Made by a program: the position numbers and the translations under genes
Virus record (IMG/VR): IMGVR_UViG_3300015179_000037
Location: 1 to 9,586 of that record
DNA length: 9,586 nucleotides
Source of the DNA: a virus
Lineage: Duplodnaviria > Heunggongvirae > Uroviricota > Caudoviricetes
Reading direction: 5' to 3' (one strand)
Shown: one piece after another, positions 1 through 9,586 of the stretch
Layout: every line of letters starts with the position of its first letter
Position numbering within the stretch: the stretch's first letter is position 1
Notes under the pieces: model-generated
Told to the model about the DNA's origin: nothing
The model's input: only the letters and a program-made list of their open reading frames with translations
The model's database searches: none

Positions 1-207
1 ATCAATGGTTCGTTTACTTGCAAAAGCAAGATACTCAAGCCTTTATCTATGTCCAAAAAAAATTGGTAAAATCATTTAAAGAAAAAACACAACAGTTTAC
101 AGGATTATCTGTCTTGATGTTTTATTATCAGGAAGCACAGCGTCAAGTTCCCGCGCACTACGGATAATGACAAAACCCGTCCTTTCGGTACGCTCCAGAC
201 GAAAAAA

Positions 208-612
208 GTGACTGGCAGTCTCAGCGCCGATATGCTGATTGACCTGAAATTTACGCTGCGCAATAAGTACCGCAAAAAAGCTGTATGGGTGATGAACTCA
301 AATACAGCCGCCTCCGCACAAAAACTGAAAAATGCCACTGGTGATTACATCTGGCGCGATCGTTTACAGGCTGGTGATCCTGATTCTCTGCTGGGGCTTC
401 CGGTTGAATATCTGGAATTTATGCCGGACGGTGTGATTGCAGTCGGTGACTTTAAGCGCGGTTATTTCATCGTTGACCATAAAACCGGTACGCGTACCCG
501 TCCGGATTTCAGCGAGCCTGGATTCATTAACATCTATACCCAGAAATATCTGGGCGGTGGTGTGGTGGATTCGAACGCCATCAAGATTCTGGAAATTCAG
601 GCTGGCAAGTAA
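208..612 (+). CDS. HK97-family major capsid protein, C-terminal portion only; the frame is open from 118 but closed upstream, so this is probably a 5'-truncated or interrupted gene.
   Basis: The translation (AVWVMNSNTAA...LLGLPVEYLEFMPDGVIAVGDFKRGYFIVDH...YLGGGVVDSNAIKILEI) has the pattern I associate with HK97-fold capsid C-termini. Frame 1 has stops at 67-69 and 115-117 and no other frame continues into it. The ORF-track start at 208 is a GTG. Confidence 0.55.
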   Translation: MTGSLSADMLIDLKFTLRNKYRKKAVWVMNSNTAASAQKLKNATGDYIWRDRLQAGDPDSLLGLPVEYLEFMPDGVIAVGDFKRGYFIVDHKTGTRTRPDFSEPGFINIYTQKYLGGGVVDSNAIKILEIQAGK

Positions 613-620
613 TGAGCAAA

Positions 621-641
621 GGGGGCTTCGGCCTCCTTTTT
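621..641 (+). terminator. Candidate intrinsic terminator or attenuator immediately after the capsid ORF
   Basis: GGGGGC-TTCG-GCCTCC forms a 6-bp stem (one G-U pair) with a UUCG tetraloop and is followed by TTTTT. It begins 9 nt after the capsid stop. Confidence 0.5.
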
Positions 642-661
642 CAGCTTTATGGAGTACACCG

Positions 662-1222
662 ATGAAAAACACCGATTTTGAAATCCGTACATCTGAACTG
701 ACCGCCAGCGATAAAAAACTGGTGGGTTATGCCGTTCGCTGGAACAGCCTTTCAGAAATTATCTGGGACGAGTTTCGCGAACAGTTCACGCCGGGGGCTT
801 TTGCTGACTATCTGGCGGCGGGTAATGATGTGCGCTGTCTGTATGAGCATGACTATACCCAACTGCTGGGGCGTACCAAATCCGGCTCACTGGTACTGAC
901 TGAGGATAACACCGGGCTACGTTTTGAACTGACACCGCCAAATACCCAGCTTGGAAAAGATGTGCTTACGCTGGTGGAACGTGGCGATATTACAGGAATG
1001 AGCTTTGGCTTTCGCGCATTATGCGAGGAGTGGAATATCGCGCAAAAACCGTATCTGCGTACTGTAACCGCCGCAGAACTCCGTGAAATCACGATAACAT
1101 CGATGCCTGCTTATCCCGAATCCGGCGTGGAGATTGCCCACCGTTCGTTGTTTGCACAGTACCCTGAATTACGCCCGGCAGGAAATAATCGTCATCGCTG
1201 GGCTGAACTGGCGGGGTTGTGA
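662..1222 (+). CDS. Prohead maturation protease, HK97 family (peptidase S78)
   Basis: The translation MKNTDFEIRTSELTASDKKLVGYAVRWNS...LLGRTKSGSLVLTEDNTGLRFELTPPNTQLGKDVLTLVERGDITGMSFGF matches the conserved layout of HK97 prohead proteases. The ATG at 662 has GGAG upstream; the track start at 437 is an in-frame upstream extension. Confidence 0.85.
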   Translation: MKNTDFEIRTSELTASDKKLVGYAVRWNSLSEIIWDEFREQFTPGAFADYLAAGNDVRCLYEHDYTQLLGRTKSGSLVLTEDNTGLRFELTPPNTQLGKDVLTLVERGDITGMSFGFRALCEEWNIAQKPYLRTVTAAELREITITSMPAYPESGVEIAHRSLFAQYPELRPAGNNRHRWAELAGL

Positions 1223-1223
1223 T

Positions 1224-2438
1224 ATGTGGTGGCCTTTTAGTCGTAAAAAAAGCGATCTGCGTAACCTGTCCATTGATGATTTTCTGGCGTTGTCTGGTGT
1301 ACCAAATACCGGATCCGGAGAATATGTTTCTGCCGGGACGGCTGAATCATTGCCTGCTGTGATGAACGCGGTTTCTGTCATCGCTGAGGCGGTGGCCACG
1401 ATGCCGTGTTACCTGTATCTGGTACGCAATGATAAGGGCAGAGAGGCGCGGGAATGGCTGGACAGTCACCCGGTAGATATTCTGCTGAATGAGCAGCCTA
1501 ATTCGTGCCTGACACCTTACCAGTTTAAACGCACAATGATGCGTCACTGCCTGCTGAACGGTAACGCCTATGCGGTTATTGAGTGGGGGCGGGACGGGCA
1601 GCCAAAATCACTTCATCCTTATGCGCCGGGGTGTGTTGTACCGGAACGCACAGGCACACACAAATACCGCTATACCATCACCGAACCCTGTACAGGAACG
1701 GTGCGCACGTATTTACAGGAAGAAGTTCTGCATCTCCGCTATGCCTCGGATGATGGCTTTCTGGGGCGTTCCCCCGTCACGATTTGCCGTGAGGCGCTGG
1801 GGCTTGGCCTTGCTCAACAGCGCCACGGAGCCAGCATTATGAAAGATGGCATGATGGCGGCAGGGATTATCACGTCAGGTGAATGGCTGGACGGCGTGAA
1901 AGGTAAACAGGCATTAGACGCACTGGAACGCTACAAGGGGGCGAAAAATGCCGGAAAAACGCCAATCCTTGAAGGGGGCATGGATTACAGGCGGCTGGGG
2001 ATGAGTAACCAGGATGCGGAATGGCTGGCCTCCCGTCGCTTCTCCATTGAAGACATCGCCAGGATGTTCAACGTGTCGCCGATTTTTCTTCAGGAATACA
2101 GCAACAGCACCTACAGCAATTTCAGTGAGGCGAGCCGCGCATTTCTGACCATGACAATGCGCCCGTGGCTGGCGAACTTCGAACAGCAAATCAAGGCCGC
2201 TTTGCTGGTGACTTCTCCCGTACCTGGTACCCGTTATCTGGTTGAGTTTGATTCAGCCGATTTACTGCGCGCCACACCCACCGAACGTTATGCCACGTAT
2301 GAGAAAGGGATTAAGAGCGGGATCATGAATCCGAACGAAGCTCGCGAACGCGAGGGTATGCCGCCGCGTGAAGGTGGTGATGAGTTCAGCCAGGCATGGA
2401 AACAGACTGTGGAAATTAAAGGGAGAAAAGATGAGTGA
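1224..2438 (+). CDS. Phage portal protein, HK97 family
   Basis: A 404-aa product whose C-terminal half (SIEDIARMFNVSPIFL...RPWLANFEQQI...RYLVEFDSADLLRATPTERYATYEKGIKSGIMNPNEAREREGMPP) is typical of HK97-type portals. The ATG at 1224 lies 1 nt after the protease stop; the track start at 1134 overlaps the protease. Confidence 0.85.
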   Translation: MWWPFSRKKSDLRNLSIDDFLALSGVPNTGSGEYVSAGTAESLPAVMNAVSVIAEAVATMPCYLYLVRNDKGREAREWLDSHPVDILLNEQPNSCLTPYQFKRTMMRHCLLNGNAYAVIEWGRDGQPKSLHPYAPGCVVPERTGTHKYRYTITEPCTGTVRTYLQEEVLHLRYASDDGFLGRSPVTICREALGLGLAQQRHGASIMKDGMMAAGIITSGEWLDGVKGKQALDALERYKGAKNAGKTPILEGGMDYRRLGMSNQDAEWLASRRFSIEDIARMFNVSPIFLQEYSNSTYSNFSEASRAFLTMTMRPWLANFEQQIKAALLVTSPVPGTRYLVEFDSADLLRATPTERYATYEKGIKSGIMNPNEAREREGMPPREGGDEFSQAWKQTVEIKGRKDE

Positions 2439-2733
2439 AGCCAGAATTACACCTGATGAAGTCAGGGCACATCTTCGACTTGATGATGATTTATCCGGTG
2501 AAGGCGAACTTCTGAAAATGTATACCGATGCGGCGCTGGAAGCCTGCCAGAAGCATATCGGGAAACGTTTTGAAGACGGGCTGGAATTTACCCCGGCAAT
2601 GCGTGTTGGTTGCCTGATGTACATCGCTTTCCTGTACGAGAACAGGGAAGCAGTTTCACCAGTGGAGCAGTCTGAACTGCCTATGGCTATTTCTGCGCTC
2701 TGGTCGGTTTATCGTGATGTGGGGGTGTACTGA
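2431..2733 (+). CDS. Head-tail connector / DNA-packaging protein, gp6-like
   Basis: The N-terminus MSEARITPDEVRAHLRLDDDLSGEGELL...AALEACQKHIGKRF fits the gp6-like connector family. GGGAG precedes the ATG at 2431, and the gene overlaps the portal stop by 8 nt. Confidence 0.75.
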   Translation: MSEARITPDEVRAHLRLDDDLSGEGELLKMYTDAALEACQKHIGKRFEDGLEFTPAMRVGCLMYIAFLYENREAVSPVEQSELPMAISALWSVYRDVGVY

Positions 2734-3173
2734 TGCCGTGGCAACCATTAAGGCGATGCACTGAGCCGGGCTGTAATAAGCGCGTGAAGTCCGGCAAGTG
2801 TGAAGAGCACAGACGGGCTGTATGGCGTGCAGAGGATGCCAGACGGGGACACCGCCGCGCGCGCGGGTATTCCCGACAGTGGGACAAATACCGCGCCCTG
2901 TACCTGAGCAAAAACCCGTTATGCGTGCGTTGTCTGGCTAAGGGGATTTATACGCCAGCTCTTGTGGTGGATCACATCATCCCCATCAATGGCGGCGGTG
3001 ATGTTCTCTTCTGGCCTGAGTGGAACCACCAGGCATTGTGCCAGACGTGCCACAACCGTAAGACGACACGGGAAGATCCAGCCACGAAAGCGAACCGTAA
3101 GGCGGGCATGTATCGCGAGCAGGAAGAACGGGCGGCACACCGTAACGACTGGATGTATGGCGATGATGACTGA
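2733..3173 (+). CDS. HNH endonuclease, terminase-associated type
   Basis: Cys pairs (CTEPGC, CVRCL, CQTCH) plus DHIIP and NH motifs are characteristic of HNH nucleases. It sits immediately upstream of the terminase genes, as HNH does in HK97-like packaging modules. Its ATG overlaps the connector stop (TGATG). Confidence 0.85.
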   Translation: MPWQPLRRCTEPGCNKRVKSGKCEEHRRAVWRAEDARRGHRRARGYSRQWDKYRALYLSKNPLCVRCLAKGIYTPALVVDHIIPINGGGDVLFWPEWNHQALCQTCHNRKTTREDPATKANRKAGMYREQEERAAHRNDWMYGDDD

Positions 3174-3461
3174 ACAGGAGCAAACCAGGCTGATACGTGG
3201 GTTGATAAGGCAGCGTGACACATGGAAGACACAGGAGACAGGGCACAAAGCCAACAGGACAGGGCGCACAAAACGCACCACAGCGAAGTGATTAACCGAC
3301 CGTGACCGCGAGGTCATGGAATGTTTTCGCAATCGCTGGTGAGGCCGTCAGAGGGGGTGGGGGTGGTTTTCAGGACGAAACCGCCCCTGCCGGACACCGA
3401 CCGCCTCCTCAAATTTTTGTGCACGGGAATTTTTTTGAAAATAATTGGGCGAAAAAAGAAC
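3174..3461 (+). promoter_or_regulatory. Candidate cos / terminase-recognition region between HNH and TerS
   Basis: This is the only sizeable non-coding gap in the module. It contains an imperfect direct repeat (ACAGGAGACAGGGCACAAA at 3231-3249 and ACAGGACAGGGCGCACAAA at 3254-3272), a G-tract GGGGGTGGGGGTGG at 3353-3366, and T/A runs just before the TerS start. Confidence 0.35.
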
Positions 3462-3818
3462 ATGGCAAGACCACCAAAAGCCCCCGCTTACCTGGATGAA
3501 ATCGCGGTCAGGCAGTGGAAGGAAAAATCGCGCCAGCTTTCCGGACGGGAAGACCTTACTCCCGCCGACTGGAGCAATCTGGAGCTGTATTGCGTTAACT
3601 ACTCCATATACCGCAAAGCCGTCGAAGACCTTGCCACGCGCGGGTTCAGCATTGTTAACAGTCAGGGCAGCGAGAGCAGAAACCCCGCCCTGAGCGCAAA
3701 GGCTGACGCTGAAAGAATAATGATCAAAATGGCTTCTTTGCTGGGTTTTGACCCGGTAAGTCGCCGCAGAAATCCACCGGAAACAGAGGAAGAGGACGAG
3801 CTTGACCGCCTGGCATGA
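3462..3818 (+). CDS. Terminase small subunit, P27 family
   Basis: The translation MARPPKAPAYLDEIAVRQWKE...LTPADWSNLELYCVNYSIYRKAVEDL fits the P27-type TerS. I chose the internal ATG at 3462 rather than the track start at 3321, because the extension runs through the G-tract and T-run region. Confidence 0.75.
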   Translation: MARPPKAPAYLDEIAVRQWKEKSRQLSGREDLTPADWSNLELYCVNYSIYRKAVEDLATRGFSIVNSQGSESRNPALSAKADAERIMIKMASLLGFDPVSRRRNPPETEEEDELDRLA

Positions 3819-5463
3819 GTACGCAGAAGGCGTAAAAAACGGCAAAATTACGGCCTGTAAACGACTGAAACAGGCCGTTAAACGGTATTTTTCTGACCTT
3901 GAAAACCCCCTTTACACGTTCGATCCGGAGGTCGTGGAGCGGTTTATTGCCTTTTCCAGGGTGTGTCCGCACGTAAAAGGCGCAATGCGCGGTAGCCCCA
4001 TTGAGCTGGAGCCGTGGCAGCAGTTCGCCTTTGCGTGCATCCTGGGCTTTAAGGTTAAGGCCACCGGACGGCGCAAATACACCAGCGCATTCATTGAAGT
4101 GCCGCGAAAAAATGCCAAATCCACGGTCGCCGCTATCCTGGCTAACTGGTTTCTGGTTATGGAAAACGGGCAGCAGGATATTTACACCGCCGCTGTGAGT
4201 CGTGATCAGGCGCGGATCGTGTTTGATGATGCGCGTCAGATGTGCCTTTTATCCCGACCGTTACGAAAGCGGGTAAATATTCAGGCACACAAGGTGATAC
4301 ACCCGAAAACCAACAGCCTGTTAAAGCCACTGGCAGCAAAAGCGGCAACCATTGAAGGTACAAACCCGAGTCTTGCCATTGTGGATGAATATCACCTGCA
4401 CCCTGACAACGGGGTTTATTCCGCGCTTGAACTGGGAATGGGGGCGCGTCCGGAGGGGCTGTTATTTGCCATCACCACATCGGGGAGCAACGTTGTTTCA
4501 GCCTGTAAACAACACTATGACTATTGCTGCCAGATACTGGATGGTGAAGAGGTGAACGAATCCATGTTCGTGCTGATTTACGAGCTGGATGATGAAAGCG
4601 AGGTTGACGATCCGGCGATGTGGATAAAGGCGAATCCCAATATCGATGTTTCCGTCGATCGTGAAAAACTGGCCTCAACCATCCAGAAAGCGCGGGGTAT
4701 TCCGTCGCAGTGGGTGGAAATGCTCACCAAGCGATTCAATATCTGGTGTCAGGGGGCTACGCCGTGGATGGGTAACGGTGCATGGGCGGAGTGCGCCGGA
4801 ACGTTCGCAGAGGCGGATTTATACGGTCAGGAGTGCTACGCGGGGCTGGACTTATCATCAACCAGCGATATTTCCAGCGTGTGCTATGCCTTTCCGGTCG
4901 GTAAAAAGATTATGCTGGTTTCCCGTCACTATCTGCCGGAATTTCAGCTACAGAACCCCGCCAATAAAAACCGCGCCATCTATCGCCAGTGGGTAAAGGC
5001 GGGCTGGATACGCACAACACCGGGTGACTGCATTGATTATGACCGTATCCGTGATGACATCATGGCGGATGCAGAGAATTTCAATATCAGGCTGGTGGGC
5101 TTCGATACATGGAACGCCACGCACCTGAGGACGCAGCTACAGGGGGCAGGATTTGAGGTGGAGCCGTTCCCGCAAACATACCTTCGTTTCAGTCCGGCGG
5201 CGAAATCGTTCGAAGTTTTTGTTAACCGGAAGGTGATTGTGCATCGTGGCGATCCGGTGCTGGCCTGGTCAATGAGTAATGTTGTGATGCAGAGTGACGC
5301 GAACGCCAATATCAAGCCGAACAAGAAAAAATCATCCAACAAGATAGACCCGAGCGTTGCGGCGCTGATGGCGTTTGGCACATTCCAGGCAGAGCATGAG
5401 GAATTTGCATTTGATATGAGCGACAGCCACAAAGAGCGGCTTGCGGCGTTTGATGGGGTATGA
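3802..5463 (+). CDS. Terminase large subunit (ATPase/nuclease)
   Basis: A 553-aa product with a Walker-A-like VPRKNAKST, a Walker-B-like LAIVDE and a C-terminal nuclease-like region. The start appears to be TTG at 3802, overlapping the TerS stop. Confidence 0.9.
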   Translation: MTAWHEYAEGVKNGKITACKRLKQAVKRYFSDLENPLYTFDPEVVERFIAFSRVCPHVKGAMRGSPIELEPWQQFAFACILGFKVKATGRRKYTSAFIEVPRKNAKSTVAAILANWFLVMENGQQDIYTAAVSRDQARIVFDDARQMCLLSRPLRKRVNIQAHKVIHPKTNSLLKPLAAKAATIEGTNPSLAIVDEYHLHPDNGVYSALELGMGARPEGLLFAITTSGSNVVSACKQHYDYCCQILDGEEVNESMFVLIYELDDESEVDDPAMWIKANPNIDVSVDREKLASTIQKARGIPSQWVEMLTKRFNIWCQGATPWMGNGAWAECAGTFAEADLYGQECYAGLDLSSTSDISSVCYAFPVGKKIMLVSRHYLPEFQLQNPANKNRAIYRQWVKAGWIRTTPGDCIDYDRIRDDIMADAENFNIRLVGFDTWNATHLRTQLQGAGFEVEPFPQTYLRFSPAAKSFEVFVNRKVIVHRGDPVLAWSMSNVVMQSDANANIKPNKKKSSNKIDPSVAALMAFGTFQAEHEEFAFDMSDSHKERLAAFDGV

Positions 5464-5753
5464 CGAGAATGAGCGAAACCGAACTACTAAAAATAATCCG
5501 CCGCGTTACCGGAATCAGCCAGGAAGCAGGCAAACAGGAGGCCACGCAGCCGGACAGCGTGATAGCCAAAAATTACGCGCGTGTGGTGGCTGAGGTGATG
5601 CGCCGTGACGGTATCGAGCTTAACGGCGTGGATATACGCAATATACGCACCAGAGTTCTGGAGTTGTTGTCATATCGTCGCCGCGTGGAGATGTACCAGG
5701 AGAAAGAAAAAATTACTTACCACTGGAAGAAGCCGGAGCGGTTGCGGCGGTAA
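5460..5753 (+). CDS. Hypothetical 97-aa basic protein, translationally coupled to TerL; function unknown
   Basis: Its ATG overlaps the TerL stop (GTATGA). I recognise no family from the sequence (MTRMSETELLKIIRRVTGISQEAGKQ...RRRVEMYQEKEKITYHWKKPERLRR). It is the last ORF before the non-coding island end. Confidence 0.5.
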   Translation: MTRMSETELLKIIRRVTGISQEAGKQEATQPDSVIAKNYARVVAEVMRRDGIELNGVDIRNIRTRVLELLSYRRRVEMYQEKEKITYHWKKPERLRR

Positions 5754-6046
5754 CTGGTTGATATTCCCGACGTTCCAAAAATGGGTTGGCTACACCCCTC
5801 ACAACTACGACATTTTCGCAGTTTAATTAATGGTCAGTTTAATCGCTAACCCGCTGATATTTTCGGAAACCTCAATTTGAGGAGACCGGAACGTCTACAT
5901 GGCTGCATCACCATAACGATGATTTAGCCCACCAGCAACCATAACGATTTCCGTTACAGTTGATGTGCTTTTTTGCTGGTAAGGCCTAACCCGTTGATTC
6001 TTCCACAATCCCCCATTGGGGGAGGCTGGGCGGCCTGCTGTGGGCT

Positions 6047-6065
6047 TTTCCACCATTGGTGGAAA
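6047..6065. repeat. Perfect 19-bp palindrome TTTCCACCATTGGTGGAAA, sharing a CCATTGG core with the 13-bp palindrome CCCCCATTGGGGG at 6010-6022
   Basis: Read directly from the sequence; the two palindromes are about 25 bp apart edge to edge. Confidence 0.9.
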
Positions 6066-6284
6066 GGTGCAGATCTGGATCATCATTACGGTGATCAAGG
6101 GTATGTAAAACCCACCAGCCTGATTGACATTTAACCGGAAAAAAGCCAGGTAGCCCCGTTATGGGGATCCCCATATCGACATTAACGCCCCTCATGAATT
6201 GGCGTGCTTCTCCCTGGAAAGATGACCCGCCTGTATATTTCTTGTGTCTATTTGTTCCACGTTGTTTCATACAGTGCACCGAAC

Positions 6285-6308
6285 GGTGTAGTTAATGGTG
6301 TAGTTAAT
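6285..6308. repeat. Perfect tandem duplication, 2 x 12 bp (GGTGTAGTTAAT)
   Basis: Read directly from the sequence; it lies close to the inferred island/chromosome junction. Confidence 0.9.
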
Positions 6309-6352
6309 TTGCGATTTTTGGCACTTCTTGCAGTGTATATTGTTTAATTAAA

Positions 6353-6391
6353 TCAATGCGTTATTGAAAATAAGTTATAGATATATCCCAT
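6353..6391 (-). pseudogene. allE: Probable orphaned 5' end of allE (ylbA): start codon and RBS retained after allC, gene body replaced by the insertion
   Basis: On the minus strand the allC stop is followed by AGGAG and, 10 nt later, ATG GGA TAT, which then runs into a stop after 12 codons (MGYIYNLFSITH*). From memory, E. coli AllE begins MGY and starts a few bp after allC. Confidence 0.4.
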
Positions 6392-6401
6392 TTATGACTC
6401 C

Positions 6402-7637
6402 TTATTTCTGCCAGGCAAGTTGATAAAGCATGAGTGCCAACGTTTTGACCCCTTCGGCAAGGTCGGTAATATTGGTGCGTTCCGCCGGGTTATGGCTGAT
6501 CCCATTGATGCTGGGAATGAAAATCATGCAGGTTGGTACGCGAGGCGCGAAAATTTGCGCGTCGTGCCCGGCACCACTGTGCATCACCCGGTAATTCAGT
6601 TTTTCGCTTTCACACAATTCTGTCAGGGTGGCGACCAGGTCCTTATTCATCGGCACGGGTTCTTCGTCCATCCATAAATCGATATCAATACCAATGTCCA
6701 TTTCATCGCAAATCGCCCGCATGTCGTTTTCTAACTGCTGAGTGAAATCGCGCAGCACGGCGGCGTCGGTATGACGACAATCAATGGTGAATGTGGTTTT
6801 ACCCGGCACCACATTCACCGTATTCGGGCGCGGCTCCACCTTACCAAAGGTCAGCACCAGCGGGTCGCCCATCTTTTTCGCTTTTTCGATCGACTGATGG
6901 CAAATGCGACTGAAAGCGTAAACTGTATCACGACGGTAACCCATCGGCGTGGTGCCTGCATGGTTTGATTCGCCGTTCAGCGTCACCGTATAGCGACGTT
7001 GCCCGACAATTGCATTCACCACGCCAATTGATTGCCCATTACTTTCCAGCACACAGCCCTGTTCGATATGCAGTTCGACAAAGGCTTTAATATCCTGACG
7101 CGGAGTTAGCGGGGCGTCCGGCAGAGTAAATCCGCAAGCCTTCATCGCATCGACAAAACTATTTCCTTTGGCATCACAGATATTCCGCACGTCGTCAGGA
7201 TTCGCCAGCCCAAAGATATTTTTACTGCCCCAGAAAACATACGGGAAGCGGCTGCCTTCTTCTTCCGCCATCGCCACCACTTCAACCGTACGTAACGGCG
7301 CGCCGTATTGCCTTTTCAACCAGTCAATTGCCAGCCACGCCGCCAGCGCGCCGAATTGCCCGTCGAGGTTACCGCCGTTAACCACGGTATCGATATGCGA
7401 ACCGCTCAGAACCACTTCCTGTGGATATTCGGTGCCACTCAGGCGACCGTATAAATTCCCCACTTCATCGAAACGTGTTTCCAGCCCGCTTGCTGCCATT
7501 CTTTTTTTAAATTGCTGCTGGGTTTCCAGCCATTCCGGCGAATAAAGTAAACGGGTCATCCCACCCGTTGGGTCAGCGCCAAAAGAGGAAAGCCAGGGCA
7601 GCGTTTCTTCTATGGCTTGACGGAAATGTGTAATCAT
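6402..7637 (-). CDS. allC: Allantoate amidohydrolase
   Basis: The translation MITHFRQAIEETLPWLSSFGADP...LMLYQLAWQK matches E. coli AllC as I recall it across its length. The start is the ATG at 7637 with an AGGA RBS; the track start at 7655 is an upstream extension. Confidence 0.93.
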   Translation of the reverse strand: MITHFRQAIEETLPWLSSFGADPTGGMTRLLYSPEWLETQQQFKKRMAASGLETRFDEVGNLYGRLSGTEYPQEVVLSGSHIDTVVNGGNLDGQFGALAAWLAIDWLKRQYGAPLRTVEVVAMAEEEGSRFPYVFWGSKNIFGLANPDDVRNICDAKGNSFVDAMKACGFTLPDAPLTPRQDIKAFVELHIEQGCVLESNGQSIGVVNAIVGQRRYTVTLNGESNHAGTTPMGYRRDTVYAFSRICHQSIEKAKKMGDPLVLTFGKVEPRPNTVNVVPGKTTFTIDCRHTDAAVLRDFTQQLENDMRAICDEMDIGIDIDLWMDEEPVPMNKDLVATLTELCESEKLNYRVMHSGAGHDAQIFAPRVPTCMIFIPSINGISHNPAERTNITDLAEGVKTLALMLYQLAWQK

Positions 7638-7658
7638 AAGAAAGTCCTGTCTCAATAA

Positions 7659-8708
7659 TTATTGCGCAAAGGGATTTTTCGTTTCGTATGACGTGTTATA
7701 AAGCGCGTCGGAAATTAAATACTGGTAAATATCATCAACAATTTCGATGCCTTCGACGGCGGCTTTGCGTTGTTTCATATCCTGATCCTGTCCGGGATAA
7801 TAAACCTGGTTAAAACCGGGCGCGGGGGTTATGGCATTTAATTCGCGCATGGTCTGGCTAAGATGTTGACGGAATAGTTCGCTGGAGGAGAAAAAGTTCG
7901 GATTAATAACGATATGTAATTGCCCCAAATTACGCCCGGCGTGTAAATCGTCATACATCGAACTAACCTGTCGCCCGAACGGTAAGCCGAGTAAGACGCC
8001 TGAGAGGACGTCAATCATCATCATCAGGCCATACCCTTTCGGTCCGGCGGCAGGGAGCAGGGCGTTAACTGCAAATGGATCGGTTGTTGGTGCTCCGTTT
8101 TTATCGACCGCCCAGGTATCCGGGATAGACATATTACGCGAGCGGGCGTCGAGCACTTTTCCCCATGCCTGTACGGTAGTCGCCATATCAAAGGTAAGGA
8201 TCTCGTCGCCTTCTCCCGGCGCGGCAAAGGCCAGTGGGTTAGTACCGTAGTAAATTTCCGCGCCGCCAAACGGCACCACCATTGGATCGGACTGGCACAT
8301 CGAAATGCCAATTAATCCGGCGCGGGCTGCCTGCTGCACAAAATAAGAGATTGCGCCGCTGTGACCCATCCGGCTGATACCGACCACCGCAACGCCATTT
8401 TGCTGGGCGGTTTTGATGGCATGTTCCATACCCATTTTCGCCGCGACCTGTCCGGCGGCATTGTCGGCATGTAAAATTGCCGAGCACGGCCCGGTTTCCT
8501 CAAGACGAAACTCCGGTTCGCGGTTGGTGCCGCCTTTTGAAATGCGTTCTGCGTAGTATTCAACACGCACCGCGCCATGAGAGTGGATCCCTCTGGCATC
8601 GGCGTAAACCAATACTTCAGCCACGGTTGCAGCGTGCTCACGTTTTAACCCAGCCTGGCAGAGTTTATTCTCAATTAGCTGGTGGAGTGTTTCCCGACTG
8701 ATTTTCAT
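7659..8708 (-). CDS. allD: Ureidoglycolate dehydrogenase
   Basis: The 349-aa translation MKISRETLHQLIENKLCQAGLKREHAATVAEVLVYADARGIHSHGAVRVEYY... matches E. coli AllD. An AAGGAAG RBS precedes it, and it lies 21 bp upstream of allC in the same orientation. Confidence 0.93.
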   Translation of the reverse strand: MKISRETLHQLIENKLCQAGLKREHAATVAEVLVYADARGIHSHGAVRVEYYAERISKGGTNREPEFRLEETGPCSAILHADNAAGQVAAKMGMEHAIKTAQQNGVAVVGISRMGHSGAISYFVQQAARAGLIGISMCQSDPMVVPFGGAEIYYGTNPLAFAAPGEGDEILTFDMATTVQAWGKVLDARSRNMSIPDTWAVDKNGAPTTDPFAVNALLPAAGPKGYGLMMMIDVLSGVLLGLPFGRQVSSMYDDLHAGRNLGQLHIVINPNFFSSSELFRQHLSQTMRELNAITPAPGFNQVYYPGQDQDMKQRKAAVEGIEIVDDIYQYLISDALYNTSYETKNPFAQ

Positions 8709-9024
8709 CTGTCTTCCTTTTTAACGACGGTGTGAAGCATGACTGCAATTAACATACAGGGAAAATATCTGGATTATGTGATCCAGACAGGCAAAAAAAT
8801 ATAGTTAGAATTTATTTGATAATCCGCTCACTTTTAACCTGATTTTTAAAACAACCACGCTTATTAAAAAATAATGAGTAATAGCCTGGCGGTTATTTGA
8901 ATTCTTTTGTTAATAATTCCTGTGTGATATTCATCACCTTATTTACTCGTTGTCATCGATACCGTAATCGCCACATTAACACTGCTCGTGCAATTGCCAT
9001 GAGTGCAATTTTTAAGGAGTTGTT
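8709..9024. promoter_or_regulatory. Divergent allD / fdrA intergenic control region
   Basis: An AT-rich 316-bp gap between divergently oriented genes. It contains an inverted repeat TCTGGAT-N6-ATCCAGA at 8768-8787 and a GTGCAATT direct repeat pair (8990-8997 and 9003-9010) just upstream of the fdrA RBS. Confidence 0.5.
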
Positions 9025-9586
9025 ATGATCCACGCCTTTATTAAAAAAGGGTGTTTTCAGGATTCGGTCAGTTTAATGATTATTTCACGAAAACTCAGCG
9101 AATCAGAAAATGTTGATGATGTTTCCGTAATGATGGGTACGCCCGCCAATAAAGCGTTATTAGATACCACAGGTTTCTGGCATGACGATTTTAATAACGC
9201 CACGCCGAACGATATTTGCGTGGCAATTCGTAGCGAAGCGGCGGATGCGGGGATCGCGCAGGCGATTATGCAGCAGCTTGAAGAGGCGCTAAAACAACTG
9301 GCGCAGGGGTCAGGCAGCAGCCAGGCGTTGACGCAGGTGCGTCGCTGGGACAGTGCCTGTCAGAAATTACCCGATGCCAATCTGGCGCTGATTTCAGTGG
9401 CTGGCGAGTATGCGGCGGAGCTGGCAAACCAGGCGCTGGATCGCAACCTCAACGTGATGATGTTCTCCGATAACGTCACGCTGGAAGATGAAATCCAACT
9501 TAAAACCCGCGCGCGGGAAAAAGGCTTGCTGGTGATGGGGCCGGACTGCGGTACGTCGATGATTGCCGGCAGATCGGAAGAGCGTC
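9025..9586 (+). CDS. fdrA: FdrA, 5' partial; runs off the window, and the final 16 nt are probably adapter rather than gene
   Basis: AAGGAG RBS then ATG at 9025; the translation MIHAFIKKGCFQDSVSLMIISRKLSESENVDDVSVMMGTPANKALLDTTGFWHDDF... matches E. coli FdrA as I recall it. Confidence 0.85.
   Translation, partial: MIHAFIKKGCFQDSVSLMIISRKLSESENVDDVSVMMGTPANKALLDTTGFWHDDFNNATPNDICVAIRSEAADAGIAQAIMQQLEEALKQLAQGSGSSQALTQVRRWDSACQKLPDANLALISVAGEYAAELANQALDRNLNVMMFSDNVTLEDEIQLKTRAREKGLLVMGPDCGTSMIAGRSEER
9571..9586. other. Probable Illumina adapter remnant (AGATCGGAAGAGCGTC) at the 3' end of the contig/window
   Basis: An exact 16-nt match to the start of the standard Illumina TruSeq adapter AGATCGGAAGAGCGTCGTGTAGGG..., located exactly at the window end. 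Confidence 0.8.

What the first reader, a model, noticed from the sequence alone, without database searches (positions are those of the whole stretch)
118..5753. Head-only capsid/packaging module in non-canonical order, ending directly at the chromosome: candidate capsid-forming PICI-type satellite
The genes run capsid, protease, portal, gp6-like connector, HNH, TerS, TerL, all on one strand with overlapping or near-abutting stops and starts. In HK97-like phages the order is TerS, TerL, portal, protease, capsid, connector, tails, with HNH at the far end, so this is not a circular permutation of a normal prophage. No tail, tape-measure or lysis gene follows before the island ends. This content and order matches what I recall for capsid-forming phage-inducible chromosomal islands, which build their own small capsids and package with their own terminase/HNH but use helper-phage tails. 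A decayed prophage is the alternative.
Basis: partly seen in the sequence, partly recalled or inferred. Interest (0 to 1): 0.6.

Follow-up and report, generated by a model that had tools for sequence, protein, structure and literature searches.

The report
Known capsid-forming PICI satellite, right half
This is the packaging half of an already described kind of E. coli phage satellite (a capsid-forming PICI related to EcCIEDL933), and it looks "head-only" mainly because the sequence is a short-read contig that stops inside the capsid gene.

Summary
The gene calls and their order are correct: capsid, prohead protease, portal, gp6-like connector, HNH, TerS, TerL. All lie on the + strand and all have strong Pfam/PHROG matches. 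Three details are wrong.

1. The "capsid" is only the C-terminal 154 of 381 residues. Bases 1-147 are a 100% match to an Enterococcus holB gene, joined bluntly and out of frame. The other end of the window carries an Illumina adapter. The window is therefore a whole short-read contig with artefactual ends.
2. The island does not end at 5753. It runs to a 15-bp att core at 6383-6397, next to allC.

Near-identical islands sit at the same allE/allC site in E. coli AST19 and AST20 (99.7% and 99.1% identity). They supply the missing left half: P4-type integrase, AlpA, D5-type primase with iterons, and SSB. They have no tail or lysis genes, and the AST20 copy measures 14.7 kb. The module is colinear with the experimentally studied prototype EcCIEDL933 (56-93% amino-acid identity, dN/dS 0.10-0.26).

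The cf-PICI reading is supported and the decayed-prophage reading is not. The one real difference is that this sub-lineage (about 143 E. coli genomes) lacks the PF05521 head-completion gene. Interest is low because the kind is already known.

The parts
148..612 (+). Major capsid protein gene (HK97 fold family). Only the C-terminal 154 of 381 codons are present, because the contig ends here.
   Evidence: PF05065 E 2e-30, profile positions 125-279 of 280. 100% amino-acid identity to residues 228-381 of the AST20 capsid and 77% to the EcCIEDL933 capsid.
613..661 (+). GC-rich hairpin followed by a U run between the capsid and protease genes. It looks like a terminator or attenuator.
   Evidence: RNA fold -18.7 kcal/mol. 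A hairpin of different sequence sits at the same position in EcCIEDL933 and vB_KppS-Ant. Function is inferred.
662..1222 (+). Prohead (head maturation) serine protease, S78 family.
   Evidence: PF04586 E 4.5e-45; phrog_80 E 1.8e-59. 61% amino-acid identity to EcCIEDL933.
1224..2438 (+). Portal protein.
   Evidence: PF04860 E 5.8e-91; phrog_12 E 7.7e-117. 80% amino-acid identity to EcCIEDL933.
2431..2733 (+). gp6-like head-tail connector (Ad1 adaptor). It is the only head-tail joining gene in this lineage.
   Evidence: PF05135 E 2.3e-5; phrog_40 E 1.8e-28. 56% amino-acid identity to the EcCIEDL933 connector. No PF05521 head-completion homologue is present.
2733..3173 (+). HNH endonuclease, the packaging cofactor of HK97-type terminases.
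   Evidence: PF01844 E 8.8e-10; phrog_144 E 7e-45. 84% amino-acid identity to EcCIEDL933.
3157..3342 (+). Conserved 61-codon ORF of unknown function. In this window it is interrupted by TGA at 3289-3291.
   Evidence: The intact AST20 copy matches phrog_3173 at E 5.6e-28. Nonsense codon. Homologues are present in EcCIEDL933 and vB_KppS-Ant.
3343..3461 (+). Conserved non-coding region upstream of terS. It is the candidate cos/packaging initiation site (inferred).
   Evidence: About 90% identical to EcCIEDL933 although neighbouring genes have dS 0.5-0.7. The linear vB_KppS-Ant record ends at the motif GGGGTGGGGG.GGTTTTCAGGAC, which aligns to window 3353-3376.
3462..3818 (+). Small terminase subunit, P27 family.
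   Evidence: PF05119 E 1.6e-23; phrog_83 E 3e-38. 88% amino-acid identity to EcCIEDL933.
3802..5463 (+). Large terminase subunit (ATPase plus nuclease domains).
   Evidence: PF03354 E 4.3e-26 and PF20441 E 1.8e-52; phrog_9 E 4.5e-181. 93.5% amino-acid identity to EcCIEDL933.
5460..5753 (+). 97-codon ORF of unknown function, the last gene of the island.
   Evidence: phrog_1561 E 3.3e-49. 73% amino-acid identity to the last gene of EcCIEDL933. A homologue is also the last gene of a classical PICI in E. coli Nissle 1917.
5754..6382 (.). Non-coding right arm of the island. It holds two 15-bp palindromes (6009-6023 and 6049-6063) and a tandem 12-mer, GGTGTAGTTAAT x2, at 6285-6308.
   Evidence: Shared with islands at other chromosomal sites, so it belongs to the island. 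The tandem 12-mer recurs next to int in AST20, E200139 and EDL933, consistent with arm-type integrase sites (inferred). Palindromes.
6383..6397 (.). attR core ATATCCCATTTATGA, which overlaps the native allE start codon.
   Evidence: There is a single copy in the empty K-12 site and direct copies at both island ends in AST19 and AST20.

Best explanation
Window 148-6397 is the right-hand (morphogenesis and packaging) half of a capsid-forming phage-inducible chromosomal island (cf-PICI) of the EcCIEDL933 family. It is integrated between allE and allC of an E. coli chromosome.

The working model comes from the published EcCIEDL933 work and is not shown here:
1. A helper prophage is induced and de-represses the island.
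2. Integrase and AlpA excise the island at the 15-bp att core.
3. The primase-replicase replicates it.
4. Capsid, protease and portal build small T=4 procapsids.
5. TerS, TerL and HNH cut the island's own cos site and fill the capsids with the roughly 14.7-kb island DNA. The cos site probably lies in the conserved non-coding stretch at 3343-3461.
6. The gp6-like connector on the portal lets the filled heads join tails made by the helper phage.

The missing left half and the truncated capsid gene are artefacts of a short-read contig whose two ends are a chimeric Enterococcus fragment and a sequencing adapter.
For: - Gene identities and order.
- Colinearity with EcCIEDL933 and 56-93% amino-acid identity to it; the prototype lies between roxA and phoQ in EDL933.
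- The published order for proteobacterial cf-PICIs is the same. Published search criteria: section 39.
- Complete islands at the same site in AST19 and AST20 have int, AlpA, D5-type primase with iterons and SSB, and no tail or lysis genes.
- 15-bp att repeats lie 14,662 bp apart in AST20, and K-12 has a single copy at the empty site.
- Mobility: against AST19 the island differs at 21 of 6250 positions, while the flanking allC-fdrA DNA differs at 75 of 3173. The same island also occurs at roxA/phoQ in strain E200139.
- Purifying selection: dN/dS 0.10-0.26 against EcCIEDL933.
- 503 of 5426 complete E. coli genomes hold at least 80% of the module.
- Contig artefacts.
Against: - The window itself holds no integrase, regulator or replicase, and only 40% of the capsid gene. 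Completeness of this particular copy is inferred from relatives.
- The PF05521 head-completion ('adaptor') gene, present in every experimentally studied cf-PICI, is absent.
- The small conserved ORF at 3157-3342 carries a nonsense codon in this copy.
- No helper phage, induction, packaging or cos cleavage was or could be tested here.
Confidence: 0.9

Rival explanations
1. Decayed prophage remnant: the head module of an HK97-like prophage that lost its tail, lysis and lysogeny genes by deletion and is no longer mobile.
For: Only head and packaging genes are visible in the window. The capsid gene is incomplete, and one small ORF has a nonsense codon.
Against: - The gene order is not a permutation of the HK97 order, and it matches the published cf-PICI order.
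- Full copies have precise att repeats, int, AlpA and primase within 14.7 kb.
- All seven large genes are intact, with dN/dS 0.10-0.26.
- The island is far more conserved than its flank between strains, and it occurs at a second chromosomal site.
- The capsid truncation coincides with a chimeric contig end.
Confidence: 0.03
2. A genuinely truncated island: in the source organism, foreign (Enterococcus-like) DNA or a deletion really abuts the middle of the capsid gene, leaving a dead cf-PICI fragment.
For: The sequence as given reads straight from Enterococcus holB DNA into capsid codon 228, with no Ns and no adapter at the join.
Against: - The 147 bp are an internal piece of a Gram-positive housekeeping gene, 100% identical to Enterococcus contigs.
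- The length is about that of one short read.
- The join is blunt and out of frame, with no mobile-element end.
- The opposite contig end carries an untrimmed Illumina adapter, which shows that read-level artefacts survived assembly.
- None of 5426 E. coli genomes or 72,556 plasmids has the 147 bp.
Confidence: 0.04
3. Part of a complete, autonomous phage whose tail and lysis genes lie upstream of the window.
For: Similar DNA is deposited under phage names.
Against: - Ten genomes with the same right junction, and others with the island elsewhere, show int, AlpA and primase directly upstream of the capsid gene, with no tail genes.
- The record named as a phage, vB_KppS-Ant, is only 16.5 kb and has a cf-PICI layout.
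Confidence: 0.01

Closest known systems
EcCIEDL933, the prototype capsid-forming PICI of E. coli O157:H7 EDL933 (Alqurainy et al.; bioRxiv 10.1101/2022.09.08.507074 and 10.1101/2025.02.11.637232)
   Same: - Same gene order: capsid, protease, portal, connector, HNH, small ORF, TerS (P27 type), TerL, terminal roughly 95-aa ORF.
- Protein identities: capsid 77%, protease 61%, portal 80%, connector 56%, HNH 84%, TerS 88%, TerL 93.5%, last ORF 73%.
- Conserved non-coding stretch before terS.
- Same tandem GGTGTAGTTAAT repeats near both island ends.
- In complete relatives, the same int-AlpA-Icd-DUF4222-primase-SSB left half.
   Different: - It lacks the PF05521 head-completion gene that sits between the portal and connector genes in EcCIEDL933.
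- It is integrated at allE/allC rather than roxA/phoQ, although an almost identical island sits at roxA/phoQ in strain E200139.
- Relatives carry a ProQ/FinO gene where EcCIEDL933 has PerC, and a D5-type primase where EcCIEDL933 has a DUF927 protein.
Classical E. coli PICIs (EcCICFT073 type; an example was seen in Nissle 1917 next to tRNA-Pro)
   Same: They share the left-half architecture (int, AlpA, Icd-like, DUF4222, P4-type primase, SSB) and a homologue of the terminal 97-aa ORF.
   Different: Classical PICIs have no portal, protease, connector, HNH or TerL, and they use helper capsids. Under the SatelliteFinder rules, portal and connector genes exclude an element from that class (PMC10085698).
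HK97-like temperate siphophages
   Same: They are homologous in HK97-fold capsid, S78 protease, portal, gp6-like connector, and HNH-dependent TerS/TerL cos packaging.
   Different: The phage order is TerS-TerL-portal-protease-capsid-connectors-tails, with HNH at the far end. Phages also carry tail, lysis and lysogeny modules and are about 40 kb. None of that applies here or in the complete relatives.
'Escherichia phage vB_KppS-Ant' (LR881103, 16.5 kb, induced prophage)
   Same: It is the best match in the phage collection (76.8% nucleotide identity over capsid to HNH). It has the same module order, plus int and primase.
   Different: It has the PF05521 gene and a large extra ORF after TerL that is annotated as a tape-measure protein. 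It is deposited as a phage, but its layout is that of a cf-PICI.

Membership tests
cf-PICI (capsid-forming phage-inducible chromosomal island) | Own capsid-forming genes: major capsid, prohead protease and portal. | tested here: met
   Pfam and PHROG matches. The capsid gene is partial only because the contig ends. It is full length (381 aa) in AST19 and AST20.
cf-PICI (capsid-forming phage-inducible chromosomal island) | Own packaging genes: HNH, TerS and TerL. | tested here: met
   PF01844, PF05119, PF03354 and PF20441. 84-93% amino-acid identity to EcCIEDL933.
cf-PICI (capsid-forming phage-inducible chromosomal island) | Proteobacterial gene order: capsid-protease-portal-head connectors, then hnh-terS-terL. 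| tested here: met
   Coordinates. Published order quoted.
cf-PICI (capsid-forming phage-inducible chromosomal island) | Both head-tail joining genes (adaptor and connector). | tested here: not met
   Only the gp6-like PF05135 gene is present. No PF05521 homologue was found in the window or in AST20/E200139 (tblastn E>1). About 143 E. coli genomes share this one-gene arrangement. SatelliteFinder accepts elements that lack one or two of its 11 core markers as Type B or Type C cfPICI. This makes the island a variant and does not exclude it from the family.
cf-PICI (capsid-forming phage-inducible chromosomal island) | No tail or lysis genes. | tested here: met
   There are none between TerL and attR in the window. 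There are none anywhere in the complete AST19, AST20 or E200139 islands.
cf-PICI (capsid-forming phage-inducible chromosomal island) | Integrase, AlpA-type regulator and primase-replicase in the left half; total size about 10-18 kb. | tested here: inconclusive
   These are absent from the window because the contig is truncated. They are met in near-identical islands at the same site: int (PF00589 plus Arm-DNA-bind_3), AlpA (PF05930, E 2.7e-18) and D5-type primase, with 14,662 bp between the att cores in AST20.
cf-PICI (capsid-forming phage-inducible chromosomal island) | Specific attachment site flanked by direct repeats and not used by prophages. | tested here: inconclusive
   The 15-bp core is present as attR in the window, as attL plus attR in relatives, and as a single copy in K-12. 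Whether prophages ever use this site was not examined.
cf-PICI (capsid-forming phage-inducible chromosomal island) | Helper-phage-dependent induction, small (T=4) island-encoded capsids, and use of helper tails. | not testable with these tools
   This needs induction and transfer experiments and electron microscopy. It has been shown for EcCIEDL933 only.
Classical PICI (Rpp/TerS-redirecting type) | No portal, connector or TerL genes; depends on helper capsids. | tested here: not met
   Portal, connector and TerL genes are present. These are 'forbidden' components in the PICI model.
Complete HK97-like prophage | Tail, tape-measure and lysis modules contiguous with the head module; TerS-TerL-portal-protease-capsid order. 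| tested here: not met
   The order differs. No such modules are present in the window or in complete relatives.

The most novel reading that the evidence does not exclude
The one-connector sub-lineage, which has no PF05521 head-completion gene and occurs in about 143 complete E. coli genomes, may not be a 'tails-only' thief. To finish its heads it may also have to take the helper phage's head-completion (stopper) protein. Alternatively, its diverged gp6-like connector may dock tails directly. Published work shows that the adaptor and connector proteins set tail specificity. A lineage without the adaptor would therefore have a different helper-compatibility rule, possibly a broader or a stricter one.
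Probability: 0.3. Interest if true: 0.4.

Novelty: already known. Interest (0 to 1): 0.15.

Why it matters
There is little new biology here. cf-PICIs were described in 2022-2023, have been catalogued by the hundreds in Enterobacteriaceae, and their prototype is a close relative of this element.

The result is useful in three practical ways:
- A 'head-only' island on a draft contig should not be read as a biological truncation until the contig ends have been checked. Here the ends are a chimeric read and an adapter.
- It defines the exact att core, and it shows that integration removes the native allE start codon and separates allE from allDC.
- It flags a common sub-lineage without the head-completion gene. 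That would be a cheap experimental test of what cf-PICIs really need from their helpers.

Tried and rejected
- I searched window 1-260 against 5426 E. coli genomes and 1-150 against PLSDB plasmids for an IS or transposon end that could explain the capsid truncation. Neither search matched bases 1-147. The match was instead to Enterococcus holB.
- tRNA scan: none found, so this is not a tRNA-site island.
- Rfam at E<=1 over the whole window gave only a chance snoRNA hit. No known RNA family lies in the 630-bp non-coding right arm or in the candidate cos region.
- The promoter and terminator consensus scans gave counts no higher than shuffled sequence.
- I first took the 26-bp repeat at 6285-6308 as the att core. 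Alignment with the empty K-12 site showed the true core is 75 bp further out, and the repeat is internal to both arms.
- I looked for EcCIEDL933 at 1.62-1.67 Mb of EDL933 and found a lambdoid prophage there instead. The island is at 1.680-1.696 Mb.
- I looked for a head-completion homologue anywhere in the window, AST20 or E200139 by tblastn and found none.
- I checked whether the 106-kb 'Klebsiella phage P12620-1' is a true phage with the same order. Its sparse annotation (67 features, all 'hypothetical protein' in the ends viewed) shows an ORF layout consistent with int, primase and capsid at the record end, so it does not support the prophage rival.
They were not needed.

Full report
**What is in the window**

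Six-frame ORF listing and profile searches confirm a + strand run of head and packaging genes:

| Coordinates | Gene | Best evidence |
|---|---|---|
| 148-612 | Major capsid, fragment only | PF05065, E 2e-30, profile positions 125-279 of 280 |
| 662-1222 | S78 prohead protease | E 4.5e-45 |
| 1224-2438 | Portal | E 5.8e-91 |
| 2431-2733 | gp6-like/Ad1 head-tail connector | phrog_40, E 1.8e-28 |
| 2733-3173 | HNH endonuclease | phrog_144, E 7e-45 |
| 3157-3342 | 61-codon conserved ORF | phrog_3173 (intact AST20 copy) |
| 3462-3818 | P27-type TerS | E 1.6e-23 |
| 3802-5463 | TerL | phrog_9, E 4.5e-181 |
| 5460-5753 | 97-codon ORF | phrog_1561, E 3.3e-49 |

After about 630 bp of non-coding DNA come the chromosomal genes allC (6402-7655, - strand), allD (7659-8708, - strand) and the start of fdrA.

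**The two ends of the window are artefacts**

- All E. coli matches start at exactly base 148. Alignment with the closest genome shows identity from 148 onward and unrelated sequence before it.
- Bases 1-147 match none of 5426 complete E. coli genomes and no PLSDB plasmid.
- Those 147 bases are 100% identical to two 'UNVERIFIED_ORG' wastewater contigs. There they lie inside a 312-codon holB (DNA polymerase III delta') gene, within a dnaX-recR-tmk-holB-yabA cluster typical of Firmicutes.
- That holB protein is 97% identical to the one in Enterococcus lactis.
- The join is blunt, and holB and the capsid gene are in different frames.
- At the other end, fdrA homology stops at 9570, and 9571-9586 read AGATCGGAAGAGCGTC, the start of the Illumina TruSeq adapter (the adapter identity is from my own knowledge).
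- The window is therefore a whole short-read contig. Its left tip is about one read length of chimeric DNA. The truncated capsid gene and the missing left half are limits of the assembly, not features of the element.

**Where the island really ends**

- The empty site in K-12 has allE starting 10 bp from the allC stop codon, with a single copy of ATATCCCATTTATGA.
- The window has that 15-mer at 6383-6397.
- AST20 and AST19 have it at the right end and a variant (ATATCCCTTTTATCA) at the left end. The two copies are 14,662 bp apart in AST20 and 14,913 bp apart in AST19.
- The island therefore extends to 6397, not 5753.
- A tandem 12-mer, GGTGTAGTTAAT x2, lies about 75-120 bp inside both ends, at 6285-6308 in the window. 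It recurs in EcCIEDL933 and in the E200139 island. This fits arm-type integrase sites, which is an inference.

**What lies to the left in complete copies**

Ten of 5426 genomes have the island at allE/allC. AST19 is 99.7% identical over 148-6397. AST20 is 99.1% identical over 148-9571. Upstream of the capsid gene both carry:

- a P4-type integrase (Arm-DNA-bind_3 plus Phage_integrase);
- AlpA (PF05930, E 2.7e-18);
- an Icd-like protein and DUF4222;
- a D5/P4-type primase followed by GTGAACAG-type iterons;
- SSB and ProQ/FinO.

There is no tail, tape-measure, holin or endolysin gene. An almost identical island sits between roxA and phoQ in strain E200139.

**Comparison with what is known**

- The founding paper describes EcCIEDL933 as a 15.4-kb element with int, alpA and rep, plus capsid, protease, portal, head-tail connectors, HNH, TerS and TerL, and no tail genes. 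It states that proteobacterial cf-PICIs have the conserved order capsid-protease-portal-head connectors followed by hnh-terS-terL (10.1101/2022.09.08.507074).
- Later work lists the same search criteria (10.1101/2025.02.11.637232, section 39). SatelliteFinder reports 969 cfPICI, found in 13% of Enterobacteriaceae genomes (PMC10085698).
- I located EcCIEDL933 in the EDL933 chromosome between roxA and phoQ. It is colinear with the window.
- Protein identities to EcCIEDL933 are: capsid 77%, protease 61%, portal 80%, connector 56%, HNH 84%, small ORF 70%, TerS 88%, TerL 93.5%, last ORF 73%.
- dN/dS against the prototype is 0.10-0.26 for the genes where it could be computed. The genes are therefore maintained by selection.
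- Against AST19 the island differs at 21 of 6250 positions, while the adjacent chromosome differs at 75 of 3173. That is expected for a recently mobile element landing in different backgrounds.
- At least 80% of the module is present in 503 of 5426 complete E. coli genomes.
- The only similar records in the phage collection are vB_KppS-Ant, a 16.5-kb 'induced prophage' with a cf-PICI layout, and a poorly annotated 106-kb record whose ORF sizes and positions suggest an int-primase-capsid layout at its end.

**How it most likely works**

Shown here:
- gene content, gene order and the att sites;
- homology to a tested element;
- signs of selection and mobility.

Taken from the EcCIEDL933 literature and inferred for this element:
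- helper-dependent de-repression;
- excision by Int and AlpA, and replication by the primase-replicase;
- assembly of small T=4 capsids from the island's own capsid, protease and portal;
- cos cleavage and packaging by TerS, TerL and HNH;
- joining of the filled heads to helper tails through the connector.

The cos site is probably in the 119-bp non-coding stretch at 3343-3461. That stretch is about 90% conserved against EcCIEDL933, while the neighbouring genes have dS 0.5-0.7. The linear vB_KppS-Ant record ends exactly at the conserved motif that aligns to window 3353-3376. This is suggestive only, because I do not know how that record's ends were set.

**The one real difference**

- EcCIEDL933 and vB_KppS-Ant have a PF05521 head-completion gene between the portal and connector genes.
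- This lineage does not. The portal gene overlaps the connector gene directly, and tblastn finds no homologue in the window or in the complete islands.
- A search with the portal-connector-HNH junction found 534 E. coli genomes. About 143 match at 90% identity or more; every such hit listed was a single 801-bp piece with no head-closure annotation. About 391 match at lower identity; the listed hits span about 1137 bp and carry an annotated head closure gene.
- The published catalogue already accepts elements lacking one core marker as 'Type B'. I therefore treat this as a known kind of variation.
- It does raise a testable question: does this sub-lineage also borrow the helper's head-completion protein?

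**Verdict**

The genes and their order are right. The start, the end and the 'head-only' reading are wrong in detail.
- The cf-PICI interpretation is supported, with confidence about 0.9.
- The kind is already known and interest is low.

Noticed in passing
window 1-147: This stretch is 100% identical to an internal fragment of an Enterococcus (faecium/lactis group) holB gene. It is joined bluntly and out of frame to the E. coli capsid gene. It is about one short-read length, so it is most likely a chimeric read or insert at the contig tip.
   Followed up: yes
window 9571-9586: An untrimmed Illumina adapter (AGATCGGAAGAGCGTC) follows fdrA sequence directly, which shows that the window is a complete contig from unclean short reads.
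   Followed up: yes
window 6383-6401; L001 11538-11586: The island integrates at the first codons of allE. In AST19 and AST20 the attL copy of the core changes the native allE ATG (CCCATTT becomes CCCTTTT). RefSeq annotates a shorter allE there (744 nt against 786 nt), and the gene is now 14.7 kb away from allDC. A possible effect on allantoin use was not examined.
   Followed up: partly
window 3289-3291 and 3134-3384: The conserved 61-codon ORF after HNH has a CGA-to-TGA nonsense change that is absent from AST19 and AST20. Seven of the roughly 21 island differences from AST19 cluster in this 250-bp stretch, next to the candidate cos region. The cause could be a recombination patch, a fast-evolving site or read errors.
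   Followed up: partly
window 613-661; L037 19282-19320; L038 13451-13501: A GC-rich hairpin with a U-rich tail follows the capsid gene in three diverged islands, and its sequence differs in each. With the capsid gene first in the operon, partial termination here could set a high ratio of capsid to portal and protease.
   Followed up: partly
window 5460-5753; L039 12002-12283: Homologues of the terminal 97-codon ORF (phrog_1561, function unknown) are also the last gene of a classical, non-capsid-forming PICI in E. coli Nissle 1917. About 1000 further E. coli genomes that lack the packaging module match only this right-end region (orf97 and/or the adjacent non-coding DNA). It appears to be a shared PICI/cf-PICI end gene.
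   Followed up: partly
window 6009-6023 and 6049-6063 (also 6157-6178): Two related 15-bp perfect palindromes, TCCCCCATTGGGGGA and TCCACCATTGGTGGA, lie 40 bp apart in the 630-bp non-coding right arm. A third palindrome lies about 100 bp further on. They look like binding sites for a dimeric protein. Their function is unknown.
   Followed up: no
L001 17281-17464: Repeats of the GTGAACAG type lie directly after the primase gene of the complete island. They look like a PICI-type replication origin with iterons.
   Followed up: no
L038 (LR881103, 'Escherichia phage vB_KppS-Ant') and L041 (PQ569648, 'Klebsiella phage P12620-1'): Two records deposited as phages look like a packaged cf-PICI (16.5 kb; int, primase, head module) and a long contig that ends in an island with a cf-PICI-like layout. 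vB_KppS-Ant carries a 2.3-kb ORF after TerL that is annotated as a tape-measure protein, which would be unusual for a cf-PICI.
   Followed up: partly
L001 (AST20), record positions 153989 and 666217: AST20 and several other genomes carry two or more islands with identical capsid segments (up to 7 matching places per genome). Such repeats would break short-read assemblies inside the island, which may be why this contig stops inside the capsid gene.
   Followed up: no

What the first reader, a model, noticed from the sequence alone, without database searches (positions are those of the whole stretch)
1..240. Abrupt composition break and reading-frame closure at the 5' side of the capsid gene
The first ~117 nt are about 30% G+C by my hand count and contain A8 and A6 homopolymer runs, whereas the capsid frame and everything downstream is around 50%. 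The capsid frame (frame 1) is closed by stops at 67-69 and 115-117, and no other frame reads into it; frame 3 carries an unrelated-looking ORF that ends at 165-167. The capsid therefore looks like a C-terminal remnant fused to different, low-GC DNA. That could be an insertion or replacement event (accessory cargo inside a structural gene), a frameshifted pseudogene, or an assembly chimera.
Basis: seen in the sequence. Interest (0 to 1): 0.5.

Follow-up and report, generated by a model that had tools for sequence, protein, structure and literature searches.

The report
Chimeric contig tip, not biology
The low-GC DNA in front of the truncated capsid gene is a 147-base piece of an Enterococcus housekeeping gene stuck onto E. 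coli DNA, almost certainly during library preparation or assembly, so the "broken capsid" is a sequencing artefact.

Summary
Bases 148-9571 are one colinear block, 99.1% identical to the E. coli AST20 chromosome. That block holds the packaging half of a capsid-forming PICI-type island, then allC-allD-fdrA. Bases 148-612 are 465/465 identical to codons 228-381 of an intact 381-aa HK97-type capsid gene found in many E. coli genomes.

Bases 1-147 match nothing in 5,426 E. coli genomes or in the plasmid collection. They are 100% identical to an internal piece of holB (DNA polymerase III delta') in two low-coverage SPAdes contigs. Those contigs were deposited as "UNVERIFIED_ORG Listeria phage" from a wastewater project. 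The same bases are 96.6% identical to Enterococcus lactis holB.

The join is blunt (no shared bases) and out of frame, and it cuts both genes internally. It has no mobile-element features and was not found in any other collection searched. The other end of the window (9571-9586) is a 16-base Illumina TruSeq adapter remnant, so this is a raw, untrimmed contig.

Best explanation (about 0.93): a chimeric read or fragment was incorporated at a contig tip. Frameshift pseudogene and cargo insertion are rejected. Interest is low.

The parts
1..147 (+). Foreign tip: internal fragment of an Enterococcus (E. faecium/E. lactis group) holB gene for DNA polymerase III delta'. It spans about codons 218-267 of 312 and reads in window frame 3.
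   Evidence: 100% identical over 147/147 nt to OR846934 (L002 6965-7111) and OR848382 (L003 6308-6454). The enclosing 312-aa ORF scores 378.8 bits on NCBIfam NF005972, DNA polymerase III subunit delta'. It sits in a recR-tmk-yaaQ-holB-ricT-yabA cluster; holB and ricT were confirmed with NCBIfam, the other names are my reading of the ORF translations. 96.6% nt and 97% aa identity to Enterococcus lactis CCM 8412. No match in 5,426 E. coli genomes or in PLSDB plasmids.
147..148 (.). Chimeric junction: blunt, 0 nt of shared sequence, with holB frame 3 joined to capsid frame 1.
   Evidence: Three-way alignment and flank printout. Enterococcus continues ...CAAG|CAGTAGC, and E. coli reads ...CTGACT|TTCCCGC. 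The 41-mer across the junction is absent from viral contigs and metagenome contigs.
148..612 (+). 3' 40% of an HK97-type major capsid gene (residues 228-381 plus stop) from an E. coli cf-PICI-type island.
   Evidence: 465/465 nt identical to the intact 381-aa capsid genes of E. coli AST20 and AST240. Pfam PF05065 covers profile 125-279 of 280. TIGR01554 covers profile 241-384 of 385, against 3-384 for the intact gene.
18..167 (+). Spurious fusion ORF: the holB fragment reads across the junction into out-of-frame capsid DNA and stops at 165-167.
   Evidence: The translation ...YYQEAQRQ|VPAHYG* follows holB up to the junction. No Pfam hit.
662..5463 (+). Context: the rest of the island's packaging module. 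S78 prohead protease 662-1222, portal 1224-2438, head-tail connector 2431-2733, HNH 2733-3173, TerS 3462-3818, TerL 3802-5463.
   Evidence: Pfam hits. Colinear with the RefSeq annotation of E. coli AST20.
6284..6309 (+). Context: right-hand copy of a 26-nt direct repeat (CGGTGTAGTTAATGGTGTAGTTAATT) that flanks the island in E. coli AST20. It is a putative attR, followed by allC, allD and fdrA.
   Evidence: The repeat lies at L034 2706 (upstream of int) and at L034 17135. There is a single exact match in the window, with 0 expected by chance.
9571..9586 (+). Illumina TruSeq adapter remnant (AGATCGGAAGAGCGTC) forming the 3' end of the window.
   Evidence: 0 matches expected by chance. E. coli fdrA continues ...GCCGGCACGCCGCTGG where the window has ...GCCGGCAGATCGGAAGAGCGTC. 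That this is the adapter sequence comes from my own knowledge of Illumina adapters.

Best explanation
The window is a raw short-read contig of E. coli chromosomal DNA: the right half of a cf-PICI-type island plus allC-allD-fdrA. Its 5' tip is an in-vitro chimera. During library construction, a fragment of Enterococcus chromosomal DNA (inside holB) became joined end-to-end to an E. coli fragment that began at codon 228 of the island's capsid gene. Blunt ligation of two fragments before adapter ligation is the likely route. At low coverage the assembler kept the resulting chimeric read or read pair and used it to extend the contig end by 147 nt.

Nothing biological happened to the capsid gene. 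In the source E. coli it is almost certainly the intact 381-aa gene.

Shown: the two origins, the exact blunt junction, the absence of the junction elsewhere, and the adapter at the other end.

Inferred: that the join arose in vitro, and that the window comes from the same sequencing project as the two Enterococcus contigs.
For: 1. Bases 148-9571 form one colinear block, 99.08% identical to E. coli AST20. The capsid part is 465/465 identical to intact 381-aa genes.

2. Bases 1-147 are 100% identical to holB in two SPAdes contigs: NODE_219, coverage 4.98, and NODE_285, coverage 3.80. Both come from one wastewater phage project and are labelled UNVERIFIED_ORG. Identity to the nearest species representative, E. 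lactis, is only 96.6%. So the same Enterococcus strain was being sequenced in that project.

3. The junction is blunt and out of frame, and it truncates both genes internally.

4. Bases 1-147 are absent from 5,426 complete E. coli genomes and 72,556 plasmids. The junction 41-mer is absent from IMG/VR and JGI metagenome contigs.

5. The foreign segment sits at the extreme contig end and is only 147 nt long, within one read or fragment length.

6. The opposite contig end is a 16-nt TruSeq adapter remnant. This shows untrimmed reads and artefactual contig tips in this assembly, and a ligation-based library.

7. Other records that appear to belong to the same submission (adjacent accession numbers, same naming style, also unannotated) are bacterial chromosomal contigs labelled as phages.

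8. Chimeric reads contaminating deposited viral assemblies are a documented problem (PMC8376068, abstract).
Against: No reads are available, so coverage and read-pair support across 147|148 could not be examined.

The window's own accession was not found in the collections. Its membership of the same project as OR846934 and OR848382 is therefore inferred from the 100% identity.

A-tailed TruSeq-type libraries are designed to suppress fragment-to-fragment ligation, so the exact in-vitro route (ligation or polymerase template switching) is not established.
Confidence: 0.93

Rival explanations
1. Assembler mis-join: the de Bruijn graph connected a true Enterococcus path and a true E. coli path through a shared k-mer or repeat, with no chimeric molecule involved.
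For: Both organisms seem to be present in the project's data. Coverage of sister contigs is only 4-5x.
Against: The two sources share no bases at the junction. A graph mis-join needs an overlap of at least k (21 or more). A graph join would also not be expected to stop after exactly 147 nt of the Enterococcus path.
Confidence: 0.04
2. Real in-vivo event: Enterococcus chromosomal DNA was integrated into, or replaced the 5' part of, the capsid gene of a cf-PICI in an E. coli strain by illegitimate recombination after inter-phylum transfer.
For: Nothing positive. The contig ends 147 nt into the foreign DNA, so the far boundary is unseen and the event cannot be formally excluded.
Against: The foreign piece is an internal fragment of a housekeeping replication gene, with no transposase, inverted repeats or att-like sequence.

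It is 100% identical to Enterococcus contigs from a single sequencing project.

None of 5,426 E. coli genomes, 72,556 plasmids, IMG/VR contigs or JGI metagenome contigs carries the sequence or the junction.

The other contig end is an adapter.
Confidence: 0.02
3. Frameshifted or degraded capsid pseudogene: the upstream sequence is capsid N-terminus disrupted by homopolymer errors or mutations.
For: Homopolymers A8 and A6, and in-frame stops at 67 and 115.
Against: Bases 1-147 have no similarity to the capsid gene in any frame. The true capsid sequence upstream of codon 228 (…GEKKAKGFLT) is entirely different. The homopolymers are the native holB sequence, identical in three independent Enterococcus sequences.
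Confidence: 0.005

Closest known systems
Chimeric reads or contig tips in short-read viral and metagenomic assemblies (for example, the virus-host rRNA chimeras in GenBank described in PMC8376068)
   Same: Two unrelated sources are joined abruptly at the end of a low-coverage contig in a deposited 'viral' record. The join is explained by library-level chimeric reads carried into the assembly.
   Different: Here both partners are bacterial chromosomal DNA (Enterococcus holB and an E. coli satellite capsid gene) in a DNA library, not host rRNA joined to virus in RNA-seq. Read-level proof is not available to me.
Capsid-forming PICI (cf-PICI) satellites of Enterobacteriaceae, such as EcCIEDL933 (described in PMC10085698)
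   Same: The E. coli part has the gene set and order capsid, S78 protease, portal, head-tail connector, HNH, TerS, TerL, with no tail or lysis genes. In complete genomes this follows int, HTH regulator and primase/helicase, and the island is flanked by a direct repeat.
   Different: Only the right half of the island is in the window, and its capsid gene is cut by the artefact. SatelliteFinder itself was not run.
Illumina TruSeq adapter read-through contamination
   Same: The window ends with AGATCGGAAGAGCGTC exactly where homology to E. coli fdrA stops.
   Different: Only 16 nt are retained. The identification rests on my knowledge of the adapter sequence.

Membership tests
Library or assembly chimera (artefact) | Each side of the junction matches a different, unrelated organism at near-identity | tested here: met
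   Bases 1-147 are 100% identical to Enterococcus holB contigs. Bases 148-9571 are 99.08% identical to the E. coli AST20 chromosome.
Library or assembly chimera (artefact) | The junction is not reproduced in any independent sequence | tested here: met
   No E. coli genome or plasmid holds 1-147. The junction 41-mer is absent from viral and metagenome contigs. Hits to the junction 20-mer are chance matches in unrelated contigs of 57-70% GC with no flank similarity.
Library or assembly chimera (artefact) | Both source organisms are present in the same sequencing project, and there are other signs of unclean reads | tested here: inconclusive
   Identity is 100% to two contigs of one wastewater project but only 96.6% to the species representative. 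An adapter remnant sits at the other contig end. The window's own record and project could not be identified directly.
Library or assembly chimera (artefact) | The junction is supported by only one or a few reads, with discordant mates | not testable with these tools
   No read data are available.
HK97-fold major capsid protein (TIGR01554 / PF05065), intact gene | Full-length coverage of the family profile with a start codon | tested here: not met
   The window fragment covers only profile positions 241-384 of 385. The intact E. coli homologue covers 3-384. Residues 1-227 are missing.
Mobile-element insertion or accessory cargo inside a structural gene | Element ends (inverted repeats or att), a recombinase or transposase, or recognisable cargo at the breakpoint | tested here: not met
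   The foreign DNA is an internal fragment of holB within a recR-tmk-yaaQ-holB-ricT-yabA housekeeping cluster. It has no plasmid hits, and its only significant phage-collection hits are the two mislabelled holB contigs.
Capsid-forming PICI (context of the capsid gene) | Capsid, protease, portal, head-tail connector, HNH, TerS and TerL are present; tail and holin genes are absent; int, regulator and primase lie at the left end | tested here: met
   Pfam hits in the window. The complete island in AST20 and AST240 has int, HTH, primase or RepA helicase, and no tail or lysis genes, between allE and allC or between gcd and hpt. The criteria are those of PMC10085698. SatelliteFinder was not run.

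The most novel reading that the evidence does not exclude
The junction is real. An E. coli strain, or a particle packaged from it, carries a cf-PICI whose capsid gene was interrupted by a piece of Enterococcus chromosome. That would be a recent Firmicute-to-Proteobacteria DNA transfer captured inside a phage satellite.
Probability: 0.02. Interest if true: 0.5.

Novelty: not a real feature. Interest (0 to 1): 0.05.

Why it matters
It matters only for data hygiene. The record mixes DNA of two phyla plus an adapter remnant, and it appears to belong to a set of bacterial contigs deposited under phage names. Anyone mining it could wrongly report a truncated or fused capsid gene, a novel ORF (18-167), or cross-phylum gene transfer. 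The window should be trimmed to 148-9570 and treated as E. coli chromosome carrying a cf-PICI-type island.

Tried and rejected
1. Frameshift or homopolymer-error hypothesis. All three frames of 1-240 were translated and the region was aligned to the intact capsid gene. There is no capsid similarity upstream of 148.

2. Search for 1-147 in E. coli genomes (distant mode, E up to 10) and in plasmids. Nothing beyond chance was found.

3. Search for the junction in public contigs.
   - The 41-mer gave 0 hits in viral and metagenome collections.
   - A shorter 20-mer gave 17 metagenome hits and 1 viral hit.
   - Inspection showed these are unrelated high-GC contigs sharing only the 20-21 nt, mostly one conserved gene of an environmental lineage. 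They were rejected as chance matches.

4. Mobile-element reading. The neighbourhood of the fragment in L002 is a housekeeping cluster, not an element.

5. Composition as proof. Equally AT-rich 147-nt windows occur in two E. coli intergenic regions of the same window, so composition alone is not decisive.

6. The window's own GenBank record did not appear in the 'phages' collection, so its provenance could not be read directly.

Full report

- G+C is 29.9% over 1-117 and 32.0% over 1-147. It is 48.8% over 148-612 and 51.5% over 148-9571.
- A8 lies at 55-62 and A6 at 82-87.
- Frame 1 is closed by stops at 67-69 and 115-117. A frame-3 ORF (18-167) ends at 165-167.

Composition alone is only moderately unusual. 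1.5% of the 147-nt windows in the rest of the sequence are equally AT-rich, all overlapping one of two intergenic stretches.

**What the downstream part is.** Bases 148-9571 are a single colinear block, 99.08% identical to the chromosome of E. coli AST20.

- The RefSeq annotation of that genome and Pfam scans of the window ORFs agree on the gene content: HK97-type major capsid (to 612), S78 prohead protease (662-1222), portal (1224-2438), head-tail connector, HNH, TerS and TerL (3802-5463). Then come allC, allD and fdrA.
- In complete genomes this module is the right half of an island of about 14 kb. The island has integrase, HTH regulator and primase/helicase, and no tail or lysis genes. It sits between allE and allC, or in another copy between gcd and hpt.
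- In AST20 the island is flanked by a 26-nt direct repeat, whose right copy is at window 6284-6309.
- This organisation matches the capsid-forming PICI satellites described in PMC10085698.
- The intact capsid gene is 1,146 nt (381 aa). Window 148-612 is 465/465 identical to its codons 228-381. The window fragment covers only positions 241-384 of the 385-position TIGR01554 profile, whereas the intact protein covers 3-384.

So the capsid really is a C-terminal remnant in this window, and naturally short homologues are not the explanation.

**What the upstream part is.** Bases 1-147 match nothing in 5,426 complete E. coli genomes, even with sensitive blastn at E up to 10, and nothing meaningful in 72,556 plasmids.

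- In the phage collection they match two records at 147/147 identity: OR846934 and OR848382.
- Both records are unannotated SPAdes contigs: NODE_219, coverage 4.98, and NODE_285, coverage 3.80. They were deposited as 'UNVERIFIED_ORG: Listeria phage LM 4-11-1 / 4-14-1' from wastewater in Turkey.
- These contigs are not phage. They carry a recR-tmk-yaaQ-holB-ricT-yabA cluster; holB and ricT were confirmed with NCBIfam, the other names are my reading of the ORF translations.
- The ORF that contains the window's 147 nt is DNA polymerase III delta' (NF005972, 378.8 bits, above its cut-off of 340).
- The closest species representative among 185,579 genomes is Enterococcus lactis CCM 8412. Identity is 97% at the protein level and 142/147 (96.6%) over the fragment.
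It runs across the junction into out-of-frame capsid DNA until the first stop.
- The A8 and A6 runs are native holB sequence, identical in all three Enterococcus sequences.

**The junction.** A three-way comparison puts it exactly between 147 and 148.

- Enterococcus continues ...CGTCAAG|CAGTAGC. E. coli reads ...CCTGACT|TTCCCGC. The window reads ...CGTCAAG|TTCCCGC.
- There is no shared base at the join. The two reading frames differ (frame 3 against frame 1), and both genes are cut internally.
- A 41-mer across the junction is absent from IMG/VR and from JGI metagenome contigs.
- A 20-mer did hit 18 contigs. These are unrelated sequences of 57-70% GC sharing only those 20-21 bases, so I rejected them as chance matches.

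**The other end of the window.** Homology to E. coli fdrA stops at 9571. The window ends ...GCCGGC**AGATCGGAAGAGCGTC**, whereas E. coli continues ...GCCGGCACGCCGCTGG. That 16-mer is the start of the Illumina TruSeq read-2 adapter (from my own knowledge). None is expected by chance. The window is therefore a raw contig built from untrimmed reads of a ligation-type library, and at least one of its tips is demonstrably artefactual.

**Explanation.** The simplest account of all these facts is a chimeric template formed in vitro.

- The two partners are an Enterococcus holB fragment and an E. coli fragment starting at capsid codon 228.
- The resulting read or read pair was used by the assembler to extend a low-coverage contig end by 147 nt.
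- The blunt junction argues against a k-mer-mediated graph mis-join, which needs an overlap of at least k.
- The 100% identity to Enterococcus contigs of one project, against 96.6% to the species representative, indicates that the same strain's DNA was on the bench or flow cell.
- Other records that appear to come from the same submission (adjacent accession numbers, same naming style, also unannotated) are enterobacterial chromosomal contigs labelled as phages.
- Contamination of deposited viral assemblies by chimeric reads is documented (PMC8376068).

I put this at about 0.93. The in-vitro origin is inferred, not shown, because no reads are available.

**Rivals.**

- A graph mis-join without a chimeric molecule (about 0.04) is disfavoured by the zero overlap.
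- A real inter-phylum insertion into the satellite capsid gene (about 0.02) cannot be formally excluded, because the contig ends inside the foreign DNA. It has nothing in its favour: there are no element ends, the foreign DNA is an internal fragment of a housekeeping gene, and no independent occurrence was found.
- A frameshifted pseudogene is refuted outright.

**Verdict.** This is not a real biological feature. Interest is 0.05. The practical consequence is to trim the record to 148-9570 and treat it as E. coli chromosome carrying a cf-PICI-type island.

Noticed in passing
window 9571-9586: The window ends in AGATCGGAAGAGCGTC, the start of the Illumina TruSeq read-2 adapter, exactly where identity to E. 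coli fdrA stops. This is an untrimmed adapter at a contig tip.
   Followed up: yes
window 148-5753, and L034 2753-16603: The 'phage' genes belong to a capsid-forming PICI-type satellite of E. coli, not a phage. The order is capsid, protease, portal, connector, HNH, TerS, TerL, with no tail or lysis genes. In AST20 the island lies between allE and allC. AST240 carries a second copy between gcd and hpt that is 100% identical to window 148-1300.
   Followed up: partly
window 6284-6309 (and L034 2706-2731 / 17135-17160): A 26-nt direct repeat, CGGTGTAGTTAATGGTGTAGTTAATT (itself an internal tandem of GGTGTAGTTAAT), flanks the island in AST20. Its right copy is in the window. It is a probable attL/attR core.
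   Followed up: partly
window 5754-9570: The contig continues 3.8 kb into chromosomal genes (allC, allD, fdrA). The DNA therefore comes from the integrated island in host chromosome, through bacterial DNA carry-over or generalised/lateral transduction, and not from an excised, packaged satellite genome.
   Followed up: no
L002 (OR846934) and L003 (OR848382), whole records: Two GenBank records named 'Listeria phage LM 4-11-1 / 4-14-1' are Enterococcus chromosomal contigs (recR-tmk-yaaQ-holB-ricT-yabA), 99.97% identical to each other over 7.1 kb. Records OR850982, OR850947, OR845470 and OR845787, which appear to belong to the same submission (adjacent accessions, same naming style), match enterobacterial DNA similar to this window at 76-81% identity. 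OR850947 and OR845470 match the allD-fdrA chromosomal part, and OR850982 and OR845787 match the island's packaging genes. The set looks like mislabelled bacterial contigs.
   Followed up: partly
window 5469-5753: The last island ORF (94 aa, after TerL) has no Pfam hit and is annotated as hypothetical in RefSeq. This is the usual position of accessory genes in PICI-type satellites.
   Followed up: no

What the first reader, a model, noticed from the sequence alone, without database searches (positions are those of the whole stretch)
3174..3461. Candidate cos / terminase-recognition site between HNH and TerS
This 288-bp non-coding stretch sits where HK97-like phages have cos (HNH, then cos, then TerS). 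It holds two adjacent copies of an ACAGGA(G)ACAGGGC(GC)ACAAA motif, an ACCGACCG motif twice, a GGGGGTGGGGGTGG tract, and A/T runs next to the TerS start. Terminase-associated HNH is known to assist cos cleavage in HK97-type systems, so an element-specific cos here would let the element package its own DNA.
Basis: inference. Interest (0 to 1): 0.45.

Follow-up and report, generated by a model that had tools for sequence, protein, structure and literature searches.

The report
Packaging cut site of phage satellite

Summary
The motifs exist as described (one coordinate is off by 1 nt). The window is the right half of an E. coli capsid-forming PICI (cf-PICI): capsid, protease, portal, connector, HNH, TerS, TerL.

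The interval is not all non-coding. Positions 3157-3342 are a conserved small gene (phrog_3173), cut short here by a TGA at 3289-3291. It contains the ACAGGA tandem repeat and the first ACCGACCG. Diverged relatives lack the repeat.

The true spacer is 3343-3461. Across 113 distinct relatives it keeps three near-invariant blocks:
- a G-tract block (3353-3376)
- CTCAAATTTTT (3408-3418)
- T7-GAAAATAA (3430-3444)

A 15.5-kb viral-metagenome contig is a complete excised relative. It ends and starts exactly either side of a missing 10-nt stretch, which corresponds to window 3398-3407 (CGACCGCCTC). That is the signature expected of a 10-nt 3' cohesive end, as in HK97. Two lysate-derived GenBank records also break inside this spacer.

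When both are anchored on their cut sites, the element and HK97 align best at offset 0: G-run near -50, and a 9-bp A:T tract at +21..+29 versus +23..+31. TerL and HNH are HK97 homologues. TerS is not detectably one.

It is a new member of a known kind, of modest interest.

The parts
2733..3173 (+). HNH endonuclease gene. It is the packaging-associated nuclease and a homologue of HK97 gp74.
   Evidence: Pfam HNH E 8.8e-10. phrog_144 E 7e-45. 36% identity to HK97 gp74, E 6e-17.
3157..3342 (+). Small conserved gene of unknown function (phrog_3173), 61 codons in intact relatives. In this window TGA at 3289-3291 (CGA in most relatives) cuts it to 44 codons. It contains the ACAGGA tandem repeat (3231-3272) and the first ACCGACCG (3295-3302).
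   Evidence: The ORF is kept open to ...ECFRNR(W)* in most relatives down to about 62% DNA identity; a few others are also disrupted (L077/L078/L081) or lack it (L050/L059). PHROG hits E 1.8e-28 and 2e-27. PGAP CDS WP_001251186.1 in CP024223.
3343..3461 (.). The true non-coding spacer, which is the cos region of the element.
   Evidence: Lies between the small-ORF stop and the terS ATG. All three virion- or virome-derived assemblies break inside it.
3353..3376 (+). Upstream conserved block GGGGGTGGGGGTGGTTTTCAGGAC, at -55..-32 from the top-strand cut. It is a candidate packaging-termination subsite, analogous in position to lambda cosQ. That role is inferred.
   Evidence: Near-invariant in 113 unique relatives. 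A comparable block is present in the Pasteurella relative Pmp8. HK97 has a G-run at -51..-43.
3398..3407 (+). Predicted cohesive end (cosN), CGACCGCCTC. The nicks fall at 3407/3408 on the top strand and 3397/3398 on the bottom strand, giving a 10-nt 3' overhang.
   Evidence: Contig IMGVR_UViG_3300022664_000095 ends at ...GGCAC and starts at CTCAAATTTTT. The 96%-identical integrated relative L105 has CACCCGCCCC between those two points. The homologous column in the window comes from the alignments.
3408..3418 (+). CTCAAATTTTT, the first 11 bases of the packaged left end and the most conserved block of the spacer.
   Evidence: Near-invariant in 113 unique sequences. It is the first base run of the excised contig.
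3422..3444 (+). CACGGGAATTTTTTTGAAAATAA, at +15..+37: a G:C cluster, then a 9-bp A:T tract, then GAAAATAA. This is the probable TerS recognition site (inferred).
   Evidence: Conserved. HK97 TerS binds +15..+29, with an A-tract at +23..+31 (PMC11331095). The +30..+37 block changes together with TerS residues 63-74 in three lineages.
3462..3818 (+). Small terminase TerS, P27 / Terminase_4 family, 118 aa.
   Evidence: Pfam E 1.6e-23. phrog_83. The ATGGCAAGACC start is conserved in nearly all relatives; a few have ATGCCAAGACC.
3802..5463 (+). Large terminase TerL, with HK97-type ATPase and nuclease domains.
   Evidence: Pfam TerL_ATPase and TerL_nuclease. 28% identity to HK97 gp2 over the full length, E 3e-49.

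Best explanation
The 119-nt spacer 3343-3461 is the cos site of a capsid-forming PICI.

Proposed mechanism:
1. After excision and replication, the element's own TerS binds the A:T-rich site just upstream of its gene (about +15..+37, 3422-3444).
2. TerS positions TerL, assisted by the HNH protein.
3. Staggered nicks are made at 3407/3408 (top strand) and 3397/3398 (bottom strand).
4. DNA is packaged rightwards from CTCAAATTTTT (terS, terL, ... int ... capsid ... HNH) into the element's own small capsids.
5. Packaging stops at the next cos. The conserved G-tract block about 50 bp before the cut is the last conserved sequence met, and may help termination.
6. The mature DNA carries 10-nt 3' cohesive ends (CGACCGCCTC in this lineage).

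Shown here: position of the ends in a relative, conservation of the blocks, and homology of TerL and HNH to HK97.

Inferred: 3' polarity, the TerS site, the role of the G tract, and transfer of the cut position to this window by alignment.

The ACAGGA repeat belongs to a small, here-truncated gene and is not part of cos.
For: 1. Ends. The 15,518-bp viral contig 3300022664_000095 is a complete excised cf-PICI in virion order: terS, terL, int, primase, capsid, protease, portal. It starts at CTCAAATTTTT and ends at ...GCAAGGCAC. Ten nt (CACCCGCCCC in the 96% relative L105) are missing and there is no terminal overlap.

2. vB_KppS-Ant (LR881103) is lysate DNA from K. pneumoniae DSM 30104, prepared with Nextera XT. 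It gives a linear record that stops 21 nt short of the right duplex end (31 nt before the top-strand cut) and begins 38 nt after the cut. PQ569648 carries a cf-PICI segment that also breaks in this spacer.

3. Conservation. In 113 unique relatives, -55..-31, +1..+11 and +22..+37 are near-invariant while the sequence between them varies. The same layout occurs in Pasteurella Pmp8, whose TerL is 70% identical.

4. HK97 parallel.
- TerL 28% identity, E 3e-49. HNH E 6e-17.
- HK97 has a 10-nt 3' overhang, a TerS site at +15..+29 and HNH-stimulated cleavage.
- With both sites anchored on their cuts, ungapped identity peaks at offset 0: 55 of 135 against about 27-50 at the other 30 offsets tried.
- G-run at -54..-45 versus -51..-43. 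A:T tract at +21..+29 versus +23..+31. terS ATG at +55 versus +50.

5. The literature says cf-PICIs package their own DNA using HNH, TerS and TerL and have cohesive ends.
Against: - Only one assembly gives the ends at base resolution. Its library method is unknown, so the 3' polarity rests on the assumption of end repair. A further scan of 79 metagenome stretches, and the 80 rows displayed of 120 viral stretches, found no second contig starting at the site.
- The cut is transferred to this window by alignment. The window's overhang (CGACCGCCTC) differs from that contig's lineage at three positions.
- Local alignment of the HK97 and cf-PICI cos DNA is not significant (z about 0). The resemblance lies in layout only, and G-runs and T-runs inflate register scores.
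- No binding or cleavage was tested.
Confidence: 0.8

Rival explanations
1. The whole 288-bp interval, including the ACAGGA tandem repeat and both ACCGACCG copies, is the terminase-recognition region. On this reading the repeats are TerS-binding sites upstream of the cut.
For: The repeats are real and unlikely by chance. Lineage-specific TerS sites could exist, because this lineage's TerS is only about 85% identical to the others.
Against: The repeat lies inside a protein-coding ORF that is conserved at the amino-acid level. It falls in an alignment gap in relatives at 62-69% identity that keep the identical cos core and an 84-86% identical TerS. In HK97, TerS binds downstream of the cut.
Confidence: 0.07
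2. The conserved blocks are expression signals for terS and terL (a promoter, terminator or structured leader RNA), and cos lies elsewhere or packaging is headful.
For: The G- and C-tracts can pair in a predicted RNA fold of -41.5 kcal/mol. A weak terminator-like site lies at 3345-3360.
Against: - The fold z-score is only -1.75.
- RNAalifold gives a covariation term of -0.1, with 1 compensatory pair among 17.
- No + strand promoter-like site was found, and there is no Rfam match.
- The contig ends fall exactly here.
- TerL is of the HK97 cos type, and cohesive ends are reported for cf-PICIs.
Confidence: 0.05
3. The site is a cos, but the cut or the overhang differs from the prediction. For example, a different length or a 5' polarity, or a cut a few bases away as in the HK97 register (after AAA, 3413/3414).
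For: The base-level evidence comes from a single contig of unknown library type. By motif alignment alone (GACCGCC...AAA), the HK97 cut would map about 4-6 nt further right.
Against: The missing stretch is exactly 10 nt, the length of the HK97 overhang. A 5' overhang would be filled in and duplicated at both contig ends, not lost. The HK97 and cf-PICI register test peaks at offset 0 for the predicted cut.
Confidence: 0.15

Closest known systems
cos site of coliphage HK97 (10-nt 3' overhang; gp1 TerS, gp2 TerL, gp74 HNH)
   Same: - It lies between the HNH gene and terS.
- TerL and HNH are homologous.
- The cohesive end is 10 nt and C-rich with a CCGCC core.
- There is a G-run about 50 bp upstream of the cut.
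- A G:C cluster followed by a 9-bp A:T tract lies about 20-30 bp downstream, where HK97 TerS binds.
- The terS ATG follows about 50-55 bp after the cut.
   Different: - There is no significant DNA similarity by local alignment.
- The overhang sequence differs: CGACCGCCTC versus CGCCGCCAAA.
- TerS belongs to another sequence family (Terminase_4/P27, 118 aa, versus gp1, 161 aa). No sequence or profile match was found, and the fold match is only weak.
- A small phrog_3173 gene sits between HNH and cos.
- The site serves a 15-kb satellite genome packaged into satellite-encoded small capsids.
cf-PICI packaging module (EcCIEDL933, KpCIDSM30104; Penades laboratory preprints 10.1101/2022.09.08.507074 and 10.1101/2025.02.11.637232)
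   Same: The gene order is the same: capsid, protease, portal, connectors, hnh, terS, terL. KpCIDSM30104-type DNA (vB_KppS-Ant) shares the same cos blocks. Cohesive ends and exclusive self-packaging are reported for the family.
   Different: The papers held in the library do not give the position or sequence of cos. This window's copy sits next to allC/allD rather than at the sites of the described elements, and it carries a truncated small ORF.
lambda cos (cosQ, cosN, cosB; 12-nt 5' overhang)
   Same: It has three parts: an upstream element met last during packaging, the nicking site, and a terminase-binding region on the terS-proximal side.
   Different: The overhang polarity and length differ. 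No HNH is used in lambda. No R-site repeats were found. An IHF-like match (WATCAANNNNTTR) was seen by eye only in the Pasteurella relative. The proteins are unrelated in sequence, which I state from my own knowledge of lambda.
Classical PICI and SaPI cos strategies (helper cos carried by P4 and SaPIbov5; Rpp redirection in E. coli PICIs)
   Same: A satellite uses a cos signal to get packaged.
   Different: Here the satellite brings its own terminase, its own HNH and its own cos. It neither copies the helper's cos nor reprograms the helper's TerS.

Membership tests
HK97-type cos (3'-overhang, HNH-assisted) | The site lies immediately upstream of terS, with the packaging HNH gene on the other side. 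| tested here: met
   HNH 2733-3173, spacer 3343-3461, terS 3462.
HK97-type cos (3'-overhang, HNH-assisted) | TerL and HNH are homologous to HK97 gp2 and gp74. | tested here: met
   TerL 28% identity, E 3e-49. HNH 36% identity, E 6e-17.
HK97-type cos (3'-overhang, HNH-assisted) | Packaged DNA has fixed termini at the site. | tested here: met
   The excised 15.5-kb viral contig starts and ends in the spacer, 10 nt apart. Two lysate-derived records break in the same spacer. This is evidence from relatives, not from this copy.
HK97-type cos (3'-overhang, HNH-assisted) | The single-stranded end is 10 nt with 3' polarity. | tested here: inconclusive
   A length of 10 nt fits the missing stretch. 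The 3' polarity is inferred from loss rather than duplication of the stretch, and the contig's library method is unknown.
HK97-type cos (3'-overhang, HNH-assisted) | TerS binds a G:C cluster plus A-tract about +15..+29 downstream of the cut. | not testable with these tools
   The sequence analogue is present and conserved (CACGGGAATTTTTTT at +15..+29). Binding was not measured.
HK97-type cos (3'-overhang, HNH-assisted) | TerS is homologous to HK97 gp1. | tested here: not met
HK97-type cos (3'-overhang, HNH-assisted) | DNA sequence similarity to the HK97 cos. | tested here: inconclusive
   Local alignment is no better than shuffles. Cut-anchored ungapped identity peaks at offset 0 of the 31 offsets tried.
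cf-PICI (capsid-forming phage-inducible chromosomal island) | The packaging operon runs capsid, protease, portal, connector(s), hnh, terS, terL. | tested here: met
   Pfam hits in that order across window 208-5463.
cf-PICI (capsid-forming phage-inducible chromosomal island) | Integrase, regulation and primase module present, no tail or lysis genes, size 10-18 kb. | tested here: inconclusive
   The left part of the element lies outside the window. A relative that is 99.4% identical over HNH-TerS (CP024223) has int, an HTH regulator, a DUF927 primase-type protein and no tail genes within about 15 kb.
lambda-type cos (5' overhang) | A 5' protruding end, which end repair fills in so that it appears at both ends of an assembly. 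| tested here: not met
   The 10 nt are absent from both contig ends and there is no terminal repeat.
pac / headful packaging | Permuted, terminally redundant ends with no fixed terminus. | tested here: not met
   Fixed ends. HK97-type TerL. Cohesive-end concatemers are reported for cf-PICI DNA.

The most novel reading that the evidence does not exclude
HK97-type packaging machines may share a fixed cos geometry that has not been described as such: a G-run about 50 bp before the cut, a C-rich 10-nt overhang, and a G:C-to-A-tract junction about 20 bp after the cut. This geometry would be kept even when TerS has diverged beyond sequence recognition. Satellite-versus-helper specificity would then come from only a few positions (the overhang, +12..+20 and +30..+37). 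On this reading the G-run would be an unrecognised termination subsite, a cosQ analogue. The 19 overhang variants among cf-PICI lineages would make their ends mutually non-cohesive.
Probability: 0.3. Interest if true: 0.5.

Novelty: new member of a known kind. Interest (0 to 1): 0.3.

Why it matters
cf-PICIs spread between species because they package only their own DNA into their own capsids. The cos site is the DNA address that makes this exclusive. In the papers I could search, cohesive ends are mentioned but the site is not located. A base-level prediction (overhang 3398-3407, flanking conserved blocks, candidate TerS site) gives a minimal packaging signal of about 120 bp that can be tested directly. 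It could be used to make plasmids transferable by cf-PICI particles, or to ask what keeps the helper and satellite terminases apart. It also corrects annotation: many gene calls extend TerS to 165 aa across cos. Conceptually it is an expected feature of a known family, so the advance is one of refinement.

Tried and rejected
- Local alignment of the HK97 cos junction against five cf-PICI cos regions scored no better than dinucleotide shuffles. I therefore make no claim of DNA homology.
- An RNA or DNA hairpin between the G and C tracts was rejected. The window fold has z -1.75, RNAalifold finds almost no covariation, and by inspection the two tracts are direct complements rather than inverted repeats.
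- A promoter or terminator reading was rejected. There is no + strand promoter-like site, and only weak terminator-like stems.
- Rfam gave nothing.
- The search for further contigs ending at the site found none starting at CTCAAATTTTT. It covered the G-block pattern in viral contigs, the left-end pattern in metagenome contigs (79 stretches) and in viral contigs (120 stretches, capped, 80 rows displayed). Most were integrated or circular assemblies. Several apparent ends (L096, L119, L166, L195) were storage-chunk boundaries, not contig ends.
- TerS versus HK97 gp1 showed no link by BLASTP, hhalign or PDB phmmer. Two AF2 models (pLDDT 69 and 72) gave only weak fold matches.
- The starts of contigs L060 and L072 (132 and 291 nt upstream of terS) do not coincide with anything and look like ordinary assembly breaks.

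Full report
**What the window is**

Pfam scans give, on the + strand:
- capsid C-terminus (208-612)
- S78 prohead protease (within 437-1222)
- portal (1134-2438)
- head-tail connector (2368-2733)
- HNH (2733-3173)
- P27/Terminase_4 small terminase (ATG 3462-3818)
- large terminase (3802-5463)

A phrog_1561 ORF follows at 5460-5753. After it come chromosomal allC, allD and fdrA on the - strand.

This gene order is that of capsid-forming PICIs (cf-PICIs) as described in preprint 10.1101/2022.09.08.507074. The HNH-TerS stretch occurs in 502 of 5,426 complete E. coli genomes. A copy that is 99.4% identical over that stretch, in CP024223, is a roughly 15-kb island with integrase, an HTH regulator, a DUF927 primase-type protein and no tail genes.

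**Checking the observation**

All the motifs exist:
- the two ACAGGA...ACAAA copies at 3231-3249 and 3254-3272
- GGGGGTGGGGGTGG at 3353-3366
- the A/T runs before terS

The interval is not wholly non-coding, however. I aligned the 330 nt upstream of terS from 80 IMG/VR relatives plus a GenBank record. An ORF overlaps the HNH stop and is kept open to a conserved ...RDRE(V/L)(M/R)ECFRNR(W)* end in most lineages that cover it, including those only 62-69% identical in DNA. Its amino-acid pattern is conserved while the DNA changes. The exceptions are L077/L078/L081, which carry a frameshifting deletion, and L050/L059, which lack the motif. It matches phrog_3173 (E 1.8e-28), and PGAP calls it in CP024223 (WP_001251186.1).

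In this window, and in L009 and L016, the codon CGA has become TGA at 3289-3291. The gene (3157-3342) is therefore cut to 44 codons.

The ACAGGA repeat and the first ACCGACCG lie inside this gene. The repeat falls in an alignment gap in the diverged relatives. The true spacer is 3343-3461.

**Conservation in the spacer**

I compared 113 unique sequences anchored without gaps. Three blocks are near-invariant:
- GGGGTGGGGGaGGTTTTcAgGACaAA (-55..-31; window 3353-3376 and onward)
- CTCAAATTTTT (+1..+11; 3408-3418)
- TTTTTTTGAAAATAA (+22..+37; window 3430-3444)

The sequence between them is variable. The 10 nt before CTCAAATTTTT occur in 19 variants.

Pasteurella element Pmp8, whose TerL is 70% identical, has the same layout and no small ORF.

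**Where the DNA ends are**

Viral-metagenome contig IMGVR_UViG_3300022664_000095 (15,518 bp) is a complete cf-PICI in excised order: terS, terL, integrase, primase, capsid, protease, portal.
- Its first bases are CTCAAATTTTTACGCACGG...
- Its last bases are ...GGTTTTCAGGACAAAACCCAAGCCGCAAGGCAC.
- There is no terminal overlap.
- The 96%-identical integrated relative L105 reads ...GGCAC CACCCGCCCC CTCAAATTTTT.

Exactly 10 nt are therefore absent between the contig's end and its start. A random break of a circular assembly would give abutting or overlapping ends. A filled-in 5' overhang would be duplicated at both ends. Loss of exactly 10 nt is what blunting of a 10-nt 3' overhang produces. This last step is an inference, because I do not know the library method.

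Two further records agree at lower resolution:
- LR881103 (vB_KppS-Ant) is lysate DNA from K. pneumoniae DSM 30104, made with Nextera XT and SPAdes (PMC8006926). That strain is the host of the cf-PICI KpCIDSM30104, for which cohesive-end concatemers are reported. The record is linear and stops 21 nt short of the right duplex end, 31 nt before the top-strand cut. It begins 38 nt after the cut, as expected from tagmentation of linear molecules.
- PQ569648 is a chimeric 106.5-kb record. Its last 15.8 kb are a cf-PICI that begins at the terS ATG and ends at the small-ORF stop.

Transferred to the window by alignment, this gives:
- overhang 3398-3407 (CGACCGCCTC)
- nicks at 3407/3408 (top strand) and 3397/3398 (bottom strand)
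- terS ATG at +55

The second ACCGACCG (3396-3403) overlaps the overhang.

**Comparison with HK97**

HK97 has a 10-nt 3' overhang. Its cleavage is stimulated by the HNH protein gp74. Its TerS binds +15..+29, where a G:C cluster meets a 9-bp A-tract (PMC11331095 and PMC9410871).

The GenBank ends of HK97 read ...GGGCAGGGGGGGGGATCAAATCTTCAAAACCTTTGCCCCAAATGACCGCCGCCAAA | GTTTGAATTTAACGCTAACCCGATTTTTTTAG..., with the terS ATG at +50.

A local alignment with the cf-PICI spacer is not significant. I then anchored each sequence on its independently determined cut and slid one against the other. The mean ungapped identity over -75..+60 peaks at offset 0: 55 of 135, with the next best 49.7 and typical values of 30-40.

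| Feature | This element | HK97 |
|---|---|---|
| G-run | -54..-45 | -51..-43 |
| CAAAACC motif | same columns as HK97 in relatives such as L054 (the window has CGAAACC there) | same columns |
| A:T tract | +21..+29 | +23..+31 |
| terS ATG | +55 | +50 |

Protein comparisons with HK97:
- TerL is a full-length homologue of gp2 (28% identity, E 3e-49).
- HNH is a homologue of gp74 (E 6e-17).
- TerS is not detectably related to gp1 by BLASTP, hhalign or family assignment.

**Mechanism**

My best reading is that TerS recognises the A:T-rich site at about +15..+37 and positions TerL and HNH to make staggered nicks 10 bp apart in the C-rich core. DNA enters the satellite's capsid from the terS end. 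The G block, reached about 50 bp before the next cut, takes part in termination.

Support for the TerS site is indirect. It rests on the match in position with HK97 and on a natural swap: three lineages replace GAAAATAA (+30..+37) with [ACG]ACAGCAG, and they share a different TerS segment at residues 63-74. The role of the G block is a guess from its position and its conservation in both systems.

**Rivals**

- A structured RNA, terminator or promoter is not supported.
- The ACAGGA repeat as a terminase site is unlikely for the reasons given above.
- The exact cut and its polarity remain the weakest point, because they rest on one contig. Further pattern scans found no second example.

**Novelty**

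cf-PICIs, their self-packaging and their cohesive ends are already known. In the papers I could search, the cos site itself is not located. I cannot exclude that the journal versions locate it.

The finding is therefore an expected feature of a known family. I have placed it at base resolution by inference, and its layout parallels HK97. I rate it as a new member of a known kind, with modest interest.

Noticed in passing
window 3157-3342 (stop at 3289-3291): A small conserved gene (phrog_3173, function unknown) sits between HNH and cos in nearly all enterobacterial relatives. It is truncated here by CGA>TGA, as it also is in L009 and L016. In L077, L078 and L081 it is disrupted by a deletion of about 11 nt that shifts the frame. 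The Pasteurella relative Pmp8 lacks it. It therefore seems dispensable, yet it is widely kept.
   Followed up: partly
window 3321-3818: The TerS reading frame stays open upstream to an ATG at 3321. Many gene callers therefore report a 165-aa 'TerS' that runs across the cos site. The conserved start is the ATG at 3462 (118 aa).
   Followed up: partly
L087, L109, L181 (cos +30..+37) and their TerS residues 63-74: Three lineages replace GAAAATAA with AACAGCAG, CACAGCAG or GACAGCAG. They share a different TerS segment (VEGSRGATTSN instead of IVNSQGGESRN), while the cut site, G block and T-run stay the same. This is a possible natural read-out of which TerS residues read which bases.
   Followed up: partly
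cos -10..-1 in 113 unique relatives (window 3398-3407): The predicted cohesive end occurs in 19 sequence variants. CACCCGCCCC is the commonest and the window has CGACCGCCTC. The flanking bases are nearly invariant. Ends of different lineages would not anneal to each other.
   Followed up: no
L202 (HK97 NC_002167) 39677-39690: HK97 has a run of nine G about 50 bp before its own cos cut, in the same position as the cf-PICI G block. The HK97 papers I read describe no role for it.
   Followed up: no
L200 (PQ569648.1, 'Klebsiella phage P12620-1', about 90,740-106,503): The last roughly 15.8 kb of this 106.5-kb 'complete genome' are a cf-PICI joined to unrelated phage DNA exactly at the terS ATG. 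This looks like a chimeric assembly of phage and satellite particles.
   Followed up: partly
L001 (LR881103.1, vB_KppS-Ant): The source paper (PMC8006926) describes this 16.5-kb record as a filamentous ssDNA prophage. It encodes capsid, portal, HNH, TerS, TerL, an integrase and a primase, so it is a cf-PICI. Its host, DSM 30104, is the host of KpCIDSM30104. The record also annotates a 'tail length tape measure protein' (2036-4333), which I did not check.
   Followed up: partly
window 5754-6401 and 6402-9586: The element abuts allC, allD and fdrA. Only 13 of 5,426 complete E. coli genomes share this junction. The copy that is 99.4% identical over the HNH-TerS stretch, in CP024223, is inserted in yifB. 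Closely related packaging modules therefore sit at different chromosomal sites. The attachment site was not sought.
   Followed up: partly
window 3412-3421 and 3428-3437: A direct repeat, AATTTTTGTG and AATTTTTTTG, with 16-nt spacing flanks the G:C cluster downstream of the cut. This gives two phased A:T tracts that could bend the DNA.
   Followed up: no

What the first reader, a model, noticed from the sequence alone, without database searches (positions are those of the whole stretch)
5460..5753. Unrecognised 97-aa protein translationally coupled to the large terminase, last gene of the island
Its start overlaps the TerL stop, implying co-expression with the packaging genes. In HK97-like phages TerL is followed by portal, so this position is unusual, and the product has no motif I can place. 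Terminal positions of satellites and prophages are known to carry accessory cargo such as interference or anti-phage factors, so a small novel protein here is a reasonable candidate for such a role.
Basis: inference. Interest (0 to 1): 0.45.

Follow-up and report, generated by a model that had tools for sequence, protein, structure and literature searches.

The report
Conserved small end gene of phage satellites
The 97-codon reading frame after the large terminase is a real, selected gene found at the right end of many E. coli phage satellites (PICIs), but it is already widespread in databases, absent from true phages, dispensable for satellite transfer in published work, and still has no known function.

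Summary
The ORF (5460-5753) exists and is a real gene. It matches phrog_1561 (unknown function) over its full length and evolves under purifying selection (dN/dS 0.13-0.40). Homologues occur in 1615 of 5426 complete E. coli genomes.

The window is a capsid-forming PICI (cf-PICI) inserted into the 5' end of allE. In this element type TerL is normally the last packaging gene, so the position is not unusual. The conserved start is probably ATG 5469, five bases after the TerL stop, not the overlapping ATG 5460.

The same gene ends PICIs with four different morphogenetic layouts, including the prototypes EcCICFT073 and EcCIEDL933. It is missing from 50,697 phage genomes. It is also missing from a cf-PICI lineage whose packaging module is 93-99.6% identical, where homology stops exactly at its start codon. 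It therefore belongs to an exchangeable right-end module, not to the packaging machinery.

Published constructs, mapped here by their primers, show two things. Overexpression does not block lambda. An EcCICFT073 derivative lacking the gene is the transfer-competent marked island.

No sequence or fold homology gives a function. The model is a basic helical hairpin with an invariant C-terminal Y-x-WKKPERLRR. My inference is a dispensable late-phase adaptor acting on a conserved host or island partner. Interest is low to moderate.

The parts
5469..5753 (+). Most likely coding sequence (94 aa) of the phrog_1561-family protein. The longest ORF starts at 5460 (97 aa).
   Evidence: (RefSeq CDS L001 16170-16454 corresponds to window 5469-5753).
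5460..5463 (+). ATGA overlap of the upstream in-frame ATG with the TerL stop codon. Probably not the functional start.
   Evidence: L049 has ATA here but keeps ATG 5469. The EDL933-type junction has a 13-nt gap.
3802..5463 (+). Large terminase of the cf-PICI, the last gene of the packaging module.
   Evidence: Pfam TerL_ATPase and TerL_nuclease; PHROG 9.
5718..5750 (+). Codons for the invariant C-terminal motif Y-x-W-K-K-P-E-R-L-R-R. They are conserved at protein level while synonymous sites vary.
   Evidence: (TTG/CTG/TTA, CGG/CGA/CGT, AAG/AAA, CCG/CCA).
5754..6373 (.). Non-coding right arm of the island. It holds TAACCCGYTGAT-like boxes (about 5750, 5846, 5986), hairpins or palindromes at 6009-6023 and 6049-6063, the perfect palindrome TATGGGGATCCCCATA at 6160-6175, and tandem GGTGTAGTTAAT x2 at 6285-6308 (putative integrase arm-type sites).
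   Evidence: The tandem repeat also lies just left of int in EcCIEDL933 (L005 284-307).
6374..6395 (.). attR core: a 22-bp direct repeat of the sequence at attL, derived from the 5' end of allE.
   Evidence: BLAST of the K-12 allE/allC junction against the window and L001.

Best explanation
Shown. The ORF is a genuine protein-coding gene of the narrow, satellite-specific family phrog_1561, found in Escherichia, Shigella, Salmonella and Citrobacter. It is the terminal, co-oriented gene of the late operon, and it forms part of an exchangeable right-end module (gene plus att arm) of enterobacterial phage-inducible chromosomal islands. Here the island is a capsid-forming PICI inserted in allE. The gene is not part of the capsid or packaging machinery and is not needed for helper-dependent transfer.

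Modelled. The product is a small basic protein (pI about 10). It has an N-terminal helix, a disordered linker, a confident helical hairpin (residues 32-86), and an invariant tail Y-x-WKKPERLRR.

Inferred. The tail is invariant across islands that use different helpers, capsids, terminases, replicases and integration sites. The partner is therefore most likely something common to all of them: a host factor (about 0.25), or a component of the island backbone such as Int, AlpA or their DNA or RNA (about 0.2), rather than a helper-specific protein. I propose that it is made late after induction and acts as a dispensable adaptor that tunes the induced state, for example late transcription or host takeover. 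By position and dispensability it resembles Psu, the last gene of the P4 late operon. The identity and status part of this statement is about 0.9 likely. The 'conserved host or backbone partner' class is about 0.45 likely. Any one specific target is at most 0.25 likely. The overall confidence of 0.5 is a blend of these.
For: - Real gene: phrog_1561 at E = 3e-49 over the full length. dN/dS is 0.13-0.40 with synonymous variation inside the invariant tail. There are 928 database relatives.
- Satellite-specific and narrow: no tblastn hit in 50,697 phage genomes. Only 37 clusters at 50% identity among 1.8 billion representatives. The divergent branch is in Citrobacter.
- Terminal gene in every context that carries it: cf-PICIs, lambda-type PICIs including EcCICFT073, protease-capsid-fusion PICIs, helper-embedded PICIs, and Citrobacter.
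- Not packaging machinery: 20 of 62 IMG/VR loci whose packaging DNA is 93-99.6% identical to the window lack it, with the homology break exactly at window 5471.
- Dispensable: primer mapping shows that EcCICFT073 c1504-07::cat removes L006 3104-4001, which includes the gene. That island is the one used for transfer assays. The EcCIEDL933 marker sits at genes 1795-1796, and 1795 is the homologue.
- Basic charge.
Against: No experiment or homology points to any partner. The host-or-backbone argument rests only on the conservation pattern. Invariance of the tail could equally reflect self-assembly or nucleic-acid binding. The AlphaFold model comes from a shallow alignment (35 sequences, pTM 0.51). 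The gene is missing from one successful cf-PICI lineage, so whatever it does is replaceable. The published deletion also removed cos2 and the right-arm repeats and was never compared with an isogenic intact island, so a quantitative contribution to transfer cannot be excluded. Whether '1795-1796::cat' replaces gene 1795 or merely abuts it is not stated in the texts I could read.
Confidence: 0.5

Rival explanations
1. Helper interference or anti-phage cargo: the protein blocks reproduction of helper or competing phages.
For: It lies in the region after the packaging operon, which 10.1101/2025.02.11.637232 calls variable and expects to hold immune systems. It is replaceable at a sharp junction and dispensable for transfer.
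Against: The pBAD18 clone covering the whole EcCICFT073 homologue (L006 3317-3690) did not reduce lambda plaquing, whereas c1503/rppA did. Deleting rppA alone restored lambda plaquing almost fully. There is no PADLOC match. One gene occupying the same slot in about 30% of E. coli genomes and across four PICI architectures is unlike the high turnover of defence cargo. The invariant tail does not fit diverse phage targets.
Confidence: 0.15
2. Packaging or virion accessory: a small chaperone that helps terminase, cos recognition or head completion, as lambda gpFI does.
For: It always follows the terminase or Rpp gene, or the capsid gene, in the late operon. It is tightly spaced after TerL, TerS or DUF1441 in several islands. 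It lies next to the inverted second cos site in lambda-type PICIs.
Against: It is absent from cf-PICIs with 93-99.6% identical packaging modules. It is present in L012, which has no terminase-like gene. It is shared by islands using three unrelated packaging strategies. It is deleted in a transfer-competent EcCICFT073 derivative. It has no relative in any phage.
Confidence: 0.1
3. Regulator of integration, excision or the att arm: a basic DNA- or RNA-binding protein acting on the repeated boxes, hairpins and palindrome between the gene and attR. In the excised circle these lie just upstream of int.
For: The gene is physically linked to the att arm. The first TAACNNG-TGAT box overlaps its stop codon. 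The protein is basic. The right arm is highly conserved, at 92-97% between islands whose integrases are 93% identical.
Against: TAACCCGC repeats are also present in the L019-type right end, which lacks the gene. L003 and L012 carry the gene without the boxes or the palindrome. The c1504-07 deletion removes both the gene and the motifs, yet still gives stable transductants, which need integration. No DNA-binding fold was recognised.
Confidence: 0.2
4. Non-functional or selfish remnant: a conserved reading frame that overlies a cis-acting DNA site.
For: It is dispensable in the laboratory and has no known domain.
Against: dN/dS is 0.13-0.40. Synonymous changes occur inside the invariant motif. 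A 47%-identical Citrobacter homologue and a 63-aa minimal form keep the same core.
Confidence: 0.03

Closest known systems
phrog_1561 (PHROGs v4, unknown function), including EcCICFT073 'c1505' and EcCIEDL933 gene 1795 (RefSeq WP_000133413.1 and WP_000133425.1)
   Same: Full-length match at E = 3e-49 and 72-80% amino-acid identity. Same position as the last gene before attR. Same invariant C-terminus.
   Different: In the window the gene abuts TerL, and the longest ORF adds three N-terminal codons. In EcCICFT073 it lies 280 nt after rppA, behind a second, inverted cos site.
Capsid-forming PICIs (EcCIEDL933; Alqurainy et al., bioRxiv 10.1101/2022.09.08.507074)
   Same: The element around the gene has int-alpA-primase, then capsid-protease-portal-adaptor-HNH-TerS-TerL. 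It has no tail or lysis genes and is 14.9 kb long.
   Different: The window island lacks the head-closure (Phage_HCP) gene that EcCIEDL933 has between portal and adaptor. It is integrated in allE rather than between roxA and phoQ.
Psu of satellite phage P4 (last gene of the sid-delta-psu late operon; Rho antagonist and capsid decoration protein). This comparison rests on my own knowledge.
   Same: Satellite-specific, terminal gene of the late operon, all-helical, dispensable for satellite propagation.
RppA/Rpp and SaPI Ppi (satellite proteins that redirect or block helper packaging)
   Same: Small satellite-encoded late proteins encoded next to cos or terminase genes.
   Different: Rpp is a TerS-like DNA-binding protein that blocks lambda when expressed alone. 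The homologue of this ORF did not block lambda in the same experiment (PMC6739421). There is no sequence relationship.

Membership tests
phrog_1561 (uncharacterised satellite/prophage protein family) | Significant full-length match to the family profile | tested here: met
   E = 3.3e-49, residues 4-97 against profile positions 1-93 of 93.
phrog_1561 (uncharacterised satellite/prophage protein family) | Conserved core: helical hairpin plus C-terminal Y-x-W-[KR]-K-P-[ED]-x-L-R-R | tested here: met
   Invariant columns in alignments A1 and A2. The core is kept in the 47%-identical Citrobacter form and in the 63-aa L072 form.
Capsid-forming PICI (the element that carries the gene) | int, alpA and a replication module at the left; capsid-protease-portal-connector-HNH-TerS-TerL at the right; no tail or lysis genes; 10-18 kb | tested here: met
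   L001 annotation and window Pfam hits. The att repeats delimit 14.9 kb. Criteria as listed in 10.1101/2025.02.11.637232. Only one of the two connector genes is present.
Phage head-tail adaptor / head-closure proteins (Phage_connect_1, Phage_HCP) | Match to the Pfam or PHROG connector models, or a connector-like fold | tested here: not met
Known anti-phage defence proteins (PADLOC-DB 2.0) | Match to a defence-system model | tested here: not met
   No family at E up to 1 for the window protein or for the Citrobacter homologue.
Satellite interference proteins (Rpp/Ppi type) | Expression alone blocks helper plaque formation | not testable with these tools
   Published result for the EcCICFT073 homologue: only c1503 of the clones c1499-c1507 reduced lambda plaquing. 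The clone named c1505 spans the whole gene by my primer mapping. Other phages were not tested.
Excisionase / AlpA-type recombination directionality factors | Winged-helix or MerR-like DNA-binding domain (Pfam Phage_AlpA, Excisionase-like) | tested here: not met
   No Pfam or NCBIfam hit. The predicted fold is a helical hairpin. The island has its own alpA at the left end.
P4 Psu-like polarity suppressors | Sequence or fold similarity to Psu; binding to Rho | tested here: not met

The most novel reading that the evidence does not exclude
The phrog_1561 protein is a satellite-specific host-takeover factor. Its invariant C-terminal WKKPERLRR tail docks on a conserved host machine (for example Rho, NusG or RNA polymerase, or a protease or defence component). 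This improves the satellite's late expression or survival in natural hosts. That would explain why it is kept at the right end of most enterobacterial PICIs even though laboratory transfer does not need it.
Probability: 0.2. Interest if true: 0.6.

Novelty: already known. Interest (0 to 1): 0.3.

Why it matters
The gene marks the right end of a large share of enterobacterial PICIs. It is present in about 30% of complete E. coli genomes and in both experimental prototypes, EcCICFT073 and EcCIEDL933, yet no function has been assigned. In both prototypes the resistance marker was placed in or across it, so its contribution has never been measured. If it acts on a host factor, it would be a general satellite tool independent of the helper phage. 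It would also be a useful hallmark for finding PICIs. For this particular window nothing new is present: identical DNA is already in RefSeq.

Tried and rejected
- Pfam, NCBIfam and PADLOC scans gave no hit.
- A PDB profile search gave only noise, with E at least 0.8.
- tblastn of the whole protein and of the C-terminal 24 residues against 50,697 phage genomes gave no match. I therefore dropped the idea that the tail mimics a helper-protein C-terminus.
- Two large eukaryote-like repeat proteins in the representative search (P0134, P0149) are spurious repeat matches.
- Rfam found nothing relevant in the window.
- Consensus promoter and terminator scans did not exceed the shuffled controls.
- I first mapped 'hypothetical gene 1792' of EcCIEDL933 to the head-closure gene. 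The locus-tag table in PMC11125564 corrected this: 1792 is the 60-aa ORF between HNH and TerS, and the homologue of this ORF is 1795.
- I considered that the ORF product binds the TAACCCG boxes and hairpins downstream. I rejected this as the leading idea for two reasons: the boxes persist where the gene is absent (L019), and the gene persists where the boxes are absent (L003, L012).
- The genome-contig scan returned only one locus, in Shigella. This reflects the one-genome-per-species design and the exact-pattern search, so it says little about true breadth.

Full report
**What the window is.**
Pfam and PHROG scans give the following gene order on the + strand:
- the C-terminal part of an HK97-type capsid gene;
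- a prohead protease;
- a portal;
- a gp6-like head-tail adaptor;
- an HNH endonuclease;
- a P27-family small terminase;
- a large terminase (3802-5463);
- the ORF in question.

allC and allD follow on the other strand.

The 99.7%-identical region of E. coli AST19 shows the whole element. It has a tyrosine integrase, an AlpA-type regulator, an Icd-like protein, a primase, SSB and ProQ. Then comes the packaging block. There are no tail or lysis genes.

I compared the element with the uninterrupted allE/allC junction of K-12. This gives a 22-bp direct repeat at both ends (window 6374-6395 is attR) and an element of 14.9 kb inserted in the 5' end of allE.

This is a capsid-forming PICI as defined by Alqurainy et al. 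(10.1101/2022.09.08.507074) and He et al. (10.1101/2025.02.11.637232). In their proteobacterial members the order capsid-protease-portal-connectors-hnh-terS-terL is the rule. A gene after TerL is therefore simply the first thing beyond the packaging module. It is not an anomaly relative to HK97.

**The observation.**
The 97-codon ORF is there, and its ATG overlaps the TerL stop. The conserved start is the next ATG, at 5469:
- RefSeq annotates 94 aa from it.
- Every homologue begins M-[TS]-E-x-E at that position.
- One cf-PICI has ATA in place of the upstream ATG but keeps the second one.

In the other main cf-PICI junction type the gene starts 13 nt after a TAA stop. In lambda-type PICIs it starts 250-280 nt after the previous gene. 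Close spacing, and possibly coupling, is a feature of this island type and not of the family.

**It is a real gene.**
- It matches phrog_1561 (unknown function) over its full length at E = 3e-49.
- It has 928 relatives in the 5.8-billion-protein collection.
- Six homologues from different islands give dN/dS of 0.13-0.40.
- Codons of the invariant C-terminus vary synonymously, so the conservation is at protein level and not due to a DNA site.

**Distribution.**
blastn finds the gene in 1615 of 5426 complete E. coli genomes, with up to six copies per genome.

tblastn finds nothing in 50,697 deposited phage genomes.

An exhaustive HMMER pass over 1.8 billion cluster representatives finds only 37 clusters. 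Nearly all are fragments or chimeras of the same family. One divergent branch (45% identity) is in Citrobacter. Two large repeat proteins among the hits are spurious.

I read the context in more than fifteen loci. In every locus that carries the gene, it is the last called gene, co-oriented with the late operon. It is followed by 0.36-1.2 kb of non-coding DNA and then the host or prophage flank. The islands fall into these groups:
- cf-PICIs at allE, roxA/phoQ (EcCIEDL933 itself), tqsA, clpS and bioD;
- lambda-type PICIs with capsid, decoration and Rpp or TerS genes, including EcCICFT073;
- PICIs with a protease-capsid fusion, with or without a DUF1441 small terminase;
- helper-embedded PICIs inside a prophage portal or gpA gene;
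- a Citrobacter PICI next to rpoD.

**It is not part of the packaging module.**
I fetched 80 IMG/VR loci whose TerL is 92-100% identical to the window's. Of the 62 with enough downstream sequence:
- 40 have the full gene;
- 2 have variants, namely a 63-aa minimal form lacking the N-terminal helix and a form with a duplicated tail;
- 20 lack it.

In those 20, the DNA is 93-99.6% identical to the window across the packaging genes. Homology ends exactly at window 5471, the third base of the conserved start codon.

In the representative I read (L019), about 520 bp follow, and then the 3' half of a phage terL, a portal and a protease. These are cf-PICIs embedded in the terL gene of an HK97-like prophage. 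Their right end carries the doubled TGTATTGC motif reported for helper-embedded PICIs (PMC10111431).

The gene therefore belongs to an exchangeable right-end module.

**Published genetics, mapped here.**
The supplement of Fillol-Salom et al. 2019 (PMC6739421) lists pBAD18 clones of c1499-c1507 of EcCICFT073 and a marked island 'c1504-07::cat'.

I mapped the primers on CFT073. This gave two results:
- The 'c1505' clone (L006 3317-3690) contains the whole homologue (3374-3655) in the forward orientation.
- The cat replacement removes 3104-4001. That segment holds the second cos site, the gene, and the right-arm repeats and palindrome.

The paper states that only c1503 (rppA) reduced lambda plaquing. 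It uses the 'EcCICFT073 cat' island for its transfer assays.

For EcCIEDL933, the locus-tag table of PMC11125564 fixes the capsid gene as EDL933_1786. Combined with the RefSeq gene order, this gives:
- 'hypothetical gene 1792', whose mutation strongly reduced transfer, is the 60-aa ORF between HNH and TerS;
- the homologue of the present ORF is 1795.

The marked island used in both cf-PICI papers is 'EcCIEDL933 1795-1796::cat'. Whether that deletes 1795 or only abuts it is not stated in the texts available to me.

In summary, the gene is dispensable for induction, packaging, transfer and establishment of EcCICFT073. It does not interfere with lambda. It was not treated as part of the cf-PICI packaging module.

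**The protein.**
It is basic (pI 10.2; 15 Arg, 7 Lys).

AlphaFold2, run on 35 sequences that include the Citrobacter branch, gives mean pLDDT 76.6. The model has these parts:
- a helix at residues 6-17;
- a disordered linker at 18-31;
- a confident hairpin of helices 32-49 and 56-86 (pLDDT above 90 for residues 31-70);
- a tail in which Y87 and W89 precede a short helix.

Invariant positions across the A1 alignment, which includes the Citrobacter branch, are Y39, V42, V43, G51, N55, D58, I62, R63, R65, L70, Y87, W89, K90, P92 and E93-R97.

**Most likely mode of action (inference).**
The gene is expressed at the end of the late operon. It is specific to satellites and is replaceable. It keeps an invariant tail across islands that differ in helper type, capsid source, terminase strategy, replicase and integration site.

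That pattern argues for a partner common to all of them: a host factor or a backbone component. It argues against a helper-specific target or a structural role.

I therefore favour a small, dispensable late-phase adaptor. The nearest analogy, by position and dispensability only, is P4 Psu. This is weakly supported.

The rivals are these:
- An att-arm or integration regulator (0.2). The TAACCCG boxes persist without the gene and the gene persists without the boxes, which weakens this idea.
- Anti-phage or interference cargo (0.15). The lambda test was negative and no PADLOC model matches.
- A packaging accessory (0.1). Its absence from near-identical packaging modules weakens this.

**Verdict.**
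It is wrong that its position or novelty is unusual. The interference idea has no support so far. The gene is already abundant in databases and is present in the two laboratory prototypes, so this window adds nothing new. The open question is the function of the family.

Noticed in passing
L019-L068 (20 IMG/VR loci), e.g. L019 5663-8880; breakpoint at window 5471: A lineage of cf-PICIs whose packaging genes are 93-99.6% identical to the window is embedded in the terL gene of an HK97-like prophage. In L019, the one I read, a truncated TerL nuclease domain, a portal and a protease follow. The right end carries the doubled TGTATTGC motif of helper-embedded PICIs and 3+3 inverted GCGGGTTA/TAACCCGC repeats. 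I have not seen helper-embedded capsid-forming PICIs described in the papers I read.
   Followed up: partly
window 5754-6373: The non-coding right arm is more conserved between islands (92-97%) than the ORF (about 81% nt). It contains TAACCCGYTGAT-like boxes (about 5750, 5846, 5986) and hairpins TCCCCCATTGGGGGA (6009) and TCCACCATTGGTGGA (6049), which differ by a compensatory change. It also holds a perfect 16-bp palindrome TATGGGGATCCCCATA (6160) that is kept in Citrobacter, and tandem GGTGTAGTTAAT x2 (6285-6308). The tandem repeat also lies just left of int in EcCIEDL933, so these are probably integrase arm-type sites.
   Followed up: partly
window 2368-2733, between portal and HNH: This island has only the gp6-like adaptor. 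The head-closure gene (Phage_HCP, 112 aa) that EcCIEDL933 carries between portal and adaptor is missing. The same HCP-less layout occurs in many strains (L014-L016). He et al. report that adaptor and connector together set tail specificity.
   Followed up: partly
window about 3157-3342 (RefSeq CDS L001 13858-14043), between HNH and TerS: A 61-aa ORF overlaps the HNH end in the presumed cos region. It corresponds to EcCIEDL933 'hypothetical gene 1792', the one packaging-module mutant whose transfer was severely reduced rather than abolished.
   Followed up: partly
window 6374-6395 and L001 2163-2184; K-12 L008 6030-6051: The island is inserted in the first codons of allE. It separates allE from allC by 15 kb and so from the upstream genes it is co-oriented with. 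RefSeq annotates a shorter allE in the lysogen.
   Followed up: no
L006 2559 (+) and 3298 (-); L002 8059 (+) and 8926 (-): In lambda-type PICIs two exact lambda cosN sequences (GGGCGGCGACCT) flank the rppA or terS gene in inverted orientation. The second lies about 65 bp upstream of the homologue of this ORF.
   Followed up: partly
L001 2353-3582 versus L005 330-1559: The integrases of the allE-inserted island and of EcCIEDL933 (roxA/phoQ site) are 93% identical although they use different chromosomal sites. The differences cluster around residues 121-150.
   Followed up: no
window 3321-3818: The longest TerS ORF is 165 aa, but RefSeq annotates 118 aa (start near 3462). The Pfam Terminase_4 match covers only residues 64-157 of the long form. 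The first 40 residues of the long form match a separate PHROG of unknown function (phrog_32378).
   Followed up: no

What the first reader, a model, noticed from the sequence alone, without database searches (positions are those of the whole stretch)
6010..6175. Cluster of GC-rich palindromes with a shared CCATTGG core in the island's terminal non-coding region
CCCCCATTGGGGG (13 bp, 6010-6022) and TTTCCACCATTGGTGGAAA (19 bp, 6047-6065) are perfect odd-centred palindromes sharing the core CCA-T-TGG. TATGGGGATCCCCATA (16 bp, 6160-6175) is a third perfect palindrome. A 9-bp-arm palindrome is not expected by chance in this length. As DNA these look like operators for a dimeric regulator. As RNA they would form very stable hairpins, so a structured non-coding RNA is also possible. 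The two minus-strand ORFs the track calls here do not look like proteins.
Basis: seen in the sequence. Interest (0 to 1): 0.5.

Follow-up and report, generated by a model that had tools for sequence, protein, structure and literature searches.

The report
Phage Roi-type binding-site array in satellite
The palindromes are real and belong to a repeated set of short DNA sites, each a two-fold symmetric sequence next to an IHF-protein site, copied from a control site found inside a regulator gene (roi/ant) of lambda-like phages. This suggests, without proving it, that this phage-parasitic island binds or senses its helper phage's regulator.

Summary
All three palindromes are at the stated coordinates. 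A fourth (5870-5882) was missed. Four perfect dyads in 621 bp compare with 0.35 expected.

The window is an E. coli capsid-forming phage satellite (cf-PICI) inserted between allE and allC. The palindromes lie in its 620-bp non-coding right end.

Palindromes 1 and 2 and the 5870 dyad are not independent. They belong to an array of roughly 45-nt units: an IHF consensus (WATCARNNNNTTR), a 10-nt spacer, then a dyad. All four IHF consensus hits in the window fall in this stretch.

The units match about 50 nt inside lambdoid phage roi/ant genes (Rha-family DNA-binding proteins). Every allele tested there, including HK022 roi, has a dyad at the same codons. Seven of ten alleles also have the IHF consensus at the same spacing. 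Dyad sequences differ by compensatory changes. The window holds three allelic versions.

Best reading: DNA sites for helper-phage Roi/Ant-type dimers plus IHF, acting as decoy or sensor. Binding is inferred, not shown.

An RNA reading, a cos site and terminators are not supported. Palindrome 3 is a separate conserved dyad of unknown partner.

The module is unannotated and occurs in 1073 of 5426 complete E. coli genomes.

The parts
5469..5753 (+). orf94, a small conserved protein of unknown function (phrog_1561) that always precedes the array. Its stop codon lies inside the first IHF consensus.
   Evidence: The AF2 model is low confidence and shows three helices. No PDB or Pfam match.
5751..5784 (-). 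Unit A1. IHF consensus TATCAACCAGTTA at 5751-5763, then a degenerate dyad CCAAAAATGG at 5775-5784. In related islands this dyad reads CCCAAAAATGGG.
5846..5889 (-). Unit B1. IHF consensus TATCAGCGGGTTA at 5847-5859, a 10-nt spacer, then the dyad CCTCAATTTGAGG at 5870-5882. This is the roi allele type of PhiR49_2, HK620 and H-19B.
   Evidence: 94% identity to a stretch inside roi of phage PhiR49_2. Matches roi of about 40 phages..
5907..5923 (.). Left arm of a long-range inverted repeat (ATCACCATAACGATGAT). Its partner is 6079-6095, so the pair brackets palindromes 1 and 2.
   Evidence: I2, 88% complementary. An analogous pair with a different sequence occurs in L004 and L016. Function unknown.
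5936..5962 (-). Imperfect hairpin CAACCATAACG-ATTTC-CGTTACAGTTG. Its mismatches are A.C on the plus strand, which become G.U on the minus strand, in five variants.
   Evidence: from the listed examples. This is the only local hint of a minus-strand RNA.
5986..6029 (-). Unit B2. IHF consensus AATCAACGGGTTA at 5987-5999, a 10-nt spacer, then the dyad TCCCCCATTGGGGGA at 6009-6023. This is palindrome 1 of the finding. The dyad resembles roi of Stx2_KH16-043, and the spacer and IHF site resemble roi of JLK-2012.
   Evidence: (D1).
6025..6068 (-). Ant-type site. The dyad TTTCCACCATTGGTGGAAA at 6047-6065 is palindrome 2 of the finding. There is no adjacent IHF consensus.
   Evidence: 89% identity to a stretch inside ant of Salmonella phage SSU5, which encodes ITFPPMVEKPTAGRPAT. 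In other islands it reads TTTACCCCAyTGGGGGAAA, an A:T to C:G double change.
6079..6095 (.). Right arm of the long-range inverted repeat (ATCATCATTACGGTGAT).
   Evidence: I2.
6157..6178 (.). Palindrome 3. TATGGGGATCCCCATA at 6160-6175 is perfect, and the imperfect form spans 22 nt. The centre is a GATC. This is a separate element with no phage homologue and no IHF site at the unit spacing.
   Evidence: (I7). Extended to the 24-bp TCGATATGGGGATCCCCATATCGA in L010/L011 and shortened in the L004 type. Absent from L125, which keeps palindromes 1 and 2.
6285..6308 (+). Tandem GGTGTAGTTAAT x2, probable arm-type integrase sites of attR.
   Evidence: The same tandem lies just upstream of int at the island's left end (L036 5699-5722).
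6351..6363 (+). IHF consensus AATCAATGCGTTA next to the att core. It is in the opposite orientation to the array units.
6383..6395 (.). Approximate att core, ATATCCCaTTTAT, repeated at the left end as ATATCCCtTTTAT.
   Evidence: read directly from the sequence.

Best explanation
Palindromes 1 and 2, with the unlisted dyad at 5870-5882, are the two-fold symmetric halves of a tandem array of composite DNA sites at the right end of an E. coli phage satellite (PICI). Read on the minus strand, a canonical unit is a 13-19-bp dyad, a 10-nt A/T-rich spacer, then an IHF consensus. The units match a roughly 50-nt element inside lambdoid phage roi/ant genes, which encode Rha-family DNA-binding proteins. 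That element sits about ten codons downstream of the putative recognition helix. In phages the dyad sequence differs by allele, and the satellite array holds several allelic versions side by side. Inferred mechanism: dimers of helper-phage Roi/Ant-type proteins, stabilised by IHF bending, bind these boxes. The array would then act as a decoy that titrates the phage regulator, or as a sensor of helper infection placed upstream of attP-int in the excised circle. Shown here: the homology, the fixed architecture, the dyad covariation, the IHF consensus enrichment and the linkage to orf94. Inferred: which protein binds and what follows from binding. Palindrome 3 is a different conserved dyad of unknown partner, lying between the array and the integrase arm sites.
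For: Context. The window is a cf-PICI with capsid, protease, portal, HNH, TerS and TerL genes, inserted between allE and allC.

IHF sites. All 4 perfect IHF consensus hits in the 9.6-kb window lie in 5751-6363, against 0.67 expected. Three are co-oriented, and two of those lie exactly 10 nt from a perfect dyad.

Repeat structure. 42 distinct units from 34 related loci show the same motif-to-dyad layout with different dyad sequences.

Phage homology. Unit B1 is 94% identical to a stretch inside roi. Palindrome 2 is 89% identical to a stretch inside SSU5 ant. A unit in L016 matches phiP27 ant. The homology is limited to about 55 nt.

Phage alleles. Ten roi/ant alleles all carry a dyad at the homologous codons. 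Seven have the IHF consensus with its first base 17 nt from the dyad centre (16 nt in CP-1639). These include HK022 roi, with CTGCAtTGCAG, then 11 nt, then AATCAATGATTTA.

Covariation. On 22 distinct units, 88% of cells are paired, 5 of 7 pairs change on both sides, and one pair shows TA, GC, CG and AT. No shuffle of 500 reached this, and slid controls gave 28-55%.

Constraint inside roi. A run of 12 codons over the site has no synonymous change, while about 45% of codons differ elsewhere. The helix and the dyad are exchanged together between alleles.

Not coding in the satellite. Stop codons flank the fragments and there are no family matches.

Distribution. The module occurs in 1073 of 5426 complete E. 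coli genomes. It is found in several satellite types: HNH/TerS/TerL cf-PICIs; two with other capsid genes (L003, and L125 with a protease-capsid fusion); and islands with a lambda-type cosN. It occurs at several integration sites.

From memory only. Clerget and Boccard 1996 reported that HK022 Roi binds a site within its own gene close to an IHF site, and that IHF stabilises the binding. The title was confirmed in a reference list but the paper could not be read.
Against: No binding data exist for any of these sequences, and the key paper could not be read here. The position of the experimentally mapped Roi site in HK022 was therefore not compared with the predicted dyad.

Some units were collected by searching for the IHF-like motif, so motif conservation among them is partly circular. 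In phages the IHF consensus overlaps the conserved peptide I-N-x-L-G, so coding constraint could explain it there.

Palindrome 2 and the SSU5, pKp383 and APSE-7 alleles lack the IHF consensus.

A-type units (CGCAAaaTTGCG) have no phage counterpart.

The perfect dyads could reflect recent capture from phages rather than selection in the satellite.

The minus strand of the region folds much better than shuffles (z = -6.4, 20 shuffles).

No Rha-family gene is present in this island, so a binder must come in trans.
Confidence: 0.5

Rival explanations
1. Recombination debris. The units are short non-functional remnants of repeated exchanges between satellites and phage roi/ant genes. They were then multiplied by unequal crossing-over between the conserved 38-nt box. 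The palindromes are inherited from the phage genes and have no role in the satellite.
For: The units are fragments of coding sequence with broken frames. Copy number varies from about 2 to 8 between islands. Phage roi alleles are mosaic around the site. Unit B2 looks chimeric between two roi alleles.
Against: Only the roughly 50-nt site is retained each time, never more of the gene. Dyads and the IHF consensus stay perfect while the frames decay. Some satellite dyads are longer than most roi alleles found, for example 12-bp arms in L016. The spacing is fixed in every copy. The module persists in 20% of E. coli genomes and in several satellite types.
Confidence: 0.2
2. Structured RNA. The hairpins act in a transcript. 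That transcript would be either the 3' untranslated tail of the late operon (plus strand, stabilising or insulating hairpins) or a minus-strand non-coding RNA starting near 6075.
For: The minus strand folds at -193 kcal/mol against -166 for shuffles (z = -6.4), and the plus strand at z = -2.3. There is a promoter-like site on the minus strand at 6109..6082. The hairpin at 5936-5962 has A.C mismatches on the plus strand, which are G.U on the minus strand, in five variants. The island encodes a ProQ/FinO-family RNA-binding protein.
Against: No Rfam family matches, even at E = 10. No terminator follows any of the dyads. The dyads have 0-1-nt centres, so an RNA hairpin would have to open its inner pairs. 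Across 32 loci the wobble-type mismatches are balanced (34 against 31), and which strand folds better varies from locus to locus. Dyad changes go from Watson-Crick to Watson-Crick with almost no G.U intermediates. An adjacent consensus for IHF, a protein that binds double-stranded DNA, at fixed spacing has no RNA rationale.
Confidence: 0.12
3. The array is bound by a protein of the satellite itself, most simply the always-adjacent orf94. It would serve for autoregulation, or orf94 would also target the matching boxes inside helper roi genes, which lie between P and Q, to interfere with helper late expression.
For: orf94 and the array are inseparable in every island examined, even when the att arm and the packaging module differ. 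The first unit overlaps the orf94 stop codon. orf94 is helical with a basic C-terminal tail.
Against: orf94 is 80-98% identical across most of the islands examined (70% in L125), while the dyads differ widely. It has no recognisable DNA-binding fold or family. The model confidence is too low to compare folds.
Confidence: 0.1
4. Packaging or integration site. The palindromes are the cos site recognised by the satellite's HNH/TerS/TerL, or part of the attP intasome.
For: IHF sites are typical of cos and attP. The region lies next to attR and downstream of terL.
Against: The same palindromes occur in satellites with other packaging systems. In some of those a lambda-type cosN lies upstream of orf94. 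HNH-type cos sites normally lie between the HNH and terS genes (general knowledge of HK97-like phages), and a G-rich candidate exists there at about 3340-3460. The palindromes are 320-375 bp from the att core. The arm-type repeats shared by both island ends are a different sequence. L125 keeps palindromes 1 and 2 with an unrelated att arm.
Confidence: 0.04

Closest known systems
Intragenic Roi-binding site with linked IHF site in the roi gene of phage HK022 (Clerget and Boccard, J Bacteriol 1996; recalled from memory, paper not readable here)
   Same: About 50 nt of sequence homology to roi alleles. The layout is the same: dyad, 10-11 nt, then WATCARNNNNTTR. HK022 roi itself carries such an element at the homologous codons.
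   Different: In the satellite the element is non-coding, is present in several tandem copies, and combines different allelic dyads in one array. The satellite in this window has no roi/ant gene. Binding has not been shown for any copy.
Allele-specific operator and repressor sets of lambdoid phages (immunity types)
   Same: A family of dyad sites whose symmetric positions change together, and which are exchanged together with the adjacent putative recognition-helix segment.
   Different: The sites lie inside the regulator's own coding sequence in phages, are paired with IHF, and are collected as a mixed array on a different mobile element.
IHF-containing nucleoprotein sites such as lambda attP and cosB
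   Same: Several co-oriented IHF consensus sites are interspersed with protein-binding repeats, next to an att site.
   Different: The interspersed elements are dyads of varying sequence, not arm-type or R-type direct repeats. The array is independent of integrase type and packaging type.
Centromere-like repeat arrays such as F sopC (43-bp repeats, each with an inverted repeat)
   Same: Tandem units, each holding a short inverted repeat.
   Different: Centromere repeats share one dyad sequence bound by one protein. Here the dyads differ from unit to unit, and no partition genes are present.
lambda nut sites (boxA plus boxB hairpin) and REP/BIME elements with IHF sites
   Same: A linear motif is followed at a fixed distance by a short palindrome. 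BIME-1 elements combine palindromes with an IHF site.
   Different: There is no boxA or REP consensus. The centres are 1 nt rather than loops. There is no strand bias. The sequence homology is to roi/ant coding DNA.

Membership tests
Roi/Ant (Rha-family) intragenic dyad + IHF element | Sequence homology to the stretch of roi/ant that encodes residues about 38-56 | tested here: met
   Unit B1 is 94% identical over 36 nt and alignable over about 50 nt. Palindrome 2 is 89% identical over 44 nt to SSU5 ant. Unit B2 aligns over about 55 nt to the KH16-043 and JLK-2012 roi alleles.
Roi/Ant (Rha-family) intragenic dyad + IHF element | A dyad with its centre 17 nt from the first base of a WATCARNNNNTTR consensus | tested here: met
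   Met for units B1 and B2 in the window and for six phage alleles including HK022. The CP-1639 allele has the consensus with the dyad centre one base closer. Not met for palindrome 2 or its SSU5 counterpart, which have the dyad only.
Roi/Ant (Rha-family) intragenic dyad + IHF element | Location inside the regulator's own open reading frame | tested here: not met
   In the satellite the fragments are flanked by stop codons, and no Rha-family gene is present.
Roi/Ant (Rha-family) intragenic dyad + IHF element | Bound by Roi, with binding stabilised by IHF | not testable with these tools
   Needs gel-shift or footprinting experiments. The published HK022 data could not be read here.
Described non-coding RNA family (Rfam) | Match to a covariance model at or near its gathering score | tested here: not met
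   No match at gathering thresholds over the whole window. At E up to 10, only one chance-level match, IS009 at 11.9 bits against a threshold of 117.
Intrinsic (Rho-independent) terminator | G+C-rich hairpin followed by a T run | tested here: not met
   The only terminator-like site in 5400-6500 is at 5739-5756, no more than shuffles give. None follows the palindromes on either strand.
cos site of the cf-PICI HNH/TerS/TerL packaging machine | Specific to satellites that have this packaging module | tested here: not met
   The same palindromes occur in satellites with a lambda-type cosN and in satellites with other capsid and terminase genes.
cos site of the cf-PICI HNH/TerS/TerL packaging machine | Cohesive ends of packaged DNA map here | not testable with these tools
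   No packaged-DNA end data were available. The cf-PICI papers searched do not map cos.
attP arm (integrase arm-type sites) | Repeat present in both arms and linked to the integrase type | tested here: not met
   The repeat shared by both ends is GGTGTAGTTAAT x2. Palindromes 1 and 2 persist with an unrelated att arm in L125.

The most novel reading that the evidence does not exclude
E. coli phage satellites carry a 'library' of operator-like boxes that copy the self-binding sites of many allelic helper-phage Roi/Ant regulators, each paired with an IHF site. The array would capture whichever allele the infecting helper encodes. It would use that event either to disarm the phage regulator or as the still-unidentified signal by which Gram-negative PICIs sense their helper.
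Probability: 0.25. Interest if true: 0.8.

Novelty: new variant of a known kind. Interest (0 to 1): 0.6.

Why it matters
How Gram-negative PICIs recognise their helper phages is still open: the 2018 PICI paper says the phage-encoded inducer was still under study.

An unannotated non-coding module is present in about a fifth of complete E. coli genomes. It copies, in several allelic forms, a probable self-binding site of a widespread phage regulator. This gives a concrete hypothesis that is cheap to test: a satellite reading or titrating a helper protein through DNA mimicry.

The result also points to an unusual arrangement in the phages themselves. The regulator's putative recognition helix and a dyad likely to be its own site lie within about 90 bp of one another in the same gene, and they are exchanged together between alleles.

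If binding is not found, the array is still a useful marker of this satellite family and of exchange between satellites and lambdoid phages.

Tried and rejected
Rfam at gathering and permissive thresholds found nothing. The tRNA/tmRNA scan found nothing.

The terminator and promoter scan found no terminator after any dyad, and only one weak minus-strand promoter-like site.

A lambda cosN search in the window gave chance-level hits only. GGGCGGCCTGCT at 6028 has 3 mismatches.

A sigma-54 promoter reading of TGGCAC-N4-TGCA near 6322 was rejected by eye because the spacing is two bases short.

A small membrane protein or Ant pseudogene on the minus strand was rejected. The similarity to Ant is only 18 residues, the variants differ by frameshifting indels, and there are no family matches.

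A 44-aa plus-strand ORF at 6161-6295 was rejected. By my own count on the alignments, the substitutions are about 6 non-synonymous to 3 synonymous, which is close to neutral.

orf94 as Rpp was rejected because Rpp is 144-153 aa and there is no PDB match. The orf94 fold prediction was too poor (pLDDT 65) to justify a fold search.

The genome-contig scan with orf94 returned only one locus.

The literature search for the Roi binding-site paper failed. The paper is not held.

A-type units have no phage homologue.

A strand-bias test for RNA was negative overall.

Full report
**Observation.** The first extends to 15 nt (TCCCCCATTGGGGGA, 6009-6023). A fourth perfect dyad, CCTCAATTTGAGG at 5870-5882, was missed. 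Between 5754 and 6374 there are four perfect dyads with arms of at least 6 bp, against 0.35 expected from 2000 dinucleotide-preserving shuffles (P about 0.0005). The 9-bp-arm dyad alone has P about 0.007.

**Context.** The window is E. coli chromosome. Positions up to about 6374-6383 belong to a capsid-forming phage satellite (cf-PICI). Its genes here are:
- prohead protease, portal and connector
- HNH (2733-3173)
- TerS of the P27/Terminase_4 type (3462-3818)
- TerL (3802-5463)
- a 94-aa protein, orf94 (5469-5753, phrog_1561)

The island sits between allE and allC, and the core-genome match starts at 6374-6383. Its integrase is at the left end on the same strand. In the excised circle the 620-bp non-coding stretch therefore lies upstream of attP and int. 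The stretch is unannotated in every E. coli genome that has it. The ORFs that overlap it match no protein family.

**Anatomy.**
- All four perfect matches to the IHF consensus WATCARNNNNTTR in the 9.6-kb window fall in this stretch, against 0.67 expected for the whole window. They are at 5751-5763, 5847-5859 and 5987-5999 on the minus strand, and 6351-6363 on the plus strand.
- The second and third lie exactly 10 nt from the dyads at 5870-5882 and 6010-6022. The two segments are 70% identical direct repeats (D1).
- I collected 34 related loci from E. coli genomes and IMG/VR. The stretch proved to be a variable array of 2 to 8 such units.
- On the plus strand a unit is TAAC-N3-4-YTGAT, about 10 nt, then a short palindrome. 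The palindrome sequence differs from unit to unit: CGCAAaaTTGCG, CCTCAAtTTGAGG, CCCCCAtTGGGGG, CAGCCaacGGCTG, TTCCACAGaCTGTGGAA, and a 25-bp perfect dyad in L016.

**Origin.**
- Only two short pieces of the stretch match anything in 50,697 phage records, and both lie inside genes.
- 5855-5890 (unit B1) is 94% identical to roi of phage PhiR49_2. 6025-6068 (palindrome 2) is 89% identical to ant of Salmonella phage SSU5.
- Roi and Ant are homologues with an N-terminal Rha-type domain. The two palindromes occupy homologous codons: PQIE against PPMV.
- I then examined ten roi/ant alleles: PhiR49_2, JLK-2012, PA5 (annotated as 933W-like Roi), Stx2_KH16-043, an IMG/VR type, CP-1639, HK022, Klebsiella pKp383, APSE-7 and SSU5. 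Every one has a dyad at these codons, with an allele-specific sequence.
- Seven of the ten have a perfect IHF consensus whose first base is 17 nt from the dyad centre (16 nt in CP-1639).
- Read on the minus strand, the window's units match these alleles. The 5870 dyad is the PhiR49_2/HK620 type. Palindrome 1 has a KH16-043-like dyad with a JLK-2012-like spacer and IHF site. Palindrome 2 is the SSU5-ant type.
- The homology stops after about 55 nt.
- The 'shared CCATTGG core' is therefore common descent.

**Selection on the dyad.** On 22 distinct satellite and phage units:
- 88% of dyad cells are complementary.
- Five of seven pairs show changes on both sides.
- One pair occurs as TA, GC, CG and AT.
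- No shuffle of 500 reached these values, and sliding the partner by 1-3 columns drops pairing to 28-55%.

Within roi, two alleles that differ at about 45% of codons, mostly by synonymous changes, share a 12-codon run over the site with no change at all. Another pair of alleles is mosaic, with the putative recognition-helix segment and the dyad exchanged together. In the satellite the fragments are out of any reading frame, yet they keep the dyad, the spacing and the IHF consensus.

**DNA or RNA.** The whole stretch folds better than shuffles, especially as minus-strand RNA: z = -6.4 against -2.3 for the plus strand, with 20 shuffles each. One hairpin (5936-5962) has mismatches that would be G.U only on the minus strand. 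Against an RNA reading:
- Across 32 loci the wobble-type mismatches are balanced, 34 against 31, and neither strand folds consistently better.
- The dyads have 0-1-nt centres.
- Their changes go from Watson-Crick to Watson-Crick.
- No terminator or Rfam family is present.
- A consensus for IHF, a protein that binds double-stranded DNA, is fixed beside them.

I conclude these are DNA sites.

**Not cos, not attP.**
- The same palindromes occur in satellites that have a lambda-type cosN just upstream of orf94 (L012, L015, L034). They also occur in satellites with lambda-like capsid, decoration and Nu1-like TerS genes (L003), and in one with a protease-capsid fusion (L125).
- The tandem GGTGTAGTTAAT x2 at 6285-6308 recurs just upstream of int at the left end. 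It is the likely arm-type integrase site, together with the IHF consensus at 6351-6363 and a core near 6383-6395.
- L125 keeps orf94 and palindromes 1 and 2 but has an unrelated att arm and lacks palindrome 3.
- L010 and L011 keep palindrome 3, there a 24-bp dyad, with yet another att arm.

Palindromes 1 and 2 therefore travel with orf94. Palindrome 3 is a separate conserved dyad with no phage homologue and an unknown partner.

**Mechanism.** From memory, Clerget and Boccard (1996) showed that HK022 Roi binds a site within its own gene next to an IHF site, and that IHF stabilises the complex. Only the title could be confirmed, and the paper is not held. HK022 roi does carry the predicted composite element. 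The most likely reading is that the satellite's boxes bind Roi/Ant-type dimers of helper phages together with IHF. What follows from binding is inference. It could be titration of the phage regulator, a helper-sensing switch, or a roadblock upstream of attP-int.

**Rivals.**
- Non-functional recombination debris (0.2)
- Structured RNA (0.12)
- Binding by the satellite's own orf94 (0.1). That family is narrow and its structure prediction is poor.
- A packaging or integration role (0.04)

**Distribution and novelty.** The module is present at 1323 places in 1073 of 5426 complete E. coli genomes, and none is annotated. I found no description of it in the PICI papers I searched. I rate it a new variant of a known kind. 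Protein-binding dyads with IHF sites are familiar. A mixed-allele array of a phage regulator's intragenic site on a satellite is not.

Noticed in passing
window 3340-3460: The gap between the HNH gene and terS holds a G-rich run (GAGGGGGTGGGGGTGG) followed by A/T-rich repeats (AATTTTTGTG, AATTTTTTTG). By analogy with HK97-like phages, this is where the cf-PICI cos site would be expected.
   Followed up: partly
window 6285-6308 and L036 5699-5722: The tandem GGTGTAGTTAAT x2 is present at both ends of the island. It is conserved among islands inserted at allC, phoQ and tqsA, which suggests integrases that share an arm-binding domain but differ in core specificity.
   Followed up: partly
L036 5590-5690 and window 6240-6270: Repeated TGTTTCA(C/G) / TGTTCCAC motifs lie near both island ends. 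They could be sites for an excisionase or AlpA-type protein, or iterons like those of P4 (TGTTCACC).
   Followed up: no
L012, L015, L034 (about 70-60 nt upstream of the orf94 start): Classical PICIs carry a lambda-type cosN (AGGTCGCCGCCC, the reverse complement of GGGCGGCGACCT) immediately upstream of orf94. orf94 therefore lies on the cosQ side of cos in those elements.
   Followed up: partly
L039 vs L067 (roi codons 23-51): Phage roi alleles are mosaic. The segment that encodes the putative recognition helix and the dyad about ten codons downstream are exchanged together as one cassette. Helix variants (..TIETL, ..SIERL, ..SIDRL) track the dyad classes (TCAA/TTGA, CCCA/TGGG, TGCA/TGCA).
   Followed up: partly
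window 6070-6170: Four GATC (Dam) sites lie within 100 bp: AGATCT, GGATCA, TGATCA, and the centre of palindrome 3. About 0.4 would be expected. The first three are absent from the L003-type variant.
   Followed up: no
window 5907-5923 / 6079-6095; L004 and L016: A long-range inverted repeat brackets palindromes 1 and 2. Other islands have an analogous pair with a different sequence (TTATGATTA / TAATCATAA), which could be chance or a conserved long-range pairing.
   Followed up: partly
L001 4716-5258 (outside the window, same island): The island encodes a ProQ/FinO-family RNA-binding protein, an Icd-like protein and an SSB. An RNA partner for the ProQ-like protein is not known.
   Followed up: no
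L005, L013, L025 (array variants): Some arrays contain an extra insert of about 150 nt with GTGAC repeats and a canonical terminator (ATGACGTGGCCAACGTCATTTTTT) that is absent from the window.
   Followed up: no
window 5751-5753: The orf94 stop codon TAA forms the TTA of the first IHF consensus on the other strand. Internal A-type units repeat the last bases of orf94 (GCGGTAAC), as if the gene's 3' end had been duplicated along with the unit.
   Followed up: partly

What the first reader, a model, noticed from the sequence alone, without database searches (positions are those of the whole stretch)
6340..6404. Insertion appears to sit inside the 5' end of allE, splitting the allD-allC-allE operon
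Directly after the allC stop, the minus strand keeps an AGGAG RBS and ATG GGA TAT (MGY, as I recall for the AllE N-terminus). Within a few codons the sequence becomes unrelated and stops after 12 codons. The island has therefore replaced or displaced the allE body at this position. This is an unusual target: inside an operon, at the 5' end of a protein-coding gene rather than at a tRNA or 3' gene end. It may affect allantoin utilisation unless allE is reconstituted at the other junction.
Basis: partly seen in the sequence, partly recalled or inferred. Interest (0 to 1): 0.55.

Follow-up and report, generated by a model that had tools for sequence, protein, structure and literature searches.

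The report
Phage satellite inserted in allE start
A roughly 15-kb phage satellite (a capsid-forming PICI) has inserted by site-specific recombination into the first three codons of the E. coli allantoin gene allE, cutting the gene off from its start codon and operon; this is an ordinary kind of event at a rarely used attachment site missing from the 2018 list of E. coli PICI sites.

Summary
On the minus strand the allC stop (6404-6402) overlaps an AGGAG. ATG GGA TAT (6391-6383) follows, then unrelated sequence with a stop after 12 codons (MGYIYNLFSITH*).

An island-free E. coli reads ...AAGGAGTCATAAATGGGATAT|TTAAATAAC... (AllE MGYLNNV). Homology to the window breaks exactly after GGGATAT.

DNA to the left (148-6382) is the right end of a capsid-forming PICI: capsid, protease, portal, connector, HNH, TerS, TerL and a non-coding arm.

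In the closest complete genomes (99.1% identical, e.g. AST20) the island is 14.66 kb. The allE body lies at its far end beside a tyrosine integrase gene. That junction reads TGA TAA AAG GGA TAT TTA... The start codon has become AAG behind two in-frame stops, so allE is not reconstituted.

The two junctions share only GGGATAT and rebuild the empty site exactly. Thirteen of 5426 complete E. coli genomes carry this junction, with at least three different satellites. It is therefore a genuine, recurrent attB.

Sister islands with 84-97% identical integrases sit at phoQ-roxA and abgR-smrA. Their attP sites are colinear and differ mainly in the 7-bp overlap.

The window itself is a raw chimeric contig (Listeria-like 1-147, Illumina adapter 9571-9586). 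The junction is independently reproduced elsewhere.

The parts
6383..6389 (-). GGGATAT, the 7-bp identity shared by both junctions and the inferred overlap (crossover) region. It equals the third base of the allE start codon plus codons 2-3.
   Evidence: this is the only block identical between the int-side and allC-side junctions. attB rebuilt from the two junctions equals the empty site.
6383..6391 (-). The retained allE codons 1-3 (ATG GGA TAT).
6353..6391 (-). 12-codon remnant ORF MGYIYNLFSITH*: 3 allE codons fused to 9 island codons plus a stop. It is a by-product of the insertion, not a gene.
6398..6402 (-). The allE Shine-Dalgarno AGGAG, overlapping the allC stop codon. It stays on the allC side.
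6390..6398 (-). Host half-site B (GTCATAAAT), left of the overlap. It matches the island's C site TTGATAAAA at 6 of 9 positions.
   Evidence: inferred core-type integrase site.
6374..6382 (-). Island half-site C' (ATCTATAAC), right of the overlap.
   Evidence: colinear with TTTTATCAC in the phoQ-roxA type attP.
6285..6307 (-). Two tandem arm-type repeats TTAACTACACC (P' arm), 75 and 87 nt from the overlap. The same pair lies beside int in the other arm.
   Evidence: Integrase binding was not tested.
5754..6382 (.). Non-coding right arm of the island (P' arm plus about 400 nt carrying further repeats). No Rfam family or Pfam domain was found.
   Evidence: The region is unannotated in AST20.
148..5753 (+). 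cf-PICI packaging module: capsid C-terminal part (to 612), prohead protease (662-1222), portal (1224-2438), connector (2431-2733), HNH (2733-3173), TerS (3462-3818), TerL (3802-5463), and a 97-aa protein of unknown function (5460-5753).
   Evidence: Pfam hits; annotation of the 99.1% identical AST20 island.
6402..7637 (-). allC (allantoate deiminase), intact.
7659..8708 (-). allD (ureidoglycolate dehydrogenase), intact. It is the first gene of the allDCE operon.
9025..9570 (+). 5' part of fdrA, cut off by the contig end.
1..147 (.). Foreign 32%-GC segment, 100% identical to internal parts of 'Listeria phage LM' contigs. This is a chimeric contig end that truncates the capsid gene.
9571..9586 (.). 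AGATCGGAAGAGCGTC, the start of an Illumina adapter.
   Evidence: E. coli homology ends at 9568-9571. Adapter identity is from my own knowledge.

Best explanation
Window 6340-6404 is the integrase-distal junction (attR, by the prophage convention that puts int on the left) of a capsid-forming phage-inducible chromosomal island (cf-PICI).

The island's heterobivalent tyrosine integrase recombined an attP of the form TTGATAAAA-GGGATAT-ATCTATAAC with the chromosomal site GTCATAAAT-GGGATAT-TTAAATAAC. Strand exchange occurred within the 7-bp overlap GGGATAT, which is nucleotides 3-9 of allE.

The result has two halves. The allE ribosome-binding site and its first three codons stay behind allC, fused to nine island codons. 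The remaining 258 codons of allE lie about 14.66 kb away, beside the divergently oriented int gene. They start with AAG instead of ATG, behind in-frame TGA TAA, with no RBS and no connection to the allD promoter.

allE is therefore most likely silenced while the island is resident. Precise excision would restore it exactly.

Shown: both junctions, the reconstruction of attB, recurrence of the junction, the integrase domains and the arm repeats. Inferred: the exact cleavage positions, integrase binding to the proposed sites, loss of AllE expression, and any growth phenotype.
For: Junction and empty-site alignments. attB rebuilt from the two junctions equals the empty site over 40 nt on each side, and the only shared block is GGGATAT.

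The far junction translates as **KGYLNNV.... There is no in-frame ATG in the first 80 codons. The only canonical alternative start (ATG/GTG/TTG) is GTG at codon 21. It has no Shine-Dalgarno sequence and is GTT in other strains.

The integrase carries Arm-DNA-bind_3, Phage_int_M and Phage_integrase domains. Tandem TTAACTACACC repeats occur in both arms.

Identical junctions are found for different elements: the window-type cf-PICI (AST20), a second cf-PICI type (2012C-4502), a classical PICI (AR_0085) and a 10-kb derivative (E300010). A metagenome contig carries attR next to island DNA that differs from the window's.

13 of 5426 genomes carry the int-side junction.

Sister islands at phoQ-roxA and abgR-smrA have attP sites that match the allE type around the overlap, with the phoQ-roxA arm repeats at the same offsets, and different 7-bp overlaps. 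Their identity blocks contain or overlap the att cores published for those sites (PMC6092414 Table S1).

Gene content matches the published cf-PICI definition (10.1101/2025.02.11.637232).
Against: The far junction is not in the window, which breaks chimerically inside the capsid gene. The state of allE in this exact genome is therefore extrapolated from genomes that are 99% identical.

No excised attP form was found in viral or metagenome contigs, so mobility of this particular element is unproven.

PGAP still annotates a 247-aa allE starting at CTG codon 15. Homologues with shorter N-termini exist (1SFN aligns from residue 21). A truncated active AllE therefore cannot be excluded if it is transcribed and translated.

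The promoter scan is a crude consensus search.
Confidence: 0.88

Rival explanations
1. allE remains functional in island carriers. A truncated AllE (from CTG codon 15 or GTG codon 21) would be made from a transcript that starts inside the island's left arm or reads out of the island, so the insertion would be phenotypically neutral.
For: PGAP annotates an intact 247-aa allE in all carriers seen. The 260 codons after the junction are uninterrupted. Structural homologues lack the first 10-20 residues.
Against: There is no ATG, no Shine-Dalgarno sequence, and two in-frame stops upstream. GTG21 is GTT in other strains. No sigma-70-like promoter faces allE between int and the junction. int is transcribed away from allE.
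Confidence: 0.1
2. The junction is an assembly artefact of a chimeric raw contig.
For: The contig is demonstrably chimeric at its left end and ends in adapter sequence.
Against: The 150 nt around the junction are identical in complete genomes. 10 complete genomes cover at least 80% of a 1.1-kb query spanning the junction, and 13 have the matching partner junction. The junction obeys att-site logic.
Confidence: 0.01
3. This is a rare secondary-site (illegitimate) integration by the phoQ-roxA-specific PICI integrase, not a dedicated attachment site.
For: The AR_0085 integrase at the allE site is 97% identical to phoQ-roxA-type integrases. No integrase residue is uniquely tied to allE, because A74 and A314 also occur in the smrA type. 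The host half-sites resemble each other.
Against: All allE-resident islands carry a dedicated attP core (GGGATAT plus ATCTATAAC) that differs from the phoQ type (TATGTCC plus TTTTATCAC). Secondary-site insertion by a phoQ-type attP would leave hybrid cores. At least four different elements show exactly the same junction.
Confidence: 0.05
4. allE was deleted or replaced, or the strain has a different native gene order.
For: Within the window itself no allE body is visible.
Against: In every related complete genome the allE body sits at the other island end, in native synteny with glxK.
Confidence: 0.03

Closest known systems
EcCIEDL933 and other capsid-forming PICIs (Alqurainy et al., bioRxiv 10.1101/2022.09.08.507074)
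   Same: About 15 kb in size. Gene order is int, an AlpA-like regulator, primase, then its own capsid, protease, portal, connector, HNH, TerS and TerL. There are no tail or lysis genes.
   Different: Direct sequence comparison with EcCIEDL933 was not done. The attachment site here is the allE start codon. The paper says E. coli cf-PICIs use six attB sites, but its Table S2 could not be read, so I cannot say whether allE is one of them.
EcCICFT073-type classical PICIs at ycfD(roxA)-phoQ, core GGACATATTT (Fillol-Salom et al. 2018, PMC6092414 Table S1)
   Same: The integrase is of the same family (84-97% identity). The arm repeats are the same, and the attP is colinear with C = TTGATAAAA. The core I derived for that site, AAATATGTCC, is the reverse complement of the published one.
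   Different: The 7-bp overlap and the C' half-site differ. The phoQ-roxA site lies at the phoQ stop codon and the intergenic region and disrupts nothing. The allE site removes a start codon. allE is not among the eight E. coli PICI sites listed in 2018.
Prophages that interrupt host genes, such as Stx phages in wrbA or yehV, Listeria phi10403S in comK, and Bacillus skin in sigK (own knowledge)
   Same: Site-specific insertion inside an ORF inactivates the gene, and precise excision restores it.
   Different: There is no evidence here that excision is regulated for the host's benefit. PICI excision is reported to depend on helper-phage activation of alpA.
Lambda and HK022 Int systems (own knowledge)
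   Same: A heterobivalent integrase, arm-type sites, and a 7-bp overlap whose identity between attP and attB is required. Closely related integrases use different cores.
   Different: The biochemistry has not been tested here. The integrase belongs to the P4-like Arm-DNA-bind_3 class.

Membership tests
Capsid-forming PICI (cf-PICI) | Size of roughly 10-18 kb | tested here: met
   The distance between the two overlap copies is 14.66 kb in AST20, which is 99.1% identical to the window. The window itself holds only the right 6.2 kb.
Capsid-forming PICI (cf-PICI) | Integrase, a regulatory module (AlpA-like) and a replication module | tested here: met
   int, an HTH/AlpA family regulator, DNA primase and SSB are annotated in AST20 and E300010. 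They lie outside the window.
Capsid-forming PICI (cf-PICI) | Own packaging module: capsid, protease, portal, connector/adaptor, HNH, TerS, TerL | tested here: met
   Pfam hits PF05065, PF04586, PF04860, PF05135, PF01844, PF05119 and PF03354/PF20441 in window ORFs. Only one connector-type protein was recognised. The capsid gene is cut by the chimeric contig end.
Capsid-forming PICI (cf-PICI) | No tail module and no lysis genes | tested here: met
   None are annotated between attL and attR in AST20.
Capsid-forming PICI (cf-PICI) | Induced by a helper phage, packaged into its own small capsids, and uses helper tails | not testable with these tools
   Requires experiments. Indirect hint only: a 16.5-kb 'induced prophage' record (LR881103.1) shares the module at 77% identity.
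Site-specific integration by a heterobivalent tyrosine integrase | Integrase with arm-binding, core-binding and catalytic domains | tested here: met
   PF13356 (E 8.6e-18) and PF00589 (E 2.9e-16) pass their cutoffs. PF22022 scores 22.8 bits, below its cutoff of 27.
Site-specific integration by a heterobivalent tyrosine integrase | attL and attR share a short identical core, and attB rebuilt from them equals an empty site | tested here: met
   The core is GGGATAT. The rebuilt attB is identical to strain 22AR0434 over 40 nt on each side.
Site-specific integration by a heterobivalent tyrosine integrase | Repeated arm-type sites in both arms of attP | tested here: met
   Two tandem TTAACTACACC repeats lie at +75/+87 from the overlap and again beside int. 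Protein binding was not tested.
Site-specific integration by a heterobivalent tyrosine integrase | Inverted core-type half-sites flanking a 7-bp overlap | tested here: inconclusive
   C versus the reverse complement of C' matches 8/9 in the phoQ type, 7/9 in the smrA type, but only 5/9 in the allE type.
Site-specific integration by a heterobivalent tyrosine integrase | Excised circular or packaged form carrying attP | tested here: inconclusive
   Exact attP strings were absent from viral and metagenome contig collections. Absence there does not show immobility.
Gene-restoring integration (the island supplies a replacement gene end) | An intact target ORF with a start codon and RBS at the gene-body junction | tested here: not met
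   ATG has become AAG, in-frame TGA TAA lie upstream, and there is no Shine-Dalgarno sequence.
Catalogued E. coli PICI attachment sites (Fillol-Salom 2018) | The site is one of the eight listed (ycfD-phoQ, tqsA, yejM-luxR, cspD-clpS, lysR-smrA, IS110, yicC-dinD, frmR-thiM) | tested here: not met
   allE/ylbA is absent from Table S1 and from the supplements. No paper in the library links allE or ylbA to an integrase.
Active-lysogeny type regulatory switch | Excision regulated to restore the host gene without killing the cell | not testable with these tools
   Sequence shows only that precise excision would restore allE.

The most novel reading that the evidence does not exclude
The allE start codon is an uncatalogued attachment site that arose by rewriting only the 7-bp overlap (and the adjacent C' half-site) of a phoQ-roxA-type PICI attP, with essentially no dedicated change in the integrase. 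This would be a natural case of overlap-programmed retargeting. Because the insertion decapitates allE and precise excision restores it, nitrogen recovery from allantoin would become conditional on the satellite's state. In addition, allantoin-induced allDC transcription would read antisense into the satellite's terminase end.
Probability: 0.12. Interest if true: 0.5.

Novelty: new member of a known kind. Interest (0 to 1): 0.3.

Why it matters
The finding adds one well-defined attachment site, with its exact core, to the repertoire of E. coli phage satellites.

It shows that carriage of a satellite can knock out a metabolic gene. AllE converts S-ureidoglycine in the anaerobic allantoin nitrogen pathway. 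Ureidoglycine is labile and decays spontaneously to glyoxylate, ammonia and urea (PMC4016543), so the phenotype may be leaky.

The trio of sister att sites (allE, phoQ-roxA, abgR-smrA), served by 84-97% identical integrases and attP sites of matching layout, is a convenient natural system for studying how integrase target choice is reprogrammed.

On a practical level, the 247-aa 'allE' models in RefSeq carrier genomes are annotation artefacts of a decapitated gene. The window's source contig is chimeric and should not be read as a phage genome.

Tried and rejected
- Exact-match searches for the predicted attP in IMG/VR and in metagenome contigs found nothing. A search for the attL junction in IMG/VR also found nothing.
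- A scan of one genome per species for close integrase relatives returned only one Shigella flexneri locus, of the phoQ-roxA type. It therefore gave no cross-species picture of allE targeting.
- An Rfam search of 5400-6700 at E<=1 gave no hit.
- Pfam found nothing for the 97-aa ORFs at 5460-5753 (+) and 5986-6279 (-). The latter is unannotated in relatives and I treat it as spurious.
- Consensus promoter and terminator scans showed no promoter facing allE at the far junction. They also showed no terminator on the allC strand just inside the island. This is weak evidence only.
- Literature searches for allE or ylbA together with integrase, island or prophage found nothing relevant.
- I considered that specific integrase residues encode allE specificity. 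Only columns 58, 74 and 314 separate four allE-type from three phoQ-type sequences, and A74 and A314 also occur in the smrA type. The data do not support a dedicated protein determinant. The AR_0085 integrase could equally be a recombinant formed after integration.

Full report
**What is in the sequence**

Reading the minus strand, allC ends with TAA at 6404-6402. An AGGAG at 6402-6398 overlaps that stop. Six bases later come ATG GGA TAT (6391-6383). The frame then continues ATC TAT AAC TTA TTT TCA ATA ACG CAT TGA, giving MGYIYNLFSITH*.

allC (6402-7637) and allD (7659-8708) are intact on the same strand. The 5' part of fdrA runs off the right end.

**Comparison with island-free genomes**

A 1.1-kb query across the junction matched 5350 of 5426 complete E. 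coli genomes. In all but 10 of them the match stopped at window 6374-6383, and the annotated features under the match were allC and allE.

Two empty sites (22AR0434, L003; DTU-1, L010) read ...CAGAAATAAGGAGTCATAAATGGGATATTTAAATAACGTCACC..., encoding AllE MGYLNNVTGY. This protein has the same length as PDB 1RC6 (YlbA) and matches it end to end. The window is identical up to and including GGGATAT and unrelated afterwards.

**What the inserted DNA is**

Window 148-5753 (+) encodes the C-terminal part of an HK97-type capsid protein, an S78 prohead protease, a portal, a gp6-like connector, an HNH endonuclease, a P27-type TerS and a TerL. About 630 nt of non-coding DNA follow, up to the junction.

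The closest complete genomes (AST20, AST240, E203449, AST19 and others; 98.4-99.1% identity over 94-98% of the window) show the whole element. Its gene order is integrase, a small HTH/AlpA-type regulator, Icd-like protein, DUF4222, primase, SSB, ProQ/FinO, capsid, protease, portal, connector, HNH, TerS, TerL. There are no tail or lysis genes. The two core copies are 14.66 kb apart.

This matches the published working definition of capsid-forming PICIs (10.1101/2025.02.11.637232; 10.1101/2022.09.08.507074). Helper dependence cannot be tested here.

**The far junction**

In AST20 the allE body lies at the other end of the island, in native synteny with glxK and divergent from int. The junction reads ...AAAAAACACTATTTGATAAAAGGGATATTTAAATAACGTCACC....

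In the allE frame this is TGA TAA AAG GGA TAT TTA AAT AAC, or **KGYLNNV..., followed by an uninterrupted allE to its normal stop. The gene has therefore lost its ATG (now AAG), its Shine-Dalgarno sequence and its link to the allD promoter.

The first 80 codons contain no in-frame ATG. The only canonical alternative start (ATG/GTG/TTG) is GTG at codon 21. It lacks a Shine-Dalgarno sequence and is GTT in other strains. RefSeq's 247-aa 'allE' in carriers starts at CTG codon 15, which I read as a homology-driven annotation and not as evidence of expression.

A crude consensus scan found no promoter facing allE between int and the junction. I conclude that allE is displaced and not reconstituted. 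Loss of expression is inferred, not shown.

**Evidence that this is site-specific recombination at a genuine attB**

- The two junctions share only GGGATAT. Joining the host sides of the two junctions reproduces the empty site exactly over 40 nt on each side.
- The integrase has an arm-DNA-binding domain (PF13356), a tyrosine-recombinase catalytic domain (PF00589) and a sub-threshold match to the integrase central domain (PF22022).
- Both island arms carry a tandem pair of TTAACTACACC repeats. One pair is 75 and 87 nt from the core on the window's side. The other is next to int.
- Exactly the same two junctions flank different elements: the window-type cf-PICI, a second cf-PICI type with a PerC regulator (2012C-4502; also TUM1886, at 88-89% identity), a classical PICI with RepA helicase, PerC, capsid and decoration genes (AR_0085), and a 10-kb derivative (E300010).
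- A metagenome contig carries the same attR next to island DNA that differs from the window's.
- Thirteen of 5426 complete genomes (0.24%) have the int-allE junction.

**How the site is chosen**

The same cf-PICI backbone also sits at two other sites. One is between roxA (ycfD) and the phoQ stop codon (L004, L005). The other is between abgR and smrA (L006). Their integrases are 91% and 85% identical to the AST20 one.

Around the core, the rebuilt attP sites share the same layout:

- TTGATAAAA | GGGATAT | ATCTATAAC (allE)
- TTGATAAAA | TATGTCC | TTTTATCAC (phoQ-roxA)
- TTTATAAAA | TCACGAT | ATTTATAAT (abgR-smrA)

In the allE and phoQ-roxA types the arm repeats sit at the same distance from the overlap (+75 and +87). 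The identity blocks I derived for the latter two sites contain or overlap the att cores published for ycfD-phoQ (GGACATATTT, an exact reverse complement) and lysR-smrA (PMC6092414 Table S1).

The layout is the classical one for lambda-type integrases: inverted core-type half-sites around a 7-bp overlap. Identity of the overlap between attP and attB is required (established knowledge).

The allE-resident AR_0085 integrase is 97% identical to phoQ-roxA-type integrases. No residue is uniquely tied to allE. The simplest reading is that target choice is set mainly by the attP overlap and C' sequence, with a tolerant integrase. A recombinant int gene formed after integration is an alternative I cannot exclude.

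**Consequences**

allD and allC keep their promoter. Their transcript now runs into the island's right arm, antisense to the packaging genes. No terminator-like site was found on that strand within 800 nt.

AllE deaminates S-ureidoglycine. That intermediate is labile and decays spontaneously to glyoxylate, ammonia and urea (PMC4016543). An allE-null carrier may therefore be only partly impaired on allantoin. This needs a growth test.

Precise excision would regenerate allE exactly.

**What is known already**

PICIs, cf-PICIs and their integrase-defined att sites are well described. The 2018 catalogue of eight E. coli PICI sites does not contain allE. Full-text searches found no paper linking allE or ylbA to an integrase.

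The cf-PICI paper mentions six attB sites, but its table was not readable. I therefore rate this a new member of a known kind, of modest interest.

**Quality of the window**

Bases 1-147 (32% GC) match no E. coli genome or plasmid. They are 100% identical to internal parts of two 'UNVERIFIED_ORG: Listeria phage LM' SPAdes contigs from wastewater. The join falls 681 nt into the capsid gene.

Bases 9571-9586 are AGATCGGAAGAGCGTC, the start of an Illumina adapter (own knowledge).

The window is thus a raw chimeric contig, probably bacterial DNA carried into a phage-enrichment library. This does not affect the junction at 6383. It does mean that the left part of this island, and the fate of allE in this very genome, are unseen.

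Noticed in passing
window 1-147: A 32%-GC segment with no match in 5426 E. coli genomes or in PLSDB plasmids. It is 100% identical to internal parts of two unannotated 'UNVERIFIED_ORG: Listeria phage LM 4-11-1 / 4-14-1' contigs (wastewater, Turkey). The join at 147/148 truncates the cf-PICI capsid gene 681 nt from its start. This is a chimeric contig end.
   Followed up: yes
window 9571-9586: The contig ends in AGATCGGAAGAGCGTC, the start of an Illumina adapter. E. coli homology (fdrA) stops at 9568-9571. The window therefore appears to be a whole untrimmed short-read contig.
   Followed up: partly
window 6284-6309 (also L002 5705-5731): The 26-nt string CGGTGTAGTTAATGGTGTAGTTAATT is listed as the 'att site core' of EcCIDI14 (IS110 site) in Table S1 of PMC6092414. 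Here it is the tandem arm repeat, present in both arms and about 75 nt inside the true crossover. That published core is probably an arm site and not the crossover.
   Followed up: partly
integrase genes at L002 5753-6982, L008 18374-19603, L004 2765-3994 and L006 2777-4006: The integrases are mosaic. The AR_0085 integrase sits at the allE site but is 97% identical to phoQ-roxA-type integrases and only 90.5% identical to the AST20 allE-type. Differences between AST20 and the phoQ type cluster in residues about 120-200 (the core-binding domain), yet AR_0085 is phoQ-like in that stretch.
   Followed up: partly
window 5754-6280: About 500 nt of non-coding DNA lie between the last ORF and the P' arm. 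They contain a 44-nt direct repeat (5846-5889 and 5986-6029, 70% identity), two copies of ACCATAACGAT (5910, 5938) and a 22-nt imperfect palindrome (6034-6078). There is no Rfam hit. The function is unknown; a cos or regulatory region is possible.
   Followed up: no
L001 (E300010) 18165-19954 and 20604-21839: The allE-resident island in E300010 is a 10-kb derivative in which a 1500-nt 'capsid' ORF is followed directly by the gene that follows terL in AST20. This looks like an internal deletion fusing capsid to terL. The same genome has a full copy elsewhere (H58). Its allC carries an internal stop.
   Followed up: no
RefSeq allE models in carriers (e.g. L002 4795-5538): PGAP annotates the decapitated allE as a normal 247-aa protein starting at CTG codon 15, not as a pseudogene or disrupted gene.
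   Followed up: yes
phage collection hit LR881103.1: A 16.5-kb record named 'Escherichia phage vB_KppS-Ant' (an induced prophage) shares the capsid-portal-connector-HNH block at about 77% identity. Its size and content suggest it is a cf-PICI deposited as a phage.
   Followed up: no
L011 (metagenome contig SKEX01000449.1) 1-2600: This contig has the same attR junction and allC-allD. The island homology to the window is limited to the last ~165 nt of the right arm (window 6218 onward, 97.5%) and a 278-nt stretch at 85% (window 5493-5770). This points to a further element variant at the allE site.
   Followed up: partly

What the first reader, a model, noticed from the sequence alone, without database searches (positions are those of the whole stretch)
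9571..9586. Illumina adapter sequence at the window end: untrimmed contig terminus
The final 16 nt, AGATCGGAAGAGCGTC, exactly match the start of the common Illumina adapter, and fdrA coding sequence stops making sense there. This suggests the contig ends here with adapter contamination. It also lowers confidence in assembly quality elsewhere, including the composition break at the left edge.
Basis: seen in the sequence. Interest (0 to 1): 0.45.

Follow-up and report, generated by a model that had tools for sequence, protein, structure and literature searches.

The report
Untrimmed Illumina adapter, chimeric contig ends
The last 16 bases of this contig are leftover Illumina sequencing adapter and the first 147 bases are a stray piece of Enterococcus chromosome, so both ends are laboratory or assembly artefacts around an otherwise correct stretch of E. 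coli DNA.

Summary
Window 9571-9586 is exactly AGATCGGAAGAGCGTC. That is the 12-nt universal Illumina TruSeq adapter core plus the first 4 nt (CGTC) of the Read-2-specific branch: 16/16 against the Read-2 adapter, 13/16 against Read-1.

fdrA starts at 9025 and equals reference FdrA for residues 1-182. The window then reads RSEER where references read TPLAF. None of about 5,400 complete E. coli genomes continues past 9571.

Bases 1-147 (32% GC) match no E. coli genome. They are 100% identical to an internal piece of a holB (DNA polymerase III delta') gene of the Enterococcus faecium/lactis group. They join the middle of an E. coli phage-satellite capsid gene out of frame, with no shared bases at the junction.

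The interior is sound. Bases 148-9571 align as one collinear piece (99.1%) to a complete E. coli genome: the right part of a tail-less, cf-PICI-like satellite, then allC, allD and the 5' part of fdrA.

This is a well-known artefact. The same adapter sits at the extremities of at least 120 IMG/VR contigs. There is no biological feature here, so interest is low beyond trimming both ends.

The parts
9571..9586 (+). First 16 nt of the Illumina TruSeq-type adapter, Read-2 branch (AGATCGGAAGAG + CGTC). This is non-biological sequence at the 3' extremity.
   Evidence: 16/16 to the Read-2 adapter, 13/16 to Read-1. (adapter parts as given in PMC11536531). (absent at the homologous place in every E. coli genome searched).
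9025..9570 (+). Genuine 5' part of fdrA, codons 1-182, cut off by the adapter.
   Evidence: 100% nucleotide identity to many E. coli genomes over window 9000-9571. The protein is identical to reference FdrA residues 1-182. Annotated as fdrA in the references.
1..147 (+). Foreign segment: an internal fragment of an Enterococcus (faecium/lactis group) holB gene (DNA polymerase III delta'), read in window frame 3, 32% GC. It forms a chimeric contig end.
   Evidence: No match in 5,426 E. coli genomes in distant mode. 100% over 147 nt to OR848382.1 and OR846934.1, where it lies inside a 312-aa ORF with Pfam PF13177. That protein is 97% identical to Enterococcus lactis, and the 147 nt are 96.6% identical at DNA level. 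GC values.
147..148 (.). Blunt chimeric junction with no shared bases. Enterococcus identity ends at 147 and E. coli identity begins at 148.
   Evidence: Four-way alignment and pairwise alignment. The junction falls inside holB on one side and inside the capsid gene on the other, in different frames (frame 3 against frame 1).
148..612 (+). C-terminal 154 codons of the satellite major capsid gene, truncated at its 5' side by the chimeric junction.
   Evidence: Pfam PF05065 Phage_capsid, E = 2e-30. Corresponds to the AST20 major capsid CDS.
148..6373 (+). Right-hand part of a tail-less, cf-PICI-like phage satellite: capsid, prohead protease, portal, connector, HNH, TerS, TerL and a small ORF. 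It is genuine E. coli DNA.
   Evidence: Single collinear alignment 148-9571 to AST20 at 99.08%. Annotation. The element boundary lies at 6373/6374, by comparison with the element-free genome CP025913.
6374..9024 (-). E. coli core chromosome: the first 18 nt of allE, allC (6402-7637 by the annotated length; the mechanical ORF runs to 7655), allD (7659-8708), and the allD-fdrA intergenic region.
   Evidence: 99.8% identity over window 6374-9061 to CP025913. Annotations. ORFs.

Best explanation
The 16 terminal bases are untrimmed Illumina TruSeq-type adapter, not genome. Shown: the sequence is the adapter, it is in forward orientation at the 3' extremity, and fdrA homology stops exactly there. 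Inferred: a library fragment ended at fdrA base 9570, and a read longer than the remaining insert ran through the A-tail into the Read-2 adapter branch. Because reads were not adapter-trimmed and local coverage was low, that read supplied the last bases of the contig, and the assembler could not extend further. The other end has a second, independent artefact. Its 147 bases come from the chromosome of an Enterococcus in the same sample or sequencing run. They were most likely joined to an E. coli fragment as a chimeric library molecule (blunt fragment-to-fragment ligation), which extended the contig end. Between the two artefacts, 148-9570 is a correct assembly of an E. coli locus: the right part of a satellite, then allC, allD and the start of fdrA.
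For: - **Adapter identity:** exact 16-mer at 9571-9586, matching the Read-2 adapter 16/16. The adapter parts agree with PMC11536531.
- **Reference comparison:** reference fdrA reads ACACCGCTGGC at that place. None of 5,406 matching E. coli genomes extends beyond 9571. FdrA is identical for residues 1-182 and then diverges.
- **Geometry:** the same position and orientation is seen in 117 of 123 occurrences of the 33-nt adapter in IMG/VR contigs, at a median of 15 nt from the end. The literature reports the same.
- **Left end:** no E. coli match. It is 100% identical to the interior of holB in two wastewater SPAdes contigs. The closest species is Enterococcus lactis, at 97% aa and 96.6% nt. The junction is blunt and out of frame inside two genes. 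GC is 0.32 against 0.515.
- **Interior:** one collinear alignment at 99.08% to AST20, and 99.8% to CP025913 from 6374 onward. There is no Nextera sequence and no other adapter match of 10 nt or more inside.
Against: - Only 16 nt of adapter are visible, so the Read-2 assignment rests on 3 discriminating bases (GTC against ACA).
- No reads, coverage values or source record were available. The steps about read-through, low coverage and ligation chimera are therefore inferences.
- I could not prove that the window end is the contig end.
- Assemblers usually clip short tips. Retention of a 16-nt adapter tip and a 147-nt foreign tip implies there was no competing genomic path at either end. That is plausible at low coverage but was not shown.
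Confidence: 0.96

Rival explanations
1. The 16-mer is genuine genomic sequence: a variant fdrA allele, or the start of an insertion or rearrangement in fdrA that happens to begin like the adapter.
For: Nothing positive. The window ends at 9586, so what follows cannot be seen.
Against: The chance of the 16-mer at this place is 2.3e-10. None of 5,406 E. coli genomes carries it at the homologous place. None of the first 44 loci fetched contains even the 13-mer. The break coincides with the extremity of the sequence, in the orientation typical of adapter read-through.
Confidence: 0.002
2. The adapter is real contamination but is not at a contig terminus. The window would be a slice of a longer contig in which the adapter bridges two unrelated fragments, and the window happens to be cut inside it.
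For: Internal adapter occurrences do exist: 6 of 123 in IMG/VR, including an adapter-dimer-like pair in L090. The source contig could not be found, so its true length is unknown.
Against: A window boundary falling by chance within a 33-nt adapter is unlikely, and the odd window length (9586) suggests a whole contig. 117 of 123 occurrences elsewhere are terminal.
Confidence: 0.03
3. The left-end chimera was made in silico, by a mis-join in the assembler's graph or by scaffolding or binning, rather than being present in a physical library molecule.
For: Mixed-sample, low-coverage SPAdes assemblies contain the same Enterococcus sequence. Assemblers can mis-join contigs.
Against: A de Bruijn mis-join needs a shared k-mer. 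Here the two sources share no bases at the junction, and neither parent sequence resembles the other around it. There is no run of N that would indicate scaffolding.
Confidence: 0.12
4. The Enterococcus-E. coli junction is biological: a real recombinant in which Enterococcus holB DNA was inserted into the satellite's capsid gene, for example captured in a transducing or satellite particle.
For: The E. coli side is a mobile phage satellite, and such elements do move between hosts (abstract of 10.1101/2025.02.11.637232).
Against: The junction destroys both genes, is out of frame, and has no microhomology or recombination-site features. The foreign piece is a housekeeping-gene fragment that is 100% identical to environmental Enterococcus contigs. 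The contig ends 147 nt later. The other end of the same contig carries a proven library artefact. No such junction was found in 5,426 E. coli genomes or in JGI metagenomes.
Confidence: 0.01

Closest known systems
Illumina TruSeq adapter read-through contamination at contig ends, as surveyed in PMC11536531 (BMC Genomics 2024, 'Removal of sequencing adapter contamination improves microbial genome databases')
   Same: It has the same universal core AGATCGGAAGAG followed by the start of the reverse-read-specific CGTCGTGTAGGG... sequence. It is in forward orientation at the 3' extremity, and homology to real genomes stops exactly at the adapter. The same geometry is seen in IMG/VR contigs.
   Different: Only 16 nt are retained here rather than the full 33 nt or more. 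Whether the adapter itself caused the contig break, as that paper proposes, cannot be tested without the reads.
Chimeric contigs and cross-organism contamination in assemblies (the class targeted by tools such as GUNC, cited within PMC11536531)
   Same: Two segments have their best matches in different phyla (Bacillota Enterococcus against Pseudomonadota E. coli), with an abrupt composition change and both genes broken at the join.
   Different: The foreign part is only a 147-nt tip at the contig end, not a large mis-binned block. Gene-content-based chimera detectors would probably miss it.
[quoted passage not shown] This applies to the genuine interior of the window, not to the finding itself.
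   Same: In the complete copy in E. coli AST20, the element runs integrase, regulators, primase, then capsid, protease, portal, connector, HNH, TerS and TerL, with no tail genes. It is inserted between allE and allC.
   Different: Membership rests on annotation and gene order only. No induction, packaging or tail-hijacking evidence was examined, and the window holds only the right-hand part of the element.

Membership tests
Illumina TruSeq-type adapter contamination | Exact match to the universal adapter core AGATCGGAAGAG(C) | tested here: met
   9571-9583 match exactly and are the only site in the window on either strand. The core sequence is as given in PMC11536531.
Illumina TruSeq-type adapter contamination | The core is followed by a read-specific branch (Read 1 CACACGTCTG..., Read 2 CGTCGTGTAGG...) | tested here: met
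   The 4 nt available after the 12-mer core are CGTC, which is the Read-2 branch. The match is 16/16 to Read-2 and 13/16 to Read-1. The test is limited by the sequence ending at 9586.
Illumina TruSeq-type adapter contamination | Homology to authentic genomes stops exactly where the adapter starts | tested here: met
   Alignments to more than 5,300 genomes end at 9571. No genome covers the junction. The reference continues ACACCGCTGG.
Illumina TruSeq-type adapter contamination | Forward orientation at the 3' extremity of the contig (reverse complement at the 5' extremity) | tested here: inconclusive
   The adapter is in forward orientation at the last 16 bases of the window. This matches 117 of 123 occurrences in IMG/VR. 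The source contig was not found, so it is only inferred that the window end is the contig end.
Illumina TruSeq-type adapter contamination | Raw reads show adapter read-through at this position, with no reads continuing into fdrA codon 183 and beyond | not testable with these tools
   No reads or coverage data are available.
Inter-organism chimeric contig | Adjacent segments have their best matches in unrelated taxa | tested here: met
   Bases 1-147 have no E. coli match, are 100% identical to contigs carrying an Enterococcus-type holB, and are 96.6% identical to E. lactis. Bases 148-9571 are 99.1% identical to E. coli AST20.
Inter-organism chimeric contig | The junction interrupts otherwise continuous parental sequences | tested here: met
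   Both parents continue differently past the junction. It lies inside holB and inside the capsid gene, in different frames and with no shared bases.
Inter-organism chimeric contig | The junction is supported by few or single reads, or by discordant pairs | not testable with these tools
   No reads are available.
cf-PICI (interior of the window; side observation) | An integrase-bearing island encoding its own capsid, protease, portal, connector and TerS/TerL, but no tail genes | tested here: met
   Annotation of the complete copy in AST20, Pfam families on called genes in eight other loci, and Phage_capsid on the window's fragment.
cf-PICI (interior of the window; side observation) | Helper-phage induction and formation of small capsids joined to helper tails | not tested
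   This needs an experiment.

The most novel reading that the evidence does not exclude
The most novel reading not strictly excluded concerns the 147|148 junction. It could be a physical recombinant molecule from nature: Enterococcus chromosomal DNA joined to an E. coli cf-PICI-like satellite, for example inside a particle from a mixed community. That would be a snapshot of cross-phylum DNA joining involving a phage satellite. The adapter itself has no novel reading.
Probability: 0.01. Interest if true: 0.5.

Novelty: not a real feature. Interest (0 to 1): 0.05.

Why it matters
The value is practical only. Bases 9571-9586 and 1-147 should be trimmed before any annotation or comparison. Left in, they would create a false FdrA C-terminus (…MIAGRSEER) and a false 54-aa ORF fusing Enterococcus holB sequence to out-of-frame capsid-gene codons, and they would suggest a false E. 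coli-Enterococcus link. The two artefacts show that the reads were not adapter-trimmed. They also suggest a mixed or multiplexed sample that contained Enterococcus. The interior (148-9570) can be trusted. Separately, two GenBank records named 'Listeria phage' turn out to be Enterococcus chromosomal contigs, which is a caution for anyone using phage-labelled collections.

Tried and rejected
- **Wrong frame:** my first translation started at 9026 and gave nonsense. It was redone from the ATG at 9025.
- **GTDB 35-mer scan:** an exact 35-mer from the left segment found nothing in the GTDB species representatives. The nearest representative, E. lactis, differs at 5 of the 147 positions. The protein-based locus search then worked.
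- **Plasmid origin of the left segment:** no match.
- **Listeria origin, as the GenBank names suggest:** rejected, because all the closest relatives of the holB protein are Enterococcus.
- **Other adapter chemistries:** Nextera was not found, even with 3 mismatches. No small-RNA adapter match of 9 nt or more was found, and no other TruSeq match of 10 nt or more lies inside the window. The three 9-mer hits, at 2670 and at 2802-2803 (the latter two overlapping), are chance matches.
- **Search for the source contig:** none of these found it: the right junction in IMG/VR, the left junction in JGI metagenomes, the whole window in INPHARED phages, and the chimeric edge ORF in the gene-position index.
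- **Pfam on FdrA residues 1-182:** no family, so uninformative.

Full report
**1. The observation**

The last 16 bases of the window, 9571-9586, read AGATCGGAAGAGCGTC. The 13-mer AGATCGGAAGAGC occurs nowhere else in the window on either strand, even allowing two mismatches. The 16-mer matches the TruSeq Read-2 trimming sequence AGATCGGAAGAGCGTCGTGTAGGGAAAGAGTGT at 16 of 16 positions, and the Read-1 sequence at only 13 of 16. I supplied the adapter strings from my own knowledge. They agree with PMC11536531, which gives AGATCGGAAGAG as the universal part, and CACACGTCTGAACTCCAGTCA and CGTCGTGTAGGGAAAGAGTGT as the forward- and reverse-specific continuations. The chance of this 16-mer at one fixed place is 2.3e-10, and 4.5e-6 copies are expected anywhere in the window.

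**2.

The last 587 bases match fdrA in 5,409 of 5,426 complete E. coli genomes. The best hits are 100% identical but stop at query position 572, which is window 9571. The reference continues ...ATTGCCGGC ACACCGCTGGCTTTTGC, whereas the window has ...ATTGCCGGC AGATCGGAAGAGCGTC.

A dedicated search with the last 40 bases found 5,406 genomes matching only the first 25 bases. None covered the junction.

fdrA starts at 9025, and 9571 opens codon 183. The encoded protein equals reference FdrA for residues 1-182 and then reads RSEER instead of TPLAF. The A at 9571 is shared with the reference by coincidence. Only one A precedes GATCGG, and TruSeq inserts are A-tailed (established chemistry, my own knowledge), so the genomic insert most likely ended at 9570.

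**3. The left edge**

It is real. GC is 0.32 for bases 1-147 and 0.515 for 148-9570 (profile). The best E. coli genomes match the window only from 148, and bases 1-160 find nothing in any E. coli genome even with the sensitive mode.

The 147 bases are 100% identical to the interior of two GenBank records, OR848382.1 and OR846934.1. Both are 'UNVERIFIED_ORG' SPAdes contigs at about 4-5x coverage from wastewater, named 'Listeria phage LM 4-14-1' and 'LM 4-11-1'. In those records the segment lies inside a 312-aa ORF that follows a thymidylate-kinase-like ORF (identified from its sequence motifs, my own knowledge) and a small PII-like gene. The ORF carries Pfam DNA_pol3_delta2 at E = 9e-64, so it is holB.

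Its closest relatives among 185,579 species-representative genomes are all Enterococcus. E. lactis is the best at 97% amino-acid identity, and other Enterococcus species lie at 71-88%. The 147 nt are 96.6% identical to E. lactis at DNA level. The segment is therefore chromosomal DNA of the E. faecium/lactis group. It is neither Listeria nor phage.

The junction is blunt. Enterococcus identity ends at 147 and E. coli identity begins at 148, with no shared base. It lies inside holB (window frame 3) and inside the satellite's major capsid gene (frame 1).

**4. The interior**

Bases 148-9571 align to E. coli AST20 as one collinear piece: 99.08% identity, 81 mismatches and 4 small gaps. The annotated genes are:

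- major capsid (C-terminal part), HK97-type prohead protease, portal, head-tail connector, HNH, TerS, TerL and a small ORF;
- then allC, allD and fdrA.

All the corresponding ORFs are intact in the window. In AST20 the element begins with an integrase and lies between allE and allC, which are 10 bp apart in the element-free genome CP025913. The core chromosome resumes at window 6374, at 99.8% identity to CP025913. There is no Nextera sequence and no other adapter match of 10 nt or more inside the window. The two artefacts are therefore confined to the extremities.

**5. How it arose**

Shown:
- the adapter's identity, orientation and position;
- the break in homology at both ends;
- the foreign origin of bases 1-147;
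- the blunt junction.

Inferred:
- At the right end, a read ran off a short insert ending at 9570 into the Read-2 adapter. With untrimmed reads and no competing genomic path (low coverage), it supplied the contig's last bases.
- At the left end, a chimeric library molecule extended the contig. It was most likely made by fragment-to-fragment ligation. A graph mis-join would need a shared k-mer, and PCR template switching usually needs homology, and there is neither here.
- The sample, or the sequencing run, contained both E. coli and Enterococcus. That fits a faecal or wastewater origin, like the two records that share the 147 nt.

**6. How ordinary this is**

PMC11536531 reports that adapters in public microbial assemblies concentrate at contig ends in forward orientation, and at contig beginnings as the reverse complement. 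Of 123 occurrences, 117 have that geometry, at a median of 15 nt from the end. The window's tail fits the same pattern.

**7. What could not be settled**

The source record was not found in INPHARED, IMG/VR, JGI metagenomes or the gene-position index. It is therefore an inference that the window end is the contig end, based on the odd window length and the typical geometry. Without reads, I cannot distinguish a physical chimera from an in-silico one.

**8. Verdict**

This is not a biological feature. Trim 1-147 and 9571-9586; the interior is reliable. Interest is low.

Noticed in passing
window 148-6373 (complete copy: L043 about 5970-19820): This is the right-hand part of a tail-less phage satellite with cf-PICI-like architecture: capsid, prohead protease, portal, connector, HNH, TerS and TerL. 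In E. coli AST20 the whole element starts with an integrase and is inserted between allE and allC, which are 10 bp apart in element-free genomes. Only about 10 of 5,426 complete E. coli genomes carry it at this site. An identical TerL occurs in elements at other chromosomal sites, for example next to phoQ or next to thiM/thiD-like kinase genes, sometimes beside full prophages.
   Followed up: partly
L003 (OR848382.1) 4603-6594; L004 (OR846934.1): Two GenBank records named 'Listeria phage LM 4-14-1' and 'LM 4-11-1' (UNVERIFIED_ORG, wastewater SPAdes contigs) carry a thymidylate-kinase-like ORF, a PII-like gene and holB. The holB protein is 97% identical to Enterococcus lactis. They are Enterococcus chromosomal contigs, not Listeria phage.
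   Followed up: partly
phage-collection hits H33 (OR850947.1) and H34 (OR845470.1), matching window 8018-9567 and 8613-9567: Records named 'Salmonella phage S.Kent 1-2-1' and 'Escherichia phage ECO95 1-6-1' match the allD-fdrA region at about 80-81% identity. They too appear to hold enterobacterial chromosomal DNA under phage names.
   Followed up: no
L045-L164 (IMG/VR contigs): The full 33-nt TruSeq Read-2 adapter is present in at least 120 IMG/VR viral contigs. 117 of 123 occurrences lie at contig extremities in the expected orientation. A few are internal, including a head-to-head adapter pair in L090 at 1142-1215.
   Followed up: partly
window 5525-5538: A small cluster of indels relative to E. 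coli AST20 (+A, -A, +AGG; net +3 nt, so in frame) lies inside the small ORF that follows TerL (5469-5753). A separate 1-nt indel lies in the non-coding stretch at 6138.
   Followed up: no
window 6274-6309 and L043 5913-5948: A 36-nt imperfect direct repeat (34/36 identical; GTGCAACGATCGGTGTAGTTAATGGTGTAGTTAATT in the AST20 copy) occurs near both ends of the satellite: just upstream of the integrase in AST20, and about 65 nt inside the right boundary in the window. It may be an att-arm or recombinase-binding repeat.
   Followed up: no
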